Position numbers and translations under genes: made by a program
In this document: piece after piece, positions 1-64,000 of the stretch
How the letters are laid out: each line of letters opens with the position of its first letter
Numbering within the stretch: position 1 is the first letter of the stretch
From: an uncultured Candidatus Poseidoniales archaeon
GTDB lineage: Archaea > Thermoplasmatota > Poseidoniia > Poseidoniales > Poseidoniaceae
Reading direction: 5' to 3'
Assembly (NCBI GenBank): GCA_905182715.1
Contig: CAJJCP010000013.1
Location: 11,990 to 75,989, forward strand
DNA length: 64,000 bases
Notes under the pieces: model-generated
What the model was told of the DNA's origin: nothing
What the model saw: the letters and a program-made list of their open reading frames with translations, nothing else
The model's database searches: none

Positions 1-794
1 TTCACCCTGATTGGGATGTTGATCATTATGAATCACTCTTCAAGGCTTCAAGACAACGATTCCCCCATATCGCCATCAAGGCATTAACGGCTGTTGAAAT
101 TAAGCACCTTTCGCAACTGTCCAACATTTCGTTCAAAGAGACACTTCAGAGATTGAAAGATGCGGGACTCGGTTCGTTACCTGGCGGTGGTGCTGAAATT
201 TTGGACGACGGCGTTCGAGCTGTGATTTGTAATGGTAAAGAAAGTTCATCCGAATACCTTGAGATTCATCGAACTGCACATGAGTTGAGTATTCCAACGA
301 ATTGCACGATGCTTTTCGGAACCATTGAGACTCTTGAACAACGGTTGATGCATATGATTCAACTGCGCGAACTTAACGATGACACCCATGGTTTCCAGTG
401 TTTCGTACCATATCCATACCTACCAGACCATTCACGATTGCCAGAGGCTCAATTGGCAACAGGAAGTGAAATTCTACGTACCATTGCTATTTCACGTCTT
501 ATGCTTGATTCAATCCCACACATCAAAGCCTATCGGATGAATATCGGTGATGAATTGGCAGAACTTGCTCTACAATACGGAGCAGATGATATCGATGGCA
601 CGGTCCAAAAAGAATCAATTATGCACCTTGCAGGTTCAACTACGCCGCTGGATCACGACAGAATTCGTTTGGCTCGTCTCATCTCCGATGCCGGTTGCAT
701 ACCTGTTCAACGTAATACGACCTATGAAAAGTTCGAAATCTTTGTCCCTCCCGTTGTTAAACCGCGTGTCAAGTTGAAAATGGCGAACCTTTGA
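1..794 (+). CDS. mqnE: Radical SAM aminofutalosine synthase MqnE-like (CofH/MqnC/MqnE family), 5' truncated
   Basis: Frame is open from the window start (HPDWDV...IKALTAVEI). Motifs SLPGGGAEIL, TMLFGTIE, HIKAY and GADDIDGTV are present, and the gene is adjacent to mqnA. Confidence 0.8.
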   Translation, partial: HPDWDVDHYESLFKASRQRFPHIAIKALTAVEIKHLSQLSNISFKETLQRLKDAGLGSLPGGGAEILDDGVRAVICNGKESSSEYLEIHRTAHELSIPTNCTMLFGTIETLEQRLMHMIQLRELNDDTHGFQCFVPYPYLPDHSRLPEAQLATGSEILRTIAISRLMLDSIPHIKAYRMNIGDELAELALQYGADDIDGTVQKESIMHLAGSTTPLDHDRIRLARLISDAGCIPVQRNTTYEKFEIFVPPVVKPRVKLKMANL

Positions 795-803
795 GTTGAT
801 TGT

Positions 804-1601
804 ATGCAGGATTCACTATGGATGAAAACAATAGGAAGGGTTGCCTTTCTGAATTGTGATCCATTGTTTTACGGCCTTGACAAACAGTGGGAGGTCCTCG
901 CAGCACCTCCAGCCTGGCTCACTGGTCACCTTCTACGGAAGGATTGCATCTTAGCACCGATTCCTGCTGCAGATTACGCTCGCCACTCCGATGAACTCAT
1001 TCTCTTACCAGATATTGGAATTTGTAGCCGAGGAGAAGTTGGAAGCGTATTGGTGTTTGGAAATATTCCTCTTGAAAGTATGAAATCAATTGCCCTCCCA
1101 ACGGATTCTGCTACTTCGGTTCAACTCCTCAAATATCTTCTTGCTAAAAGAAATCTCAATCCTCATCTTGAACTCATGGGTCCAGACCTTGGAAGTATGC
1201 TAGCGAAATGTGATGGTGCATTACTGATTGGCGATAGGGCGCTTGAAGAAGCTAAGAGCAATCCTGCTTCTGTCCAACTCGACCTAGGTACTGATTGGCT
1301 GCGGTTCACTCAAAAACCAATGGTATTCGGTGTTTTTGCAGCACGCAAGGATACGCCACTGGAATCTCTCAGAATTGCACAAGGCATGCTCACTGAGAAT
1401 CTTCGACTTTTCGAACAAGACACAAAGCAACGGGAAAAAGTCATTCAATGGGCTCTTTCACGTTCTGACCTTGATTATGAACGTCTTGACCGATATTTTG
1501 GTGAAGTCTTCAATCGAATGGATGAAGAACACCTTTCTGGATTGAATGAATTCCTCGTTGAAGCATGTGGATTGGACGATGGTGCAGAATTTGCCTGGTA
1601 G
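804..1601 (+). CDS. mqnA: Chorismate dehydratase (futalosine pathway)
   Basis: Motifs GRVAFLNCDPL, VGSV, SATSV, LLIGDRAL, DLG..W and PMVFGVF. Confidence 0.9.
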   Translation: MQDSLWMKTIGRVAFLNCDPLFYGLDKQWEVLAAPPAWLTGHLLRKDCILAPIPAADYARHSDELILLPDIGICSRGEVGSVLVFGNIPLESMKSIALPTDSATSVQLLKYLLAKRNLNPHLELMGPDLGSMLAKCDGALLIGDRALEEAKSNPASVQLDLGTDWLRFTQKPMVFGVFAARKDTPLESLRIAQGMLTENLRLFEQDTKQREKVIQWALSRSDLDYERLDRYFGEVFNRMDEEHLSGLNEFLVEACGLDDGAEFAW

Positions 1602-1630
1602 ATACCACTGAATGATTACACAGGTCAGTA

Positions 1631-3769
1631 CTACTCTTCCTCAGCAGAATAGGTCACAACTCTTCGTGTTTTCACAACTTCAGACTTTTGAGGTTTGGAA
1701 ACAACTTTCTTCTTTGATACCGTTTTCTTTCTCGAAACTATTTTTGGTTCCGATACGACGCTATCAAGCCGCTTCCGTTTTACTTTCGTAATCGGGCCAT
1801 CTGTTCCAAGGGGTGATTGTTTGGCCTTTCGCCTGGGTTTGGCAGGTGCTTGAATAACTGGTTCATCTGCCACAACAGGTTCTTCATAAGGCTCTTCGGA
1901 TTCATCTCCTACCTCTTCTTTCCCGTTTGGATGGTGTTCATCATCAAAATCCATATCAATTGAATTCTGTATTCGAATGATAAAAACAATACCAGCTACG
2001 AGAAGTCCCAGTATCGGGACAAACAGTATCGGATAAGAAATGAGTATCTCCGATATTCTTTCTGAAACACTCGGTTCAGGCTCTATTTCTTCCTCCAATG
2101 TGAATGAAAGTTCACCTTCGATGACCCACCATGGTGACCAATGCTCTGATTGTGAATCCGTACTGTGTGCAGAGACATCGATTGGATGCATTTGAGCATG
2201 TTGAGCGAGTGAGGCATCCGTTGCTGTTGGTTGGGATTGGAGCGTGAATTCGAAGGGATAAGCCATGTTTTCACTCAAATTAAAGGTGAGGACATAGGTG
2301 AATGCGACATGTGTAGTTTGATCGTTTTTGGCAGTGAGTACCATTCCACTTTCAATCTGACATTCGACTTCTCCGTCTTGAAGTTGCCCAGATGAGAGTA
2401 GAATGACATTCTTCCATGAACTTATGTAGTGATTCTGATTCATATTTTTGCAGACGGTTTGAGCTAAGAAATCAGCCTCTTCTTGGCTGAGTTTTATATC
2501 TCCAATCAATGAACCTCTGGATAAATTCCTCAGGGCTGAAGAAGTTTGAGAGTCCAATGTATAGGTGTCCTCAATCTGGAAGGTATTTGCATCGACTGAA
2601 ATCTCAACACTACGAATTGTGTCGGTATTCGGAGATTTACTGCACATTTGTTCCAGTCCTGCGCACAACTTGTCATTTTCATCGAGTATGGCGTCCCCGT
2701 CATCGTCGTTATCGAAAATATCTGGGATCTGATCGCCATCGAGGTCTGCTCCATTTTCACCATAGCCTGCGGGGATGGGCATTGTCCCATACACCGCGAT
2801 GTGTCCGGTATTTGTGGCTACAAAGGCCATATCACGAGTCGCATATGTGTTCTCGCGAACAGTGAAATCAAGCGCTTTGTGGGCGAGATAGATCGAAACT
2901 GAAGCATCCAAATTTGTCGAATTCACAGTGAGTATCCGAGGAGAATTACCATTTTCTAATACGTGAATGACCTTATTATCGGATGACCAATATGATGCAG
3001 CACCACCATCAAATGTCACTTCAGATATCAAACCGCCTGCAAATGACCAGGTACTCAATTCTCCGTTCTCTGTTAACACTGCAAACCGCTCATCTACCGA
3101 ATCAAAACTGCATGATTGAATCTTCGAATTGAGATTCCATTCTTTGTCGGTTGGGTGTCCTTGAGAGGTCCACATGACCAGGCGTCCTGCTTCATCCCCG
3201 GTCAAGATGTAACTTCCAAGGGAAGAAAAACCGATGCAAGTTACACGTGCGTTATGTTCTCCATTGAGCGTTCTTTCGATCTCCATATCAACAATGCGAA
3301 TGAGGTCTATACCATTGTTCATGTTCGGGACAGCAAGCATATTTGAGTCGGGAGACCACTGTATCATTTCCGGTTGAGAATTTGAACCATGTTGTTTCGT
3401 TGTTCGTTCCATGGTATGCAAGTCAATCACCTGAATCGTATCAATCTCCGCAGAATTTCCTGAACGTGAAAACGCTAAAAATTGGCCATCAGGAGAAAAT
3501 TCGACGTCTAATACATCGTTTTCAACCGAGAAGGAGACAATCAGTTCGAGCGTTTCGACATCATGGATGGCAACGAGTCCATCATATGCACTTGCAAGAT
3601 ATGTTCCGTTATGATTGATGTCTACAGCTTGTGAACCTGCCGCAGAAGCAGCATTTGTGGCATCGAGATAAGCGATGTCCGAATATTGTCCAGCGGCTGA
3701 TGGGATTATAATTAAACAGGTCATTAGGAGGCATATTTGTGCTTGGAATTTAGAAAGTCCCTCCAACAT
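1631..3769 (-). CDS. Secreted/membrane-anchored WD40 beta-propeller protein with TSP3-like Ca-binding repeat, C-terminal TM helix and Lys-rich tail
   Basis: Signal peptide, WD-like repeats (VEFSPDG, WSPDS, FSSLG), DLDGDQIPDIFDNDDDGD and a hydrophobic helix near the C-terminus. Start moved to the ATG at 3769. Confidence 0.75.
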   Translation of the reverse strand: MLEGLSKFQAQICLLMTCLIIIPSAAGQYSDIAYLDATNAASAAGSQAVDINHNGTYLASAYDGLVAIHDVETLELIVSFSVENDVLDVEFSPDGQFLAFSRSGNSAEIDTIQVIDLHTMERTTKQHGSNSQPEMIQWSPDSNMLAVPNMNNGIDLIRIVDMEIERTLNGEHNARVTCIGFSSLGSYILTGDEAGRLVMWTSQGHPTDKEWNLNSKIQSCSFDSVDERFAVLTENGELSTWSFAGGLISEVTFDGGAASYWSSDNKVIHVLENGNSPRILTVNSTNLDASVSIYLAHKALDFTVRENTYATRDMAFVATNTGHIAVYGTMPIPAGYGENGADLDGDQIPDIFDNDDDGDAILDENDKLCAGLEQMCSKSPNTDTIRSVEISVDANTFQIEDTYTLDSQTSSALRNLSRGSLIGDIKLSQEEADFLAQTVCKNMNQNHYISSWKNVILLSSGQLQDGEVECQIESGMVLTAKNDQTTHVAFTYVLTFNLSENMAYPFEFTLQSQPTATDASLAQHAQMHPIDVSAHSTDSQSEHWSPWWVIEGELSFTLEEEIEPEPSVSERISEILISYPILFVPILGLLVAGIVFIIRIQNSIDMDFDDEHHPNGKEEVGDESEEPYEEPVVADEPVIQAPAKPRRKAKQSPLGTDGPITKVKRKRLDSVVSEPKIVSRKKTVSKKKVVSKPQKSEVVKTRRVVTYSAEEE

Positions 3770-3884
3770 GCCCTCCGCCCCAAACTCTCTTGGGTGCCTA
3801 CACTTGAAAACTTGGCGCATACTTCCTCTCTTCTCTATCTCTTGTCGGCGGTTGGTTCATCAAGGTCCCCAATGTGGGAGCATC

Positions 3885-4769
3885 ATGGTGGCACAGTTAC
3901 CCCTCGATGAAGACGGCAACAAGATAGTTCGAATCGGGCATTCTCCCGATCCTGATGATGCATTTATGTTTCATGCCATGACAACTGGAGCATTCCCTAC
4001 ACCAGGCTACAATTTCACTCACGAATTACAAGATATTGAAACACTTAATCATCGTGCAATGAAATCTGAACTCGAAGTTTCAGCAGTTTCTATTCATGCC
4101 TTCCCTGAAATCTCCAAGGATTACGCTTTGATGAATTGCGGTGCTTCGATGGGTGAAGGATATGGTCCAATGATTGTTTCACTTCCAGGCACCTCTCTGG
4201 ATGAAGTTCGTTCATCAACGATTGCAGTTCCCGGTTTGAAAACAAGTGCGTATTTGGGTTTGCGACTTTCTTGGGGCGATTGTGATATTGCTGTCGTTCC
4301 TTTCGATGAAATCATTCCTCGAATTCTTGATGGCACTTACAAAAGTGGATTAATCATTCACGAGGGACAATTAACCTACGTCGATGATAACCTCTCAGTC
4401 CATCTTGATTTGGGAGTTTGGTGGAATGAGCGCACAGATGGGTGGCCAATGCCATTGGGCGGCAATGTTGTTCGGCGAGATCTCGGCCAACAAGTCATGG
4501 AAGATATTACCAAATATACGAAAATGAGTATTGAATTTGCATTGAAGTCACCCGATGAAGCTTTGGAATTTGCAAAGCAATGGGGCAGAGGAATCGATGA
4601 TGAAACCAACCGCGAATTTGTGGGTATGTATGTCAATGATCGAACAATCGATTACGAAGCAGAAGGACGAGCATCGGTCCGTCGTTTTATCCGTGAAGGC
4701 CAAGAACTCGGTCTGATTCAATCCGACTTCGATACTGAATCGATGTCTTTTATCGGATCAGGTGAGTAA
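3885..4769 (+). CDS. mqnD: 1,4-dihydroxy-6-naphthoate synthase
   Basis: Motifs GHSPDPDDAFMF, DIETLN, GASMGEGYGP, IIHEGQLTY, PLGGN and MYVN. Start moved to the ATG at 3885. Confidence 0.92.
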   Translation: MVAQLPLDEDGNKIVRIGHSPDPDDAFMFHAMTTGAFPTPGYNFTHELQDIETLNHRAMKSELEVSAVSIHAFPEISKDYALMNCGASMGEGYGPMIVSLPGTSLDEVRSSTIAVPGLKTSAYLGLRLSWGDCDIAVVPFDEIIPRILDGTYKSGLIIHEGQLTYVDDNLSVHLDLGVWWNERTDGWPMPLGGNVVRRDLGQQVMEDITKYTKMSIEFALKSPDEALEFAKQWGRGIDDETNREFVGMYVNDRTIDYEAEGRASVRRFIREGQELGLIQSDFDTESMSFIGSGE

Positions 4770-4906
4770 GTTAGTTTCTTCAGGTGGATTTCTCTCGATG
4801 TACTCAATTGGAGTACCAGTGCAGCATGTGAAGTAGCGAAAGGTGAGTATTTTGAAACCTCAAGTTCAAAGACTCCATGCTTCTGCGTAGGAATGAGAGG
4901 GATTCC

Positions 4907-5113
4907 ATGCCACACGAACATATTACGCTCGCCCAATCTCCAAACGGTGAAATTGGACCACGGTGTGAAAACTGCGGCATCCGCCTCACATTTGGAAATG
5001 CAATGGTTGTAGGGAAGTACTACATGTGCTGGGAGCATTATGTCGAAGCCACTGGTGCAGACACCTCAACAACTGTTGGAGAGGCGGAAGAACGCTTCTG
5101 GATGACCGAATAA
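4907..5113 (+). CDS. Small putative zinc-finger protein (CxxC...CxxH)
   Basis: CENCG and MCWEH motifs, with a GAGGG SD-like sequence before the ATG at 4907. Confidence 0.65.
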   Translation: MPHEHITLAQSPNGEIGPRCENCGIRLTFGNAMVVGKYYMCWEHYVEATGADTSTTVGEAEERFWMTE

Positions 5114-5165
5114 TTTCGGCGTGTATTCAATAACCCTCACCTCTTCCCTGTCTTCGGGGTATTCT

Positions 5166-6368
5166 ATGGCAACAGGATGGGCAAGATTTGCACACCGCTT
5201 TGGTGCGTACTATCGAAGCGCTGAATTTTGGACTCCCCCTCGTTTGAAAACAAGAGAATGGATGTTCATTCCTTTTGGTGGCTCACCTCCAATACGTCAC
5301 AAGGGATTCAGTGACATGAATTCAGTGCGCCAATTCATCACCGAACGATCGATGCATTCTTGTTTTTATTCTACGGCGTATTGGGACCGGCCTTTTGAAC
5401 TCAAAATGTCTGACAAAATCTGGCGTGGAGCAGACCTTATTTTTGATTTGGATGGTGACCACCTTCCCGGAGTGACTGACAAAGATTTTCCTGGTATGCT
5501 TGAAGTGATTCAAGAACAAGCATGGTCTTTATGGAATGATTTTCTCGAACCGGAATTTGGCTTTGATGAAAAATATCTACAAGTTACTTTTTCCGGACAC
5601 CGTGGATTCCATTTGCACTATCGGGATCCTGCCTTGTTCCACCTTGATTCAGAGGCTCGGCGTGAGATTGTATCCTACATTCGTGGTGAAGGTGTCGATG
5701 TCAAAGGCGGTCTGGCACGCTATCACGATCTTACTTCGGAAGGTTGGACTCGACGCATACGCGATGGAATGGGAGATATGATTGAAAAGTTACGTACTAT
5801 TTCACGTAAGGAACAAGGATATACCGCAGAAATAAATACACTTCATCAAGGACTCCTCAGTCAATCTCAGCGTGAAGGGCGAACATCGACGAAAGGTAAA
5901 GTCTCGATTCAAAAATTAGCTGATGTTGTCAACCATGATGCTCGTGCTCAGCGTCTACGGAATGGGAGTTTCGGGGTCTTAGAAAAACACGAAGGACTCT
6001 TTCTCGATTTATTGAAAACAGATTCATCGGTTGTTCTCGGTTCAGCCGGTGAAACCGATGAAGTGGTAACCATCGATGTTAGAAGACAAATCCGTTGGCC
6101 AACATCGCTACACGGTAAGACTGGTATGCGAGTGAGTGAATTCCCACTCAGCCGCCTTGATCCGGATGGCTCGAATCCATATTCAGCCTTGCATGAAGCG
6201 GTTGTTCTCAATCAACAAGACAAAATGGAAGTCGAAATGATTGTGGATGATTCGATCTGTAAATTCGGAGATAAAGTATTTGATAAACAATCTGGGGACC
6301 GATTTGAAATCCATGAAGCAGGAGCTACTTTCCTCATTCTGAAAGGTTGGGCGAAAGTAGTTTCCTGA
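5166..6368 (+). CDS. priS: DNA primase small (catalytic) subunit
   Basis: Motifs REW, YSTAY, DLIFDLD, FSGHRGFH, DEVVT.D..R..R and SLHGKTG. Confidence 0.95.
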   Translation: MATGWARFAHRFGAYYRSAEFWTPPRLKTREWMFIPFGGSPPIRHKGFSDMNSVRQFITERSMHSCFYSTAYWDRPFELKMSDKIWRGADLIFDLDGDHLPGVTDKDFPGMLEVIQEQAWSLWNDFLEPEFGFDEKYLQVTFSGHRGFHLHYRDPALFHLDSEARREIVSYIRGEGVDVKGGLARYHDLTSEGWTRRIRDGMGDMIEKLRTISRKEQGYTAEINTLHQGLLSQSQREGRTSTKGKVSIQKLADVVNHDARAQRLRNGSFGVLEKHEGLFLDLLKTDSSVVLGSAGETDEVVTIDVRRQIRWPTSLHGKTGMRVSEFPLSRLDPDGSNPYSALHEAVVLNQQDKMEVEMIVDDSICKFGDKVFDKQSGDRFEIHEAGATFLILKGWAKVVS

Positions 6369-6461
6369 TTTTTAGAACGCATCAAATTACCGTTATCTTG
6401 TACAATGTCGAAGGTAAGGTTCAAGACTCCACCCGCATCCAGCGGTTTAGAGGTGAACCAC

Positions 6462-7439
6462 ATGGGTCTACGCAAAGGCAAGAAAAAGAATGCTCAAAAC
6501 CCCCCTGCTCCGGGTTTGCCACTGCCCCCGCTCGCTGGTATGCCTCTTCCAGCACCCGCTGGCCTACCATCTCCGCTTCCGGCTCCTGGTGCACTACCAC
6601 TCCCTGCCGCACCACTGCCACTCCCTGCCGCACCACTGCCACTCCCTGCCGCACCAACACCTCTCCCACTCCCCGATGCGACAGTTGCAAATTCCAAACC
6701 ATCATCTGACGAGTATGGAAGTATGTGGGCCAAGCGTTCAGACAAACCCCTCCAACAAATCTACGGGCATATTGATCGATTAGCTAAAGGCGAAACTGGC
6801 TCACTTCTTGACCGGTATTCCGAACGCTTTGGTCATTCACTCGACCGCGAAATCATTGTTCTTCGAAAAAAGGAACACGACTCGAAGGTTTCTGAAATCC
6901 GTGACGCACCTGTTGTGGAATTGCTTAGTGATGAAGGCTCCAGTGACTTACAGTCTCAACTCGCTTCCTTGGAAAAGGAACTTCGAACACTCAAACCTGA
7001 ATACCAGGCAGCCAAATCTTCCGGAGATGCTGAACTTCTTGCACAACTCCGTCCTGTTCTCGAAGGGCTCATGTCGGAACGTAAGTTAGTCATGGCTATG
7101 ATGGAAGAAGAAAATGAACCAACTGTTGCTGAAGAAGCACTCAGTTCAGAAATTTCGGGTGACACCGACGAACTCTTTGTTGCTTTCGTCGGTCTTGTTG
7201 ACGAACTCCTTGGCTCAGACCTCCCAGAAGATGTCGTTTCAGCTTTCATTGCGAGCGATGAGTTTGAAATTTATCAAGAGGTCGGAAATGATCCAGCAGC
7301 TGCTGGAGACGAATTGCGCAGACAATTCGTTGCCATCGTCGATAATCAACTCGGGAACATGAGTGAAGAGTCAGTAACTGCTTTTGTTGAGTCCTCCAGT
7401 TTCGAGATGTACAGTACAGTCGCAACACTCTATCAGTAG
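6462..7439 (+). CDS. Hypothetical protein: Pro-rich N-terminus, coiled coil, duplicated acidic C-terminal helical repeat
   Basis: Long ORF with GAGGTGA SD before the ATG at 6462. Confidence 0.7.
   Translation: MGLRKGKKKNAQNPPAPGLPLPPLAGMPLPAPAGLPSPLPAPGALPLPAAPLPLPAAPLPLPAAPTPLPLPDATVANSKPSSDEYGSMWAKRSDKPLQQIYGHIDRLAKGETGSLLDRYSERFGHSLDREIIVLRKKEHDSKVSEIRDAPVVELLSDEGSSDLQSQLASLEKELRTLKPEYQAAKSSGDAELLAQLRPVLEGLMSERKLVMAMMEEENEPTVAEEALSSEISGDTDELFVAFVGLVDELLGSDLPEDVVSAFIASDEFEIYQEVGNDPAAAGDELRRQFVAIVDNQLGNMSEESVTAFVESSSFEMYSTVATLYQ
6597..6656 (+). repeat. 21-bp coding tandem repeat (CCACTCCCTGCCGCACCACTG, ~2.9 copies) encoding PLPAAPL
   Basis: Read directly from the sequence. Confidence 0.85.
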
Positions 7440-7472
7440 ATGATAGTTGAAGAATGAATAGGAAGTGAAAAT

Positions 7473-8435
7473 ATGGGATTACTCGATAAAGCAAGTGATG
7501 TTGGCTCAAAATCAGAAAAGAAGCCAGTCGCTAAGGCAGTACCAGTCGCCAAAGCTGTTGCCAAGGCAGCACCTGTTGCCAAAGCAGCACCTGTTGCCAA
7601 AGCAGTTGCAAAAGCAAAACCTGCACAGAAAGTAGTCGCAGCCAAGGCAGCCAAGGCAGCCAAACCGAAGAGAGTACGAGCCACACCAGCCGGGCTCCCT
7701 GTAGACTTTGAAATCGCATCTCCAAATGCACGCCGTATTGCCGGATTAACCAACTTCGTAGTAAATCTTGGACCTATCTTCGGATTTTTGTTCTCTGTGA
7801 CAATTCTTGACGCGTTCACAACAATATTCGCACTCGTCGCTCTTGCCGCATTGATCATGAATTTGGTAGTTGTACCAATTATGTCTGGTCGAACGCTTGG
7901 AAATTTTGTTTCCCGAACAAAGAACATTACTTCGAACGGAAATAAACCAATCTTTTTGCACGCTCTTTTTGTGAATTCAACAGGAATTCTTGCACTCTTG
8001 GGATTTATCTTCTTGATGATCTTCGCAGGTTCAATGTTTTCTACGAAAGGCAGCGAACAAATATTTGCATCTGTTTGGTCCATTCTCGGGATTATATTCA
8101 TCATCCTCTACTTCGTCAATTATTCATTTAAGAAAGGTAGTGAATTGAAACAAGGCCTTTACGACTCATTGTTTGGTGCGTTCCTTGTCAAGCACATACC
8201 TGCTGAAGGTGAAGTTTCAACTGGATTTATCGGCAAGCTCGAAGGCATGGCATCCTACGGCGACCGTTTCACACAACGTCAGGAAGAAAAAACTGCAAAG
8301 AGAGCTGCTAAGGTTGTTTCCGATGCCGAGAAAGCAAAAGAAGTAGCTGCTGATGTAAAAGACGAATCTTCCAAAGAAGAGAGTGAACCTGCAGACGATA
8401 AAAATGAGAAGAAAGACAAGAAGAAAACTAAGTGA
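7473..8435 (+). CDS. Membrane protein (RDD-like) with Ala/Lys/Val repeat N-terminus
   Basis: ASPNARRIAG, GRTLG, KQGLYD, four hydrophobic helices and AKAAPV repeats. Confidence 0.65.
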   Translation: MGLLDKASDVGSKSEKKPVAKAVPVAKAVAKAAPVAKAAPVAKAVAKAKPAQKVVAAKAAKAAKPKRVRATPAGLPVDFEIASPNARRIAGLTNFVVNLGPIFGFLFSVTILDAFTTIFALVALAALIMNLVVVPIMSGRTLGNFVSRTKNITSNGNKPIFLHALFVNSTGILALLGFIFLMIFAGSMFSTKGSEQIFASVWSILGIIFIILYFVNYSFKKGSELKQGLYDSLFGAFLVKHIPAEGEVSTGFIGKLEGMASYGDRFTQRQEEKTAKRAAKVVSDAEKAKEVAADVKDESSKEESEPADDKNEKKDKKKTK

Positions 8436-8452
8436 TGTTACTTGGTGATTCC

Positions 8453-9451
8453 ATGTCATTTTTTTCTACGAAGTGGATGCGTACGCACTTTTGGATTCTC
8501 ACCTCAGTTTTCGTTGGCCTCTGCACTTGGAACCAATATCTGTTTCCTTCACCCATTCTTTGGATCATCATCGGTTCGTATTGTTTGTTGAATGCTTATA
8601 TTGAATTCATGGTCATTGCACTCTTCATTCAACCAGGTCCAGCTAAAAAATCAATTGAATCGAGTGAATGGCAATCTCACTTCTGCGAATACGATTCACG
8701 AACGACACACATTCAAACTTTGGAACAAGACCACATAGCGCCGCTCATTGTATTCATTCACGGCTGGAGAGGTTCTTCTGCTTCAGTTCTAGAAAGAGCA
8801 CAGTGGTTTGTGGAAAAAGGATGGCATGTGGCTATCTGCGAGTTGCCTGGGCATGGTAAATCGACGGTTGTTCAACGATGGAATGCAATCACTGCTTCGA
8901 AGAACTTACAACACCATATCAAAAACCTCCACACTCTAATCAAGCAAAAAAATGTTTCACACGTACTCTATTATGGTCACAGCATGGGAGGATATGTGTT
9001 CACGCGTATATCCTCAGATGAAAGTAACACACCATTCAACTTACCACTGACTGGACTCATTCTTGAATCACCACTGCTATTGTATTCTCAAATACTTGAT
9101 GAAATACGAGACAAACTAAAGATTCCATTTGCGCTCCATCGTTTGCACCTACGTAGGGTCTTTCGCGATGTAAAAAACATGCACCCTTCTATTACATCTG
9201 AAAATCTCAAACAGTTTGACATACCTCAATGGGGGGTGCCTACTGCTCCGACATTATGCCTTCAAGCTAAAACGGATTCACGTCTAGGAAGGGATCATTA
9301 TGATGCTGCAGTTGAGGCATTTACCTCTAAGTGTGAATTTACACATCACTTGATTGAAAGTTTAACTCATTCAGGTGCAAAGACGAATGAGGAACGTGAA
9401 TCGCTTCTTTTAGAATGGCTACAAACCTTTGAATCACTCATTCTCAGTTAA
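8453..9451 (+). CDS. Membrane-anchored alpha/beta hydrolase
   Basis: FIHGW, LPGHG, GHSMGG nucleophile elbow and LILESP, with N-terminal TM helices. Confidence 0.85.
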   Translation: MSFFSTKWMRTHFWILTSVFVGLCTWNQYLFPSPILWIIIGSYCLLNAYIEFMVIALFIQPGPAKKSIESSEWQSHFCEYDSRTTHIQTLEQDHIAPLIVFIHGWRGSSASVLERAQWFVEKGWHVAICELPGHGKSTVVQRWNAITASKNLQHHIKNLHTLIKQKNVSHVLYYGHSMGGYVFTRISSDESNTPFNLPLTGLILESPLLLYSQILDEIRDKLKIPFALHRLHLRRVFRDVKNMHPSITSENLKQFDIPQWGVPTAPTLCLQAKTDSRLGRDHYDAAVEAFTSKCEFTHHLIESLTHSGAKTNEERESLLLEWLQTFESLILS

Positions 9452-10468
9452 ATCTGCTTGTTCACGTGCGAGTTCTCGCATGTCATCAACTTCATCAAGT
9501 TCATCAACGATTTCTTCACCCAAAAGCGTTTCAAGCACATCCTCCATGGTTACAATCCCCGCAGTACCACCAAACTCGTCTTGAACGAGAGCAAATTGCT
9601 GCCTTTCTTCGAGGAACATCTCGAGAACCTCATCAACGTTAGCCGTTGATGGTAACATGGTGACAGATTTCTTGAAATCACGCATAGGCAAATCCCATTC
9701 ATCGCGGCTAGCAGCCATTAGAATTTCTGAACGAATCACGATGCCTGAAGCGTCATCGATTGTTTCATCAAAGACCGGAATCCGAGATACACGAATGATT
9801 TTGTGCTCATCTAACACTTCTTGAACAGTACTTGATGAATTGAATGCAGTCATCACGACCCGAGGGGTCATAATATCGACCACTTTGATCTCACGGAGTT
9901 TGAGTAGGTTTTGAATGACCTTACCTTCATCCTCCTCGATGATTCCTTCTTCTCCTCCAAGGTCGGCGAGTGCTGCAACATCATCACGTGTGACTAAAGC
10001 ATGGTCGCCTTTTGGTAGAATCGCCTTGAGCGCTTGAATTGGGATAATTATAACCGCTAAAAGTTTAATCAAGATGTTCAATACTTTTCCTGTAAAAGGT
10101 GCCAATTTCTTCCAATATGCAGTTCCCAAAGTTTTCGGAATAATTTCAGACAAAAATAACACTGCAATTGTCAAAATGATTGAAGCTACTGTGAGGGCAC
10201 TTTCTCCCCAAATAGATTGTACTTCGGAACCAACACCAGCAGCGCCCATGGTGTGGGCGATGGTATTGAGTGTCAATATTGCAGTAAGTGGTTTGACGGC
10301 GTCATCTTCTTTGAGATTCGCCCAAATCGCACCACTTTTTTTACCATCCTTTTCCAATACGGCGATATAGGTATGTGGTATTGAAAGAACGACTGCTTCT
10401 AAAATAGAGCAGAGGAAGGAGACTCCGAGAGCGAGAGATGCATACAGGATTAAGGTGGTCATTGCCAT
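9434..10468 (-). CDS. CNNM (DUF21)-CBS domain protein, CorC/HlyC family
   Basis: Motifs SFLCSILEA, ILTLNTIAHT, SEIIPKT, IMTPR, SRIPV and DEFGGTAGIVTMED. Confidence 0.92.
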   Translation of the reverse strand: MAMTTLILYASLALGVSFLCSILEAVVLSIPHTYIAVLEKDGKKSGAIWANLKEDDAVKPLTAILTLNTIAHTMGAAGVGSEVQSIWGESALTVASIILTIAVLFLSEIIPKTLGTAYWKKLAPFTGKVLNILIKLLAVIIIPIQALKAILPKGDHALVTRDDVAALADLGGEEGIIEEDEGKVIQNLLKLREIKVVDIMTPRVVMTAFNSSSTVQEVLDEHKIIRVSRIPVFDETIDDASGIVIRSEILMAASRDEWDLPMRDFKKSVTMLPSTANVDEVLEMFLEERQQFALVQDEFGGTAGIVTMEDVLETLLGEEIVDELDEVDDMRELAREQADLTENE

Positions 10469-10630
10469 GTGACTTCTGGGACTCCTAGCGGGTGGCCTGT
10501 CTTTAGGAAGAGCAAGGGGTTATTGAAAATGTCCCTTCGTACACTTTGCAACATCGAATTATGAAGCAGTTGTTAAAAGAACAGGGGTGAAAGTCAAGAG
10601 GTGAGTGCATTTCCAACGAATTGAGGGGCC

Positions 10631-12925
10631 GTGATGACCGATGAACATGTCTTGATTTGTGTCGCCTGGCCATATGCGAATGGCCCGCTACATCTTGGCC
10701 ATGTTGCTGGGTGTTACCTTCCACCCGATATCCAAGCGCGCTTTGAACGGGCACGAGGAAATCGAGTACTCATGGTATCTGGTTCTGATGAACATGGTAC
10801 TCCAATCACGGTCACTGCAGAACAGAACGGAATTACCCCGCAACAGGTTGTTGATGAGTACCACACCCTCAACGCAAAGGCCTTGTTAGACCTCGGATGC
10901 TCGTGGGAGCCTAAGGTAGATTCACGCGGAATTGAATTCGGTGGCTCTTTGTTTAACCGTACCACCGATCCACGTCACAAAGAAATGGTCCAAGAAAACT
11001 TTCTTCAATTGATGAATGCCGGTCTCTTTGAAACCAAAACGATGGAACAATATTATGAGATTCACGCAGATGGCGGAGGTCGTTTCTTGCCAGACAGGTA
11101 CGTGGAAGGCATCTGCCCTGCCTGTTCCGCAGATGGTGCGAGGGGTGACCAATGCGACGAATGCGGTGCAACCTATGAATCATCTGAACTCAAAAACCCA
11201 GTTTCAAAGATGAACCCTGGCGCTGCAATCGAAATACGAGATACCGACCACCTTTTCTACCGTCTCGACGCATTTCAAGGCGTTCTCGAACAACATGCTT
11301 CCAATCAGCAAGGCAGCTGGAAATCAAATGTCCGAGCAATGACCAAACAATGGCTCGATATGGGCTTGAGGCCACGTGCAGTCACCCGTGATCTGTCATG
11401 GGGCATTCCTTTACCAATGGATGGCGATGAATGGGATGGTAAGTGCGTCTATGTATGGTTCGAGGCAGTACAAGGTTATTCGACATGCGCCCGAATATGG
11501 GCTGAAGAAATTGCAGCACCACACGACCACAGTCTCGGTAAGGATGCTTGGAAAAAGTGGTGGTGTGTAGCGGAAGATGGTACGATTCCTCGTCACTTGT
11601 ATTTCCTTGGCAAAGATAACATTCCATTCCACACGGTCATTTGGCCTGCTCTCATCATGGGACTTAACCATGCAAAGAATGGCAAAACAATTGACGAACC
11701 GATTCAATTACCGGGTCCGGGTGATTACGCATTAGAGTCAAATGTTCCTGCTATGGAATATTTGATGCTCGCAGGTGGTCAATTTTCTAAATCTCGGAAG
11801 CATGCTGTGTGGCTCCCATCTTTCTTGGAACGTTTCGACCCTGACACACTCCGCTACTATCTTGGAATTAATATGCCAGAAAACCATGACACGGATTTTA
11901 ACTGGCCAGACTTTGTTGAAAAAATCAACAGTGAACTTATTGCTGCATATGGTAATTTTGTTCATCGAGTTTTGACGCTTGGCGCCCGTTTACCATCATC
12001 TGAAACCGGTCCGTTCACTGCATTTGATCATCTCGTGAACACTCGTGAGACTCAACAGAAACTCGAAGCACTTCATGCATCGATTACCGAGTCTCTCTCA
12101 CGACATCGATACAAAGAAGCATTGAGGTTTGCAATGAATGCAGCTCAGGTTGGAAATCAATTGCTTCAATCAGCAACACCTTGGAAGTATCTTTCTGAAT
12201 CTGATGATGGTTCGAACCCTCAGTATACCGATGAAAGGAATGCTGCAATGGCTTCTCTCTCCTTTGGTTGGCGCATTGCCAGATTCTTATCAATCACAAT
12301 GCAGCCATTTTTGCCCTTCAGTTCTGCTCGACTCTGGTCATCGCTTGGCCAACCTGGAGATGTGTCACAAATCCCCTGGGATTCCGCAATCGATTGGACA
12401 GAACCAATGACATGGAATACTGCCAAACCCGAACCCTTGTTCCAACGTCTCGATTTAGAAGAAATTCTCGCCTCTGAACAGTCACTTGTTGACTCTTCGG
12501 AATCGAAAGAACAGCCTGGCCACACAGTAAAAGGTGGTAAAAAGAAGAAGAAACCCACGGAGGAACCAAAGATGACAGACGCACCAGAAGGAATAACATA
12601 CCTCGATTTCGAGACATTTATGGAAGTTGACTTACGAGTTGGAAAGATTACTACGGTTGAAGACCACCCGAATGCGGACCGTTTGTTCGTCGTATCAATT
12701 GATGATGGAACTGAACAAGGCAGGACCATTTGTGCAGGTTTGAAGGAATATTATTCTGCAGAAGAGATGACCGGTAAATCAGTGGTATTTGTTGCGAATC
12801 TCAAACCGCGTGCTTTGCGCGGCGTCACTTCAGAAGGGATGATGCTCGCAGCAGATGACGGTGAGGGTAAGGTTCGCCTCATTACCATCGATGGTGATAT
12901 TTCAACAGGTTCACAAGTACGTTGA
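10631..12925 (+). CDS. metG: Methionine--tRNA ligase with C-terminal tRNA-binding domain
   Basis: PYANGPLHLGH, SDEHG, Zn knuckle, YVWFEA, GKDNIPFH, FSKS and a C-terminal OB domain (HPNADRL, SEGMML). Confidence 0.97.
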   Translation: MMTDEHVLICVAWPYANGPLHLGHVAGCYLPPDIQARFERARGNRVLMVSGSDEHGTPITVTAEQNGITPQQVVDEYHTLNAKALLDLGCSWEPKVDSRGIEFGGSLFNRTTDPRHKEMVQENFLQLMNAGLFETKTMEQYYEIHADGGGRFLPDRYVEGICPACSADGARGDQCDECGATYESSELKNPVSKMNPGAAIEIRDTDHLFYRLDAFQGVLEQHASNQQGSWKSNVRAMTKQWLDMGLRPRAVTRDLSWGIPLPMDGDEWDGKCVYVWFEAVQGYSTCARIWAEEIAAPHDHSLGKDAWKKWWCVAEDGTIPRHLYFLGKDNIPFHTVIWPALIMGLNHAKNGKTIDEPIQLPGPGDYALESNVPAMEYLMLAGGQFSKSRKHAVWLPSFLERFDPDTLRYYLGINMPENHDTDFNWPDFVEKINSELIAAYGNFVHRVLTLGARLPSSETGPFTAFDHLVNTRETQQKLEALHASITESLSRHRYKEALRFAMNAAQVGNQLLQSATPWKYLSESDDGSNPQYTDERNAAMASLSFGWRIARFLSITMQPFLPFSSARLWSSLGQPGDVSQIPWDSAIDWTEPMTWNTAKPEPLFQRLDLEEILASEQSLVDSSESKEQPGHTVKGGKKKKKPTEEPKMTDAPEGITYLDFETFMEVDLRVGKITTVEDHPNADRLFVVSIDDGTEQGRTICAGLKEYYSAEEMTGKSVVFVANLKPRALRGVTSEGMMLAADDGEGKVRLITIDGDISTGSQVR

Positions 12926-13555
12926 TCACTGAGACATACGCTCATGAACTGCATGCATAATTTTACGTGATATTTCACTGCACTCCATCCGGATAGCAGG
13001 TACTCGTTCTCTCATTTCGCCACCCATATCTTCCGGCAACGACTGTAGATTTATTTCGACATTGAAGAGTGCGCCTTTGACAGCAGCACTTGCTAAAAGT
13101 GCCGCAACACCTACGTCCGATACGGCATTTCCATTCCCATGTACGGCGAGTGCTTCTTGGCAACTGAGCAGTTCCATGCCGAGTACAACGGTTTCGTAAG
13201 GAATCTCGGATGCTTTGAGCGTAGCCTGTCGAATACTGTTACGCCGTATTTGGATTTCTTCATCGTTTGACTTGGGGAGTCGGAATGCCGCCATTACTTG
13301 GTCAAAAGCATCACTGTCAAGTTGTGCGAGTTCACCAGAACGACTGTATGTCTTGTCACAAATGGCTTCAGCTTTTTCAGCACCAATCCAACCTTCTTGC
13401 CATTTCTCTTTGCCTAAAGTCAATTGTGCGACCATTCGAGTGAGTGCAGTAGCTTGGCCCAATGCAACTGCTGCAGCAGTTCCCCCACCAGGGGTTGGGT
13501 CGGATGAGGCCAAAGCATCTTGGAAATCGCCAAGAGTCATGTCCATCCAGTTCAT
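12926..13555 (-). CDS. Formiminotetrahydrofolate cyclodeaminase (FTCD C-terminal family)
   Basis: PTPGGGTAAA, D..AF..VMAA..LPK, GN.NAVSDVGV and NVEINL. Overlaps the stop of the formiminotransferase gene. Confidence 0.9.
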   Translation of the reverse strand: MNWMDMTLGDFQDALASSDPTPGGGTAAAVALGQATALTRMVAQLTLGKEKWQEGWIGAEKAEAICDKTYSRSGELAQLDSDAFDQVMAAFRLPKSNDEEIQIRRNSIRQATLKASEIPYETVVLGMELLSCQEALAVHGNGNAVSDVGVAALLASAAVKGALFNVEINLQSLPEDMGGEMRERVPAIRMECSEISRKIMHAVHERMSQ

Positions 13556-14598
13556 GCTTTCACCGCCTCGAGCAATGCCCATTCAATTATTCTTTTTTCA
13601 GGTACAAAGGTTTCAAGGCGACTTAATCCCAAACCTTCGATCGCTGCGTTCACAAGTATCCGTTCATCCATTTCTCCTTCTTCGGCATACCAGCGTCCTG
13701 ATTCAAGCATTGCTTCAAGCGGAACTAATCCTACAAGTTCACTGCCTGGAGTTTCAATACCGTGATCGCTTGCAATACTTTTGCATGCTTCATAGGCTAC
13801 ATGCATAGGACATTGTTCGACATCTCGCAAATTCATCGAAACTTGGCTGATGCCATGGGTTTCAAGTGAGACGCCCATACCTTGTACCATCGGTAAAATA
13901 CCACTGATGCGCATTTTTCTACCGTCTGGTTGTTTGATGAGCCGTCCAGTTGACCGAACAAGGGAACCGATTTTCTTTGCCACCACAGCATCAGGTTCAC
14001 CGATATTGACGTTATATGCAACTAAGATTCCTCTCGCCCCAATCGTAATGCCGCCAGAGCGTTTGGCTTGTTCGGTCCACTCTTTTGGACCATAATCAGG
14101 AAAACGTGTGTTTTCTGAATGAGGCGTTACACCACCATTAAGCCGTGCCTCTAATCCTTCATATTGGCCCTTTCGAATTGTTGAAAGTAAATTCTTCTCA
14201 TCATTCAACGCTGCCGCCCCATACAAAAATGTAGGGACATTACATTCATTCCCAACACGTTGTGCTAATGAATGAGCCAATTCCACACAATCGTCCATAT
14301 CCATTCCTTTCAACGGGACAAATGGGCAGACATCTACTGCTCCAAGCCGTGGATGTTCACCTTCATGCCCCGTCATATCAATTTCTTCTGTTGCCTTTTG
14401 AATGAGTCGGAATGCAGCCTCCTTGACCGCTTCTGGAGCCCCTGCAATGGTGATGACAGTTCTATTGTAATCGCTGTCAGGTTCTACGCCCAGAACTGCA
14501 CACCCTTCTATCCCGCGAACGACCGAAATAATGCGTTCGATTTTATCGGAATCGCGACCTTCGGATATATTCGGTACGCATTCAACTATTGCTTCCAT
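13552..14598 (-). CDS. ftcD: Glutamate formimidoyltransferase
   Basis: Motifs VECVPNISEGR, DYNRTV, IDMTGHEGEHPRLGAVDVCPFVP, VAYNVN, QVSMN and GSELVGLVP. Confidence 0.92.
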   Translation of the reverse strand: MEAIVECVPNISEGRDSDKIERIISVVRGIEGCAVLGVEPDSDYNRTVITIAGAPEAVKEAAFRLIQKATEEIDMTGHEGEHPRLGAVDVCPFVPLKGMDMDDCVELAHSLAQRVGNECNVPTFLYGAAALNDEKNLLSTIRKGQYEGLEARLNGGVTPHSENTRFPDYGPKEWTEQAKRSGGITIGARGILVAYNVNIGEPDAVVAKKIGSLVRSTGRLIKQPDGRKMRISGILPMVQGMGVSLETHGISQVSMNLRDVEQCPMHVAYEACKSIASDHGIETPGSELVGLVPLEAMLESGRWYAEEGEMDERILVNAAIEGLGLSRLETFVPEKRIIEWALLEAVKA

Positions 14599-14651
14599 AC
14601 GCCGAGGTTGAAGAGACGGGCTTTGAATGTTAACGCTTCGATTGAAGAAAA

Positions 14652-15872
14652 TCATCCATATAGGGCATCGGGTGAAGAGGTCACACCGCTGGTTGATTTC
14701 TTAATTTGAATTCTTTCAACAGCGAGTAAGAGATCTGCCTGCGTGATTTTGTTCCGCTTGTCTCGAATTGCAACCATTCCTGCTTCGACGCATGTTGCTT
14801 TGAGTTCGGCACCTGAATAGCCTTCAGTTTTATCGACAATCGCTTTCAAATTGACTCGTGAAGTTGACATTTTGGAGGTGTGGAGAGCAAGTATATCTTT
14901 GCGGCCTGCAGCATCTGGAAGCGGTATCGTCACAATACGGTCGAAACGACCTGGTCGTAACAATGCATCATCGAGAATATCGGGTCTGTTGGTTGCAGCA
15001 ATAATCTTGACATTCTCAAGCGAGTCGAAACCATCGAGTTCTGCAAGTAATTGCATCAATGTTCGCTGAACTTCACGGTCCCCACTTGTAGAACCATCCA
15101 ATCTTTTGGCACCAATAGCATCAATTTCATCTAAGAAAATTATTGATGGTGATTTTTCTTTTGCCAAGGAAAATAATTCACGAACCATTCGCCCGCCCTC
15201 TCCGATGTATTTTTGCGCCAATTCGCTACCAACCATCCGAATAAATGTGGCATCTGTTTGATGAGCCACGGCTTTTGCGAGAAGTGTTTTCCCACAACCT
15301 GGCGGGCCGACGAGTAAAATTCCCTTTGGTGGAATAATCCCAATATCGGTGAACAATTTCGGCTCGAGGAGTGGCAATTCAATCGCTTCTCGAATGGTTT
15401 GAATTTGCTCATCAAGTCCAGCAACTGAATCATAAGTAACATCTGGTTTCTCAACCATTTCTGCCCCACTCACCATCGGGTCCCATGCTTCATGCAGTAC
15501 TTCAATGACTGCCAAAGTATCTTGATTCAATGCAACGCGTGTACCTGGCTTCAATCGTTCAGGGTCTAAGCGTTGATTGAGGGAGACTTGGAATACAGTT
15601 CCATTCGATGAACGAACGATTGCGGTACGCTCGTCGAGAACATCTTGTAAGTGTCCGATAATCAGTGGTGGAGTTTTCAACAATCGGACTTCATCATCGA
15701 GGCGTGTAGCTCTCTTCTTCAGTGTACGTATCTCTGTTTCCAAATATGAACGTTCATTGATTAAATTCTGAGAATCATCAAGAAGTTTTTGATAATCTTC
15801 TTCTAATTGTTTAATCTCATCATCAGAGTGTGATGGATGAGGGGTATTGCTTTTTTCAACCTCGGAACTCAT
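14652..15872 (-). CDS. pan: Proteasome-activating nucleotidase
   Basis: N-terminal coiled coil and OB domain, GPPGCGKT, KYIGEG, IFLDEIDAIG, DREVQRT and RPGRFDR. Confidence 0.96.
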   Translation of the reverse strand: MSSEVEKSNTPHPSHSDDEIKQLEEDYQKLLDDSQNLINERSYLETEIRTLKKRATRLDDEVRLLKTPPLIIGHLQDVLDERTAIVRSSNGTVFQVSLNQRLDPERLKPGTRVALNQDTLAVIEVLHEAWDPMVSGAEMVEKPDVTYDSVAGLDEQIQTIREAIELPLLEPKLFTDIGIIPPKGILLVGPPGCGKTLLAKAVAHQTDATFIRMVGSELAQKYIGEGGRMVRELFSLAKEKSPSIIFLDEIDAIGAKRLDGSTSGDREVQRTLMQLLAELDGFDSLENVKIIAATNRPDILDDALLRPGRFDRIVTIPLPDAAGRKDILALHTSKMSTSRVNLKAIVDKTEGYSGAELKATCVEAGMVAIRDKRNKITQADLLLAVERIQIKKSTSGVTSSPDALYG

Positions 15873-15990
15873 TGGACTCAAACACTCGTCGTGGCTACAG
15901 TTTGTTAAGTCGTCGCTCTCGTAAATTGCTGTCATTCCTTCCGAAGGCTTCAAAGACAGTCACCATGAGCACTATGTGGGACTGAGTGGC

Positions 15991-16494
15991 ATGGCAGATT
16001 GTGAATTATGTGGTGCAATGAAAGTCAGTGTCCGTCACGTCAAAATGGGGAAGGCAGAAGTTGCTGCTTGTGCCCGTTGTTCCGAAAAAATGAACCTCGG
16101 CCCTAAGGAAACAGCACCCGGTTTAGCACGTGCTCAAAGTATGAATGCGCGCCCTGCTCACCTCACACCATATTCGGCGAAGGGTAAGAAAGGCAAAGAC
16201 ATCATGCTCAAATCAACATTGGAACTCGTTGATGATTATGCTCTGCGTATTACAGCAGCTCGGAAGGCAAAGGGTTGGAACCAAGCAACGCTCGGTAAAA
16301 GAATGGCTGAAACTGTGAACATTATCAAATCTACAGAAAGCGGTAAGAGGCCGACGGACTCTGTCCTCAAGAAGTTTGAACGAGTCCTTTCGATTACACT
16401 CTATGAGGCATCCACACCCTCTCAAACACAACGAGTTGACACTTCAACAGGGCGTGGAATGACGCTTGGCGATTACCTTGATGACCTCAGGTGA
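15991..16494 (+). CDS. mbf1: Archaeal multiprotein bridging factor MBF1 (Zn ribbon + HTH)
   Basis: CELCG...CARC, a Cro-type HTH and C-terminal TLGD. Divergent from pan. Confidence 0.88.
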   Translation: MADCELCGAMKVSVRHVKMGKAEVAACARCSEKMNLGPKETAPGLARAQSMNARPAHLTPYSAKGKKGKDIMLKSTLELVDDYALRITAARKAKGWNQATLGKRMAETVNIIKSTESGKRPTDSVLKKFERVLSITLYEASTPSQTQRVDTSTGRGMTLGDYLDDLR

Positions 16495-16498
16495 TTCC

Positions 16499-17059
16499 AT
16501 GCCTAAGATTTCAGTTCACGCGGTTTGGCTTGCTCAGGATGACCCAAAGAAAAACACTGCAGTACTTGCTTCTAAAAGAGGCAATTTACGTCTTCACAAG
16601 CGACTTAACACCCTTCCAAAGCGGGGCATTATCCTTGAACCATTGTGCGGAAAAGTGTTTGGGCCAGAAGATCATCAATTGCTTCTCAAAGGTGGTTCAC
16701 TCGTTGGACTTGATTGCAGTTGGGCGCACATCGAAGAAAGTGTTCGGCAAGTGATGAAGAAAACGAGACTGCAACCTCGTATGCTTCCACTTCTCTTAGC
16801 CGCCAACCCCGTCAATTGGGGGAAACCCGGGCGCCTCACAACTGCTGAAGCGCTTGCAACAGTTCTGTACCTCATAGGCGAAAGGGAACAGGCGAGAGAG
16901 GTTCTGGGTGCATTCCGTTGGGGTGAACGCTTTTTCGAACTCAACAAGGAGCCCTTAGACGCGTATGCTGAAGCGAAGTCGAGTAGCGAATTAGTCGATT
17001 TACAATTCGAATTTTTTGATATTGAACGTCCAGATGAATCCGAAGAGACTTCAAGTTGA
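16499..17059 (+). CDS. tsr3: 16S rRNA aminocarboxypropyltransferase Tsr3
   Basis: Motifs DPKK, LDCSW, R.LPLLLAANPVNWG, LTTAEA, F.WG..F.ELN. Confidence 0.93.
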   Translation: MPKISVHAVWLAQDDPKKNTAVLASKRGNLRLHKRLNTLPKRGIILEPLCGKVFGPEDHQLLLKGGSLVGLDCSWAHIEESVRQVMKKTRLQPRMLPLLLAANPVNWGKPGRLTTAEALATVLYLIGEREQAREVLGAFRWGERFFELNKEPLDAYAEAKSSSELVDLQFEFFDIERPDESEETSS

Positions 17060-17075
17060 GTTTGTATAGCGAATC

Positions 17076-17846
17076 ATGGAGCGTAGCCGCCGCATAGGCA
17101 TTCACCGATATTCCGCAGGCAGCTCCCATCTTGCAGAAGACCATTTGGCCAGTGAAACATTAATTCACTTACATTCAGATGAGAAAAAAATTGCAAGTTT
17201 ACTCGGAACACCGATCGACCTCAAGGAATTGTTTCTCGGTCACGCATGCAGTGAAGGGTATGGGTGCTTTCCAGATGCAGAGATTGTAGCAGAACAATCG
17301 CAGAGTGGTTCTGTCAATGTTTCGCTGAACCAAGTTGTCTCTTCTCCGAATTCGAATCGACGAGTGATCACTTCCTCTTGCGGTGCATGTAATGCAGACG
17401 GATTAGAAGAATTAATGACTGGTTTACCGATGTATTCCAGTAGCCATCCGCAAACCCAACACACGATACTTTACCAAGCCTTAGAGTCAATGAAATCACT
17501 CCAAATCGGTTTTGCTGAAACTGGTGGCATGCATGCAGCAGCACTTTGGAATCACCAATTTGGTTTGCGGCACCTGAAAGAGGATATTGGACGTCACAAT
17601 GCTGTGGACAAAACGATTGGCAGTGGATTAATTGAAGGCGTTTCTTTTGGTGAGGAATTACTGTTCCTTTCGGGAAGGTGTGGATGGGATATTGTTGCGA
17701 AAGCGGCTCGCTCAGGCATCGGCACAATCGTCTGTATAGGTGCTTGCTCTACATTAGCAGCTGATACAGCTCGAAGCCTTGGTATGCGAATCTATTCATT
17801 CATGAAGCGTGAGAGTAGTGTCGCAATAGGCCTTGTTTCTCACTGA
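17076..17846 (+). CDS. fdhD: Formate dehydrogenase accessory sulfurtransferase FdhD
   Basis: Motifs SSCGAC, TGGMHAAA, EDIGRHNAVDK, SGR and K.A..GI. Confidence 0.93.
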   Translation: MERSRRIGIHRYSAGSSHLAEDHLASETLIHLHSDEKKIASLLGTPIDLKELFLGHACSEGYGCFPDAEIVAEQSQSGSVNVSLNQVVSSPNSNRRVITSSCGACNADGLEELMTGLPMYSSSHPQTQHTILYQALESMKSLQIGFAETGGMHAAALWNHQFGLRHLKEDIGRHNAVDKTIGSGLIEGVSFGEELLFLSGRCGWDIVAKAARSGIGTIVCIGACSTLAADTARSLGMRIYSFMKRESSVAIGLVSH

Positions 17847-17898
17847 GAATACAACAAGGCTTGAGAACCCCCCCTACGCAGGACAACTTGGTGAGCGT

Positions 17899-20187
17899 AT
17901 GAGGGATGATGTCCGAGCAGATACTCCACCCGACCAACGTTCATTGAAAATAAAGAAGCCAAAGAAAATGGCTGCTGGGATTCCGGCTGTTACCTCATCG
18001 ATGTTGCATGGAATCAAAAAAATGGGATTGGTACGTTCTGCGAAAACACTCACCATGGTAAATCAGCAGAATGGTTTCGATTGCCCTGGTTGCGCATGGC
18101 CGGACCCGGAACATCGTACACATTTCGAATTTTGTGAAAATGGGGCGAAGGCTGTAGCCGATGAAGCGACGAAAAGTAGAGTCACGCCTGCCTTCTTTGC
18201 AAAGCATAGCGTTCAAGAACTCGCTGAACAAAGTGATTACTGGTTAAACAAACAAGGTCGACTTACGCACCCTATGCATCTTGTCGAAGGCAGTTCGCAC
18301 TATGCTCCAATTTCTTGGGAAAGTGCTTTTGAAATCATTGCTGCAGAAATTAAATCAATGGAACACCCCGATCGTTCAGTGTTCTACACCTCTGGGCGAA
18401 CAAGTAACGAGGCGGCATTTCTCTACCAAGCCATGGTTCGAAGTATTGGGACAAATAATCTTCCCGATTGCTCAAATATGTGTCATGAATCAAGCGGCAA
18501 AGGACTTGGCCCCACAATTGGAATCGGTAAAGGAACCGTCCATCTTGAGGACTTCAACCACGCTGATGTGATCATGGTCATTGGTCAAAATCCAGGTACA
18601 AATCATCCTCGAATGTTAACTGCCTTACGTGATGCTAAAAAGAAGGGTGCAAAAATAATTCACATTAATCCTCTGCCAGAGGCCGGTCTTGAACGTTTCA
18701 AACACCCACAGGATTACATGAAATTGGATTTCAGCACTACGAAATTAGCAGATTACCATCTACCAGTACGCATTGGTGGTGATGCTGCATTGATGAAGGG
18801 ATTTATCAAAGTACATTCCGAATATGGAGGATTAGATCAAGATTTTATCGACAAGAGTACTGAAGGTTTTCGAACGATGGTCGAACAAGCTCAATCCTAT
18901 ACTTGGCCAGTCCTTGAATTGGATTCTGGCATTGAGGAGGAACACATTAGAGAAGTCGGCAAAGTTTTGGCGAGATCAAAAGCAACCATTGCTTGCTGGG
19001 CTATGGGTCTCACTCAACAACCAAATGGAGTTTCAGTTATCCAAGAAATAGTCAATCTCCTGCTCATGGGGGGGCATGTCGGACGCCCTGGAGCAGGATT
19101 CTGCCCCGTACGCGGCCACTCCAATGTCCAAGGTGACCGTACCGTCGGTATTTGGGAAGCAGCACCTCCTGAATTTATCAAAAAGATGGAAGAGGGGCTA
19201 AACATTTCCATTCCAGAAGAACACGGTTATGATGTAGTGAATGCAATACATGCGATGAGGAAAGGCGAAGTTGATGTTTTCTTTTGCATGGGTGGTAATT
19301 TTATTTCTGCAACCCCCGATACGCACGCCACTGCTGAAGGAATACGCAACGTTGGTCTCACCGTCCAAGTTTCGACAAAACTCAACCGTTCACACCTTGT
19401 AACCGGCAAGCAAGCTATTATCTTACCGTGTCTTGGACGTACAGAACTCGATATTCAGGGCGATACACCTCAATTCGTCACGGTCGAGAACTCTATGGGG
19501 ATTGTTCACCAATCTCGCGGAGGACTTCAACCAGCATCGAAGGAATTGCGAAGTGAACCCTGGATAGTGTCACATCTCGCATCACATCTGTTCACAGACT
19601 CTCCAATTAAGTGGCTCGAGATATCCGGTAACTACGATTATATTCGCGATTTAATGGAGCGTTCACTCTTCGGATTCGACAATTATAACGAACGAGTCAG
19701 GAATGAAAATGGATTCTTACTCCCGAACCCCCCTCGAGACTCTCGCACGTTTTCCACACCATCGGGTAAAGCACATTTTACCACACATCCACTTCCGAAC
19801 CTTGCCGTGGGCGAAGATCGTTACATCATGATGACAATTCGGTCCCACGACCAGTATAACACAACAATTTACGATGTCCATGACCGCTATCGAGGACTCA
19901 GTGGGAATCGAAGAATCGTATTGATGAACGCACTCGACATGGTTGAAAGAGGTTGGAAAAACCGTCAACACATATCAATTACAAGTCACTTTGAAGGGGA
20001 GACTCGACACTCCACCGGTTGGCTGGTAGTCGCTTATGAAATTCCTCGTAAAAATATCGCCACATACTTTCCAGAGGCGAACTCATTGGTCCCATTGAAT
20101 TCTACTGCTGCAGTTTCAAATACGCCCACTTCAAAATGGATCGAAGTATCGCTTGAATCAGATAAATCCCTCTTCGAATGGAGATGA
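17899..20187 (+). CDS. FdhF/YdeP family molybdopterin oxidoreductase
   Basis: Motifs GFDCPGCAWPD, EFCENGAKA, YTSGRTSNE, NNLPDCSNMCHE, GHSNVQGDRT and RSHDQYNTT. Confidence 0.93.
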   Translation: MRDDVRADTPPDQRSLKIKKPKKMAAGIPAVTSSMLHGIKKMGLVRSAKTLTMVNQQNGFDCPGCAWPDPEHRTHFEFCENGAKAVADEATKSRVTPAFFAKHSVQELAEQSDYWLNKQGRLTHPMHLVEGSSHYAPISWESAFEIIAAEIKSMEHPDRSVFYTSGRTSNEAAFLYQAMVRSIGTNNLPDCSNMCHESSGKGLGPTIGIGKGTVHLEDFNHADVIMVIGQNPGTNHPRMLTALRDAKKKGAKIIHINPLPEAGLERFKHPQDYMKLDFSTTKLADYHLPVRIGGDAALMKGFIKVHSEYGGLDQDFIDKSTEGFRTMVEQAQSYTWPVLELDSGIEEEHIREVGKVLARSKATIACWAMGLTQQPNGVSVIQEIVNLLLMGGHVGRPGAGFCPVRGHSNVQGDRTVGIWEAAPPEFIKKMEEGLNISIPEEHGYDVVNAIHAMRKGEVDVFFCMGGNFISATPDTHATAEGIRNVGLTVQVSTKLNRSHLVTGKQAIILPCLGRTELDIQGDTPQFVTVENSMGIVHQSRGGLQPASKELRSEPWIVSHLASHLFTDSPIKWLEISGNYDYIRDLMERSLFGFDNYNERVRNENGFLLPNPPRDSRTFSTPSGKAHFTTHPLPNLAVGEDRYIMMTIRSHDQYNTTIYDVHDRYRGLSGNRRIVLMNALDMVERGWKNRQHISITSHFEGETRHSTGWLVVAYEIPRKNIATYFPEANSLVPLNSTAAVSNTPTSKWIEVSLESDKSLFEWR

Positions 20188-20193
20188 AGAGGA

Positions 20194-21441
20194 ATGACTA
20201 AGATTGGTTATTGGGGTCTCATAACTTCAAATTCTAAATTCAGGCGGCTATGGCTGGCATCCGTCGTTTCGATGCTTGGTGAATGGTTCAATACGATTGC
20301 CTTGTTTCTTTTGATATTCAAATATACAGATTCGGAGTTTTTGCTTGGTATTTTGTTCACAGTACGGATGCTTTGCTTTGCTTTACTCCAACCGATCAGC
20401 GGTTTGCTTGCAGACAGAATGAATCGCAAACACATCATGGTGTGGTCGAATGTTCTCCAAATGTTTCTCGCTCTGGGATTCTTGGCAGTTGATGGCCCAG
20501 AGGATATTCCTTGGATGCTCGGATTATCGGGAATCATGATGCTGCTTCATGGCGCCTATGTAACTGCGGAAAGAGCTGCTTTACCGAATGTAGTTTCGAA
20601 AGAAGAATTGGCCACAGCCAATGCTCTCGATGCAGCTTCTTGGTCTACAGCACTGTGTTTAGGTGCTATGCTTGGAGGTATCGTCGTCGAATACTTTGGA
20701 ACAGATGCCGCATTTATAATCGACGCTGGAACGTTCTTATTCGGAGCAATACTCCTCATTCCATTGACGATTCCTCAAACTTTTGACAAAGAACTTTCAG
20801 GTCCATTGTTTTCAACTGCGTTCTCAAACATTCGCAAGGGTTGGGTTCGTATTGCCCAAGAAGCACGTTTGCTCAGGATTGTATTTGCTAAAGCCTCGTG
20901 GAATATCGCTGGAGGAGGTCTAGCAGGTGTATTCCTTGTGATAGCAGGTTCGAACGTCGATGGATTCGGCGTTGCACTTGGGTTCGGATTATTCTTTTTC
21001 GCTCGAGGAATTGGCACAGGTACGGGCCCAATACTTGCGCGTAAATTCCTTACTGATCAAGATAAATGGCCAGTGCTCATCGGCGTTTTGGTAATGATAT
21101 CCGGATTTTTCTACTTCTTCGTTGGGTATACGCTTGGAACCAATATTTGGCTGACCGTATTCTTGGTGATGCTTGCACACTCGGCGAGTGGTGCCAATTG
21201 GGTCTTGTCGACCATATTGACTCAAATGTGGGTTGAAGATGAAATTCGAGGGAGAGTATTCTCGATTGACATGCTCATCATGTCCCTCACCTTCTCCATC
21301 TCAAGTGCGAGCGCCGGATATTTACTTGAAAAGGACATACTTTCTCTCCAACAAGGATTCCAAATTTTCGCCCTCCTCATGATGTGCTCGGGACTTATAT
21401 TCACCCTGTGGAAGCCGGGGAATCTCTCTCGGGACATCTGA
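20194..21441 (+). CDS. MFS transporter
   Basis: About 12 hydrophobic helices, with GLLADRMNRK and RGRVFS motifs. Confidence 0.92.
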   Translation: MTKIGYWGLITSNSKFRRLWLASVVSMLGEWFNTIALFLLIFKYTDSEFLLGILFTVRMLCFALLQPISGLLADRMNRKHIMVWSNVLQMFLALGFLAVDGPEDIPWMLGLSGIMMLLHGAYVTAERAALPNVVSKEELATANALDAASWSTALCLGAMLGGIVVEYFGTDAAFIIDAGTFLFGAILLIPLTIPQTFDKELSGPLFSTAFSNIRKGWVRIAQEARLLRIVFAKASWNIAGGGLAGVFLVIAGSNVDGFGVALGFGLFFFARGIGTGTGPILARKFLTDQDKWPVLIGVLVMISGFFYFFVGYTLGTNIWLTVFLVMLAHSASGANWVLSTILTQMWVEDEIRGRVFSIDMLIMSLTFSISSASAGYLLEKDILSLQQGFQIFALLMMCSGLIFTLWKPGNLSRDI

Positions 21442-21506
21442 TTGCCTCCTCTGATTCGAGGAGTCGTCATAAGAATGCTCAAGGGCAATACCTCCAAGGA
21501 ACAAAC

Positions 21507-23543
21507 ATGGGGGCCGAAACGTCTGCACTTCGTATGAGTCTCGGCGAAGGCATACCTGCGATAATCCCTTCACGCCCTGAATGGGATGAATCCGTCGACC
21601 ATGCACCTCCTCGTCGTCAAATACTTACTCCAAAGGAGAAGAAACTCGCACTCCGCAATGCATTACGATATTTCCCTGAAGAACAACACGAAGTGCTTGC
21701 GAGTGAGTTCCTCGAGGAGTTGAACTCATTTGGTAGAATCATTATGTGGCGCTATCGCCCAACTGAGTATGAAATGCGCGCACATCCAATCGACGAATAT
21801 CCAGCACAATGCAAACAAGCCGCATCGATTATGCTCATGATTCAAAACAATCTAGACCCAGCAGTTGCCCAATTTCCTCATGAACTCATCACCTATGGCG
21901 GAAATGGTTCAGTGTTCCAAAATTGGGCACAATATCGGTTGGTAATGGCCTATCTTTGCAAGATGACTGAATCACAAACACTCGTAATGTATTCCGGTCA
22001 TCCACTCGGACTCTTCCCTTCAATGCCTGAAGCGCCACGTGTTATTGTTACCAATGGTATGGTTATTCCAAATGCTTCTTCACAGGATAATTATGAGCGA
22101 ATGAACGCTCTAGGCGTGACACAATATGGCCAAATGACTGCTGGCTCATACATGTACATTGGACCACAAGGAATTGTCCACGGAACCACAATCACTCTTC
22201 TAAACGCTGCACGAGCCCACCTCGGCCTTGGTGGTGATGAGGGTCTCGGTGGAGTTACATTTGTGACCTCAGGACTCGGTGGAATGTCCGGGGCACAAGC
22301 GAAGGCGGCAGTAATTGCTGGAGCATCTTGTATCGTTGCAGAATCCAATGCGCATGCAGCTCATAAACGTCATGAACAAGGTTGGCTTTCAACAGTAACT
22401 GATGATGTTGATGATGCTATTGACCAAATGGTGGAAGCGGCAGATAACAAAACACCTCTATCAATAGGCTATATTGGAAATATCGTCAAACTTTGGGAAC
22501 GATTAGTCGAACGTAAGATATCGGTCGACCTCGGCAGTGACCAAACCAGTTTACATAACCCCTTCCAAGGTGGCTACTTCCCAGTCGGCCACACCTATGA
22601 TGATGCAGCATCGATGCTTTCAAACGAACCGGAACGATTTGCTGAAGAAGTCCGCTCAACACTTCGCCGTCATGCGAATGCAATTAACCTCATGTCGGAG
22701 AATGGCATGTATTTTTGGGATTACGGAAATGCGTTTTTGCTCGAAGCAAGCCGTGCTGGCGCTGACGTAATGGCTGACGATGGTGGGTTCAGATATCCAA
22801 GTTATGTCGAGGACATCATGGGCCCGATGTGCTTCGATTACGGTTTTGGACCCTACAGATGGGTCTGCTGTTCCGGTGATCCGGAGGATTTGAAAATTAC
22901 TGATGATATTGCGTGTCAAGTACTTGAGGAAATGCTGCCAAACTCTCCAATTGAAATACAACAACAAATGATTGACAATATTCGTTGGATACGTGGTGCT
23001 GGGTCCAATGACATGGTCGTTGGAAGTCAGGCAAGAATCCTTTATGCAGATGATGAAGGGCGTAGAAAAATCGCTTCAGCGATGAATACTGCCATTGGAA
23101 ATGGACAACTTTCAGGACCTATTGTACTTGGACGAGACCACCATGATGTCTCAGGCACGGATAGCCCGTATCGTGAAACTGCAAACATTCGCGATGGTTC
23201 GATTCAAACGGCTGATATGGCCGTGCATAATTTCGTCGGGGATGCTTTTCGTGGCGCCACTTGGGTCAGCCTCCATAACGGCGGCGGTGTAGGCTGGGGT
23301 GAAGTTGTCAACGGTGGTTTTGGAATGCTTCTCGATGGAACTGATGACTGTGAAGCGAGACTTCAACGAATGCTACACTGGGATGTTAACAACGGTGTTG
23401 CTCGAAGAGCATGGGCGCGTAATGAAGGAGCTGAATTTGCCATTCAAAGGGCAATGGATTCGGAACCGTTGCTACGCGTCACTTTACCTCATCACATGAA
23501 TGATGATTTACTTGAACGATTATTCAAGGAGGACGGACAATGA
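21507..23543 (+). CDS. hutU: Urocanate hydratase (long, eukaryote-like form)
   Basis: Motifs NNLDP.VAQ.P.EL.TYGG, GQMTAGS, GPQGIVHGT, GLGGMSGAQ, SDQTS, GRDHHD and HNGGGVG. Confidence 0.96.
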   Translation: MGAETSALRMSLGEGIPAIIPSRPEWDESVDHAPPRRQILTPKEKKLALRNALRYFPEEQHEVLASEFLEELNSFGRIIMWRYRPTEYEMRAHPIDEYPAQCKQAASIMLMIQNNLDPAVAQFPHELITYGGNGSVFQNWAQYRLVMAYLCKMTESQTLVMYSGHPLGLFPSMPEAPRVIVTNGMVIPNASSQDNYERMNALGVTQYGQMTAGSYMYIGPQGIVHGTTITLLNAARAHLGLGGDEGLGGVTFVTSGLGGMSGAQAKAAVIAGASCIVAESNAHAAHKRHEQGWLSTVTDDVDDAIDQMVEAADNKTPLSIGYIGNIVKLWERLVERKISVDLGSDQTSLHNPFQGGYFPVGHTYDDAASMLSNEPERFAEEVRSTLRRHANAINLMSENGMYFWDYGNAFLLEASRAGADVMADDGGFRYPSYVEDIMGPMCFDYGFGPYRWVCCSGDPEDLKITDDIACQVLEEMLPNSPIEIQQQMIDNIRWIRGAGSNDMVVGSQARILYADDEGRRKIASAMNTAIGNGQLSGPIVLGRDHHDVSGTDSPYRETANIRDGSIQTADMAVHNFVGDAFRGATWVSLHNGGGVGWGEVVNGGFGMLLDGTDDCEARLQRMLHWDVNNGVARRAWARNEGAEFAIQRAMDSEPLLRVTLPHHMNDDLLERLFKEDGQ

Positions 23544-25087
23544 CACTCATTTCACTTGATGGAAACACACTCACTGCAGCAGAAGTAATGCGAGTTGCTA
23601 CAGGTAACGCTCAAGTTTCACTTTCCTCTGACGCAATCCCTCGTATCGAAGCAGCACGCGCAGTTGTAGAGCGAATATTATCAAACAATGAAACGGTCTA
23701 TGGAATCAATACTGGATTTGGTGCACTTGTCCACCAACGGATATCTTCCGAAGACTTGGCTCAATTGCAAACGAACTTGGTCCGTTCACATGCGACTGCA
23801 ATTGGCGAATTAATGTCAAAAGAATCTGTCCGCGCCATGATGACAGTACGTATCAACTCTCTTTCGAAGGGCAATTCAGGCGTGCACCCCGAGGTATTGC
23901 AACAGTTAGTTCATTTCTTGAATTATGATATCACGCCTGCAATTCCCCGTATAGGTAGTCTTGGAGCAAGTGGTGATTTAGCACCTCTCTCTCACATGGC
24001 TTTGAGTCTGATCGGCGAAGGAGAAGTTTTGTCCGGCAATGGTGAGACCGAGCCAACTCTGAATCAAATGAAAAAGCATGGTTTAATTCCGCTTGAATTA
24101 CGGGCAAAGGACGGTTTGTCACTGATCAATGGTACAAGCCAAATGTGTAGTTTTTTAGTTTTAGCCGAGCAACGTATCGCTGACCTGCTGGTGTATGCCG
24201 ACCTCGCACTTTGTACATCAATTGAAGCGCGTAAAGCAAGTGTCAAGCCATCGGATGTACGAGTTCATGATGCAAGACCGCACCCAGGGCAAGTACTGGT
24301 ATCTCGACGTATTCGAGCAATTCTCAAGGACTCCCCTATCATGGAATCGCACTCGAATTGTGAGCAAGTGCAGGATGCTTATTCATTCCGTTGTGCGCCA
24401 CAAGTTCACGGTGCAATTTACGAACGATTATTGTCTTTGCAGAATACTTTGGATATTGAATTGAACAGCGCCACTGACAATCCACTCATATTCCCTGACC
24501 TTTCCAATCCAGGCTCGCATGAAGTTATTTCACAGGGCAACTTCCACGGCGAAGTCTTGGCATTGACTGCAGATGCGATGACAGCCGCGATGTTTGAACT
24601 CGGTTCTATTTCCGAACGTAGAATCGACCAGATGCTCGACCCTGCTCGAAGTGGTTTGCCGGCTTTTTTGGCCAAAGATTCAGGTCTTGAGTCTGGATTG
24701 ATGATTGTACAATATGTCGCTGGCGCCTCACTTGGTGAGCTCCATGGGCATGCAGCACCCCGCTCAATATTTTCGACTTCGACATCAGCTGGCCAAGAAG
24801 ACCATGTGAGCATGGGTGCGACAGCATGTTGGAACTTACTTCAAGCCACCAATCGTCTTTCCGAGGTATTGGCTTGTGAGTTCATAGTTGCATGTCAAGC
24901 ATTAGAATTTAATGACGTTCAACCTTCGAATGTGATTGTGGCTATGAAACAGCGAATTCGTTCAATCGTCGAGCCGTTAGAAGGAGATCGAAGTACAAGC
25001 GCAGATATTATTTCTGTTGCGAACGAACTTCTCGATGGGGCATGGTTAGCAAGAGTTGAGGCCGAAGTAGGCCGCCTACCTCGTTAA
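23540..25087 (+). CDS. hutH: Histidine ammonia-lyase
   Basis: YGINTGFG, GASGDLAPL (MIO motif), QDAYSFRC, TDNP, GNFHG and QEDHVSMG. Confidence 0.96.
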   Translation: MTLISLDGNTLTAAEVMRVATGNAQVSLSSDAIPRIEAARAVVERILSNNETVYGINTGFGALVHQRISSEDLAQLQTNLVRSHATAIGELMSKESVRAMMTVRINSLSKGNSGVHPEVLQQLVHFLNYDITPAIPRIGSLGASGDLAPLSHMALSLIGEGEVLSGNGETEPTLNQMKKHGLIPLELRAKDGLSLINGTSQMCSFLVLAEQRIADLLVYADLALCTSIEARKASVKPSDVRVHDARPHPGQVLVSRRIRAILKDSPIMESHSNCEQVQDAYSFRCAPQVHGAIYERLLSLQNTLDIELNSATDNPLIFPDLSNPGSHEVISQGNFHGEVLALTADAMTAAMFELGSISERRIDQMLDPARSGLPAFLAKDSGLESGLMIVQYVAGASLGELHGHAAPRSIFSTSTSAGQEDHVSMGATACWNLLQATNRLSEVLACEFIVACQALEFNDVQPSNVIVAMKQRIRSIVEPLEGDRSTSADIISVANELLDGAWLARVEAEVGRLPR

Positions 25088-25953
25088 TCTTCAAAAAATT
25101 GATTTTCGAGTTCATCAAGACCAGTGAGTTGACGGATTCTGAATCGAGCAGTTGCATCATTGGATGCAGAGAGTGAAGTCGTGTTGAGGTTGAGATATTG
25201 TTCCAGTTCGACTGCTCTTCGCACCTTCTCCTCAACCGCCGCGTACAATGCATATGCTTCATCAGGTTTGAAACTTAATGCCGCCTCAGCTTCAGAAACA
25301 TCGAGACCCATTCTCCTCCATTGGAGGATACGTTTACGAAGAAGTGACAGAGTAAAACCAGTTGAGGGTAGTCTCGACAGCATTACCAGTCGTGGTGTCC
25401 CATCCTCCATAATTTCCAGCCCCTTCATTTCGATTTCTGAATCAAATTCTTCAATCGATTCGACCTCAGCGTGATTCACATTCTCTTGAGCAGCCTTTGG
25501 TAAAGTGAGGTCAATCGCAGGTGCTTCACGTCTTAGTCGAGCTAACCAGAGAGATTCGAATGCTAACGAACGTATCGGCATGATAATTGTCCACTGTGTC
25601 CGATGTACGGATTCACGTAACTCACGTACGAAAGAAAGTACTGCATCCTCTCCGTTGATGGTCATGAGCCATTCAAGACCCTCAAGCACAACAATTCCTC
25701 CGTGGTTGGAAAGGTGCCTCAATATATGGTCGCGGATTTCACCAATGTCGGGACGTACTGCACCTTCGGTTGCTCTTTCTGTAAGCCAATAAGCTTCGAC
25801 AGCATTGATGTCGAGGTGCTCAAGTAAACGTCGATGTGGTAATCTCGAAAAGAGGAGTATATGTTCCTCGGATGACTGACTTTCTCGATCAACCCAGCCG
25901 AGTGTTTCGTCATCACTGATGAATTCGGTAGTAAATATTCGGCCTTTTTCGAT
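25084..25953 (-). CDS. DUF835-like protein (inactive KaiC/RecA-fold associated) with helical C-terminus
   Basis: The frame stays open 77 codons upstream of the listed ORF (LLFSRLPH...AYWLTE...VRP...GGIVVLEGLEWL..INGE...SFVREL.E). No ATG/GTG/TTG is in frame there; an ATC at 25953 follows GGGGTGA. Confidence 0.7.
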   Translation of the reverse strand: MEKGRIFTTEFISDDETLGWVDRESQSSEEHILLFSRLPHRRLLEHLDINAVEAYWLTERATEGAVRPDIGEIRDHILRHLSNHGGIVVLEGLEWLMTINGEDAVLSFVRELRESVHRTQWTIIMPIRSLAFESLWLARLRREAPAIDLTLPKAAQENVNHAEVESIEEFDSEIEMKGLEIMEDGTPRLVMLSRLPSTGFTLSLLRKRILQWRRMGLDVSEAEAALSFKPDEAYALYAAVEEKVRRAVELEQYLNLNTTSLSASNDATARFRIRQLTGLDELENQFFED

Positions 25954-26053
25954 GATCTCACCCCGCGCATACGACTGCTCGTATTACGGGTTCAGCGTTC
26001 AAAGTCTATGAATCATTATATCCGAAGATGCGATGGGAGGAACAGGTGTGGTA

Positions 26054-27901
26054 ATGGCTGACGAAACCAAAGAAGAAATTGCAATGGCCGAATGTGGGGC
26101 TTGTAGAGCCATCGTCCCGCTCAATTCCGATAACTGCCCCGAATGTGATATTTCCTTTTCGGGTGTATCTGACGAATCACTCGGCGAATGTGGAGCATGC
26201 CAAGGACTCGTGCCTTTAGATTCTACCAAATGCACCCATTGCGGTACAATATTCGTCGCTGATGATGTTGTTGATGTCTTGAGGAAATGGCTTGCTGAGA
26301 CCGGTATTACAATCCCGATTCTCTTCAAGAAATTCGATAAAGATGGAGACGGGCAAATTGATTCTGCTGAACTTAAAGCTGGACTTCTTAGCCTTAAGTT
26401 GGCAGACTTGCCACCTTCACAAGTTGAGCGCTTAATCGACACCATCGATGAAGACGGCGATGGTCAAATCGATCTTGCTGAATTACACGAAACAATTACT
26501 GGCGTGTCATATTCTAAAGTTGCCAAAGAAGAAGACACCAACATCTGATGCCGCTGGCGAAGAAGAAGATGAAGAGAGAAGATGAAGAAGAAGAAGGAGA
26601 AGAAGAGAGTCTTCTGAGGCCGACATGGAAACCGATGAAGAAGAAATTTCGGAAACCGAGACTGAAGATGTTGATGAGGACGATGATGAGTCTGAATTCG
26701 AAGATGAAGAAATAGAAAACACTGTTGAATCTGAAGATGAAGAAACAGAAGACACTGATGAATCCGAAGACTCTGATCTTGATGACATGGATGATGTCCT
26801 CGATGATATCGAAGATGAAATGGATGAAGATGATGAGATGGAGGCAATTGATGTACCTAAACCACTTTCAATCTTGCACCTTATATCCGATGCAATGGAT
26901 GATTCTGGTGATTCACCAAACAAATTCTTTAATTCACTTGACAAAGATGGTGATGGAAATGTTTCTGTGGAGGAATTCACTGAGGCTATCGAAGGGCTCA
27001 TTGATGAAGAAGTCACTTCCAAAGATATTGAATCCTTCCTTGTGAATGCAGATGACGATGGTGATGGTGCCATCGATATTATCGAATTCGTCACTGCTCT
27101 CGAATCATTAGAGGATGCTGACGAAGCCGTCGATGATGATTCAAGACTTTCGAAAAAGGTGGAGAAACCTTTCCCTACCGAAATGCAGCGAAAAATGATG
27201 GGCAAACAATGGAATGATATCGTTTGGCCACTGATTCATTTGGCTTTTGGCCTCTTCATTGCCGTATGGCTCATCAATGGACTTGGTGGTATTGGACCAC
27301 TTGGAGTTGACGGCTCAGGTGGAAACATAGCTCTCGAAACTGCTTATGAAATAGGGTTTGAAGATTGGAATGAAGGAGACATTTATCCTTGCGATGCTTC
27401 AGTTCAAGTCGGAGAATGTAAAAACTCACTCACACCATTCTCTGGATCTGCATCATCGATGCCTGCTGGATTCTATTGGGATGGGATTTTCTTGATGGCT
27501 CTTGGAGCCATCGGACTCATTGCTTCACTCGGCATCCATCTTGCTATTGTCCCTGGATGGCGAGCACGTGCTAAAGCAATGAAAGAAGTCGAAGATGATA
27601 CTGATGAAGCGCGCTCAGAAGATTCGAATGAAGAGGACGAAGACGGAATCGATGAAGATGATTCCGAGGACGAATGAATTTACTTGAAGGATTAGAAGAT
27701 GAAGGCGATGATGAAGATGAAGATGGAGAGGGATCTGATGATGAAATTGATATCGGATCTCATGTAGGAATCTCACTCGAAGATGAAGAAGTGTTTGGAG
27801 TTATCATCGAATTTGACGATGATGAAGAGACCGTTACTATCAAAGAAGATGGTACTGGAGACCTGGTCACCGGATATCAAGAAGACATGTTTGTGGAGTG
27901 A
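26054..27901 (+). CDS. Double Zn-ribbon / four EF-hand / acidic membrane protein; split by apparent indels into ORFs 26033-26548, 26625-27677 and 27674-27901
   Basis: CxxC pairs, EF loops DKDGDGQIDSAE, DEDGDGQIDLAE, DKDGDGNVSVEE and DDDGDGAIDIIE, and two TM helices. The breaks fall in GAA/GAT-rich tracts. Confidence 0.7.
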
Positions 27902-27905
27902 AAGG

Positions 27906-28272
27906 ATGACCTCTCACGACACACTTGAGTCATTGAAAGGTAAATCGTCTTGTCCTGTTTGCGGTTGTATCGAGCAGGTAGGCAGCATCCGATGTTCTGA
28001 ATGTGGAACTTTCCATTCGGGAATCCATCTCGAGGAACGTGAAGCACCAGCACCTAATTCAACACCTGAACGTGAAGTCATCGACCCTTCACTCTACTCT
28101 CTTTCCAATCAACACGCCATACCTGAGGAAGATTTCGAAGAAAGTGAAAAAATATCATCATGGTCTGGCGGCTCCACTGACTTCACTATGACTGATGAGG
28201 AAGAGAAAGCCATTGTCAAAAATTGATTCTGACGATTTAGTACTCCCCGAACCCGAATCCCTCGCCGATTGA
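27906..28272 (+). CDS. Small Zn-ribbon acidic protein (probable A-run frameshift near 28220)
   Basis: CPVCG and CSECG motifs. Removing one A from the A5 run extends the protein to KIDSDDLVLPEPESLAD*. Confidence 0.6.
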
Positions 28273-28359
28273 TTTACAGGCAATACTCTTTTGATTCGAA
28301 AAGAAAATAATTGCCTTTCAAAAAACTAATGTCGAGAATTCATACGACTGGTTATTGAA

Positions 28360-28435
28360 TGGTGGGTTCGGAGAGAATTGAACTCTCGATCTTCGCCATG
28401 TCAAGGCGACGTCATAACCCCTAGACCACGAACCC
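28360..28435 (-). tRNA. tRNA-Val(GAC), CCA encoded
   Basis: Minus strand reads GGGTTCGTGGTCTAGGGGTTATGACGTCGCCTTGACATGGCGAAGATCGAGAGTTCAATTCTCTCCGAACCCACCA, forming a cloverleaf with GAC anticodon. TTTAAT box about 30 bp upstream. Confidence 0.96.
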
Positions 28436-28493
28436 CTAGGTAGCCTGTCCACTGAAACGGTGTATTAAATCACATCGGTGTGGGCAGGTGAAT

Positions 28494-28646
28494 TCAACTC
28501 ACGATCTTGGAAATCTTACCAGTACATCCAGGCTGTGAACAAACACCGCCCATTCGCGTTCTACCGTTTTTCATTTTTATGAGCTGACCGTCTTTAATCG
28601 GCCCATATGTTTTACACTTCAGGCAGAATCCTTCAACAACATCCAT
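28494..28646 (-). CDS. DUF5679-like small Zn-binding basic protein (50 aa)
   Basis: FCLKCK...MKNGR...GVC...C..KISKI. Confidence 0.75.
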   Translation of the reverse strand: MDVVEGFCLKCKTYGPIKDGQLIKMKNGRTRMGGVCSQPGCTGKISKIVS

Positions 28647-28868
28647 GAGAATCGTTCTTCCCACAGAGTCGTTCGTCTTAGATTCTTCGCAGAAGACATT
28701 CTTTTCGCCAGCAGTTGAAAATCTTAGGTTCTGGACACTCCGACCCCCTACTTTGCGTGGATATTTGCCAATATGTGTGCTCCTGATGAGCATGTTTGAT
28801 GAAAAAGAGGCTACTGAGGCGCTATCTCGAATTACCCCCGCAACGTAAAACCGGTCCCATTTACGCCA

Positions 28869-28896
28869 ATGTCGTATAACATACATTATGCGACAT
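28869..28896. other. Candidate dif / Xer site-specific recombination site (11-6-11 bp)
   Basis: ATGTCGTATAA-CATACA-TTATGCGACAT. The arms are inverted with one mismatch and the site is intergenic. Confidence 0.7.
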
Positions 28897-28912
28897 AACG
28901 GTCTATGGTATT

Positions 28913-29257
28913 TCATTGGTTTTCAGTAACGCTGGCGAGGTTCAGTGCAGAAAGCGGAGATTCGAACATTCCAACAAGTGGTGGCCCTCCAATAACGCCT
29001 TCTAAACCACCATCTTTAGAATCAAGTTTTTCAACGATCGATTTGGAAATGCGCTTCCAAGACTTTTTGTCTACAAATACCGAATGGACGAGAAATAATC
29101 CTTGACCATCAGTTGATTGTGCAATCCAAGCAGCGAGACAACCTGATTGTCTGCGTTTATATTCTTGGCGTACGTCGAGCATTCTTTTGAATCGAGCTTC
29201 TTTTCCAGGTGCACCCGAACAGACTACAGTTTCAATAAGCACAGTTTTGATTTTCAT
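28913..29257 (-). CDS. Dimeric alpha-beta barrel (ABM-like) protein
   Basis: PGKEARF...QSGCL...FLVHSVF....W pattern; GGGAGAGGGG SD upstream. Confidence 0.6.
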   Translation of the reverse strand: MKIKTVLIETVVCSGAPGKEARFKRMLDVRQEYKRRQSGCLAAWIAQSTDGQGLFLVHSVFVDKKSWKRISKSIVEKLDSKDGGLEGVIGGPPLVGMFESPLSALNLASVTENQ

Positions 29258-29317
29258 TCTTTCCCCTCTCCCAAGTAAGTAGTAATAAATAGCATTCAAG
29301 AATCAATTAAATATAAA

Positions 29318-30593
29318 TCAATGATGGATAAGTTTTCCATTCAAGCAGGTTGAAACGAATGGAGTATCAGATGGTTGCATACACCATGCCTCCCAATAAG
29401 GGGCGTTCAGTATATTGAAATTCGCAACAGCGCCTTCTTCAATACGTCCATGTATTTTTCCAGTTGGATGCGGAGAGGTTTCGGAAGGGTTGCGCGTAGC
29501 AGCAACGAGAGCTGCAAGAGGATGTACCGAACAACGCTGGGCGAGAAGTGAGCCTACAAATGGTAAGCTGATTGTTTTACAATTCGGATTGAAATCAGTT
29601 GCGATACTCCAAGTGAAGTTATTATCAATCGCATCGTTAAAGTCAGGCCATTGAGCACCCATTGCATATGGAGTGCCGGGTAAGAAACCCGTATTGACGC
29701 CTGCCGCCTCCATCTTCATTCTTGTATCATGGCCCGTATAGTGCGCATGATCGGCAGTTATCACTTTGAGTTCTGAAGCCAATCCTCCCCCTCCACCATC
29801 TGCAAACTCATCAATATGCATTCGCAGGTCAAGCCCTCCTGCACGTGATGCTTTGAGGATATCTTCAGATTGTTCTAACGAGAACCAGCCGGGTTCACAA
29901 AACACATCAGCTGAACGAGCAATTCCTTGTTCCAACACTCTTGGCAATTGTTCGGATAATATTTGTTCGACATATGCATCGGCAGTCATTCCAGTTGGCG
30001 ATATCGTGTGCACCGAGCCATGTTAAATCCAGTGAAGGGAGGTGATTCATAGACTGCAGTTGTGATGCAATGCGTAACAATCTCAATTCCGATTCAGTTG
30101 AAAGCCCGTATCCGCTCTTTGCCTCGAGATGAGTCGTACCGGAACGAAGAGCTGAACGCATCCGCTCATAACCCAGTTGCAAAAGGCGTTCGTCTGACAC
30201 TTGAGATGTCGAACGGACAGTATCTTGAATCCCACCACCCAATTCCGAAATGTCCTTGTAAGATTTTCCTTCATGCCTCCATGAAAGTTCACGTGAACGG
30301 TCGCCTGCCCACAATAAATGCGTATGACCGTCGACCAAGCCTGGGATAACTGCGTTACCATGTAATGAAAGAACAGTAACTTCTGATGTACTGTCCGGTT
30401 TGTCACTTGCGGCACCATATTCATCTTGGAGTTCTGCGGAAGATGCAATTTTCTCAATCGTATCACCGAGGACAACAATACCCATTCCCGGTGCATCGAT
30501 TAATCCGTCAGAATCGAACAGAGAATGCCCTTGCAATGGGCCTTTTCCAGATAAATGCGCCATTGGTCCAACATCAAGGAAGACTGTGCGCAT
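29318..30593 (-). CDS. hutI: Imidazolonepropionase, frameshifted near 29998 (probable assembly indel)
   Basis: PGLVDGHTH, GGGI..TV, EAKSGYGL and LGAH in one frame; ADVFCE, HIDEF, ADH and ATDFNP in the next frame. Confidence 0.9.
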
Positions 30594-30651
30594 ATCTACT
30601 GCTAGAGGCTTAGGGTTGAAGAACAATGGCTCTCTGGCTTAAACGATTGAG

Positions 30652-31665
30652 ATGGGTGATTGGACACTTGGTATTGAATCAACGGCACATACATTGTCGT
30701 TCGGTCTCGTCGATATTGATGGAATCCCATATCCTGCTTGCTCAGATACCGTTCGCCCCGACAAGGGCGGAATACATCCGAGGGAAGCGGCGGATCACCA
30801 CAAAGATGTAGCTCATTCTTTGTTTGATGCATTGCTCGAAAAATATGAATTATCGCCTTCTGATATTGGAACAGTTGCGTATTCACAAGGTCCTGGTTTG
30901 GGCCCGTGTCTACGCGTAGGTGCAGCATTGGCTCGCGGGATTTCAAGTCGTTTATCAGTGCCATTAGTTGGAGTCAATCATTGCGTCGCTCATATTGAAA
31001 TCGGCAGACAGCAATGCGGTTGTAATGACCCAGTGCTGCTCTATGTATCTGGAGGGAATACGCAAGTCATCGCACATCTCGATGGTAAATATCGCGTTTT
31101 AGGAGAGACACTTGACATCGGCATCGGCAACATGCTCGACAAATTTGCTCGAACCCAAGGCATTCCATTCCCTGGCGGTCCAGTGATTGAAAAGCATGCT
31201 GCGGAATGGTTGGGACGCCAAGAGAATCCATCATTGGATGGACTTGAGTTACCGTTTGCAGTTCGTGGCATGGATCTTGCTTTTTCCGGTGTTATGACAG
31301 CAGCGCAACGCCTTATAGAAAATGGTGCAGAATTGGGAGCTGTTTGCTGGTCATTGCAGGAGCATGCATTTGCGGCATGTGTTGAAGTTGCCGAACGCGC
31401 ACTCGCCCATACGGGTAAGAATGAACTTCTCTTAGGAGGTGGTGTTGCGTGCAATACACGATTACGAACAATGTGTGAGCAGATGGCTGAAGAACGAGAA
31501 GCCACTTCACATGCTCCACCAAGGATGTATTGTATCGATAATGGGACCATGATAGCGCTTCTTGGCAAGTTAGAACTCGAAAATGGAAGACACACGCCCT
31601 ATGATGAAAGTGGCGTCGAGCAGTACCTGCGGACCGACCAAACACAGGTGACATGGGCCGTATAG
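30652..31665 (+). CDS. kae1: t6A synthase Kae1/TsaD (KEOPS)
   Basis: Motifs LGIESTAH, GGIHPREAA.HH, GPGLGPCL, VNHCVAHIE, YVSGGNT, GETLD and DNG.MIA. Confidence 0.96.
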   Translation: MGDWTLGIESTAHTLSFGLVDIDGIPYPACSDTVRPDKGGIHPREAADHHKDVAHSLFDALLEKYELSPSDIGTVAYSQGPGLGPCLRVGAALARGISSRLSVPLVGVNHCVAHIEIGRQQCGCNDPVLLYVSGGNTQVIAHLDGKYRVLGETLDIGIGNMLDKFARTQGIPFPGGPVIEKHAAEWLGRQENPSLDGLELPFAVRGMDLAFSGVMTAAQRLIENGAELGAVCWSLQEHAFAACVEVAERALAHTGKNELLLGGGVACNTRLRTMCEQMAEEREATSHAPPRMYCIDNGTMIALLGKLELENGRHTPYDESGVEQYLRTDQTQVTWAV

Positions 31666-31714
31666 CCTTTCACATTACGCTAATTGTTTTTAAGTAGTCA
31701 ATGTCGAGAAGTGA

Positions 31715-32629
31715 TTGGGGGAATCTACTATCAGCGGTGAGAAGCGGAAAAAGGATGAGCCATTCAACCCATTTGCTCGCGATGCGAGTGCTCAGCGTAA
31801 CAAACGCATGAGCGAACGTTCTCAAGCACAACGCCGAAACGCCCCTGCTCCCAAAACCGCTCCTCGCCCAGAACAAAACAACCAATCTGCACATAATGAA
31901 TTGGCCAAAAAACGCCAAGAAGCTTTGAGCAGATTAGGTACGCAAGAAAAAAAGCAGCAACCAAAGGCAAAACCAAAACCTCAACCACAGTCACAACCAG
32001 AGGTCGTTGAAGAACCAACATTTACCACCTCAGTTGAGAAACAAGAGATGTCAGCACCAAAAGTTTCTCGCGAAGATCGCATGGCTGAGTTAAGACGTAA
32101 ATCTGAAGAATCTCGTAAAAATGCAAAAGCTCAACGGAATATGGGTGCTGCTGTAGCAGTTGAGCCGATTGCAGTTGAATCAGAACCCGTCATCGAATTT
32201 GTTTCGGCGGAACAGACTTCGGTCCCTGCCCATATTCAGCCAGCTACCGATAAAGCAAGTGCGGACTTAAAATCTCGAAACGATGTATTCAAAACCATTC
32301 AAACTGAAGTTGCAAAGCCTTCTTCAGACCGACGCCGAAAAAGACGCCGTGGAGATAAGAAAGGTGGCGGCCGTCAAAAGCAAGAAAAGAAACTCAACCG
32401 TCAAAAATACCTCGAGTACAAATATGCAGCTCGGGCAATTTTAGATAATGATTCAATCGCAGAAGAACAACGTTCCAATGTACTTGGGCAAGTTTGGGCG
32501 AAAGGTGAACGAATGGGTGTTACAGATTCACTCGAGTTCATCGAACTCAAGGTAGAAGAAGAAATTCTACCACGTCAAGTCGCTGATAAACTAAGAGATT
32601 TAGTTTCTCGAATGACAACAAGAAGGTGA
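31715..32629 (+). CDS. Hypothetical basic, largely low-complexity protein with helical C-terminal domain
   Basis: 304-aa ORF with TTG start that fills the gap between kae1 and slyD. Confidence 0.65.
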   Translation: MGESTISGEKRKKDEPFNPFARDASAQRNKRMSERSQAQRRNAPAPKTAPRPEQNNQSAHNELAKKRQEALSRLGTQEKKQQPKAKPKPQPQSQPEVVEEPTFTTSVEKQEMSAPKVSREDRMAELRRKSEESRKNAKAQRNMGAAVAVEPIAVESEPVIEFVSAEQTSVPAHIQPATDKASADLKSRNDVFKTIQTEVAKPSSDRRRKRRRGDKKGGGRQKQEKKLNRQKYLEYKYAARAILDNDSIAEEQRSNVLGQVWAKGERMGVTDSLEFIELKVEEEILPRQVADKLRDLVSRMTTRR

Positions 32630-32633
32630 AATT

Positions 32634-33140
32634 ATGACAGAATTAACAGTAAAAGAAAATATGGTAGCAAGCGTGCATTACACCGGAACTCTCCCCGATA
32701 GCGGGGAAGTTTTTGACAGCAGCGAAGGCCGAGAACCACTCTCATTCCTCGTCGGACACAAGCAAATGATCCCTGGTTTTGAAGAAGAAATCATGGGCGC
32801 TAAAGTTGGTGAAAAGAAGGAGTTTACCCTCTCCTCAGAGAGAGCTTACGGAGACCGTGACGATGAAGCTGTCATGGAAATCCCAAGAGAACAATTCGCT
32901 CAACTTGAAGAAGAAGCGTCTTTGGAAGTTGGTATGCAACTCGTTGCCCAGATGCCTCATGGCCCATCCCCATTCACAATCACAACACTTACGGCAGAAG
33001 CAGTAACTGCAGATTTCAACCATGCTCTTGCAGGACAAGCGCTCACATTCAATGTGGAAATCGTTGACCTTCGAGAAGCAACAGCTGATGAACAATCCCA
33101 CGGCCATGCTCATGGTGCAGATGGCCAGCACCAACATTGA
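32634..33140 (+). CDS. slyD: FKBP-type peptidyl-prolyl isomerase, SlyD-like
   Basis: VHYTG, FDSS...PL.FL.G, IPGFE, AYG, DFNHALAG and a His-rich tail. Confidence 0.93.
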   Translation: MTELTVKENMVASVHYTGTLPDSGEVFDSSEGREPLSFLVGHKQMIPGFEEEIMGAKVGEKKEFTLSSERAYGDRDDEAVMEIPREQFAQLEEEASLEVGMQLVAQMPHGPSPFTITTLTAEAVTADFNHALAGQALTFNVEIVDLREATADEQSHGHAHGADGQHQH

Positions 33141-33181
33141 ACCGTGCGAGTGTTGATGAAGTCCCTCTTCATGGAGGGTAC

Positions 33182-34783
33182 ATGGTCAGTCAACGTAAAG
33201 AAGACTGGAAGACACTAAGTGGTCTTGATTTGGAGTTGCAAAGCAATCCTGACACACTTGGACAACTTGGTGCAGATGTTTCAGAGATTGGCAATGCGGG
33301 GAGCCCTCCATACACACGTGGAATTCATCCCACGATGTACCGCTCACGTTTGTGGACCATGCGGCAATATGCTGGTTTTTCAAGTGCAAAGGCTACGAAT
33401 GAGCGATTCAAACTCTTGCTTGAGCGCGGGCAAAAAGGACTTTCTGTAGCCTTTGATTTACCTACGCAACTCGGCCTTGATGCCGACGATGAGATGTCTC
33501 TCGGAGAGGTTGGTAAGGTAGGTGTGTCCATTTCAACTGTTGATGACATGCGTCAACTCCTCCAAGGTATTCCATTGGATAAGGTAAGCACTTCAATGAC
33601 AATTAATGCCCCTGCAATGATTTTACTTGCCATGTACATTGCAGTTGCGGAAGAACAGGGTGTTTCATCTCACGAAGTATTGGGTACGATTCAGAATGAT
33701 ATTCTAAAAGAATACATTGCCCGAGGAACATATGTATTCCCTCCAAAAGAGAGTATGCGGCTCATAACCGATATTTTCGAATACTGCTCTGAACATGTAC
33801 CTAAGTGGAATACCATTTCCATTTCGGGCTATCACATACGTGAAGCGGGTTCAACTGCCGTACAGGAAGTTGCTTTTACACTTGCAAATGCCCTTGCTTA
33901 TGTCGAGGCAGCCATCGATAATGGGCTCGATGTCGATTCATTTGCACCACGACTTTCCTTTTTCTTCAATTGTCATAATGATTTCTTTGAAGAAGCATCG
34001 AAGTTCCGAGCAGCACGTTCATTGTGGTATGAATTGATGACATCGAGATATGCGCCAAAGAATCCAAAGTCCTCAATGTTAAGGTTCCATACACAAGTAG
34101 CCGGCGTAAGCCTTACTGCTCAACAACCACTGAATAACATTGCTCGTGTCACTATTCAAGCGTTAGCGGCAGTATGTGGTGGAACGCAAAGTTTACACAC
34201 GAATTCATATGATGAAGCGCTCGGATTACCGACCGAAAAGTCTGCAACCGTTGCGTTAAGAACTCAACAAATCATCGCAGAAGAGAGTGGAGCAGCCGAT
34301 GTGGTCGATCCACTCGGCGGGTCATACCACGTCGAAGCATTGACCAAACAAATTCATGATTTAGCATTGGAGCAAATAGAGAAAATCGAATCTCTTGGTG
34401 GGGCTTTGAAAGCCATTGAACAAGGTTGGCAACAACGTGAAATTCACAATGCTGCCTACCAACACCTCAACGATGTAGAATCCGAACGGAGAAAAATCGT
34501 AGGAGTCAACCATGGGCTCATGGATGACGATACGGTAACTGAAGTGCTCAAACTCGACCCGTCCGTAGGCGAAGAACAATGCAGCCGATTAAAGAAATTA
34601 CGTAGTTCGAGGGATTCAGAAACTGTACAGAACTGCCTTGCCGCTATTGTTAAGGCTGCAGAATCCGACGACAATCTCTTCCCTCACGTACTCTTTGCTG
34701 TAAAGAATGATTGTACGCTCGGAGAAATTGTACAGGCAATGAAGGATGTCTTTGGAACTTGGATGGCTCCAAGTGGATTTTGA
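33182..34783 (+). CDS. Methylmalonyl-CoA mutase, large (substrate-binding) subunit
   Basis: PYTRG..PTMY, WTMRQYAGF, GLSVAFDLPT, QNDILKEY, SISGYHIREAG and QSLHTN. No B12-binding domain. Confidence 0.95.
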   Translation: MVSQRKEDWKTLSGLDLELQSNPDTLGQLGADVSEIGNAGSPPYTRGIHPTMYRSRLWTMRQYAGFSSAKATNERFKLLLERGQKGLSVAFDLPTQLGLDADDEMSLGEVGKVGVSISTVDDMRQLLQGIPLDKVSTSMTINAPAMILLAMYIAVAEEQGVSSHEVLGTIQNDILKEYIARGTYVFPPKESMRLITDIFEYCSEHVPKWNTISISGYHIREAGSTAVQEVAFTLANALAYVEAAIDNGLDVDSFAPRLSFFFNCHNDFFEEASKFRAARSLWYELMTSRYAPKNPKSSMLRFHTQVAGVSLTAQQPLNNIARVTIQALAAVCGGTQSLHTNSYDEALGLPTEKSATVALRTQQIIAEESGAADVVDPLGGSYHVEALTKQIHDLALEQIEKIESLGGALKAIEQGWQQREIHNAAYQHLNDVESERRKIVGVNHGLMDDDTVTEVLKLDPSVGEEQCSRLKKLRSSRDSETVQNCLAAIVKAAESDDNLFPHVLFAVKNDCTLGEIVQAMKDVFGTWMAPSGF

Positions 34784-34792
34784 GGTGATTGA

Positions 34793-35224
34793 ATGGATTT
34801 TGGACCCATACACATCGACCACATTGGTATAGCAGTTGACTCACTTGACGAAGGTAGTACGTTTTGGAGGTTGCTTGGATTGATTGAACGCGGTGAGGAT
34901 GAACTGGTCGTAGACCAAGGTGTTACGACTCGGTTTTTCTCGACAAGTCATTCTGTTGAACAAGACCATCCAGTACAGATCGAATTACTAGAAGCTACAG
35001 GGCCAGATACCCCAATCGGGAAATTTATTTCTAAAAAAGGCAAAGGTGTGCAACAAATTTGTTTCCGCGTAGGCGATTTAATTGGTCTCATAGCGCACCT
35101 CCTTGAACATGGGGTCCACATGATAGATACTGTACCTCGGAAGGGTGCTGGCGACAAAATGATTGCCTTTGTTCACCCACGTTCAACTGGTGGGGTTTTG
35201 GTTGAATTGACTCAGGCCGCATGA
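34793..35224 (+). CDS. mce: Methylmalonyl-CoA epimerase
   Basis: Motifs IDHIGIAV, IELLE, PIGKF, AFVHP and TGGVLVEL. Lies next to the mutase. Confidence 0.92.
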   Translation: MDFGPIHIDHIGIAVDSLDEGSTFWRLLGLIERGEDELVVDQGVTTRFFSTSHSVEQDHPVQIELLEATGPDTPIGKFISKKGKGVQQICFRVGDLIGLIAHLLEHGVHMIDTVPRKGAGDKMIAFVHPRSTGGVLVELTQAA

Positions 35225-35228
35225 GAGT

Positions 35229-35576
35229 TTGAGGGTAAGCATCATATCTTTGCATCCCCACAATGAATTGATGCGAACCTGTGTTGACAACCTCATCGCT
35301 CTACCCCATATCGATGGCCCACGAATCCGTACTGAAGTTGAATTCTTGGCAAACCGCCTGGAACTGTTGCGTCAAAACCGACAAATTACGAATGAAGCAT
35401 ATCTTGATGCTGGAGCAATCCAAGGTGCCTTTGATATGATTGGAAATTTGGTAGAAATGGGTGTTCCACAACAAGAGGTTTTTTCTCAGATCAAGCAACA
35501 GTTGGAACGAGCATGTAATCTGGAAGTGAAACATCCAGGTTTGAATCAAGCCATAGAATCCGGCCGCGTTTCGTGA
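35229..35576 (+). CDS. Hypothetical helical protein (start uncertain)
   Basis: ORF fills the gap between mce and the ABC ATPase. Confidence 0.55.
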   Translation: MRVSIISLHPHNELMRTCVDNLIALPHIDGPRIRTEVEFLANRLELLRQNRQITNEAYLDAGAIQGAFDMIGNLVEMGVPQQEVFSQIKQQLERACNLEVKHPGLNQAIESGRVS

Positions 35577-35584
35577 GGGATTTG

Positions 35585-36418
35585 ATGCCGGAATCTCTTC
35601 TCTCAATTCAAGGTGTGACCAAGAACTTCGCTGAAGTTCAAGCGTTGCATGAAATAAACTTGGAGATTCATTCTGGTGAAATTGTTGGCTTAGTCGGTAG
35701 CAATGGTGCTGGGAAAACAACACTGTTGCGGCTCATGGCGGGCGTCTACAAACCATCGAGCGGAACAGTCAATCTGAGCAACGGAGAGCCTGTTACAACT
35801 ATGCGGCACGAACTTGGAGTCGTCCCTGAATCGACTGGATTATATTCAAGACTCACCGCCTGGGAGAACATCCGATATCACAGCCGCATGCATGGGATTC
35901 CAGACTCGATTTCATGGGCACGAACCGAAAAGTTCGCTGAACATTTGGACATGAAAGAGAATTTGAGCAGACATACGAAAGGATTCTCCAGAGGTATGAA
36001 GCAAAAAACAGCCTTGTTGCGGGCATTGGCACACGGTCCGAATATACTCCTGCTGGATGAGCCAACTGCTGGACTCGACATTACGAGTGCGAGAACTGTA
36101 CGTGCACTCGTTCGGCAATTGCGCGATGAAGGGGGCACTGTGATTTATTCCACTCATCAACTTGCAGAAGCACAACAAGTGTGTGACCGAATTGTCATCA
36201 TCCACAATGGTGAGATTCGCGCAGATGGTTCACCGTTTCAACTTTTGAACGATACAGATACAGATTCTCTTGAAGAAGCATATGTTTCACTTACGCAAGA
36301 CCAAGCGAGAACTCGTAAGGAGGACAACGATCGTGAAAGTGCATTCACAGGCTGGTGGCGTCGATTCTTCACTCCAAAAACTCCTAAAACCACTCGTGAG
36401 GTGATGGAAAGTGAGTGA
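35585..36418 (+). CDS. ABC transporter ATP-binding protein (NatA-like)
   Basis: Motifs GSNGAGKTT, FSRGMKQK, LLLDEPTAGLD and STH. Confidence 0.93.
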   Translation: MPESLLSIQGVTKNFAEVQALHEINLEIHSGEIVGLVGSNGAGKTTLLRLMAGVYKPSSGTVNLSNGEPVTTMRHELGVVPESTGLYSRLTAWENIRYHSRMHGIPDSISWARTEKFAEHLDMKENLSRHTKGFSRGMKQKTALLRALAHGPNILLLDEPTAGLDITSARTVRALVRQLRDEGGTVIYSTHQLAEAQQVCDRIVIIHNGEIRADGSPFQLLNDTDTDSLEEAYVSLTQDQARTRKEDNDRESAFTGWWRRFFTPKTPKTTREVMESE

Positions 36419-37634
36419 CGGTAGTTTCCTGAGGGTACGTGCCATTGCTAAGAAAGAAGTCGTTGAGTTCACTCGAGACTGGCGGACTATTATCGCTATT
36501 ATCGTCATACCACTGCTCATGTTTCCTCTTTTGTTTATTCTCTTTCCAGTCTTACTTGAATCTGAAACTGCAGAACTCGATGCTCTCGAACTCTCAATTG
36601 TGATTCAGACGGACGGCCTTCCAGAGAATCTCGCTGAGAATATTTCTCTCAGCAGCATGGATTATTCAATTGAATTGTTACCGAACTTAACGAGTTTATC
36701 TGAACCGGGGCAAGACCTTGAACGGGTCAGAAACAGTTCGACAGATGCAATATTACGATTTGAGTCAAGTGAAGATGTGTGGGACTTTGCTATCCTTCAC
36801 CTCTCGACTTCCGAACGTTCGAACGAAGCTCGTAACCGCCTGTTGATCACACTATCAGAATGGGAGAGTTCCGAAATCCGAGTACGAATCGTTGAAGGTG
36901 GAATGGATGTCAATACCACACTCGACCCATTGAGATGGGATGGTGAAGTTTCTTCAGGGGATGTGGCAACTTCTGGTGAACAGTCCGGCATGATTCTTTC
37001 AATGTTCATCCCCTTAGTCTTAGCAATTTGGACTTATTCGAGTGCAATTCAACCATCGATAGACATGACTGCTGGAGAACGTGAGCGAGGGACACTCGAA
37101 GCATTGCTCTGCCTCCCATGTACGCGTATGGAACTCTTATTCGGAAAATGGCTCGCTGTAGCGACGATTACAGGCGTTGGAGTTCTGTTACAGATATTCG
37201 GGCTGTTATTTGCGATTGGATATCTCGCATCTTCGTCAAGTTTCATTGGCGTACCGCAACTCTCGATGATCTCAATCGGCCTCATTGTTCTTTCAATCAT
37301 GCTCTTTGCCATCATGGTTGTCGCATTTGAATTAGCTTTGGCAATGCGTTCCCATAGTGTAAAGGAAGCAGGTTCAATATTGGCTCCAGCCTTGATGCTC
37401 ATCCTCTTCCCAGCATTGTTCACCCAAGTTATCAACCTAGATGGTATTGAAGGGTTCTGGTTTGCAATACCTGTAGTGAATATTCTCTTGGCATTGCGTG
37501 AACTCCTGATGAACCGAGTCATCACAGAACACGTATTGATTTGGGGATTCTCATCAATAGTTTACGCAACTCTCGCAGCCTACTATGCCTCTCGACAATT
37601 CAATCGAGAGGATATTGTTACTTCCCTTTCTTGA
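36411..37634 (+). CDS. ABC-2 permease (NatB-like)
   Basis: KKE....RDWRT and AGERERGTLEALL..P, with multiple TM helices. Confidence 0.9.
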   Translation: MSDGSFLRVRAIAKKEVVEFTRDWRTIIAIIVIPLLMFPLLFILFPVLLESETAELDALELSIVIQTDGLPENLAENISLSSMDYSIELLPNLTSLSEPGQDLERVRNSSTDAILRFESSEDVWDFAILHLSTSERSNEARNRLLITLSEWESSEIRVRIVEGGMDVNTTLDPLRWDGEVSSGDVATSGEQSGMILSMFIPLVLAIWTYSSAIQPSIDMTAGERERGTLEALLCLPCTRMELLFGKWLAVATITGVGVLLQIFGLLFAIGYLASSSSFIGVPQLSMISIGLIVLSIMLFAIMVVAFELALAMRSHSVKEAGSILAPALMLILFPALFTQVINLDGIEGFWFAIPVVNILLALRELLMNRVITEHVLIWGFSSIVYATLAAYYASRQFNREDIVTSLS

Positions 37635-37635
37635 A

Positions 37636-39129
37636 TTAAGAAAAGTGATGGAAGGAAGCACGGACAACATCGATAATCGCATCGATTTCAGCCGAGGTAA
37701 TTCCGAAATGAGGCGTGAAACGAAGAGCGTTTGTTCCTCCGTGTATGACACCGAGCCCATGTTTACGGCACCATGTCTCAACAGCATCGAATCCAACGAC
37801 TGGGAATTGGCTTGGTTCGAGTTCTGCACTCAATAATAATCCAGTGCCTTGAACTTGAGTGATGATACCTGGCATCTCGAGAGCTAAGAGTTCCAATTTT
37901 TCTACAAACTCTGCGCCTCTGTCACGAATGTTTGCACGTAATTCTGGAGTGATTTGGTCGAGCACTGCACATGCAGTTTCGAGCGCACGAGGATTCGTAG
38001 TCATGGTATTTCCGTAAATCCCAACAACATAGTTTTCTGATGCCCTTTGATTGAGACCAAGTACTGATAATGGGTATTGGCCAGCATTCAGTGCTTTTGA
38101 CCATGTTTCTAAATCAGGACATACGGCATCTTGGAAACCATCATAGTCGATAATTGAAAGACAGCCTTGGCCTCGAATTCCTGCTTGAATAGAATCGACA
38201 AGTAGCATCGAGCCATGTTCAAGAGTGAGGCGGCGAGCAGCATCGTAGAAATCACGCTCAACACATGAACCTGGGTTTCCTTCTCCTTGAACTGGTTCTA
38301 TTGCCATGAGTTCGATAAAGTATCCATCAGATTCAGCTTTTGCATATGCAGCCTCAAGAGCGGCAACATTGTTCGCTGGAACGAGAATCAAATTGTCGCG
38401 ATTCCTGAATGTTGCGAGGTTTTTATCGTATGCAGTCATACATGAATGCGAAATTTGTGCAGGGCGGTCAGTACGTCCATGGAATGCCTTTTCAACAGCC
38501 ATGAGTTTGATTTCTTTGCCTTCGTGCGGGCCACCAGGGCCAGTCATTTTACGTGCATTAACGTCAGCAATCCGTAGGCTAACCGTAACTGATTCCGATC
38601 CACTGTTCATGCAGATAAAGCGAGTAAAAGGGCATGAGCCTCGAGTATGCCCGAGTTCGCTTTGCAAGCGCGTTGCGAGACGCTTATGGCTGTAAGAAGG
38701 AGTCATGACGTTCGCCATTACCCAATTCTGCGACATAGAGGAAATAATCGTGCTCGGTCCGTGGCCACTACCAAGCATCCCGTAGCCCCCGTTGTCGTGA
38801 AGAACTGCACCATGAGCCGTAATAATCCAAGGTCCACGGGCAGCAAGGGCCACATAAGGGTTAACTGTGGCTGGGGCATAAAAATTGATGTAGTCCGATT
38901 GCAGTTCTTTAACCAAGTCTGATTCCGAAAGATTCAACAAATCATTACCGAATTCATCTTTGAGGTGGTTTCTTCGGGCCACTGCTTCTGTAATAGCCAT
39001 CCCCAAAGTCGAGTCGCTGGAAAGAAAACTTTGAATCACATCATCCGTTAAACCAACGGTATCTCGATGACCTGAGAGGTTTCGTAAATTTTGAAGATGG
39101 GCGAAAGCATCTACAGCATGTTGAGTCAT
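37636..39129 (-). CDS. Class III PLP aminotransferase (lysine-6-/ornithine-aminotransferase-like)
   Basis: Motifs NSGSE, AFHGRT, IEPVQGEG, VDSIQAG, SKAL, GTGLL and LRFTP. Confidence 0.88.
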   Translation of the reverse strand: MTQHAVDAFAHLQNLRNLSGHRDTVGLTDDVIQSFLSSDSTLGMAITEAVARRNHLKDEFGNDLLNLSESDLVKELQSDYINFYAPATVNPYVALAARGPWIITAHGAVLHDNGGYGMLGSGHGPSTIISSMSQNWVMANVMTPSYSHKRLATRLQSELGHTRGSCPFTRFICMNSGSESVTVSLRIADVNARKMTGPGGPHEGKEIKLMAVEKAFHGRTDRPAQISHSCMTAYDKNLATFRNRDNLILVPANNVAALEAAYAKAESDGYFIELMAIEPVQGEGNPGSCVERDFYDAARRLTLEHGSMLLVDSIQAGIRGQGCLSIIDYDGFQDAVCPDLETWSKALNAGQYPLSVLGLNQRASENYVVGIYGNTMTTNPRALETACAVLDQITPELRANIRDRGAEFVEKLELLALEMPGIITQVQGTGLLLSAELEPSQFPVVGFDAVETWCRKHGLGVIHGGTNALRFTPHFGITSAEIDAIIDVVRASFHHFS

Positions 39130-39214
39130 CAGTTTATTGCCACCCACGGGGTTCTTTGAACGTTCGCTTCAATTTTACTGAGAATCTGCTGGAAGATGAG
39201 TGTTTTTTGCATTA

Positions 39215-39246
39215 GAGTAATACTATAGTAATACTCAGCGAATACT
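39215..39246. promoter_or_regulatory. Candidate RHH operator: AGTAATACT repeats at 11-bp period abutting a TTATAT box
   Basis: AGTAATACT at 39216 and 39227, GCGAATACT at 39238. TTATAT starts at 39246, 28 bp before the RHH ATG. Confidence 0.6.
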
Positions 39247-39273
39247 TATATGCTCTGGGCCGAACCATCAATC

Positions 39274-39435
39274 ATGCCGAAAATCTCTTTGGACATGCCA
39301 GCGGAATTGGTTGAAGACCTCCGCAAACATGTCGGAGACCAACATAAATTTGTGAGTTTGGCGGATGCGGTACGTACTGCATGCCGTAAACTCCTCGATC
39401 AGTTGGATGAAATTGATGCTCGGCATGGAAGGTAG
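39274..39435 (+). CDS. Ribbon-helix-helix (CopG/Arc/MetJ) regulator
   Basis: MPKISLDMP.EL...L......KF.S.ADAVR.A.R.LL. Confidence 0.8.
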   Translation: MPKISLDMPAELVEDLRKHVGDQHKFVSLADAVRTACRKLLDQLDEIDARHGR

Positions 39436-39443
39436 TGAATCAT

Positions 39444-40013
39444 ATGGTGACAACAGAAGAAGCAGAAAACGCAGTGAAAATCTTGCTCGAGTACCTTGAG
39501 GGCGATGCTCAACGTGAAGGATTGCAAAAGACTCCTCGACGTGTCATTGAATCATGGGATGAAATATTTTCCGGGTATACGACCGATACTGAAGAACTTC
39601 TCCAATCGACATTCAATGGCGAAGGATATGATGGCATAGTTCTCCTCCGCGATATTGAATTTCATTCGACATGTGAACATCACTTACAACCATTTAGTGG
39701 TCGTGCACATATTGCATACATCCCCGTAGATCGTATTGTTGGAATCAGTAAATTAGCACGTATTGTTGACGCTCACGCTCATCGATTACAGAATCAAGAA
39801 CGCATTACCAAAGGCATCGCAGATGACCTGGAAAAGCACCTCAATCCGCTTGGTGCAGCAGTCATCCTTGAGGCGTCGCATGGCTGTATGCGTTGCCGTG
39901 GTGTACGAAAACAAAACTCAGTCATGACGACATCGGCAATGCGCGGCGTGTTTTTCGATAAGGCAGAACCTCGCCAAGAACTCATGCAGCTCATACAATC
40001 AAGACCACTCTGA
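39444..40013 (+). CDS. folE: GTP cyclohydrolase I (FolE type)
   Basis: Motifs REGL..TP.R, CEHHL.PF, GISKLAR, RLQNQER and H.CM..RGV. Confidence 0.96.
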   Translation: MVTTEEAENAVKILLEYLEGDAQREGLQKTPRRVIESWDEIFSGYTTDTEELLQSTFNGEGYDGIVLLRDIEFHSTCEHHLQPFSGRAHIAYIPVDRIVGISKLARIVDAHAHRLQNQERITKGIADDLEKHLNPLGAAVILEASHGCMRCRGVRKQNSVMTTSAMRGVFFDKAEPRQELMQLIQSRPL

Positions 40014-40022
40014 GGCGTTAAT

Positions 40023-40685
40023 ATGACCGAGCATATCTTGTGAACTCTCGGGTAAGCATACCGTTGATTCGGCTTCGGACCTCGGAACCGTGTACAAGAT
40101 TGTCGAAATATTTCATTCCGTCCAAGGAGAGGGCGTACATGCAGGAATACCTCATGTATTCATCCGCTTCGGGAAAATGTAACCTCCAATGCGAATGGTG
40201 TGATACCGACTTCGAAACATTTGATGAAATGGCTGCAGTCGACATACTCGGTGAGGTAATGAAGTACCCTTCGAAAAGAATTATCTTTCACTGGTGGTGA
40301 GCCGATGCTGAATGATTTATGGCCACTCCATCGTTTGTTGAAGTCCAGAGGATACCAGTTATCCTGTGAATCAAATGGGACCATCGAGATTCCAGAAGAT
40401 TTACTCGATTGGATCTGTATCTCCCCTAAAGACCAGATGTACCCTCAAGTGAAAATTCGACAACGTACGGGGGATGAACTCAAATGCGTTTATGTTGGTC
40501 AAGATTTAACACTCTATGATGGATTAAAAGATGGCTTCAACCACCACTTCTTGCAACCTTGTTATATCGATTCTGAAAGTGTAGAATGGAATGGTAAGAA
40601 TTTTGCAATGACTGAAGCCGTTGTGAAACAATCACCGCCTTGGCGTTTGAGTCTCCAAACGCATAAGTGGATGGGGGTTGACTGA
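40023..40685 (+). CDS. queE: 7-carboxy-7-deazaguanine synthase, with at least two indels (near 40175 and 40288); start uncertain
   Basis: EIFHSVQGEG...FIRFG, CNLQCEWCDT, TGGEP, ESNG, ISPK and WRLSLQTHK lie across three frames. The shifts are at AAAA and TTT runs. Confidence 0.88.
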
Positions 40686-41837
40686 ATGAAACGAGCAGTC
40701 ATGGCACTCTCTGGTGGAATGGATTCGACCGCACTCTTGATGCGGCTTTTAGCCGATCAATACAAAGTAGATTGTATCTCGTACAATTACGGTCAAAAGC
40801 ACAGTGTGGAGTTGGAACGAGCGCAATTGAACATCAAATATCTTGCATCAAAAGGATTCGAAATTGAACATAAAATAATCGACCTTTCGAGTGCAATGGG
40901 TGCGTTTGAAAGTTCACTTCTCAGAGGAGGTGAAGACATTCCTGAAGGCCATTATGAGGCTGAACAAATGAAGTCAACCGTGGTGCCGAATCGGAATGCT
41001 ATATTCGCCTCAATAATGTATGGATATGCTCTCTCAGTTTCGAATCGTGAGAGTTGCAAAGTTGAAATTGCTCTCGGTGTTCATTCCGGAGACCATGAAA
41101 TCTATCCGGATTGCCGACCTGAATTTTATCAGGCAATCGAACACGCTTTTGCCATTGGAAATTGGGACAGTGAAAACATCTCATTCACCCTACCCTATCT
41201 CGACGGTGATAAGGCATCCATACTCGAAGATGCCCAAAAGGCCATTCTTCAGCTTGACCTTGAATTCAACACGGTGTTTGCGAATACAAATACCTCCTAT
41301 AATCCTGATGAAGAAGGGCGAAGTTCTGGAATGAGTGGCGCCGATATTGAGCGTATTCTTGCCTTCCACAGCCTTGGACTCACCGACCCCGTCGATTACC
41401 AAACCACTTGGGAAGAAGTGCTTAGAAACGCCCTCGAGGTTGAAAAATCGCATAAGGAAGAAGATTACCGTCAACGTCTCACTGAAGAACAATACTTAGT
41501 CACACGTCAAAGTGCTACAGAACGCGCCTTTACGGGGATCTATTGGGATGAAAAAAGAGATGGCGATTACTTTTGCATCTGTTGTGGTCATCTTTTGTTT
41601 ACTTCTTCTATGAAATTCGATTCAGGTTGCGGTTGGCCATCATTCCACACGGAGCATCCCGATGCAGGAATCAAGCACATCGAGGATTACACGCATGGAA
41701 TGCAAAGAGTTGAAGTTCAATGTTCAAAGTGTGACGCACATTTAGGACATATCTTCGAAGACGGGCCACGAGCATTCGGTGGGCAAAGGTATTGCATCAA
41801 TTCAGCTTCACTGGATTTTGAGGAGATGGAAGAATGA
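40686..41837 (+). CDS. queC: QueC (7-cyano-7-deazaguanine synthase) fused to methionine-R-sulfoxide reductase MsrB
   Basis: SGGMDS, YGQKH..E, TVVPNRN and YPDCRPEF, followed in frame by TERAFTG, CICC, KFDSGCGWPSF, HLGHIF.DGP and RYCINS. Confidence 0.9.
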   Translation: MKRAVMALSGGMDSTALLMRLLADQYKVDCISYNYGQKHSVELERAQLNIKYLASKGFEIEHKIIDLSSAMGAFESSLLRGGEDIPEGHYEAEQMKSTVVPNRNAIFASIMYGYALSVSNRESCKVEIALGVHSGDHEIYPDCRPEFYQAIEHAFAIGNWDSENISFTLPYLDGDKASILEDAQKAILQLDLEFNTVFANTNTSYNPDEEGRSSGMSGADIERILAFHSLGLTDPVDYQTTWEEVLRNALEVEKSHKEEDYRQRLTEEQYLVTRQSATERAFTGIYWDEKRDGDYFCICCGHLLFTSSMKFDSGCGWPSFHTEHPDAGIKHIEDYTHGMQRVEVQCSKCDAHLGHIFEDGPRAFGGQRYCINSASLDFEEMEE

Positions 41838-42283
41838 CAACACGTATACGAAGATTTGTAGAGACTGACACAGGGCACAGAGTTCCGAATCATAAAAGTA
41901 AATGCCGACACATGCATGGTCACCGTTACCGTTTCGAAGCAGAAATTGAAGGCGATACTGTCCAAGAATCAGGCGTCAGTGAAGAAGGAATGTTGATGGA
42001 TTTTTCAGATGTGAGTGCGATACTGATGGAACATGTTCATGACATCGTAGATCACGCATTTGTGGTATATGAAGGCGATTCTGAAGCAAGAAACGCTTGT
42101 GCTGCAATGGGCGACGGGCATCGGACAGTTGTAGTACCGTTCATCCCCACTGCAGAGAATCTCGCCAAATGGGCTTTTGAGCAGGTTCAACCACATATCA
42201 CGACTGCTTATGGAAATCGATTGAAACTCGTTGCTATGCATGTGCGAGAAACTCCGAAGAGTACGGCATCATGGATTCCATGA
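41834..42283 (+). CDS. queD: 6-carboxytetrahydropterin synthase
   Basis: Motifs GHR....KC..MHGH.Y, GM.MDF, DH, PTAEN.A and ETP. Confidence 0.92.
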   Translation: MTTRIRRFVETDTGHRVPNHKSKCRHMHGHRYRFEAEIEGDTVQESGVSEEGMLMDFSDVSAILMEHVHDIVDHAFVVYEGDSEARNACAAMGDGHRTVVVPFIPTAENLAKWAFEQVQPHITTAYGNRLKLVAMHVRETPKSTASWIP

Positions 42284-43132
42284 TTACTCTTCTTCTGTCG
42301 GCGTAATTTTACGTCGTCGTTGGCTTTTCCATTCAGCATTTCCTGCGACGTATTGGAGAGCAGTCGTCGCATCGAGGATACCACCTATGAGGCGTGTTGC
42401 CTCATCATCCGTAGGCATGGAACGCATTAAATTCCGCCTTAAATTCTGTGAAAAACTTTCTCTTCGGTCGTCATTACCCGGCAAGACTTGGCCAAATTCC
42501 AAAATCCCTTGGTTGAGAATACGCTTCAGAGTGGGATTCATGCTTCTTTCGAGTGGTACGATATTGGGGATGCCGGGATTCGAACCCTGTGATGAACGTA
42601 CAGTTGAGCGATGGAGTTCATAGACACAAGCATTGACTGCATGTGATAAATTCGCAATTGGATAGCCTTCCCATGTGGGCAAGGTCACCAAGAAATCACA
42701 GAGTGCAAGGGATTCTGTAGACAGCCCCATTCCCTCTTCTCCAAATACAAGCGATACTGATTCGGTAAAAGAGTCCAATCGTTCCGCCATTTCCCACGTA
42801 TAGGTGAAGTGACGAAAGGTCGTCTTTGCACCGATTTCACGCTTACCTGAAGTTCCGATTGTCAAACTGCAATCGGCTGTTGCAGCTTCGAGTGTGTCGA
42901 ATACTTGACAAGTATCAAGGACGCGTCCAGCATGCTTTGCTCGATTCCTTGCTTCAATATCATCGGGTGAGCAAGTGGGCGATACAAGGCGAAGAGAATC
43001 AAATCCATAATTCAGCATCGTTCTACACACTGCCCCAAGGTTTCCAGGGTGAGATGCTCCCACCAATACGATATGCAGGGAATAGTTTCGGCGAGGAAGT
43101 TGGAGAGTTTGTCGATCGCCCATCTCACTCAT
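42284..43132 (-). CDS. trmJ: SPOUT tRNA methyltransferase TrmJ/TrmH family
   Basis: Motifs IVLV....PGNLGAVCR.M.N.G, LVFGEE..GL and YPIANLSHAV. Confidence 0.88.
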   Translation of the reverse strand: MSEMGDRQTLQLPRRNYSLHIVLVGASHPGNLGAVCRTMLNYGFDSLRLVSPTCSPDDIEARNRAKHAGRVLDTCQVFDTLEAATADCSLTIGTSGKREIGAKTTFRHFTYTWEMAERLDSFTESVSLVFGEEGMGLSTESLALCDFLVTLPTWEGYPIANLSHAVNACVYELHRSTVRSSQGSNPGIPNIVPLERSMNPTLKRILNQGILEFGQVLPGNDDRRESFSQNLRRNLMRSMPTDDEATRLIGGILDATTALQYVAGNAEWKSQRRRKITPTEEE

Positions 43133-43358
43133 CCTCCCTAACTTCAGGCATCAGTTCCTCGAATTCTAAGATCCATTTAGGATTACAAGGTTGGTAGATA
43201 AAAAAGAGATACCCGCCTTCATCTCGGTCTTTCATAACAAGTGAACGTTTTCGGACACCGTATTTATTACGAAGATGGAGTATCAATGTCTCCAGAATAT
43301 CTTGATCATCATGATGAACTGAAACGGGAGTGCGGTCCCAATTGACGCGCACAGTCAC
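43125..43358 (-). CDS. Hypothetical protein (77 aa) within the ribosomal protein operon
   Basis: GTG start following GAGGCG; overlaps the trmJ start. Confidence 0.65.
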   Translation of the reverse strand: MTVRVNWDRTPVSVHHDDQDILETLILHLRNKYGVRKRSLVMKDRDEGGYLFFIYQPCNPKWILEFEELMPEVREDE

Positions 43359-43371
43359 TTCATCGCCTCAA

Positions 43372-43563
43372 TCAGTCGACTCTACGCTTACGGTAGGTTG
43401 TGACGTAGCCAGCAATCCAGTTGCGTAACTTTTTCGATTCAACGTCAGTGAGTTCTTGAACCATCTTCTTGTTGTGATCGAAATCTGCGGTGAATTTCTC
43501 ACCATGATCTTCCACTAGATGGATGGCTCGGATTTTGATAAAACTTGGTCGGATATTTCCCAT
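43372..43563 (-). CDS. rps17e: 30S ribosomal protein eS17
   Basis: [17 protein letters not shown] and [13 protein letters not shown]. Confidence 0.95.
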
Positions 43564-43568
43564 ATGAT

Positions 43569-43844
43569 TCACTCCTCAAATAATTTGACTTCGATTGGAA
43601 TATCAGGTTCGTCGTGTCGAGTGACCTGCAAGCGAATCTTGCGAGGTGGGTTTTCGATACCACGGGCCCAGATATGTTCGTTGACACTTGGGTCAATCCA
43701 AACTTCTTCATCTTCACGAACTTTCAAGTGATGAATCACATGTTCACGGATGATTTGGATTGCACGAGGTGCACGCTTGTAGCGGGTAATGCTCCACGCT
43801 TTGCGTAGGGGGACAGTTAATTCGGATTCATTTGCACGTACCAT
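43569..43844 (-). CDS. rpl31e: 50S ribosomal protein eL31
   Basis: TVPLR, KRAPRA and ID..VNE.IWARGI..PPRKIR. Confidence 0.95.
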
Positions 43845-43854
43845 ATCATTCACC

Positions 43855-44010
43855 TCATCGTTGGAGCTTACTACGGCGCCAGTGGTGTCTCTTAGGGTGG
43901 GACACAGTATTTCGGTCGGTCTTCAACATGACCCAAACGGGGACACGCCGATTTTGCTTCCCCACTTTCATGAGGCGTATTTTCTTAGCTGCTGGTTTAT
44001 TTCGGGACAT
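43855..44010 (-). CDS. rpl39e: 50S ribosomal protein eL39 (absent from the ORF track)
   Basis: Manual translation gives [51 protein letters not shown]. Confidence 0.95.
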
Positions 44011-44024
44011 GTTCGAGCACCTTC

Positions 44025-44384
44025 TCAGATTCTTCGGATGGACGCACTACGGCGGCTCTTCGATTGGGATTGGAGCAATTGTTTCAATTGCTCATCATTC
44101 ATTATTGTGTTCAACTTACCTTGGCTGTGGAGTTGAACGATTGTTTGTTTGATCATTTCAGCACGCTCAGGCGTAGCCAAAGCGATTGCGGAGATGCGGG
44201 AACGGGCTTCTGGGGAAACTAAGTTCTTCATTGCAGCATCAAGGTTTTGAGAAACCAACTGTGCTTCTTGTGCTTGAACTTCAGCATTGGCTTGTTGGGC
44301 GGCTTGCTGTTCGAGTTGTTGTTGAAGTGCCATGCGTCGTTGTTCACGAAGTTGATTCAACTCATTGTCTTGAGTCGAAACCAT
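44025..44384 (-). CDS. PDCD5-family DNA-binding protein
   Basis: EL..LR..R...LQ, L.SPEAR.R....L..PE and I.RI. Canonical position after rps19e. Confidence 0.9.
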
Positions 44385-44407
44385 GCTTGTCACCTCATTC
44401 ACTTCCT

Positions 44408-44902
44408 TCAGTACTTAGAGAGTCCTGGATATTGTTCATCAGCGATTGGACGACACTCATGTGCAACATTGTCAATCATTTTGTGACCAGCAGCAGTAAT
44501 GCGGCGGCCTTTGAACAGTTGGAGTGAATCACCATTTTCGTCCTCGACAATTCGTCCAGCAACTTTCTCGACTAAACCTGATTCTTCGAGTTGTTGGAGT
44601 GCGGTGCGGATGATGTGTCGTGATGCAACACCGGGAGTATTTGGGCTTGCACCGTTATCCTTGCGTCCACCGAATGCTTGAGCCAAATGGGTTACACCGA
44701 TTGGCCCATCACGGGAAACCTTGCGCAGAATAGCGGCAGATCGAAGAAACCACCAGTTTTCTTGTGAAGGAGGGCGTTCTCGGTCGACACCGGTTTTAAC
44801 GAATTCAGCCCATTCAGGGGTTGAAACGCTCTTTGTTTCTTCGAGTCGCGCTGCAAGAGCTGGGCTAAGGATTTCAGCGGGTATATCGTATAGAGTCGTC
44901 AT
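44408..44902 (-). CDS. rps19e: 30S ribosomal protein eS19
   Basis: PEWA.FVKTG..RE.PP, WW..R.AAILRK, GPIGV, IIRTALQQLE and GRRIT. Confidence 0.96.
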   Translation of the reverse strand: MTTLYDIPAEILSPALAARLEETKSVSTPEWAEFVKTGVDRERPPSQENWWFLRSAAILRKVSRDGPIGVTHLAQAFGGRKDNGASPNTPGVASRHIIRTALQQLEESGLVEKVAGRIVEDENGDSLQLFKGRRITAAGHKMIDNVAHECRPIADEQYPGLSKY

Positions 44903-45049
44903 GATAAGACACCGAGCAATTTGCCGACCGAACTCCCCTATATGAAGAGAACGGCTAAAACGCACCGGCGAATACATGTCATCCTCGTTCGGTTGTGCGA
45001 AAAAGGGATAGAACAAGGGTTCAATACAGGAGGGCTCTTGGCAAGGATA

Positions 45050-45868
45050 ATGAAGAAGGCCTTGGCACAGAATCCCAACCTTTTGCGTACTTTACTTGGG
45101 TTGTCCGTGACACTCATTGTTTTACTCTCATATGCAGTCTATGGAGCAACAGTCTCCCCTTCATATTATCTTTATACGACTGAATCAACAGAAACTGATC
45201 ACGAAATTGGAGAGCCTATTCGGATCTATCAGGAATCTTCGAACACCACAACATGGTCTTGGGACATTCCTGCAAACAGTTCGAATCTGACGTGGGTTCA
45301 CCTCTCTGCAGTCGAACTTTCATCCAATGCGAAAGTGAGATTGATTAATTCAGCCGGACTCTACAGCCATCGCCTTCTTGGTGTTGAATCCGACCAAGCA
45401 TTCAGTTGTGCTGAACAATGTCAAAAAAATTCCACGCATGAAGTCGAATCACCCAATGGTGATACAATTGTCATTCATGCATTGACCTCGTACGACCCTG
45501 CACGAAGGAATAACGGGACTGTATATGGCTCAGATCTCGCTGAAGCGACTTTGAAAGCAAAGGACTTGATCGCATATGAACACAGCCCTTCTTTACTGCG
45601 CGTCGAGATTATCGAGCAAGGTGACCGACTCACATCGCCTGAAATTATGATGTTGAGCGTTAACGAAGAGTTTGACTCAATAAAGGTATTTTCAGTCGAT
45701 GCAGCAACAGAATTCATGTGGGCTCTGGCCGCAGTAGTTGGATGCTTTTCCATGGTCTTAATCCCGTCATTTACGGTCTATTTTGCTGCAAAAGCGAAAG
45801 AAAAGAAGGACCAAGTGAAATTACAAGATTCAGAAAATCAGGTCAAAGCCTCGATTGAAAAATCTTAA
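45050..45868 (+). CDS. Hypothetical membrane protein (N- and C-terminal TM helices)
   Basis: Two hydrophobic segments flank a soluble domain. Confidence 0.65.
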   Translation: MKKALAQNPNLLRTLLGLSVTLIVLLSYAVYGATVSPSYYLYTTESTETDHEIGEPIRIYQESSNTTTWSWDIPANSSNLTWVHLSAVELSSNAKVRLINSAGLYSHRLLGVESDQAFSCAEQCQKNSTHEVESPNGDTIVIHALTSYDPARRNNGTVYGSDLAEATLKAKDLIAYEHSPSLLRVEIIEQGDRLTSPEIMMLSVNEEFDSIKVFSVDAATEFMWALAAVVGCFSMVLIPSFTVYFAAKAKEKKDQVKLQDSENQVKASIEKS

Positions 45869-45918
45869 GCTCAACTTGTTCCCCAATTGCCTCATATATA
45901 TTGAAGCCATGTGATGCA

Positions 45919-48900
45919 ATGAGCGTCATGCAGAAGTTCGTAGCATTCATCTTCCTTGCCCTCTTGCTGGGGAGCAGCATGCCGACTTGGCATGATGTGG
46001 AAGTGGGTGATGTATCTCCACATTCAACATCAGCCCGTGCAACGGGAGTTGATGTTACCGTCACTGATGTTTCCTTTTCGTATACAACTGCAAGTGATGA
46101 AGAACAATATCGCATGTTTTCCTCAAACTATCCAGTTCCAGGATTTAACCGACCCGAAATGCTCTATGTTGTTGACGCTGTCATTAATGTCCCAATACAA
46201 CTGGATCTTATGATTGAAAACCTTGGAACCGTTTCTTCAGGAACAATTGACGTGAATGTCAAGGTACTTCATAATGAATATGCTTTGTTTGAAATGGTCA
46301 ATCAAACGGTACAATTAGGTGCATTGAGCGGTGGAAACTCAAATTCAGTTGCAACGACAATAACACCCACCTATTCAGGTAACCATACACTCGTGGTACG
46401 AGCTACCTCAACCGTGCTTGACGACAACCCACAGAATGATGTCAAAACCGGTAGTTTTACCGTGGCGAGTATGTACTTCAATTGTGATTCACTGGTTGGA
46501 TGGACCCCCGGGGCACAGTGGGGGCTGAGTACTGATACTGGTCTTTCTATGGGAAGCAGTTGTCATATAGGAAACGGTCAATCTTCGAGTTATACAAATA
46601 ACCTTGCAACATCATTGGTGACGCCAGTCATGGATATGTCGGATGTGGCATCAAATCCAACGCGCACCAATGGTTTAAGTTTCTATTATACTGGAAGTGC
46701 CGCTTCTGGAGATATTATGAAAATCGAAGTTCTGACTGCAATGGGTGGTTGGTTTCAGTTAGGAAGCATTAGTAATACGATTGACCAAGATTTTGTCGAT
46801 GGCCAGGATTACCAAACGTTTTCTGTCAATAATGCCGGTGCAACTTCACCACTTATCCCGGTACCGAATGAACATTTCCACAGTCAAACTCAATTTCGAT
46901 TCTTGTTTGAATCAGATGCATCCGGTACAGATATTGGTTACTATCTCGATGAACTTGTATTTGTATATGACCAGAAAGTACGTCAAGATGAATACGCTCT
47001 CTCATCAAGCGGCATCTCCACAGTAGGCTCTGTTGCTGGCCAATGGGGCACTGTACGAGTGGAAATTACCAATGATGGGAATATATCAGATTCAGTGTTG
47101 CCAGGGATTTCTGGATTACCTGATGGCTGGGATGTCTATTTCGCACACCCGAGTGGTGTTTCCATCAATACGCAAAATGGAGTTTTGTTAGCGCCGGGTG
47201 AATCTAAATTTATTGATGTAAAAATTCAACCGGACCCGAATGCAACGACTGGGCTTCAACAGATGACGTTCATAGGGACCTCAAGTCAGCATTTGGTGGT
47301 CAACACGACGCTGCCAATGCAATTCCAAGTTATACCGGACAGAGAGCCCTTCATTGTAAAACCTGAAACTTCAGTAACATGCTCTCCTGGAAGCTCATGC
47401 CCGTTTTCGATCGAAATTCAAAACTTAGGAGACGCGACTGATGTATTTGATTTGTCAATCGATACTTCCGCACTGCCTGCAAATTGGATGGTGAACTTGG
47501 CATGGACACAGGAATCCAGTGTACTTGTTCGAACAGATACACCAGTAATGGTTGATTTCACCTTAACTATACCGACAGATGCCATACCTGATTCAATGTT
47601 CAGTTTTGCTTTAACGGCCCTTTCACAAAACAATTCCATCCGAAGCCACACACAAAACATCGATGTATCGGCTTCGATGATTAGTAATGCAACAGTTGGA
47701 ATATCTGAATATCAGATGCAACAGGATACGACGGTTGACGCAGGAGAATCAATCTCAATAGAATTCACCATTTGGAACAATGCAAGCCGGCAAGATATAT
47801 TTTCCATTGCTATCCTACATGGACCGGCTGGTCTGTGGGTCATCGGACAACCAGCACTGAACAATGCCGTTATTAACAGCCAGTCATCGACATCATTCAG
47901 CATTGAAATCACCGCTCCTATAACTGGTCAAGCTGGAGACACTGCCCCTACAATCACGCCCAGCATTACATCCACGCGAAGTGGAATGGAATACCAAGGA
48001 ATGCCATATGATGGGATTGTTGTAAGCACCGTAAGTGACCTCGAATTAAGACTTCTCGAATCACCCCGTAAATTGACTCCGAGTGTTCCGACGATGGTGC
48101 TGTTAGAAGTTGAGAATAATGGCAATGGACAGGTATCAGCACTACTTACCAGTTCTACGATACCCGATGAATGGGATTGGTGGTTAAGAATCGACGACTC
48201 AAACCATTCAGGACCAATTGAATTATCAGCGCCCTATGATGCTGAAGATGTTGTAACCATCGAAGTGTGGATCCTCTTGCCGAGTTCTGAAAAGGCAAGT
48301 GAAGTCAATACCATTGAATTTACAGTGATGAACGGTGACGGAATAAGTGACCTCAAAATTGAAGATAACAGCATATCATTTGATTCGATTACAGCTTCAA
48401 TCCGTAAACCGATGTTAATTGCGAATCAAAGTGAAACAACTGCAGGCGTCGGCGGTGTTGCATCTGTGAATGTTACTCTGAAAAATATTGGAAATGCTGC
48501 GGATGATCGATTCATGGTAATGGCGTCATTATCAACATCTCCACCGAATCAGAATGTGATTGCCTTCCTCAATATTGGGACTCTTGAAGAGTACAACCAA
48601 TTAACGATGGCTGCTGGTCAAGAAATGGTTGTTACAGTCGACTTGATGATTCCAGACGATATGCCCCTTAACACCAGGATCGTCATCTCATTTGATGTTC
48701 AGGCCGGAGAGGACTTTGAGTCAAAACCTTACGAATTACATCACGATATTTTGGTTCTCGTTGATACTCAACGGGCGATGGTAGCAGAAATGAGTCTTCA
48801 ATCTGAGCAAACGTTCACCGATGGAATGCCAGCACCATTCTGGATTAATGTCACATCCTCTTCAACTCAAGTCGAACAATATGTGATTACGGTAAATCAA

Positions 48901-49479
48901 CCCGAACAGTGGCGTACTGTATGCCAAGGTGTGTTCATGAATGAGTCAGGACAAGAGCTTGAACACAGTGCAGGCCACATGACTCCGAAATATACCGATA
49001 TGTTGTGCGAATTGCATCGTATTGGAGGTGATTCAAATGGGGAAGTGACCGTCACAGTTGAATCAATCGACGGCGTCTTAAGTTGGTCCGACAGTCGCAC
49101 TTTCCAATTCCGCATTACAGAGGATGATGGCTTTAATTTGAATACCGAAGTGATTGCATCTTCAATTGCAGGGGTACTCTTTATTGCTCTCCTCTTGACA
49201 CTACTTTTGAGGAAGCGACGGGAAACTGAAAAAAAATATCTGCATTTCAATCAAGAAGAAATTGTGGAAAGTGAAGCACTTGTTCAACCAACAACGGATG
49301 GTCCACCAACGAGTACTGGTGGCCCTCCTGTTACAAACTTCAATCACCATGAAAAAATGCCGGAATCAACAGAATCCGATTCATCAGGCCCGCAATTACC
49401 TGCAGAAGGGCTACCGCCGGGCTGGACGAGCGAACAATGGCAATACTATGGCCAGCAATATCTCGATACGAAACAGTAA
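45919..49479 (+). CDS. Large cell-surface protein with CARDB/Ig-like repeats, C-terminal TM helix and LPPGWT.EQW tail
   Basis: Signal peptide, repeated (I/V).N.G...D.F motifs, DDNPQND, and a TM helix followed by RKRR. Confidence 0.8.
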   Translation: MSVMQKFVAFIFLALLLGSSMPTWHDVEVGDVSPHSTSARATGVDVTVTDVSFSYTTASDEEQYRMFSSNYPVPGFNRPEMLYVVDAVINVPIQLDLMIENLGTVSSGTIDVNVKVLHNEYALFEMVNQTVQLGALSGGNSNSVATTITPTYSGNHTLVVRATSTVLDDNPQNDVKTGSFTVASMYFNCDSLVGWTPGAQWGLSTDTGLSMGSSCHIGNGQSSSYTNNLATSLVTPVMDMSDVASNPTRTNGLSFYYTGSAASGDIMKIEVLTAMGGWFQLGSISNTIDQDFVDGQDYQTFSVNNAGATSPLIPVPNEHFHSQTQFRFLFESDASGTDIGYYLDELVFVYDQKVRQDEYALSSSGISTVGSVAGQWGTVRVEITNDGNISDSVLPGISGLPDGWDVYFAHPSGVSINTQNGVLLAPGESKFIDVKIQPDPNATTGLQQMTFIGTSSQHLVVNTTLPMQFQVIPDREPFIVKPETSVTCSPGSSCPFSIEIQNLGDATDVFDLSIDTSALPANWMVNLAWTQESSVLVRTDTPVMVDFTLTIPTDAIPDSMFSFALTALSQNNSIRSHTQNIDVSASMISNATVGISEYQMQQDTTVDAGESISIEFTIWNNASRQDIFSIAILHGPAGLWVIGQPALNNAVINSQSSTSFSIEITAPITGQAGDTAPTITPSITSTRSGMEYQGMPYDGIVVSTVSDLELRLLESPRKLTPSVPTMVLLEVENNGNGQVSALLTSSTIPDEWDWWLRIDDSNHSGPIELSAPYDAEDVVTIEVWILLPSSEKASEVNTIEFTVMNGDGISDLKIEDNSISFDSITASIRKPMLIANQSETTAGVGGVASVNVTLKNIGNAADDRFMVMASLSTSPPNQNVIAFLNIGTLEEYNQLTMAAGQEMVVTVDLMIPDDMPLNTRIVISFDVQAGEDFESKPYELHHDILVLVDTQRAMVAEMSLQSEQTFTDGMPAPFWINVTSSSTQVEQYVITVNQPEQWRTVCQGVFMNESGQELEHSAGHMTPKYTDMLCELHRIGGDSNGEVTVTVESIDGVLSWSDSRTFQFRITEDDGFNLNTEVIASSIAGVLFIALLLTLLLRKRRETEKKYLHFNQEEIVESEALVQPTTDGPPTSTGGPPVTNFNHHEKMPESTESDSSGPQLPAEGLPPGWTSEQWQYYGQQYLDTKQ

Positions 49480-49504
49480 GGGACTCGATTCAAGAGGCTT
49501 AGGT

Positions 49505-49684
49505 ATGGAATCAGCGTCATATCCACCGGCGTGGTACTTACTATGGCTTATCATTGCCGTTTGTGGCGTAGGTACGTGGTTTCTACGGAATTTTACTGAA
49601 CGAGTTGATGCAACCAGGCTTGTTGCCTTTACCGGAGTTGCTTCAATGACAACGATGGTCATTTGGACCTTTACACAATTTTGA
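49505..49684 (+). CDS. Small two-TM membrane protein (59 aa)
   Basis: MESASYPPAWYLLWLII... with GAGG/AGGT upstream. Confidence 0.6.
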   Translation: MESASYPPAWYLLWLIIAVCGVGTWFLRNFTERVDATRLVAFTGVASMTTMVIWTFTQF

Positions 49685-49693
49685 GGTGTTAAC

Positions 49694-50248
49694 ATGGAAC
49701 TTGCAGATGCAGATCGCCACCAATACGCTGATACTTACCCGTGTAGATTACCAGTATGGTGGGCACGTGTGGGAGAAATTGGACCTCATATTGAAGAGGA
49801 TGGGATTACAGGGAAAAATGTAGTTCTTCGGATTGAAAAGAGATTTACGAGATTTGAAAGGCTTTTGGCAAAACTTTTCCGCGCTCCTCGAGAGGTACGT
49901 AGACCGCTTGATACAATGAACAGTATGTTATGGGAATTGTGTGATGGTTCGAGAAACTTCCAATCCATTTGCGTTGCGATGGACGAAATATTCCATGAAG
50001 ACATAGCTCCGGCCGTAGATAGGACTGCATCTGGAATAGATTCACTACGAACTCGAAACATGGTGACGTGCCTCGGCCAACCGTTTATGCTCAAATGGAA
50101 CATTGGGCCTGGACAAACTCCAAAACACCAGACTCTCACAGCGATCAATGAAAAAAGCGGTTATGATATCGAGCCACGAACGAAAGCTGAGAAGAACTTC
50201 ATTGAAGAAGATCAATCAGAGCCTCAACTGGACGTCCAATCCGAGTAG
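49694..50248 (+). CDS. PqqD-like domain protein
   Basis: LDTMNSMLWELCDGSRNF..I...M...F; GAGGTG SD. Confidence 0.7.
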   Translation: MELADADRHQYADTYPCRLPVWWARVGEIGPHIEEDGITGKNVVLRIEKRFTRFERLLAKLFRAPREVRRPLDTMNSMLWELCDGSRNFQSICVAMDEIFHEDIAPAVDRTASGIDSLRTRNMVTCLGQPFMLKWNIGPGQTPKHQTLTAINEKSGYDIEPRTKAEKNFIEEDQSEPQLDVQSE

Positions 50249-50549
50249 AAATTCCGTTATCAAGCCAAGGGCGTTCCATTAAATGGCCGTTGTTTGAAAG
50301 AAAGCGTGCGATTGATTCAATGCTGGTTCGGTCAACATCAGGGTTTGCAATCTTTTTGAATGACGTATCCTTCCACCGAATGGCAAGGTGAAGTTCACCA
50401 TCAAGGCGAGAAAGAAGCGAATGAAGCGTGTCATAATCAAGAGGCTTTGTGAGATAGGCATGCACCTGTACATCTTGCGGTGATGCTTCGCAAAGGGCAA
50501 GGGCCTCCCGTGATTTGGAACAGCGGGGATTGTGATAGAGAATGGCCAA
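50199..50549 (-). CDS. ArsC/Spx family arsenate reductase-like protein
   Basis: YHNPRCSKSR, YL..P, LMERP and IGRP; TTG start after GGAG. Confidence 0.85.
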   Translation of the reverse strand: MAILYHNPRCSKSREALALCEASPQDVQVHAYLTKPLDYDTLHSLLSRLDGELHLAIRWKDTSFKKIANPDVDRTSIESIARFLSNNGHLMERPWLDNGISTRIGRPVEALIDLLQ

Positions 50550-50568
50550 AAGAATATCTCCAAAAACA

Positions 50569-51303
50569 CTAAACTGGTTGCCATACAAGACGGAATCCAA
50601 TACCATCACTGCGGAGCGTCATCAAAGCAGAGCCTCTTGACGAACAGCGAGTTGAATCAGATTCGGTGAACCACGAGCCACCACGATGAATACGACGCAA
50701 GGAATCTCCCTGCATCGGTGACTGAATGCCTTCATGAGATTCATAATTTGGAGTAAAAGCATCTTCACACCATTCTGATACTTGGCCATGGAGGTCCAAA
50801 AAACCCCAAGGATTTGCTTTCTTTTGCCCAACTTCGCGGGTACTTGCTCCTGAATTACCTGCATGCCAACCATAATCGCTCAAATCACCATCTCTGTCAC
50901 CAAAAGCCCAACGTGATGTGGTATTCGCACGTGAGAGGAACTCCCATTCTGCTTCAGATGGAATTCTCCAAACGCCACGTACTCCGAGACGTTCAGTGTC
51001 TTGATCAAGTTCATTCAACTGAGTGAGAAATTCATGAACATCATTCCAAGATACTTGTTCAACTGGACGCAGGCCAGCAGCCCAGCCTTCGGTAAAGGCC
51101 GAAGGGTTGTCACCCATTATGGTCTGCCAATGAGCTTGCGTTACTGGTCGCTCGCCGCAAAAAAAAGGTTCGGTAATACTGACTTTGTGAAGAGGTTTTT
51201 CTGAGCGAGTACCCTTTTCATCCCCCATCATGAAGTCGCCGGGTTCAACCAAGAGGTAGCGCCCACCATATTCATCATCGAAAAACGGGCGTTGCTCAGC
51301 CAT
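50569..51303 (-). CDS. Formylglycine-generating enzyme (SUMF1) fold protein
   Basis: G.FMMG, EKP.H.V, VTQ, PVE.VSW, P.EAEWE, N.WG..D.HG.V.EW, RGGSW and IGFRL. Confidence 0.9.
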   Translation of the reverse strand: MAEQRPFFDDEYGGRYLLVEPGDFMMGDEKGTRSEKPLHKVSITEPFFCGERPVTQAHWQTIMGDNPSAFTEGWAAGLRPVEQVSWNDVHEFLTQLNELDQDTERLGVRGVWRIPSEAEWEFLSRANTTSRWAFGDRDGDLSDYGWHAGNSGASTREVGQKKANPWGFLDLHGQVSEWCEDAFTPNYESHEGIQSPMQGDSLRRIHRGGSWFTESDSTRCSSRGSALMTLRSDGIGFRLVWQPV

Positions 51304-51308
51304 TCGTC

Positions 51309-51866
51309 TCACTCACTCTGAGTCGCAAAAAGAGATGAAGTCTCCATCACAGAATCAACCAATGCGTGAAGTCGATTTTGCATATCTTCGTCAGTCAAAC
51401 TCCCTTCGCCATCAAATGCCTCTTTGACATGCCCGACTGCTAACTGCTCGGGCACAGGCCAAGCATGTAGCCAGCGAAGCATGATACGCATATGGTTGAG
51501 GGTATTCGAATTTTGCATCCCACCAAGAGTACACATGAGTCCGAATACCTTGCCTCCAACGTGTTTATCATAAAGCCAATCAAAGGTATTTTTCATCACA
51601 CCCGACATAGTGCCGTGGTATTCAGGTGAACAAATTAAGAAAGCATCACATGAAGATGCAAGTTCTTGAAATTCTTTGACATGAGCATTCTCCCAACACC
51701 CATCTTCTCCAACGAAGGGGAGTGGTTTCTCAGCACAATCCCAAAACAGGACTTCTGCACCTTTTGACTCAGCATAAGCGAGAGCCAAGTTTACCAACAT
51801 TCCACTCTTCGAAGTTGGGCGATACTCTCCAGAGAGTCCGAGAATACGAAGCGAGGTCTGAGTCAT
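51309..51866 (-). CDS. NADPH-dependent FMN reductase
   Basis: ILGLSG..R..S.S and SPEYHG.MSG.MKN..D. Confidence 0.9.
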   Translation of the reverse strand: MTQTSLRILGLSGEYRPTSKSGMLVNLALAYAESKGAEVLFWDCAEKPLPFVGEDGCWENAHVKEFQELASSCDAFLICSPEYHGTMSGVMKNTFDWLYDKHVGGKVFGLMCTLGGMQNSNTLNHMRIMLRWLHAWPVPEQLAVGHVKEAFDGEGSLTDEDMQNRLHALVDSVMETSSLFATQSE

Positions 51867-51971
51867 ACCTCACGATTTTGCCGGCGGCATTTGAATATAG
51901 TGCTCATTTCCATGGCACGCCGAGAAGCAATGCTTATGCCGGTCGCTTAATTGGTAAGGCTTGGTGACACT

Positions 51972-54524
51972 ATGAACGGAACCGGTGCAGAATCCCCAAA
52001 TCCTACAGATACGAATGCCGTATCTGATGCTGTTACTGAATCCATGGCCGCAGCACTTCGTTCGGCTGGACTTGGAAACATGGTTGAACATGTGGAAGTG
52101 AAACCGGTAGGGTATTCTGAGAATGTTCTTGAGCGCGTAATTAATCAACATTCAATTTCGGACCGCGAAGGTTTTCTGACTTTTGCTCATTCAATGGATA
52201 CAGATCAAAACAATTACCTAAAGGAAGAAGAACTCCAACATGCTGCGGTAAAATGGATCGCCAATCAAAAACAAGCTCAGATTGTTGAAGAGGATTCAAA
52301 CGATGAAAACTCTGTTGAATACTTGCTGCAACTTGGAGAAGAATACTCAAGGAAAAATGATTCCAAAAGCGCACTTACTGCCTTCAATAAAGCGATTGCA
52401 TTAGACCCATCATGCGACATGGCATGGTTTAATCGTGGAGTTTTACTCGAAGCTGAACAAGATGCACGTGGTGCAAGACAGGCTTTCCAGATTTGCCTTG
52501 ACATCAATCCTGATAATGCACCAGCTACGGCAAATATTGCAACATTGCTCGAACGAATTGGAGATGATACTGCAGCCTATGAAATGGCTGTTCGTGCGTT
52601 GAACTTCTTCCCAGGACACCCGTTATTACTTGATGTCAAAAACCGATGTGCGGAAAGTGGAGAAAACCTTCCTCTTGAATCCATGCCAATGCAAGCCCCT
52701 TCTCAAACCTATGATGACAAGCAAGTTACTGATGTCATGAAAGAAGTGGGTGTTACTGACAAAGCGGCGATACTGGCTGAGGCAGTACATCATGATGAAG
52801 ATGAAAACCAACATCTCGAATATCAAGAACTCAAGTCAGCAGCTGAAGTCGTTGCTGCTACTCAAGAGATTCAAGTTGCGACTGCAGTGGTAGTCGAGCC
52901 AGTGGTTGTCGAGCCAGTGGTTCAACAAGCTCCTCAAATTATTGAAGAACCAATTCAAGAGCCAATTAACATGGATGATTTGGTAACTGAAGCAACGGCA
53001 CTCATTCGTTCAGGAGATGCACAGGCTGCATTAGGATTACTCAGCCCACATCTGAAAACGATCGCAGCAGAACATGCTGGTGCGTGGAGAATTGCAGGAG
53101 GAGCAATGGCTCGACTGGAACTCGATGACCACGCCATCTCTGCTCTCGAACACGCACAATCGCTTGACCCTAGCCAAGGGTCAGGTTGGTTCAATTTAGG
53201 TTCAATCTATCAAAGAAAAGATGAATCTTCACGTGCTATTGAGTGCTATATGAAAGCAATGAATGTTCAAGCAGATTATCTGAAGGCTGCACTCAAGTGC
53301 AGCCAATTGTGTAATCAAACTGGCGATATTGAAAACTACCTTCATTCGACTCGAACAGTTCTTCAAATTGAACCAATGAATGTTGCAAGAACTGAATTTA
53401 TTCGAATTCTTATTGAATTGGCAGAAGGAGAAGCGACCGTGTTGGAGTCAGTTCACGGAATCCCACCTACACTTCCAGAAGGGCCACATTTGGCACAAGA
53501 AGCACTTGGATACCTCGGCGATGGTGAAACTGAATACCATGCTCGAGCCCATACTGCCGCAAAGAATGATGTCCAGGCAGTGACCATATGGAAATCCATG
53601 ATTAAAAATGATGGTCAAAACCCATCAATTTGGAGAGGACTTGCACGTTCACTCGAATCCGCTGGAGATTTGGAAACCGCCCAAAAGTGTCATCGGAAGG
53701 CGGACGAACTCAGTGGAGTGGCTCCTGTTCAAGCCGTTGCACCTGCACCTGCGCCTGCATTCGCACCTGCTGCTCCAATGGAACAAGCAACTGTTGAACC
53801 AGTGACTCCCCAACCCATGGCCGTGCCAGTTGACCATCAAGAGTCACAAGCGGACTATTACATGAATGCGCTCGGTCTCCAAACTCCACCTGAACCTCAA
53901 AACTTAGAAGTGGTTCAACCGACTGCAGAGGCCGCCCAATCACTTCTGGTTGATTCTGCACAAGCATTGAATGAACGGCCTCAGAGTATCGAACTCGTTG
54001 AAGCAGAATTGCCGACACAACCAGCGTTTGACCTCACGCAAGCAGCAATTGAAGCGCAACAATTAGCATCTGCAACGGTCGATACTGAAGTCAACTCAAG
54101 TTCCGTGGCAAACCAAGATGTCGCATGGTACAACCAAGGTGTTGCCTTGATTGAAGGCGGTAAATTTAGAGAAGCACTTTCATCCTTTGACCGAGCTCTC
54201 CCCTCATTTGCAGGAGATGATGGCATGATCATTCGAATATTAAACGGCCGAGGAAACGCCTATTATTATCTTGAAGAATACCCGAAATGTGTTGAAGCAT
54301 ATCATCAAGCCATGCTCATTCGACCGTCAGAAGTTCGTGGAAAAACCTTGTACAATATGGGAAGCGCATATGCTGAAATGGAACGATATCCAGATGCAAT
54401 GAAGTGTTTCGAGCAATCGATTCCTCGAGGTCTTGAATCAGAAGAAATTAAGCGTGCAAAAGAGCAAATTCGACGATGTGGAATTCTTCTTAAGGAAGTT
54501 GAACGTAAAAATAAACGCCGTTGA
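51972..54524 (+). CDS. Tetratricopeptide repeat protein with two EF-hand-like repeats
   Basis: Many TPRs (AWFNRG, GWFNLG, AWYNQG, LYNMG) and two DxDxN..L...E loops. Confidence 0.85.
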   Translation: MNGTGAESPNPTDTNAVSDAVTESMAAALRSAGLGNMVEHVEVKPVGYSENVLERVINQHSISDREGFLTFAHSMDTDQNNYLKEEELQHAAVKWIANQKQAQIVEEDSNDENSVEYLLQLGEEYSRKNDSKSALTAFNKAIALDPSCDMAWFNRGVLLEAEQDARGARQAFQICLDINPDNAPATANIATLLERIGDDTAAYEMAVRALNFFPGHPLLLDVKNRCAESGENLPLESMPMQAPSQTYDDKQVTDVMKEVGVTDKAAILAEAVHHDEDENQHLEYQELKSAAEVVAATQEIQVATAVVVEPVVVEPVVQQAPQIIEEPIQEPINMDDLVTEATALIRSGDAQAALGLLSPHLKTIAAEHAGAWRIAGGAMARLELDDHAISALEHAQSLDPSQGSGWFNLGSIYQRKDESSRAIECYMKAMNVQADYLKAALKCSQLCNQTGDIENYLHSTRTVLQIEPMNVARTEFIRILIELAEGEATVLESVHGIPPTLPEGPHLAQEALGYLGDGETEYHARAHTAAKNDVQAVTIWKSMIKNDGQNPSIWRGLARSLESAGDLETAQKCHRKADELSGVAPVQAVAPAPAPAFAPAAPMEQATVEPVTPQPMAVPVDHQESQADYYMNALGLQTPPEPQNLEVVQPTAEAAQSLLVDSAQALNERPQSIELVEAELPTQPAFDLTQAAIEAQQLASATVDTEVNSSSVANQDVAWYNQGVALIEGGKFREALSSFDRALPSFAGDDGMIIRILNGRGNAYYYLEEYPKCVEAYHQAMLIRPSEVRGKTLYNMGSAYAEMERYPDAMKCFEQSIPRGLESEEIKRAKEQIRRCGILLKEVERKNKRR

Positions 54525-54567
54525 AACCATTTCGACACCCTGAATCGAAGAACAGGTTCATAGAGAA

Positions 54568-54966
54568 GTGGCGCATCGTATGCTCATGGACTGCGGTACA
54601 TGCGAAACATCTGGCCCTGTGCAACTGATGACTCCTGAAGTGGTCAATGTCAACTTAACCATCTCATCAAAGGCACAAGAAATGCTAGTCGACGCGTTTG
54701 GTGATGACCGTTCTATGGCTCTCTTAGTCGGTGTATTATCCGGTGGTTGCTCAGGTTACATGTATGATTTACAGATCGTCGAAGACACCGACCAAAGTTG
54801 TCAAGAAGTGACTATTGACGGGTTTAGAGTCTTGGTCCCAAATGCTTCAAGCCATCTCCTTGATGGTATAGAAATCGATTACGTCGACCGATTGATGGGT
54901 GGAGGATTCAAAATCAATAATCCAAATGCTGATTCCTCGTGTGGATGCGGCGAATCTTTCTCTTGA
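54568..54966 (+). CDS. HesB/IscA A-type Fe-S carrier
   Basis: Motifs GGCSG..Y, IDY, GF...NPNA...CGCGESF. Confidence 0.93.
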   Translation: MAHRMLMDCGTCETSGPVQLMTPEVVNVNLTISSKAQEMLVDAFGDDRSMALLVGVLSGGCSGYMYDLQIVEDTDQSCQEVTIDGFRVLVPNASSHLLDGIEIDYVDRLMGGGFKINNPNADSSCGCGESFS

Positions 54967-54975
54967 GGCTCTGCT

Positions 54976-55683
54976 ATGCCTCGAGTGGCTTACGAAGATG
55001 CATCATTGACTGTTTGGCAAGGTGCAGATGCTCTACAATTTATTGATGGTTTATCATCAAATAAAATAATCGATATGGTTCAAGGCGAAGTGCGGCAAAC
55101 CGTATTCACGACAACACAAGCTAAAATCGTCGATCTTGCCACAGTGTTCCACATGGGTGGTTTTCTTGCTGTTCAAACGCATACCTCACAACTTGGAATG
55201 CTGCTAAAACATGTAACTCCACGTATCCTTGACCAAGAGGTGACAATTGTTGATGTCACATCTCGCAACCAATTTTGTATCGAATTTGGAATCAACAATG
55301 CGAATGTAGGAAAATTTGAATCATTGGATGGCATAACACACGGTTATATCGATGAAAAGTATTCACTTCTCATCGCCTCTCTCGATGTAGAATCAGATCA
55401 TATTGATGACCTTGAATCATTCCATGAATGGAGAATCGAGAATCAAATACCCTGGAATGGATTTGAAGTTACAAGGACGAATCATCCTCTTGCAGTCGGA
55501 CTCAATCAATTGGTTCACCAAGCCAAAGGATGTTACATAGGTCAAGAAGTTCTTGCACGCATGATCTCACGTGGCCGTCAAGGAAAAAAACTTACACGGG
55601 TAGAAAACGGAACTATCGATGACAAATATGTCACCACCCTCGGACAAAACTATTCGCTTGCCATCATTCGAGAATCGAATTAA
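54976..55683 (+). CDS. YgfZ/GcvT-like folate-binding Fe-S maturation protein
   Basis: G.DA..F..GL.SN and KGCYIGQEVLAR signature; adjacent to the IscA-type gene. Confidence 0.85.
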   Translation: MPRVAYEDASLTVWQGADALQFIDGLSSNKIIDMVQGEVRQTVFTTTQAKIVDLATVFHMGGFLAVQTHTSQLGMLLKHVTPRILDQEVTIVDVTSRNQFCIEFGINNANVGKFESLDGITHGYIDEKYSLLIASLDVESDHIDDLESFHEWRIENQIPWNGFEVTRTNHPLAVGLNQLVHQAKGCYIGQEVLARMISRGRQGKKLTRVENGTIDDKYVTTLGQNYSLAIIRESN

Positions 55684-56618
55684 TAACCGAGTAATTCTTT
55701 CAACTGGGACTTGTAAAAATTGCCAGACCCTTGGAGTGATTCGAGTTCACTTTCGGATAATTCTAATTCAAGAATACGCTCAATACCATTTGCACCTAGA
55801 ATAACTGGGACGCCAATGTACACATCATCGAGTCCATATTGACCTGTGAGGTAGGCGGATGCTGGAATCAATCGCTTTCGATCATTCAAAATTGCTTCTG
55901 CCATGACTGCTGCTGCTGAACCCGGGGCATAGAATGCTGAACCACGTTCGAGAAGTTTGACAATTTCGCCACCGCCAGAGGCAGTACGCTTGCAGATAGC
56001 ATCAATGGTTTCCTCATCAAGAAGGTGAGTAATCGAGATACCACCAACAGTAGTAAATCGAGGAAGTGGAACCATAGTATCTCCGTGACCTCCCAAGACC
56101 ATTGCTTGAACATCTTCTTCTGAACATCCAACGGCTTGAGCGACAAAATGGGTCATTCGTGCACTGTCTAAAACACCTGCTTGGCCACAAACGCGGTTTG
56201 CAGGAAATCCTGTGACCTTTTGCATGTGATAGGTCATCAAGTCAAGTGGATTGGTGACCATTACGATGGTTGAATCCGGAGCATGGTCGCGAATTCCTTC
56301 ACCGACTTGCTTGACGATTCCAGCGTTTTTAGCAATCAGGTCTTCTCGTGTCATCCCTGGTTGTCGAGGGAATCCGGAGGTGACGACAACAACACTTGCA
56401 CCTGCAATATCGTTGTAATCAGAAGTTCCAGTAACAGTTCCGTTGTAATTGAGTACTTGCCCATTTTGTGACATGTCCAGAGCTTTTCCTTTTGCAAATC
56501 CTTCATAGATGTCGAGCAAAACGATATCTGCAATTTTCATCTGTGCAAGTACGAATGCACAAGTTGCACCAACATTTCCAGCTCCTATAACGGCGATTTT
56601 TCTTCGATGAGTGCTCAT
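55680..56618 (-). CDS. mdh: Malate dehydrogenase (LDH-like)
   Basis: IGAGNVG, GKALD, PRQPGMTREDL, VTNPLD, LDSAR, LGGHGD and GSAFYAP. Confidence 0.95.
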   Translation of the reverse strand: MSTHRRKIAVIGAGNVGATCAFVLAQMKIADIVLLDIYEGFAKGKALDMSQNGQVLNYNGTVTGTSDYNDIAGASVVVVTSGFPRQPGMTREDLIAKNAGIVKQVGEGIRDHAPDSTIVMVTNPLDLMTYHMQKVTGFPANRVCGQAGVLDSARMTHFVAQAVGCSEEDVQAMVLGGHGDTMVPLPRFTTVGGISITHLLDEETIDAICKRTASGGGEIVKLLERGSAFYAPGSAAAVMAEAILNDRKRLIPASAYLTGQYGLDDVYIGVPVILGANGIERILELELSESELESLQGSGNFYKSQLKELLGY

Positions 56619-56823
56619 TGTAAATTCCTCGGTATCCTGCCCAATACCCGACCATCAATAAGCAACATGGTCGAATCCAATCAGTATCTCGTGTAAAAAG
56701 TTGGAAAAATGAATATTTTACATCAGAAATTGACAACTTCGATGCGTGCCATCTAAGAACCTCCTCTCGGTCCGAAGAACATCCCCAGTCGAATTTGCGA
56801 CCAAGGGGAATCGAGGACATCGT

Positions 56824-57987
56824 ATGAAACTTGGAGTACCTATGGAACCTGCTGGCGAAACACGAGTGGCTATTGCCCCTTCAAGCATGAAGAAATTATT
56901 GAAAGCAGGCTTTGAAGTTTTCATCGAAAAAGGTGCAGGAAAAGCCGCAAACTATCTTGATGTCGATTACGAAACTGCTGGCGCAAAGATTTCAACACGT
57001 GATGAAGTGTTGTCTTGCGAGACAATCGTTTCAATTCGATTCCCTGGAATCGAAGGAGTCGCAAAAGGAACCCGCATCGCCTGTGTTGCTGACCCTTTCC
57101 GCAATCCACAATATGTTCAATCATGCATTGATGCAGGAATCACTCTTCTCTCGATGGACATGATTCCTCGCAGACTTTCACGTGCTCAATCAATGGACGT
57201 CAATTCCAGTCAAGATAATCTTGCAGGATACAAAGCAGTCTTGCTTGGGGCTGCTCACGTTCCAAGAGGCATTCCAATGATGACCACTTCAGCCGGTACT
57301 ATTCGTCCAGCAAAGGTCGTCATTATGGGAAGTGGTGTTGCTGGGCTTCAAGCGATTGCAACCGCCAAGCGCCTCGGTGCTATTGTGTATGCATCGGATG
57401 TTCGTAAATCGGCAGCTGAACAAATAGAATCCGTCGGTGGTCGTTTCATTGAAGTTGATGGAATGGATGATTTCGAAGATGAATCCGGGTATGCAAAACC
57501 ATTAACTGGAGAATTTATACAAAAAGTCAACGATACCGTTTGTGGAGTTGCAGCCGATGCTGACATCATTGTCACAACTGCACGAATCTTCGGCCGTCCA
57601 GCACCAATTACAGTCCCCTCAAGTGCAATTCTAAATTTCAAACCTGGTGCAGTCGTTGTTGACATGAATGCAGATGTTGGCGGGAACTGTGAAGATACGG
57701 TTGCTGGAGAAGTGATCACGACAGAAAACGGTGTGATCATCGTAGGAACCTCAAACTTGCCTGGAACACTCGCCACAACTTCCAGTATGTTGTATTCAAA
57801 CAACTTGACAACATTCATCACATCTCTTGTGAAAGAGGGTGAGCTTGTGATCAGTGAAGATGATGATGTTTTGGTTGGTGCACCGGAAGGTTCTGACTTT
57901 TATGTCAACGGAATGGGTGGAGTTCTTCTCTGCCAAGATGGCGCTTTACATCCAAAACAAACACGCCTCGGAGGTGTACTCGAATGA
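56824..57987 (+). CDS. pntAA: NAD(P) transhydrogenase alpha subunit, part 1 (dI)
   Basis: ETRVA..P, RAQSMDV.SSQ.NLAGYKAV, TSAGT, G.GVAGLQAIATA, GYAK and GGNCE. Confidence 0.95.
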   Translation: MKLGVPMEPAGETRVAIAPSSMKKLLKAGFEVFIEKGAGKAANYLDVDYETAGAKISTRDEVLSCETIVSIRFPGIEGVAKGTRIACVADPFRNPQYVQSCIDAGITLLSMDMIPRRLSRAQSMDVNSSQDNLAGYKAVLLGAAHVPRGIPMMTTSAGTIRPAKVVIMGSGVAGLQAIATAKRLGAIVYASDVRKSAAEQIESVGGRFIEVDGMDDFEDESGYAKPLTGEFIQKVNDTVCGVAADADIIVTTARIFGRPAPITVPSSAILNFKPGAVVVDMNADVGGNCEDTVAGEVITTENGVIIVGTSNLPGTLATTSSMLYSNNLTTFITSLVKEGELVISEDDDVLVGAPEGSDFYVNGMGGVLLCQDGALHPKQTRLGGVLE

Positions 57988-58295
57988 CTCCAGAACTTTT
58001 AATCGGAAACCTAACTTTGTTCATACTTGCGATTTTCCTTGGATTTGAATTGATTACCAAAGTCCCTGCTACATTGCACACACCTCTCATGAGTGGGGCA
58101 AATGCAATTTCCGGAATCAGTATAATCGGAGCATTGATCGGCTCTAATGTTGCGTATGAGGCTCAACAAACTGTCGCGTCAGGAATTCTCGCCTTTGTTG
58201 CTGTTGTCCTTGCAATGATTAACGTCGTTGGTGGATTTGCAGTGACAAATCGTATGCTAAATATGATTGCTGGAAAGAAACGCAGAGGTGCTTAA
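57984..58295 (+). CDS. pntAB: NAD(P) transhydrogenase alpha subunit, part 2
   Basis: VPATLHTPLMSGANAISG and INVVGGF.VT.RML. Confidence 0.95.
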   Translation: MTPELLIGNLTLFILAIFLGFELITKVPATLHTPLMSGANAISGISIIGALIGSNVAYEAQQTVASGILAFVAVVLAMINVVGGFAVTNRMLNMIAGKKRRGA

Positions 58296-58296
58296 G

Positions 58297-59721
58297 ATGG
58301 AAGATTGGGTTTCAGTCGGATATTTGCTGTCTGCAGCATTGTTCATTTTTGGATTGAAAAAGTTAGGTCATCCACGTACGGCACCATTTGGCAACCAACT
58401 TGGCGCCATGGGAATGCTTGTCGCAGTTATTACAACGGTGTTGCAAATGCAACTGACTGGCAATGGCGTTGTTGACTGGACATTAATCATTGCAGGACTT
58501 GTGCTTGGATCTGCAATTGGATATTGGCTGGCAGTTCGAGTCGAAATGACTGGAATGCCAGAACTCGTCGCTATGTTCAATGGATTTGGCGGTGCGGCAT
58601 CTGCTCTTGTCGCACTTTCAGAAATCATGAGATATCTCGAAGATGCTAGCAATATCCCTGAAGGTTTAGAATTGACTGTGACAATGGTTGCAGCAGGACT
58701 TTCGGCACTTGTTGGATGGATGACACTGACTGGATCTATGCTCGCAATGTACAAACTCAAAGGCGGTATTAGCGTCTTTGGAAAGTGGATAAAGACGCCC
58801 ACATGGGGACCAAGTTGGCTCAATCCGGTCAAAGTCATTCTCATGTTAACCGTTGGTGTATTGATTTATCTCAGCATTGGAGACCCAACAAATACCGATT
58901 ACATGTGGGCTATTATTGGAATCTCGTGTGCTCTCGGAATTATCCTTGTTTTGCCAATTGGTGGTGCTGACATGCCTGTGGTTGTTTCTCTACTCAATTC
59001 GCTATCAGGAATCGCTGCAGCATTTACTGGATTTATCATTGGTAATTCAGTACTGATTATTGCAGGTTCTTTAGTCGGAGCATCCGGACTTATTCTTACC
59101 TTCATTATGTGTAAGGCAATGAACAGAACTCTCTTGGATGTCTTGTTCAAGTCCTTCGGTGGAAGTGGAGAGAAAGTCTCTCTCACACGTACCAAGGTTG
59201 GTTCAGATGCTGATGAAGTCGCTATGATGATCGATGGTGCGCAAAAAGTCATCATCGTCCCAGGCTACGGAATGGCTGTATCACAATGCCAACACCAAGT
59301 CAAGGAATTTGCTGACCTCATTACTGAGAAATTCGGAACTGAAGTCAAGTATGCAATTCATCCTGTTGCAGGTCGAATGCCAGGACACATGAACGTCTTA
59401 CTTGCAGAAGCAAGTGTTCCCTATGAACAATTAATCGAAATGGACGAAATTAACAGTGAATTCCCAGATTGTGATGTTGCAGTTGTCATCGGTGCAAACG
59501 ATACAACCAATCCTGCTGCACGAAGTGGAGAAGGACCTCTCGCTGGTATGCCAATTATCGATGCAGACATGGCCCGAACAGTTGTTATCATCAAGCGTTC
59601 CCTCTCAGTAGGCTATGCAGGTGTTGACAATGATTTGTTTTATGAAGATAAAACAATGATGCTTTTCGGTGACGGAAAAGCCATGATGTCTCAATTAAAT
59701 ACTGCAATAAAAGAAATTTGA
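58297..59721 (+). CDS. pntB: NAD(P) transhydrogenase beta subunit
   Basis: MPELVA.FN..GG, IGGADMPVV.SLLNS, VPGYG, IHPVAGRMPGHMNVLLAEA, GAND..NPAA and FGD.K. Confidence 0.96.
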   Translation: MEDWVSVGYLLSAALFIFGLKKLGHPRTAPFGNQLGAMGMLVAVITTVLQMQLTGNGVVDWTLIIAGLVLGSAIGYWLAVRVEMTGMPELVAMFNGFGGAASALVALSEIMRYLEDASNIPEGLELTVTMVAAGLSALVGWMTLTGSMLAMYKLKGGISVFGKWIKTPTWGPSWLNPVKVILMLTVGVLIYLSIGDPTNTDYMWAIIGISCALGIILVLPIGGADMPVVVSLLNSLSGIAAAFTGFIIGNSVLIIAGSLVGASGLILTFIMCKAMNRTLLDVLFKSFGGSGEKVSLTRTKVGSDADEVAMMIDGAQKVIIVPGYGMAVSQCQHQVKEFADLITEKFGTEVKYAIHPVAGRMPGHMNVLLAEASVPYEQLIEMDEINSEFPDCDVAVVIGANDTTNPAARSGEGPLAGMPIIDADMARTVVIIKRSLSVGYAGVDNDLFYEDKTMMLFGDGKAMMSQLNTAIKEI

Positions 59722-59814
59722 GCACAGAAAGAGAGCCTTAGTTCTCGCCCCTTAGCGGAGTGAAGAAAAGGAACGTTCAAAGGGCGGCTGCGGGTGGAAA
59801 GATTAGGTGCGACT

Positions 59815-60771
59815 ATGCTTTCACGCAACTCCCGATTGTTGGTCTTTGGATTGATGGCACTCCTCATGATTGCCCCTGCTTTGGCAATGCCAGGTGGACC
59901 ACCTTGGAAGAATGGTGAAAATCTCGTTGTAGAAACGGGATGCAGTTGCCACGGAGACGGTGCTCCATCAAATTCTGTTGTTGTTTCAATTTCAGGTGTT
60001 CCACGCTCCTATACCGTCGATCAATCGTATGATTTTACAATTTCACTTCAGCATGCCTCAAATCCAGATGGCGGATACATGATTTGGGATTACAATAAAG
60101 GGACACTCACACCAGGTGAAGGTTCGAGGACTGTAGCTGATGAACCAGGTGCACTGTCGCAATCGGCCGTCGGAAATGACTGGATTATCACATGGACTGC
60201 TCCAAGTTCGGATGTAGGAATTATTCCATTCCAATTGGTTGGAAATGCTGTCAATGGAAATGGAAACTTTGATGCTGGAGATGCATGGAATATTATTTCA
60301 TTCTCCATCAGTCCACCAGATACAACAACCAATGACGATGCTGATGGCTTGGCACTTCGTACTATCAGTGTAGGCGATTACGATGCTCTTTTCGTGGCAG
60401 TTGAAGACCCAGAAGGAGTTGAGGCAGAACGACAACAAGACCTCGCTGAAATGTTCTTTGATGAAGGAAACCTGTTCTATTTTGCTACACTTTCAATTCT
60501 TATTGTTGCTGCGGTCATTCAAGGTGAGTTCTATGAACGAAAGTTTGGCGGTGGCCCGGAATATCTCGACAAGAGTCTTGCAATCCCACAAGGTGTTCGC
60601 CGTAGTGCCGTAGCAGCCCTTCTGCTCGTCATGTTTGCATGGGCAGTTGATGGTGGACAGTCATGGGAAGTTATGCTCAGTTTGGGAATGCTTTCTCTTT
60701 GGGCACTCTATGGCGTTTACAGAACAATTGCCCAAGCTCGTGCTTCACCTCAAACAAAAGACCTCGTCTGA
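59815..60771 (+). CDS. Secreted Reeler-like (choice-of-anchor V) domain protein with CxCH motif and three C-terminal TM helices
   Basis: Signal peptide ending ALA, GCSCHG, ISGVP..Y, WTAP and GNAVNGNG...GD.W. Confidence 0.7.
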   Translation: MLSRNSRLLVFGLMALLMIAPALAMPGGPPWKNGENLVVETGCSCHGDGAPSNSVVVSISGVPRSYTVDQSYDFTISLQHASNPDGGYMIWDYNKGTLTPGEGSRTVADEPGALSQSAVGNDWIITWTAPSSDVGIIPFQLVGNAVNGNGNFDAGDAWNIISFSISPPDTTTNDDADGLALRTISVGDYDALFVAVEDPEGVEAERQQDLAEMFFDEGNLFYFATLSILIVAAVIQGEFYERKFGGGPEYLDKSLAIPQGVRRSAVAALLLVMFAWAVDGGQSWEVMLSLGMLSLWALYGVYRTIAQARASPQTKDLV

Positions 60772-60809
60772 GTTTATCTTCTTCCTCCACGGATACTTGA
60801 GGGTAGGCT

Positions 60810-62126
60810 ATGTCACTGCAACTTGAACACGACCAACAAAGTCCTGTTCAGGAACATTTGAACGAATTAACAGCGAGAGTCACCTTGCTGATGTTTTTAT
60901 CGACACTCTCTACAATCGCATGGCTCACCCAAGTCGATGCAATACTTGATGCGATTCTACGGCACCTCAACCCATGTGAAACTGGATGCCTGAATCTGTT
61001 TGACCCTGCCAAATGGAGTGCAGTACGATGGATGACAGCTGCGGTATTGGGACTTCTTTCTGTCATGCCATTTCTGTTACACCAAGCATGGTCATTTGCA
61101 CGACCAGGTTTACTCCCCGCAGAAAAGAAATGGCTTCGGAATTGGTTTTTTGCTGGAATTCTCAGTGTCATTTTAGCGGTGATAAGCACGATTGGGCTGT
61201 TGTTCCCGTACCTGTTTGATACTGGGCATCAAACTCATCAATCGATGCAACTCGATGCCCGATACGATGCGGTTCACATGCTATCAATTGTCATTGCTGT
61301 AATTTGGTCAGAAATAATTGTAGCATGCGCAGTATTTGCCATGATGCTTGCTGGAATGTCTGGAATGCTCAATGAAGAGTCGGCAGATTGGTGGAGAATC
61401 CGAATCTATGGATTGGTTCTGCTGCTCCTCCTCGCATCACTCCCCGAATTTGGTGGTCTGGCACTTCTTTTGGGAATACTTGCCATCGGTACAATCGAAG
61501 TTTGTTCAAGCAAATGGTTACGTTCTCCTCCACCTACAATGATCGGTCAGAGTAAGATCATGGACAATGAAGGTGCTGTTCGAAACATACTCATGGTTGA
61601 CTGCTCATGCAGTGGGGCCGCACTCCCCCTTTCGAAGCAAATCAACGCCCCCTTCCCGATTCATTCCGCACATTCATTGTGCACATCAAATGAGGAAAGA
61701 GAACAGGTGCTGGAAATTGCCCTTCAGCACCGGTTGACAGATGTGATTATCAGTGGTTGTTCTTCGAAGCCTTTGCCAAGTTCTTTCAAATCAAATTGTC
61801 ATTCAATCGGTTGTTCATTGCGAGGACTTGATCTACTCCAAATCCAATCACATCGTACGCTACCTTCTCCATTCCAATTGACTGAAATCGAATTAAAAAT
61901 CGCAACACTTGAGGACCCATGGCCCGAATCAACCGTTCAGCAACGAGTATTTACTCTCCTTCAGAATTCAAGAATTGACGAACTGATTCTCGATACACGC
62001 CCTGCTTCTGAATCTTGGGGGATGCAACTTCGACCTGAGCAGGTCCTACTTCAACTCGAATCGAAACATCTTACCTCGGTTCTCGAGAAAATACATCCTC
62101 TCAAAATATCGACAACTGTGCTTTAA
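60810..62126 (+). CDS. TatC-like protein with Cys-rich C-terminal extension
   Basis: P..EHL.EL..R and W.F..PGL...E TatC motifs, six TM helices, then about 200 aa of soluble domain. Confidence 0.7.
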   Translation: MSLQLEHDQQSPVQEHLNELTARVTLLMFLSTLSTIAWLTQVDAILDAILRHLNPCETGCLNLFDPAKWSAVRWMTAAVLGLLSVMPFLLHQAWSFARPGLLPAEKKWLRNWFFAGILSVILAVISTIGLLFPYLFDTGHQTHQSMQLDARYDAVHMLSIVIAVIWSEIIVACAVFAMMLAGMSGMLNEESADWWRIRIYGLVLLLLLASLPEFGGLALLLGILAIGTIEVCSSKWLRSPPPTMIGQSKIMDNEGAVRNILMVDCSCSGAALPLSKQINAPFPIHSAHSLCTSNEEREQVLEIALQHRLTDVIISGCSSKPLPSSFKSNCHSIGCSLRGLDLLQIQSHRTLPSPFQLTEIELKIATLEDPWPESTVQQRVFTLLQNSRIDELILDTRPASESWGMQLRPEQVLLQLESKHLTSVLEKIHPLKISTTVL

Positions 62127-62177
62127 TCAATCCAGTAAAACCAAGCATTCAAACACTTCACCATAGTCCGTTTAATC

Positions 62178-64000
62178 ATGAGTCCACGGTATGGCGTGCC
62201 AGTCATCGTCATACTGTTACTCGCGAGTTCGTGGTGTTTCTCAAACAATGAGACTCTTGAACAATGGATGGCAGAAAATACATTCGACATCGAAGATGAA
62301 GAGATGAAACTCTTACCGTTACAAGAAAATGAGCGTTGGTTAGTGCTCCTAGTTGATTTTGATGAACAACCAGCTACAGATGCATGGGGTGCAGATCAAG
62401 CTCAAACACTTTTAGATGATGTCGCTCAAAAGTATGTCTATCAACTGTCGGGTTCATCGACTGTCTTACAAATTGATGTAAACAGCAAAATATCTCGTGC
62501 AAGTAGTCCAGTTACCGAATATGGCGCAGATTCAAATGGAAACCGAGACATGGGATTAGACGGAACATTCCTTCCGATGCGATTGGCTGAGGAAACTGTA
62601 CTTGATCATGAAACCTATGTGGATTGGGATGAATACGACCTTGATAACGATGGTTTTGTGGACAGATTATTGATTTTGCACACGACCAAAGGTCAAGAAG
62701 AGAATCCAAGTGAAACTTCAAAAATTTGGAGTCATTTCACCATGTTCGATGACCCAATAGAAGTCGATGAGGGTGTGAAAGTGGGACACTACACAATGGC
62801 GAGTCTTCGTACCGGATCAAGTGGAATGGGGACTATACTCCATGAAATGCTTCACCAAATGGGTGCTATGGACCTCTACCCCGTTCATGACACAGGACAA
62901 TTAAACAGTTGGCAAGGCATTGGTGATTGGGATATCATGGCGAGTGGAAATTGGAATGGAGGAGGGGTTTGGCCAGCACTGCCATCTTCAGCAACACTCG
63001 ACCTTTTGGGGGCAAATCGGAGTCAAACAATGGACCTGAGTTGGCCTGAAAGCGCTCAATCACCATGTATTGGACCAAGTATACAATTGAAGGGAATGAG
63101 TGACAATGGCACCTCGCTACATATTCCATTAACTGAGAAAGAGAATATCTGGATTGAATACCGTTCAAACTCTGGATTCGATCAACATTTACCTGGTTCT
63201 GGAGTTCTGGTAACCTACCAAGACCGAAGTGTTGGTAACGAAGATAAAAATGAACTCAACCGAGATTCTGATCAGCCATGGCTTACCGTCATTGAAGCAG
63301 ACGGAAGAATAGATTTGCGAAACGGTGCAAATTCTGGTGAAGCATCAGACCTTTTCCTTAATGGGACGAAATTTGGTGCGCAAGGAATTCAAATATTCAC
63401 ACACGATGGGTTTCTTGTGCCTTGGGTGGCTACTGTTGAAATCAATATAACGGTAGAAATACATTTCACTGCTCCAGATTGTACACCTCAATTCCACCTT
63501 GATGTACCCGACTTTGGAGGTGTATACTTGCCAACAGATGGATTTCCTATTCTTGCTACCAGTACTGTACCTTGCCAACTGACGTATGATCTCAGCCTCT
63601 CTGATGGAAGAATGTTCATCAACGAGAGTTTCGCTATTGAAGGCAAAAACAATGAGATTGAATTACAGTATTCTTCGATCTCAACAGAAAATGCCGTAGC
63701 GTCTCTTGAGGGTTTCATTTATTGTGGTGAAGATTCTGTTTATTTGAAAACTCAAATTTTAACGCTTGGAAGAATACCTCTTGAAAATACCTTTTCTGGA
63801 ACTTTCCCTGCATTCGAACCTTCTACGATTGAGATACCAGTCACCTCACTCGGTAACTCATCACAATCATTCACTGTGCAACTCGATGGCCCATTATCAC
63901 GTATAGGAACAGTATCGAATCAAATTACTCTGGATGGCAATGATAAAGCATCACTGGAAATCGAACCAAATGGCTTACTTCAAGATCGAATGTCGGTAAA
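62178..64000 (+). CDS. M6 (immune inhibitor A-like) metalloprotease, 3' truncated
   Basis: Manual translation shows LVDF, DLDNDG.VD, IWSH, HEMLHQMG..DLY, G.WDIMASG.WNG, IEYR...GFD..LPG and VIEADG. Confidence 0.88.
   Translation, partial: MSPRYGVPVIVILLLASSWCFSNNETLEQWMAENTFDIEDEEMKLLPLQENERWLVLLVDFDEQPATDAWGADQAQTLLDDVAQKYVYQLSGSSTVLQIDVNSKISRASSPVTEYGADSNGNRDMGLDGTFLPMRLAEETVLDHETYVDWDEYDLDNDGFVDRLLILHTTKGQEENPSETSKIWSHFTMFDDPIEVDEGVKVGHYTMASLRTGSSGMGTILHEMLHQMGAMDLYPVHDTGQLNSWQGIGDWDIMASGNWNGGGVWPALPSSATLDLLGANRSQTMDLSWPESAQSPCIGPSIQLKGMSDNGTSLHIPLTEKENIWIEYRSNSGFDQHLPGSGVLVTYQDRSVGNEDKNELNRDSDQPWLTVIEADGRIDLRNGANSGEASDLFLNGTKFGAQGIQIFTHDGFLVPWVATVEINITVEIHFTAPDCTPQFHLDVPDFGGVYLPTDGFPILATSTVPCQLTYDLSLSDGRMFINESFAIEGKNNEIELQYSSISTENAVASLEGFIYCGEDSVYLKTQILTLGRIPLENTFSGTFPAFEPSTIEIPVTSLGNSSQSFTVQLDGPLSRIGTVSNQITLDGNDKASLEIEPNGLLQDRMSV

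Follow-up and report, generated by a model that had tools for sequence, protein, structure and literature searches.

We identified, in the 64-kb stretch of DNA analysed here (hereafter the window), a 28-bp element that is probably the chromosomal dif site of a Marine Group II (Poseidoniaceae) archaeon and the predicted target of its XerA recombinase. Neither the shape of the element nor its identity to known dif sites is sufficient for this assignment; it is drawn instead from the combination of a single-copy core, a narrow conservation footprint, a homologous element in the sister family, the presence of XerA and a flip of compositional skew at the site. The role in dimer resolution put forward in the original prediction is likewise favoured by the single copy, the conservation, the lone XerA and the location at the skew switch.

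Sequence and geometry of the element

The element at 28869–28896 (ATGTCGTATAA-CATACA-TTATGCGACAT; Table 1) has the 28-bp 11-6-11 layout first described for it: 10 of the 11 arm positions are complementary, T7 against G22 being the sole exception, and the inner ends of the arms read ATAA-N6-TTAT. Searches tolerating up to three mismatches returned this single match in the window, and it is the sole match at up to seven substitutions in the organism's own genome (G000; 1.78 Mb in 36 contigs, 73% complete). The palindromic shape by itself is no rarer than chance: the window contains two palindromes of the 11-6-11 type that pair at 10/11 positions or more, against a shuffle mean of 0.59, at least one such palindrome occurs in 47% of 200 window shuffles, and G000 holds 25 of them genome-wide. 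Among these genomic palindromes, the ATAA-N6-TTAT inner ends are found in the one at 28869–28896 only. The noted likeness of the minus strand to E. coli dif was reproduced, with 19/28 positions identical, and 16/17 over positions 5–21, to the 28-mer of strain MG1655 at NC_000913.3 1,590,750–1,590,777, which we take to be dif, a label absent from the annotation of that record. The weight initially laid on this likeness has to be given up, as the same level of identity arises by chance elsewhere in G000, where 4 places score 19/28 against the E. coli 28-mer and 9 score 19/28 against the dif site of Thermococcus kodakarensis.

Table 1. Coordinates of the predicted dif site and of the features around it in the window
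Feature	Position	Strand	Remarks
Left arm (half-site) ATGTCGTATAA	28869..28879		conserved stretch is positions 3-11, GTCGYATAA
6-bp spacer CATACA	28880..28885		central region, presumed strand-exchange region
Right arm TTATGCGACAT	28886..28896		conserved stretch is positions 18-26, TTATRCGAC
ABM-domain gene, 128-aa ORF	28913..29299	-	PF03992, 28.5 bits; stop codon 16 bp from site
DUF5679-like zinc-ribbon gene, 50 aa	28494..28646	-	PF18930, 22.3 bits, below cut-off 27; start codon ~220 bp from site
Flank island, ..CAGTA..N..TTT run, minus strand CGCCTCAGTAGCCTCTTTTTC	28801..28821	-	~50 bp from site towards zinc-ribbon gene
Second flank island, C5-7/G5-7 run with ACTT, GACCCCCTACTTTGCG	28742..28757		either orientation among relatives
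tRNA-Val(GAC)	28360..28435	-	434 bp from site, downstream of zinc-ribbon gene; conserved neighbourhood, separate from site

Conservation across the family and the order

With up to three mismatches allowed, the 28-mer is present in exactly one copy in 14 of 24 congeneric genomes and in none of 16 genomes from two other families. The exact core CGYATAA-N6-TTATRCG extends the distribution to 66 of 74 Poseidoniaceae genomes, with one occurrence in each; it is found in 0/74 genomes of the sister family and in one of the two genomes of a small second family, and a reversed-pattern control, run on 75 family genomes including G000, matched in one. A looser search for the core, allowing 3 mismatches, is noisy, and the control pattern matches as well. 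The genomes from which the exact core is missing (8/74 in the family and 21/74 in the sister family, each with its own core) are all incomplete, and the single-scaffold genome G041 carries one copy of the site. The expectation of one conserved intergenic copy per genome among relatives was thus borne out, whereas a scattering over many promoters in the manner of a transcription-factor site, which the original prediction had raised as a check, was not seen: there is no second copy in G000 or in the 66 core-bearing family genomes.

The footprint of conservation is sharply bounded. Across 15 congeners, and also across genera, the 28-mer is near-invariant and both of its flanks are unalignable; contigs from public sequencing runs of other strains align to 28865–28895 only. 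Within the arms of 59 distinct family genomes, where positions 5–11 are partly set by the search pattern and positions 3–4 are free, G3 is kept in 59/59 and T4 in 56/59, position 7 is C in 48 and T in 11, and ATAA is invariant; the right arm has G in 34 and A in 25 at position 22, A25 in 53/59, C26 in 59/59 and A27 in 55/59. The spacer comes in 17 types among the same 59 genomes. The pair 7/22 is always Y/R, with all three combinations found, and arm changes are mirrored, one genus having altered T4 and A25 together (GGCG...CGCC). This coupling of a free spacer to mirrored arm changes is the pattern to be expected of a site that would be read by two copies of one protein. The proposed fit between near-symmetric arms and one homomeric XerA gains further from the half-site variants GTCGTATAA and GTCGCATAA, each of which also forms fully symmetric sites in other genera.

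The corresponding site of the sister family was located through the synteny of the zinc-ribbon gene, with no motif used. In three of five sister-family genomes 11-6-11 palindromes lie beside this gene, and the core that they share, CYGATAA-N6-TTATCRG, occurs in 53 of 74 sister-family genomes, exactly once in 51 of them, and in 1 of 74 Poseidoniaceae genomes. Since a homologous element is thus found at the same gene in the sister family, the element is order-wide, with arms that are family-specific and symmetrically changed. The sister-family bins G246 and G270 each hold two exact cores on different contigs, for which a strain mixture or a second site are both possible.

With the same flanking genes as reference, the asymmetric spacer and the T7/G22 mismatch were also seen to point in opposite directions in different clades (28869–28896 versus L007, L012, L015, L246, L255 and L221). 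Read in the direction of the genes, the spacer is TGTATG in 16 genomes of the present genus and of the CATACA type in 5 others of the genus; the latter orientation is seen in 27 of 28 genomes of another genus, in which G120 has flipped back. These distributions mean that the site has been inverted in place, independently, at least two times.

A single XerA recombinase encoded away from the site

A profile search of G000 recovered a sole PF00589 match, at 26660–27754 of contig G000:C14. Hence, the statement that the window holds no recombinase gene stands, and the suggested search for xerA led to one XerA-type protein, the only tyrosine recombinase of the genome, encoded elsewhere. Among proteins of solved structure it is closest to XerA of Thermoplasma acidophilum (5hxy; 6.7e-37) and of Pyrococcus abyssi (4a8e; 4.4e-30), and in an alignment to both it retains RVSE, GKGDKDR, HVLRH, GHSS and Y, which we take to be the catalytic motifs. 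Orthologs of this XerA are present, nearly always singly, in 147 of 151 genomes of the order, and among the matches listed those of most sister-family genomes are 50–57% identical to it. The gene is unlinked to the site, the two being 1.2 Mb apart in G041.

Location at a switch of strand asymmetry

Raw GC and AT skews were discarded as measures of chromosomal position, being confounded by gene orientation; hence, third-codon A/T skew was computed separately for the genes on each strand in four contigs (G000 C13, G043 C1, G003 C1 and G041). In all four of them, genes with the coding strand running towards the site are T3-rich by 0.06–0.13 and opposite-strand genes are not. The weighted change-point falls at +2.5 kb from the site in G000, +2.5 kb in G043, +2.0 kb in G003 and -49.7 kb in G041, contigs that come from one genus, have collinear neighbourhoods and are therefore not independent; in a permutation test run on three of the contigs, 0 of 300 permutations per contig equalled the fit of the real data. 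Over the whole 2.06-Mb scaffold of G041, with the site at 1.269 Mb, the corrected skew resolves into two domains with switches at 1.20–1.24 Mb and 0.12–0.35 Mb, about half a chromosome apart, of which the one near the site is sharp and the other fuzzy. The most skewed tetramers of this genome pick out the same poles (0.10–0.23 and 1.19–1.32 Mb). Comparison of the position with skew, another check proposed at the outset, therefore places the site at a switch of strand composition, within 2.5 kb of it in three of the four contigs.

Tetramer skews as used by Cortez et al. were also tried as a guide to polarity and set aside: GTTC and GTTG give opposite polarity in G041, and so the Thermococcales words do not transfer. 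Three genomes are collinear over +/-100 kb around the site, except for one inversion. The inverted segment is a block of ~53 kb in G041 (G041:C1, about 1,175,400–1,228,300) relative to G043 and G003, with its site-proximal breakpoint 41 kb from the site. That breakpoint lies close to the skew switch of G041, and the skew pattern is unlike that of a recent inversion.

The polarity of the switch is only moderately settled, with a terminus favoured roughly three to one over an origin. By convention, G and T are enriched on leading strands. In 4/4 contigs it is the T-rich strands that point to the site, as do the G-rich strands in G041; in the latter genome the replichore directed at the site holds 307 genes on the plus strand and 233 on the minus strand, and four of five highly expressed loci (the 16S rRNA, the L3 ribosomal protein gene, rpoB and an EF-1alpha-like gene, but not an EF-2-like gene) are co-directional with forks converging on the site. 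At third positions in G000 and G003, the strands pointing to the site are C-rich, the opposite of G041. The convention on leading-strand polarity itself partly goes back to the GTTG/GTTC result and, in the excerpts of the same report, a sharp skew switch in Thermococcales corresponds to the origin (PMC2958812).

The element could alternatively be part of a replication origin, with the switch at the site marking that origin and the palindrome binding an initiator. The presence of the switch within 2.5 kb of the site in three of four contigs, its being the sharper of the two in G041, and the sign of the third-position G/C skew in G000 and G003, which is opposite to that of a classical terminus, all speak for such an origin. 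Nevertheless, we consider it highly improbable, given that the T-rich strands, the G-rich strands and gene-strand bias of G041 and the four highly expressed loci fit convergence and not divergence of forks, that the sequence of the site is of the Xer type, and that neither repeated ORB-like boxes nor an A+T-rich unwinding stretch accompany it, the arms being just 6 bp apart. Moreover, no Orc1/Cdc6 gene lies within ~560 kb of the site in G041, where the two genes (701,157–702,248 and 1,829,565–1,830,659 on G041:C1) are 567 and 561 kb away, or within ~356 kb in the single-contig sister-family genome G039, where the site is at 978,388 and both orc genes are on one side of it, 356 and 455 kb away; the only weak match nearby is the proteasome ATPase PAN. 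No switch in the strand-corrected skew is seen at either Orc1/Cdc6 gene of G041, and hence these genes offer no internal calibration of polarity. With the orc genes off both switches, the replication origin of this lineage may lie away from them; a search of G041 for an origin-like gap found nothing convincing. The placement of the site almost exactly midway between the orc genes, which holds in G041 and fails in G039, was treated as chance.

The zinc-ribbon gene and other neighbours of the site

The site occupies an intergenic gap of ~260 bp, with a minus-strand order of ABM-domain gene, site, zinc-ribbon gene and tRNA-Val(GAC); the tRNA is the sole match of an Rfam search near the site. A homolog of the ABM gene ends 7–95 bp from the site in all family loci examined, and none adjoins it in the sister family. 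The one constant neighbour across the order is the zinc-ribbon gene, which lies 175–231 bp from the site in the family and, for 15 of 16 loci of the sister family, 126–242 bp from it; the flank on the opposite side varies. The encoded DUF5679 protein is basic and exactly 50 aa long in all 33 sequences from the two families, and their alignment has four invariant cysteines, 17 invariant columns and invariant NGRxR and SKI motifs, a constraint that is unusually strong for a protein for which a search of the Atlas returned the family name and nothing more.

Both flank islands (..CGCAGTA..CGTTT.. and the C/G run with ACTT) are kept in both families although the arms of the site differ, the CAGT of the island at 28801–28821 being invariant in 23 family and 14 sister-family loci. 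Candidate roles for these islands include a terminator, a promoter or 5′ leader, or a binding site for an accessory protein.

Further away from the site are genes for an amidohydrolase and Kae1. The former is represented in the window by two overlapping minus-strand ORFs, 29318–30013 and 29907–30626, both of which match amidohydrolase families; these apparently represent either a single frameshifted gene or an error of assembly, and an intact homolog of 347 aa is found in locus L202 at 84–1127. The same locus (L202, G052:C50) features, at 1189–2552, an inverted duplication of the amidohydrolase–ABM–site module around the zinc-ribbon gene and tRNA-Val. Here, a perfect consensus site, ATGTCGCATAA-TCAGGG-TTATGCGACAT, is located on the far side of tRNA-Val, where an ABM gene ends, and a degenerate inverted copy (9/11), 640 bp from it, lies upstream of the zinc-ribbon gene; the spacer of this copy is, save for one base, the reverse complement of that of the perfect site.

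Because the zinc-ribbon gene accompanies the site throughout the order, the main rival to the dif assignment is an operator, in which a protein that binds DNA as a dimer, and which may be the zinc-ribbon protein, would regulate that gene via the palindrome. The near-constant spacing between site and gene over two families whose other flanks differ, the basic character of the protein with its four invariant cysteines and 17 invariant columns among 33 sequences, and the mirrored changes of the arms are all in keeping with such an operator. We still judge it improbable. The site is ~220 bp from the start codon and ~190 bp beyond the likely promoter region, which is far for an archaeal operator. 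In G052 the perfect copy is split from the gene by tRNA-Val and the copy upstream of the gene has decayed, and in G026 the site is downstream of the zinc-ribbon gene. Such a palindrome is seen at 0 of 30 DUF5679 loci of other Thermoplasmatota, where any 11-6-11 palindrome at all occurs at 4 loci, these being GC-rich, three of them immediately downstream of the gene and the fourth at a distance of 1.5 kb. Furthermore, no recognisable regulator is found among the neighbours (the ABM enzyme, the DUF5679 protein, the amidohydrolase and Kae1), and an operator would leave both the Xer-type TAA-N6-TTA geometry and the position at the skew switch unexplained.

One RNA-library contig extends from the ABM 3′ end across the site and for 79 bases more, to 28790, just past the conserved T-run. 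The site may therefore be transcribed as part of the ABM 3′ end; DNA contamination of the library is possible, and the uncovered stretch 28670–28780 carries no evidential weight. A hairpin in RNA or DNA at this 3′ end, serving as a terminator, a stability element or a protein-binding stem-loop, would account for such a transcript, for the location of the site 16 bp past the ABM stop codon and for arm changes that preserve pairing. Its likelihood is very remote: the sequence of the stem itself, beyond its pairing, is invariant across genera; the commonest form in this genus has a C-A mismatch in mid-stem in the transcribed orientation; and the element persists in the sister family without the ABM gene. 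Likewise, the fold of the 3′ region has z = 0.18, its minimum-energy fold being no better than those of shuffles, a simple terminator scan does not flag it, and the contig itself comes from the kind of library that can carry contaminating DNA.

The original prediction had also entertained an Xer-exploited integration site as an alternative. In its strict form, this would be an attachment site (attB or IMEX target) used only by integrating mobile elements, with no part in dimer resolution. Though the proximity of a tRNA gene, the Xer-type geometry and the two cores on different contigs in some sister-family bins (G246 and G270) could be read in this way, we find it scarcely credible, as all 66 core-bearing family genomes have exactly one core, with no second core bracketing an insert in any of them. 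The duplication in G052 consists of inverted host genes and not of an insert, the +/-100 kb around the site are collinear in three genomes but for the one inversion, and no integrase is encoded nearby.

Comparison with characterized Xer systems

The dif assignment places the element alongside several characterized systems. In archaea, TAA-N(6-8)-TTA at the inner arm ends is, according to excerpts of a published study, the most conserved feature of dif, and the dif site of T. kodakarensis has been validated there as a XerA site by ChIP-seq (PMC11840125). The latter system resembles the present one in its 28-bp 11-6-11 layout, the TAA-N6-TTA motif, the single chromosomal site and the one XerA encoded elsewhere. 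The two sites are identical at 19/28 positions, and at 15/22 in the arms; no other place in the G041 genome matches T. kodakarensis dif as well as the site does (20/28), and the T. kodakarensis spacer TGTACC is also found in one Poseidoniaceae genus. They differ in the outer arm bases, in the nearly perfect symmetry of the present arms and in their setting, which is a gap of ~260 bp beside the zinc-ribbon gene here and a 1.9-kb gap between convergent genes in T. kodakarensis.

For P. abyssi, binding and recombination of dif by XerA have been demonstrated in vitro, with a single recombinase that acts independently of FtsK (PMC2958812). To the extent covered by the excerpted text of that report, the likeness extends to the architecture, to the prediction of the site by its conservation among relatives, to its location near a skew extreme and to the presence of conserved flanking sequences; the identity of the two sites is 13/28, with 12/22 in the arms. 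In the same excerpts, Thermococcales dif sites are situated 122–142 degrees from oriC at a broad skew optimum (PMC2958812), as against a strand-corrected switch no more than 2.5 kb from the site in three of four contigs here. T. acidophilum, a member of the same phylum, has the XerA that is the closest solved relative of the G000 recombinase. This archaeon is described, in the excerpts of PMC11840125, as having two sites that XerA binds, called dif1 and dif2, one of which is functional; by that description, the pair of a perfect and a degenerate site in G052 recalls the functional and non-functional pair of T. acidophilum, a likeness of description and not of bases.

The XerCD/dif system of E. 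coli shares the 28-bp 11-6-11 core and the location at a skew switch. It deploys two different recombinases on asymmetric arms, with activation by FtsK and KOPS, whereas here one recombinase would act on near-symmetric arms. Moreover, spacer orientation flips between Poseidoniales clades, and a direction-sensitive system like that of E. coli would not tolerate such flips.

Proposed mechanism and implications

We propose that one XerA monomer would bind each arm of 9–11 bp (GTCGYATAA / TTATRCGAC), and that the two sites on a chromosome dimer would then synapse as a XerA tetramer. Cutting and exchange of the strands would take place where the 6-bp spacer meets the arms, and this exchange would convert the chromosome dimer into monomers. 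As in other archaea, FtsK would not be involved. The skew switch at the site would correspond to the replication terminus.

It is also conceivable, though unlikely, that XerA does not act by itself at dif and that the DUF5679 protein together with the CAGT/T-run and C-run islands forms a "dif module" with it. In that case, by analogy to the role of FtsK in bacteria, the DUF5679 protein could set the timing or directionality of the reaction, or else could fix the meeting point of the forks. Such a module would explain why the switch falls so close to the site (within ~2.5 kb), a sharpness uncommon among archaea.

A literature search that covered the main text of open-access papers found no paper on dif or XerA in Poseidoniales or Marine Group II. 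The predicted dif site would belong to a known kind of system that has apparently not yet been described for this lineage. Several features go beyond a routine dif prediction, namely the kilobase-scale coincidence of the site with a mutational strand switch, the presence of an orc1/cdc6 gene at neither switch, the order-wide tight linkage to the DUF5679 gene with conserved flank islands, and the repeated reversals of the spacer against the genes on either side.

Marine Group II archaea, an uncultured group, are abundant in surface seawater, and we know of no experimental work on the replication and segregation of their chromosomes. For these organisms, the site would provide a single, sharply defined chromosomal landmark with family-specific arms, which may be used in orienting and checking assemblies, in placing the terminus in growth estimates from read depth, and as a short DNA substrate for heterologously expressed XerA.

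Follow-up and report, generated by a model that had tools for sequence, protein, structure and literature searches.

The window analysed here, a stretch of 64,000 nucleotides from an uncultured Candidatus Poseidoniales archaeon (GCA_905182715.1, CAJJCP010000013.1:11990-75989), encodes a QueC domain and a MsrB domain within one uninterrupted open reading frame, which lies among the genes for preQ0 synthesis. The frame (40686–41837, plus strand) opens with an ATG, specifies 383 amino acids and has no internal stop codons. We read its product as a genuine bifunctional polypeptide: the frame, the two intact domains, the operon, the distribution of fused, split and msrB-less states and the unlinked genes of the sister family are observed, and the two activities, the independence of the domains and the route of merger are inferred. 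It is probable that the protein carries two independent enzymes on one chain, and that these were brought together through the merger of translationally coupled neighbouring genes. Both domains look catalytically competent, as judged from their sequences. In genomes of this kind the fused protein is the only copy of both functions. Among the best 120 matches listed, the public records label it either MsrB or QueC, and never both.

The domain libraries agree on the layout of the protein (Table 1). The Pfam matches are strong for both QueC (E = 1.6e-40, 139.3 bits against a cut-off of 22) and SelR/MsrB (E = 4.5e-48, 162.5 bits against a cut-off of 24.9), and NCBIfam assigns residues 257–382 to MsrB (TIGR00357, 162.6 bits against a cut-off of 113.05). 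The NCBIfam model for QueC, TIGR00364, gives 135.7 bits where its equivalog cut-off stands at 150.3, and this shortfall is probably the reason why NCBI names the protein as MsrB only (JGI: QueC). A preliminary description, made from the sequence alone, had claimed that a complete QueC runs without a stop into a complete MsrB from about 41455 within a 383-residue frame. The frame call and the domain matches bear this out, with the TIGR00357 match starting near base 41454, and the motifs that it had listed were all found, namely two CxxC pairs (C297/C300 and C346/C349), GCGWPSF (C315) and RYCINS (C370). Cysteines occur in the fused protein at positions 30, 124, 143, 297, 299, 300, 315, 346, 349 and 370. 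The same description had stated that the junction lacks a start codon of its own, and this too stands: from codon 220 to codon 320, ATG, GTG or TTG occurs in frame only as GTG 245 (41418), TTG 304 and ATG 309, and the sole candidate near the junction, GTG 245, is a valine codon. It encodes a nearly invariant residue within the C-terminal helix of QueC and shows no sign of use as a start.

Table 1. Features of the queC-msrB locus and its neighbours, in positions of the window.
Feature	Position	Strand	Basis and remarks
folE, GTP cyclohydrolase I, 192 aa	39435..40013	+	Pfam GTP_cyclohydroI, E 5e-67; TIGR00063, 213.8 bits (cut-off 181.6)
queE, 7-carboxy-7-deazaguanine synthase	40023..40685	+	three frames in this assembly; 3' piece matches TIGR04508
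queC-msrB fused ORF	40686..41837	+	383 aa plus stop; ORF call, Pfam, NCBIfam, database matches, run contigs, same-genus genomes
QueC domain, residues 3-229	40692..41372	+	Pfam PF06508; PP-loop SGGMDS at residues 9-14
Former zinc site of QueC, residues 204-220	41295..41345	+	S204, S214, S217 and D220 in the family Cys columns
QueC C-terminal tail and junction, residues 230-264	41373..41477	+	predicted continuous helix 242-264 into the MsrB N-terminal helix
MsrB (SelR) domain, residues 265-379	41478..41822	+	Pfam PF01641; C297/C300, C346/C349, C315, C370
queD, 6-carboxytetrahydropterin synthase, 149 aa	41834..42283	+	Pfam PTPS, E 1.6e-26; TIGR03367, 82.4 bits, just under cut-off 89.25
SpoU-type methylase, convergent	42284..43132	-	downstream of queD

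It could be asked whether two separate genes have been run together into one frame by an indel or an assembly error, and this is almost certainly not the case. Indels do occur nearby, with three in queE, and msrA is split elsewhere in the genome, but when contigs of four other public sequencing runs were aligned over the region, no inserted or deleted bases were found within 40686–41837. Contigs from two of these runs cross the junction without gaps, one spanning 40890–42264 (run X2, record 19) and the other 41415–41567 (run X6, record 26). The fusion is also present as a single full-length match (query residues 1–4 to 378–383) in 33 of the 34 other genomes of the same genus. All 120 of the best 120 matches listed from a collection of 5.8 billion proteins carry both PF06508 and PF01641. 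These matches are 343–399 amino acids in length, share 66–98% identity with the window protein, and have as named sources Candidatus Poseidoniaceae, Poseidoniales archaeon or Euryarchaeota archaeon. With the bridging contigs, the same-genus genomes and the database matches all keeping an open frame, an artefact of this kind was rejected. The preliminary description had held that a stop and restart at the junction, in reads or in relatives, would speak against the fusion. Near-identical contigs and genomes of the same genus keep the frame, but a stop and restart does appear in other genera, in the form of natural split alleles.

The order folE-queE-queC/msrB-queD was read in the window, in agreement with the preQ0 operon that had been proposed for it. 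These four genes, folE, queE, queC and queD, make preQ0 from GTP, with folE encoding the first enzyme. The stop codon of queE (TGA, 40683–40685) abuts the ATG of the fused gene at 40686, and, as had also been described, queD overlaps the stop codon of the fused gene, its ATG at 41834 lying over the TGA at 41835–41837. Contigs from an RNA library (run X18) cover 39400–40784 and 41517–42300, and do not bridge the junction. Upstream of folE lies a 61-residue ORF (39250–39435) whose last base (39435) opens the folE start codon; no Pfam family matches it at E 0.001 or better, and the operon may begin with it. At the other end, a terminator-like hairpin with a T-rich tail (42268–42284) lies across the queD stop codon (ORF end 42283), which is weak evidence for termination given that two terminator-like sites were observed in the region against 3.9 expected by chance.

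In this assembly, queE is interrupted by three single-base insertions (near 40027–40031, 40171–40174 and 40285–40289), and at each of these places one base is absent from the contigs of all four public runs compared. When set against the intact QueE of a relative (G018, 219 amino acids, 93% identical), the window supplies residues 5–51 in frame 1, residues 50–88 in frame 2 and residues 84–219 in frame 3. The 3' piece falls under the cut-off of TIGR04508 (E = 1.6e-23) because it is only a piece of the gene. The insertions are either an assembly error beside short homopolymers or the mark of a strain-specific pseudogene.

The genome to which the window belongs (1.78 Mb in 36 contigs, 73% complete) yields a single QueC match that exceeds the Pfam cut-off, besides a weak one of 20.5 bits, and a single SelR match. 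It also encodes an arcTGT-type protein of 765 amino acids with TGT, C2 and PUA regions (contig C22, L016:301-2595, minus strand), which would serve as the consumer of preQ0. ArcS (DUF5591), which would take preQ0-tRNA on to archaeosine, was not found in this genome, which at 73% completeness is no proof of its absence. The msrA gene (PMSR family, C24:7762-8212) is present as two overlapping pieces in different frames, likely as the result of a frameshift.

The N-terminal domain shares with canonical QueC (PDB 3bl5, 2pg3) the PP-loop, the fold, the conserved columns and the partners in the preQ0 operon. Among 20 diverse QueC sequences, that of the window included, S9, G10, G11, D13 and S14 do not vary, and neither do 17 further columns. 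Foldseek aligned this part of the protein with QueC of B. subtilis (3bl5_E, TM (target) 0.77). It also matched the QueC-like Cap9 (9nto_B, TM (target) 0.74), a protein that acts on another substrate in CBASS. The window protein differs from canonical QueC in its score under the NCBIfam equivalog cut-off, in a helical tail, some 25 residues long, at its C-terminus, and in the loss of its zinc site: where the QueC consensus of our alignment A2 reads ..TCY..SCGxCGSC.., the window has S204, S214, S217 and D220 at the four cysteine columns. For a domain that scores under the equivalog cut-off and is without the zinc site, we infer the exact QueC chemistry from the operon.

The zinc-site cysteines are absent from every locus whose sequence was inspected for them, whether fused, split or msrB-less; one relative with 50% identity (P0125) keeps all four. 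On viral contigs in IMG/VR, 551 of 600 candidate stretches encode a QueC relative. The best 80 of these (45–64% identity) were examined, and 71 were found to be without the four cysteines and 9 to have them, the classes being assigned by position mapping from the alignments; a MsrB part was seen in none of the 80. Cys-less QueC is thus found in split, msrB-less and viral-contig relatives. The loss of the zinc site therefore predates the fusion and extends well beyond it, and the fusion does not account for it. The possibility that the MsrB zinc ribbon stands in for the lost zinc site of QueC was considered and rejected, since Cys-less QueC also occurs without msrB and on viral contigs.

The C-terminal domain is similar to zinc-type MsrB proteins (E. 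coli 6sym, Burkholderia 3cxk) in sequence (51–54% identity), in structure (TM (target) 0.89–0.92), and in the possession of two CxxC pairs and of resolving and catalytic cysteines, but it lacks a separate start, and a helix links it to QueC. The phmmer match to E. coli MsrB (6sym) has an E-value of 2.8e-40, and Foldseek aligned the domain to 3cxk_A with a TM (target) of 0.92 and an rmsd of 1.0 over 124 columns. We take C370 (in RYCINS) to be the catalytic cysteine and C315 (in GCGWPSF) to be the resolving one. Each of the 45 fused or split MsrB sequences compared retains both of these, along with C297/C300, C346/C349 and H352/H355. Mean identities for QueC and MsrB, respectively, are 69.0 and 72.6% among long-linker fusions, 68.8 and 66.9% among short-linker fusions, and 66.7 and 65.3% among split pairs. 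The two domains are therefore about equally conserved (mean pairwise identity 65–73%), so that MsrB is not decaying.

An AlphaFold2 model, for which the input alignment held 37 fused sequences, has a mean pLDDT of 88.5 and a pTM of 0.80 for the whole two-domain chain. Its secondary structure shows a predicted helix from residue 242 to 264 that passes through the junction, followed by another at 267–274, with block pLDDT values of 87–94. A pTM of 0.80 would appear to be above what is expected for an arbitrary arrangement of the two domains.

Matches to the fused protein are widespread in the order Poseidoniales, a name taken here from the source names of the matches, and were found in 181 of 201 genomes that are at least 80% complete. 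The two genes are not joined in every genome. The 51 loci that were read ORF by ORF, which were picked to cover genera and are not a random sample, comprise 27 fused, 18 split, and 6 in which no msrB follows queC. Fused proteins fall into two classes, the linker of one being about 20 residues longer than that of the other: the long-linker class is represented by 18 loci (379–387 amino acids; genera g1, g12, g20 and part of g23) and the short-linker class by 9 (362–372 amino acids; g13, g7, g24 and parts of g5 and g17). Genera g5, g17 and g23 each hold both fused and split alleles.

Split pairs either overlap by 4–61 nt or share a frame, with one stop codon and then the msrB ATG after 0–3 nt; in one split locus (G140) the first start is ambiguous. 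The in-frame arrangement was found at L024, L025 and L026 (g14) and at L027 (g17), and these alleles are one mutation from fusion or fission. Recoding of the intervening stop codon was considered for them and rejected, since the codon may be TAG, TGA or TAA depending on the genome, and an ATG follows each within 0–3 nt.

A genome-wide search for the SelR family found it in none of five msrB-less genomes (83–98% complete), and the msrB-less genera retain the same QueC type and the same operon. The C-terminal tail of QueC is likewise the same in unfused and msrB-less proteins. In a search across the class, all 17 of the listed Poseidoniales split pairs were adjacent on one contig, and within the Poseidoniales genomes searched msrB was seen only adjoining queC or fused to it. 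In the sister families f4 and f5, on the other hand, all eight genomes that have both genes carry them on different contigs. Because the genes are apart in the sister families and adjacent in Poseidoniales, the entry of msrB into the preQ0 operon is placed within the order or at its base; fusion followed at a later point, and msrB disappeared from some genera. The gene fusion can in this way be seen in all of its stages in one archaeal order: unlinked, adjacent, sharing a frame apart from a single stop, joined, and lost.

The history of these states was followed on a tree built from concatenated QueC and MsrB sequences of the 45 msrB-bearing loci (L005–L058), a tree of QueC alone being too poorly resolved for use. 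The short-linker forms make up one side of a branch with 98/90 support, which was present in 97% of bootstrap trees. The long-linker forms require three changes on this tree, with well-supported branches forcing at least two, and the fused or split state requires at least three changes against a minimum possible of two. A single clade of all 27 fused rows was not rejected (p-AU 0.32), and for the 18 long-linker rows as one clade p was 0.025, a value that applies to a group named after a tree had been inspected. Given the result for the single fused clade, a claim of at least two independent fusions was not upheld, and what is claimed is repeated change of state only. A clade of all rows from family f1 was rejected (p-AU 1.6e-9). 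The tree of the locus is thus at odds with the taxonomy of the genomes, a sign that the queC-msrB locus has been exchanged between families.

The fusion architecture itself has been known since 2018. An archaea-only fusion of an N-terminal AANH domain (IPR020536) with MSRB was described in a review by Maupin-Furlow (2018; Antioxidants 7:124, PMC6211008), with UniProt A0A2D6JNB0 as the example and with Cys162, Cys334 and Cys389 marked. There, the AANH domain is modelled on ThiI, and its substrate, X, is given as unknown; the word QueC has no occurrences in that text. The two proteins are alike in their N-terminal PP-loop/AANH domain, C-terminal MsrB domain and conserved cysteine pattern, and Cys143, Cys315 and Cys370 of the window differ from the published positions by a constant offset of 19. 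On the strength of this offset, the window protein very probably belongs to the same family as AANH-MSRB, the latter having been called with a longer N-terminus (Maupin-Furlow, 2018). The name AANH-MSRB was found in that paper only among the full-text literature searched, and papers that pair QueC with MsrB, or Poseidoniales or Marine Group II with archaeosine or Msr, concern unrelated subjects as far as their titles and the openings of their abstracts tell. In contrast to the published account, Pfam, NCBIfam and the folE-queE-queC-queD context here name the N-terminal domain as QueC. What is added is this identity and operon context, the series of states across the order, and the conflict between locus tree and taxonomy; the AANH domain of substrate X gains a name, QueC, and a putative substrate, CDG.

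If the names given to the two domains are right, the QueC domain would convert 7-carboxy-7-deazaguanine to preQ0 with ATP and ammonia, feeding the archaeosine pathway, and the zinc-type MsrB domain would reduce methionine-R-sulfoxide in proteins. The chemistries of the two reactions are unrelated, and the domains would most likely work independently of each other. In the history proposed here, msrB would first have taken up a place in the preQ0 operon of the order Poseidoniales, flanked by queC and queD; the overlapping or abutting queC and msrB would have been translationally coupled, and loss of the stop/start boundary would then have led to their merger. The immediate effect would be the obligatory 1:1 co-expression of the only MsrB of the cell with the enzymes of preQ0 synthesis. 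Independence of the domains is favoured because some genera have no msrB, because the linker has two lengths, because the genes are unlinked in a sister family, and because the QueC reaction has, to our knowledge, no redox step.

The preliminary description had offered two readings of the fusion, a coupling of deazaguanine synthesis to oxidative-stress repair or redox control, and simple hitch-hiking by MsrB. The second, as a merger of neighbours, fits better with genera that have QueC but no msrB, with varying linkers and with the split state of 18 of the 51 loci, and the first is not favoured. A functional coupling, in which MsrB physically cooperates with QueC or with the preQ0 pathway, is considered unlikely. 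In a habitat that is sunlit and oxic, MsrB might repair oxidised methionines of QueC, QueE or arcTGT; alternatively, preQ0 synthesis might be gated by the redox state of the MsrB cysteine pair. Such cooperation would be in keeping with the order-wide linkage of the genes (17 of 17 listed split pairs adjacent, and a second msrB not seen in the genome of the window), with the repeated changes between fused and split states on the gene tree, with the existence of two linker classes of which the short one is a well-supported group (98/90), and with the helical junction predicted by AlphaFold2 at a pTM of 0.80. These points are, however, to be set against the unrelated chemistry of the two reactions, the retention of the same QueC and operon in genera without msrB, the variation of the linker by about 20 residues between classes, and the unlinked genes of the sister family; moreover, a single origin of all fused forms was not rejected (p-AU 0.32), leaving repeated independent fusion unsupported. 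That MsrB is the working partner of the zinc-less QueC, sustaining the preQ0/archaeosine pathway under photo-oxidative stress or switching QueC through the redox state of Cys315/Cys370, we regard as very unlikely. If it were true, the placing of the cell's only msrB within the preQ0 operon throughout the order would reflect a tie between tRNA modification and the repair of oxidative damage, and cooperation between the two domains would raise the importance of the fusion. We know of no link between deazaguanine or archaeosine synthesis and the repair of methionine sulfoxide.

It may also be argued that the N-terminal domain, rather than making preQ0, is a QueC-like adenylating enzyme with another substrate. 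The NCBIfam score under the equivalog cut-off, the loss of all four zinc cysteines and the structural match to Cap9 (9nto_B, TM (target) 0.74) could each be read in this way, as could the account of Maupin-Furlow (2018; PMC6211008), in which the domain is assigned only to an AANH/ThiI-like fold with a substrate X. In every locus examined, however, the gene lies between queE and queD with folE upstream, and in the genome of the window, which has arcTGT, it encodes the sole QueC over the Pfam cut-off. All 22 invariant QueC columns are retained, and the best structural match of the domain is QueC itself (3bl5). A substrate other than that of QueC is on this evidence highly improbable, and the reading of the protein as QueC joined to MsrB is kept.

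Outside the order, the fusion was sought in a HMMER pass over 1.84 billion cluster representatives, of which the best 150 were considered. Among these there was one full-length QueC+SelR representative (P0119, 68% identity), after which the bit score falls from 606 to 301 at the next match. Twenty of the 150, chosen by length or by the presence of two matched stretches, were scanned with Pfam, and the multi-stretch matches in this set were intein-split QueC (n = 8), SelR-SelR tandems, one QueC-QueD, one HNH+QueC and two fragments of fused proteins. MsrB is found as a module of other multi-domain proteins, such as MsrA-MsrB (3e0m, 7e43, 5fa9) and the Trx-MsrA-MsrB protein PilB, but those partners take part in the repair pathway of MsrB itself or in its reductant relay, which QueC does not. 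The queC gene, for its part, readily takes fusions and insertions, as in QueC-QueD (P0169) and the intein-bearing QueC proteins; QueC-QueD brings together two reactions of a single pathway, inteins are selfish elements, and MsrB is involved in neither case.

Several of these architectures can be described further. The intein-bearing proteins (P0122, P0124, P0134, P0140, P0141, P0148, P0149 and P0164) are close QueC relatives with 37–55% identity, in which the intein mostly lies after about residue 140, with one near residue 225, and LAGLIDADG domains are present in some. The QueC-QueD fusion P0169 is 425 amino acids in length, and P0135, at 456 amino acids, has an HNH endonuclease domain N-terminal to QueC.
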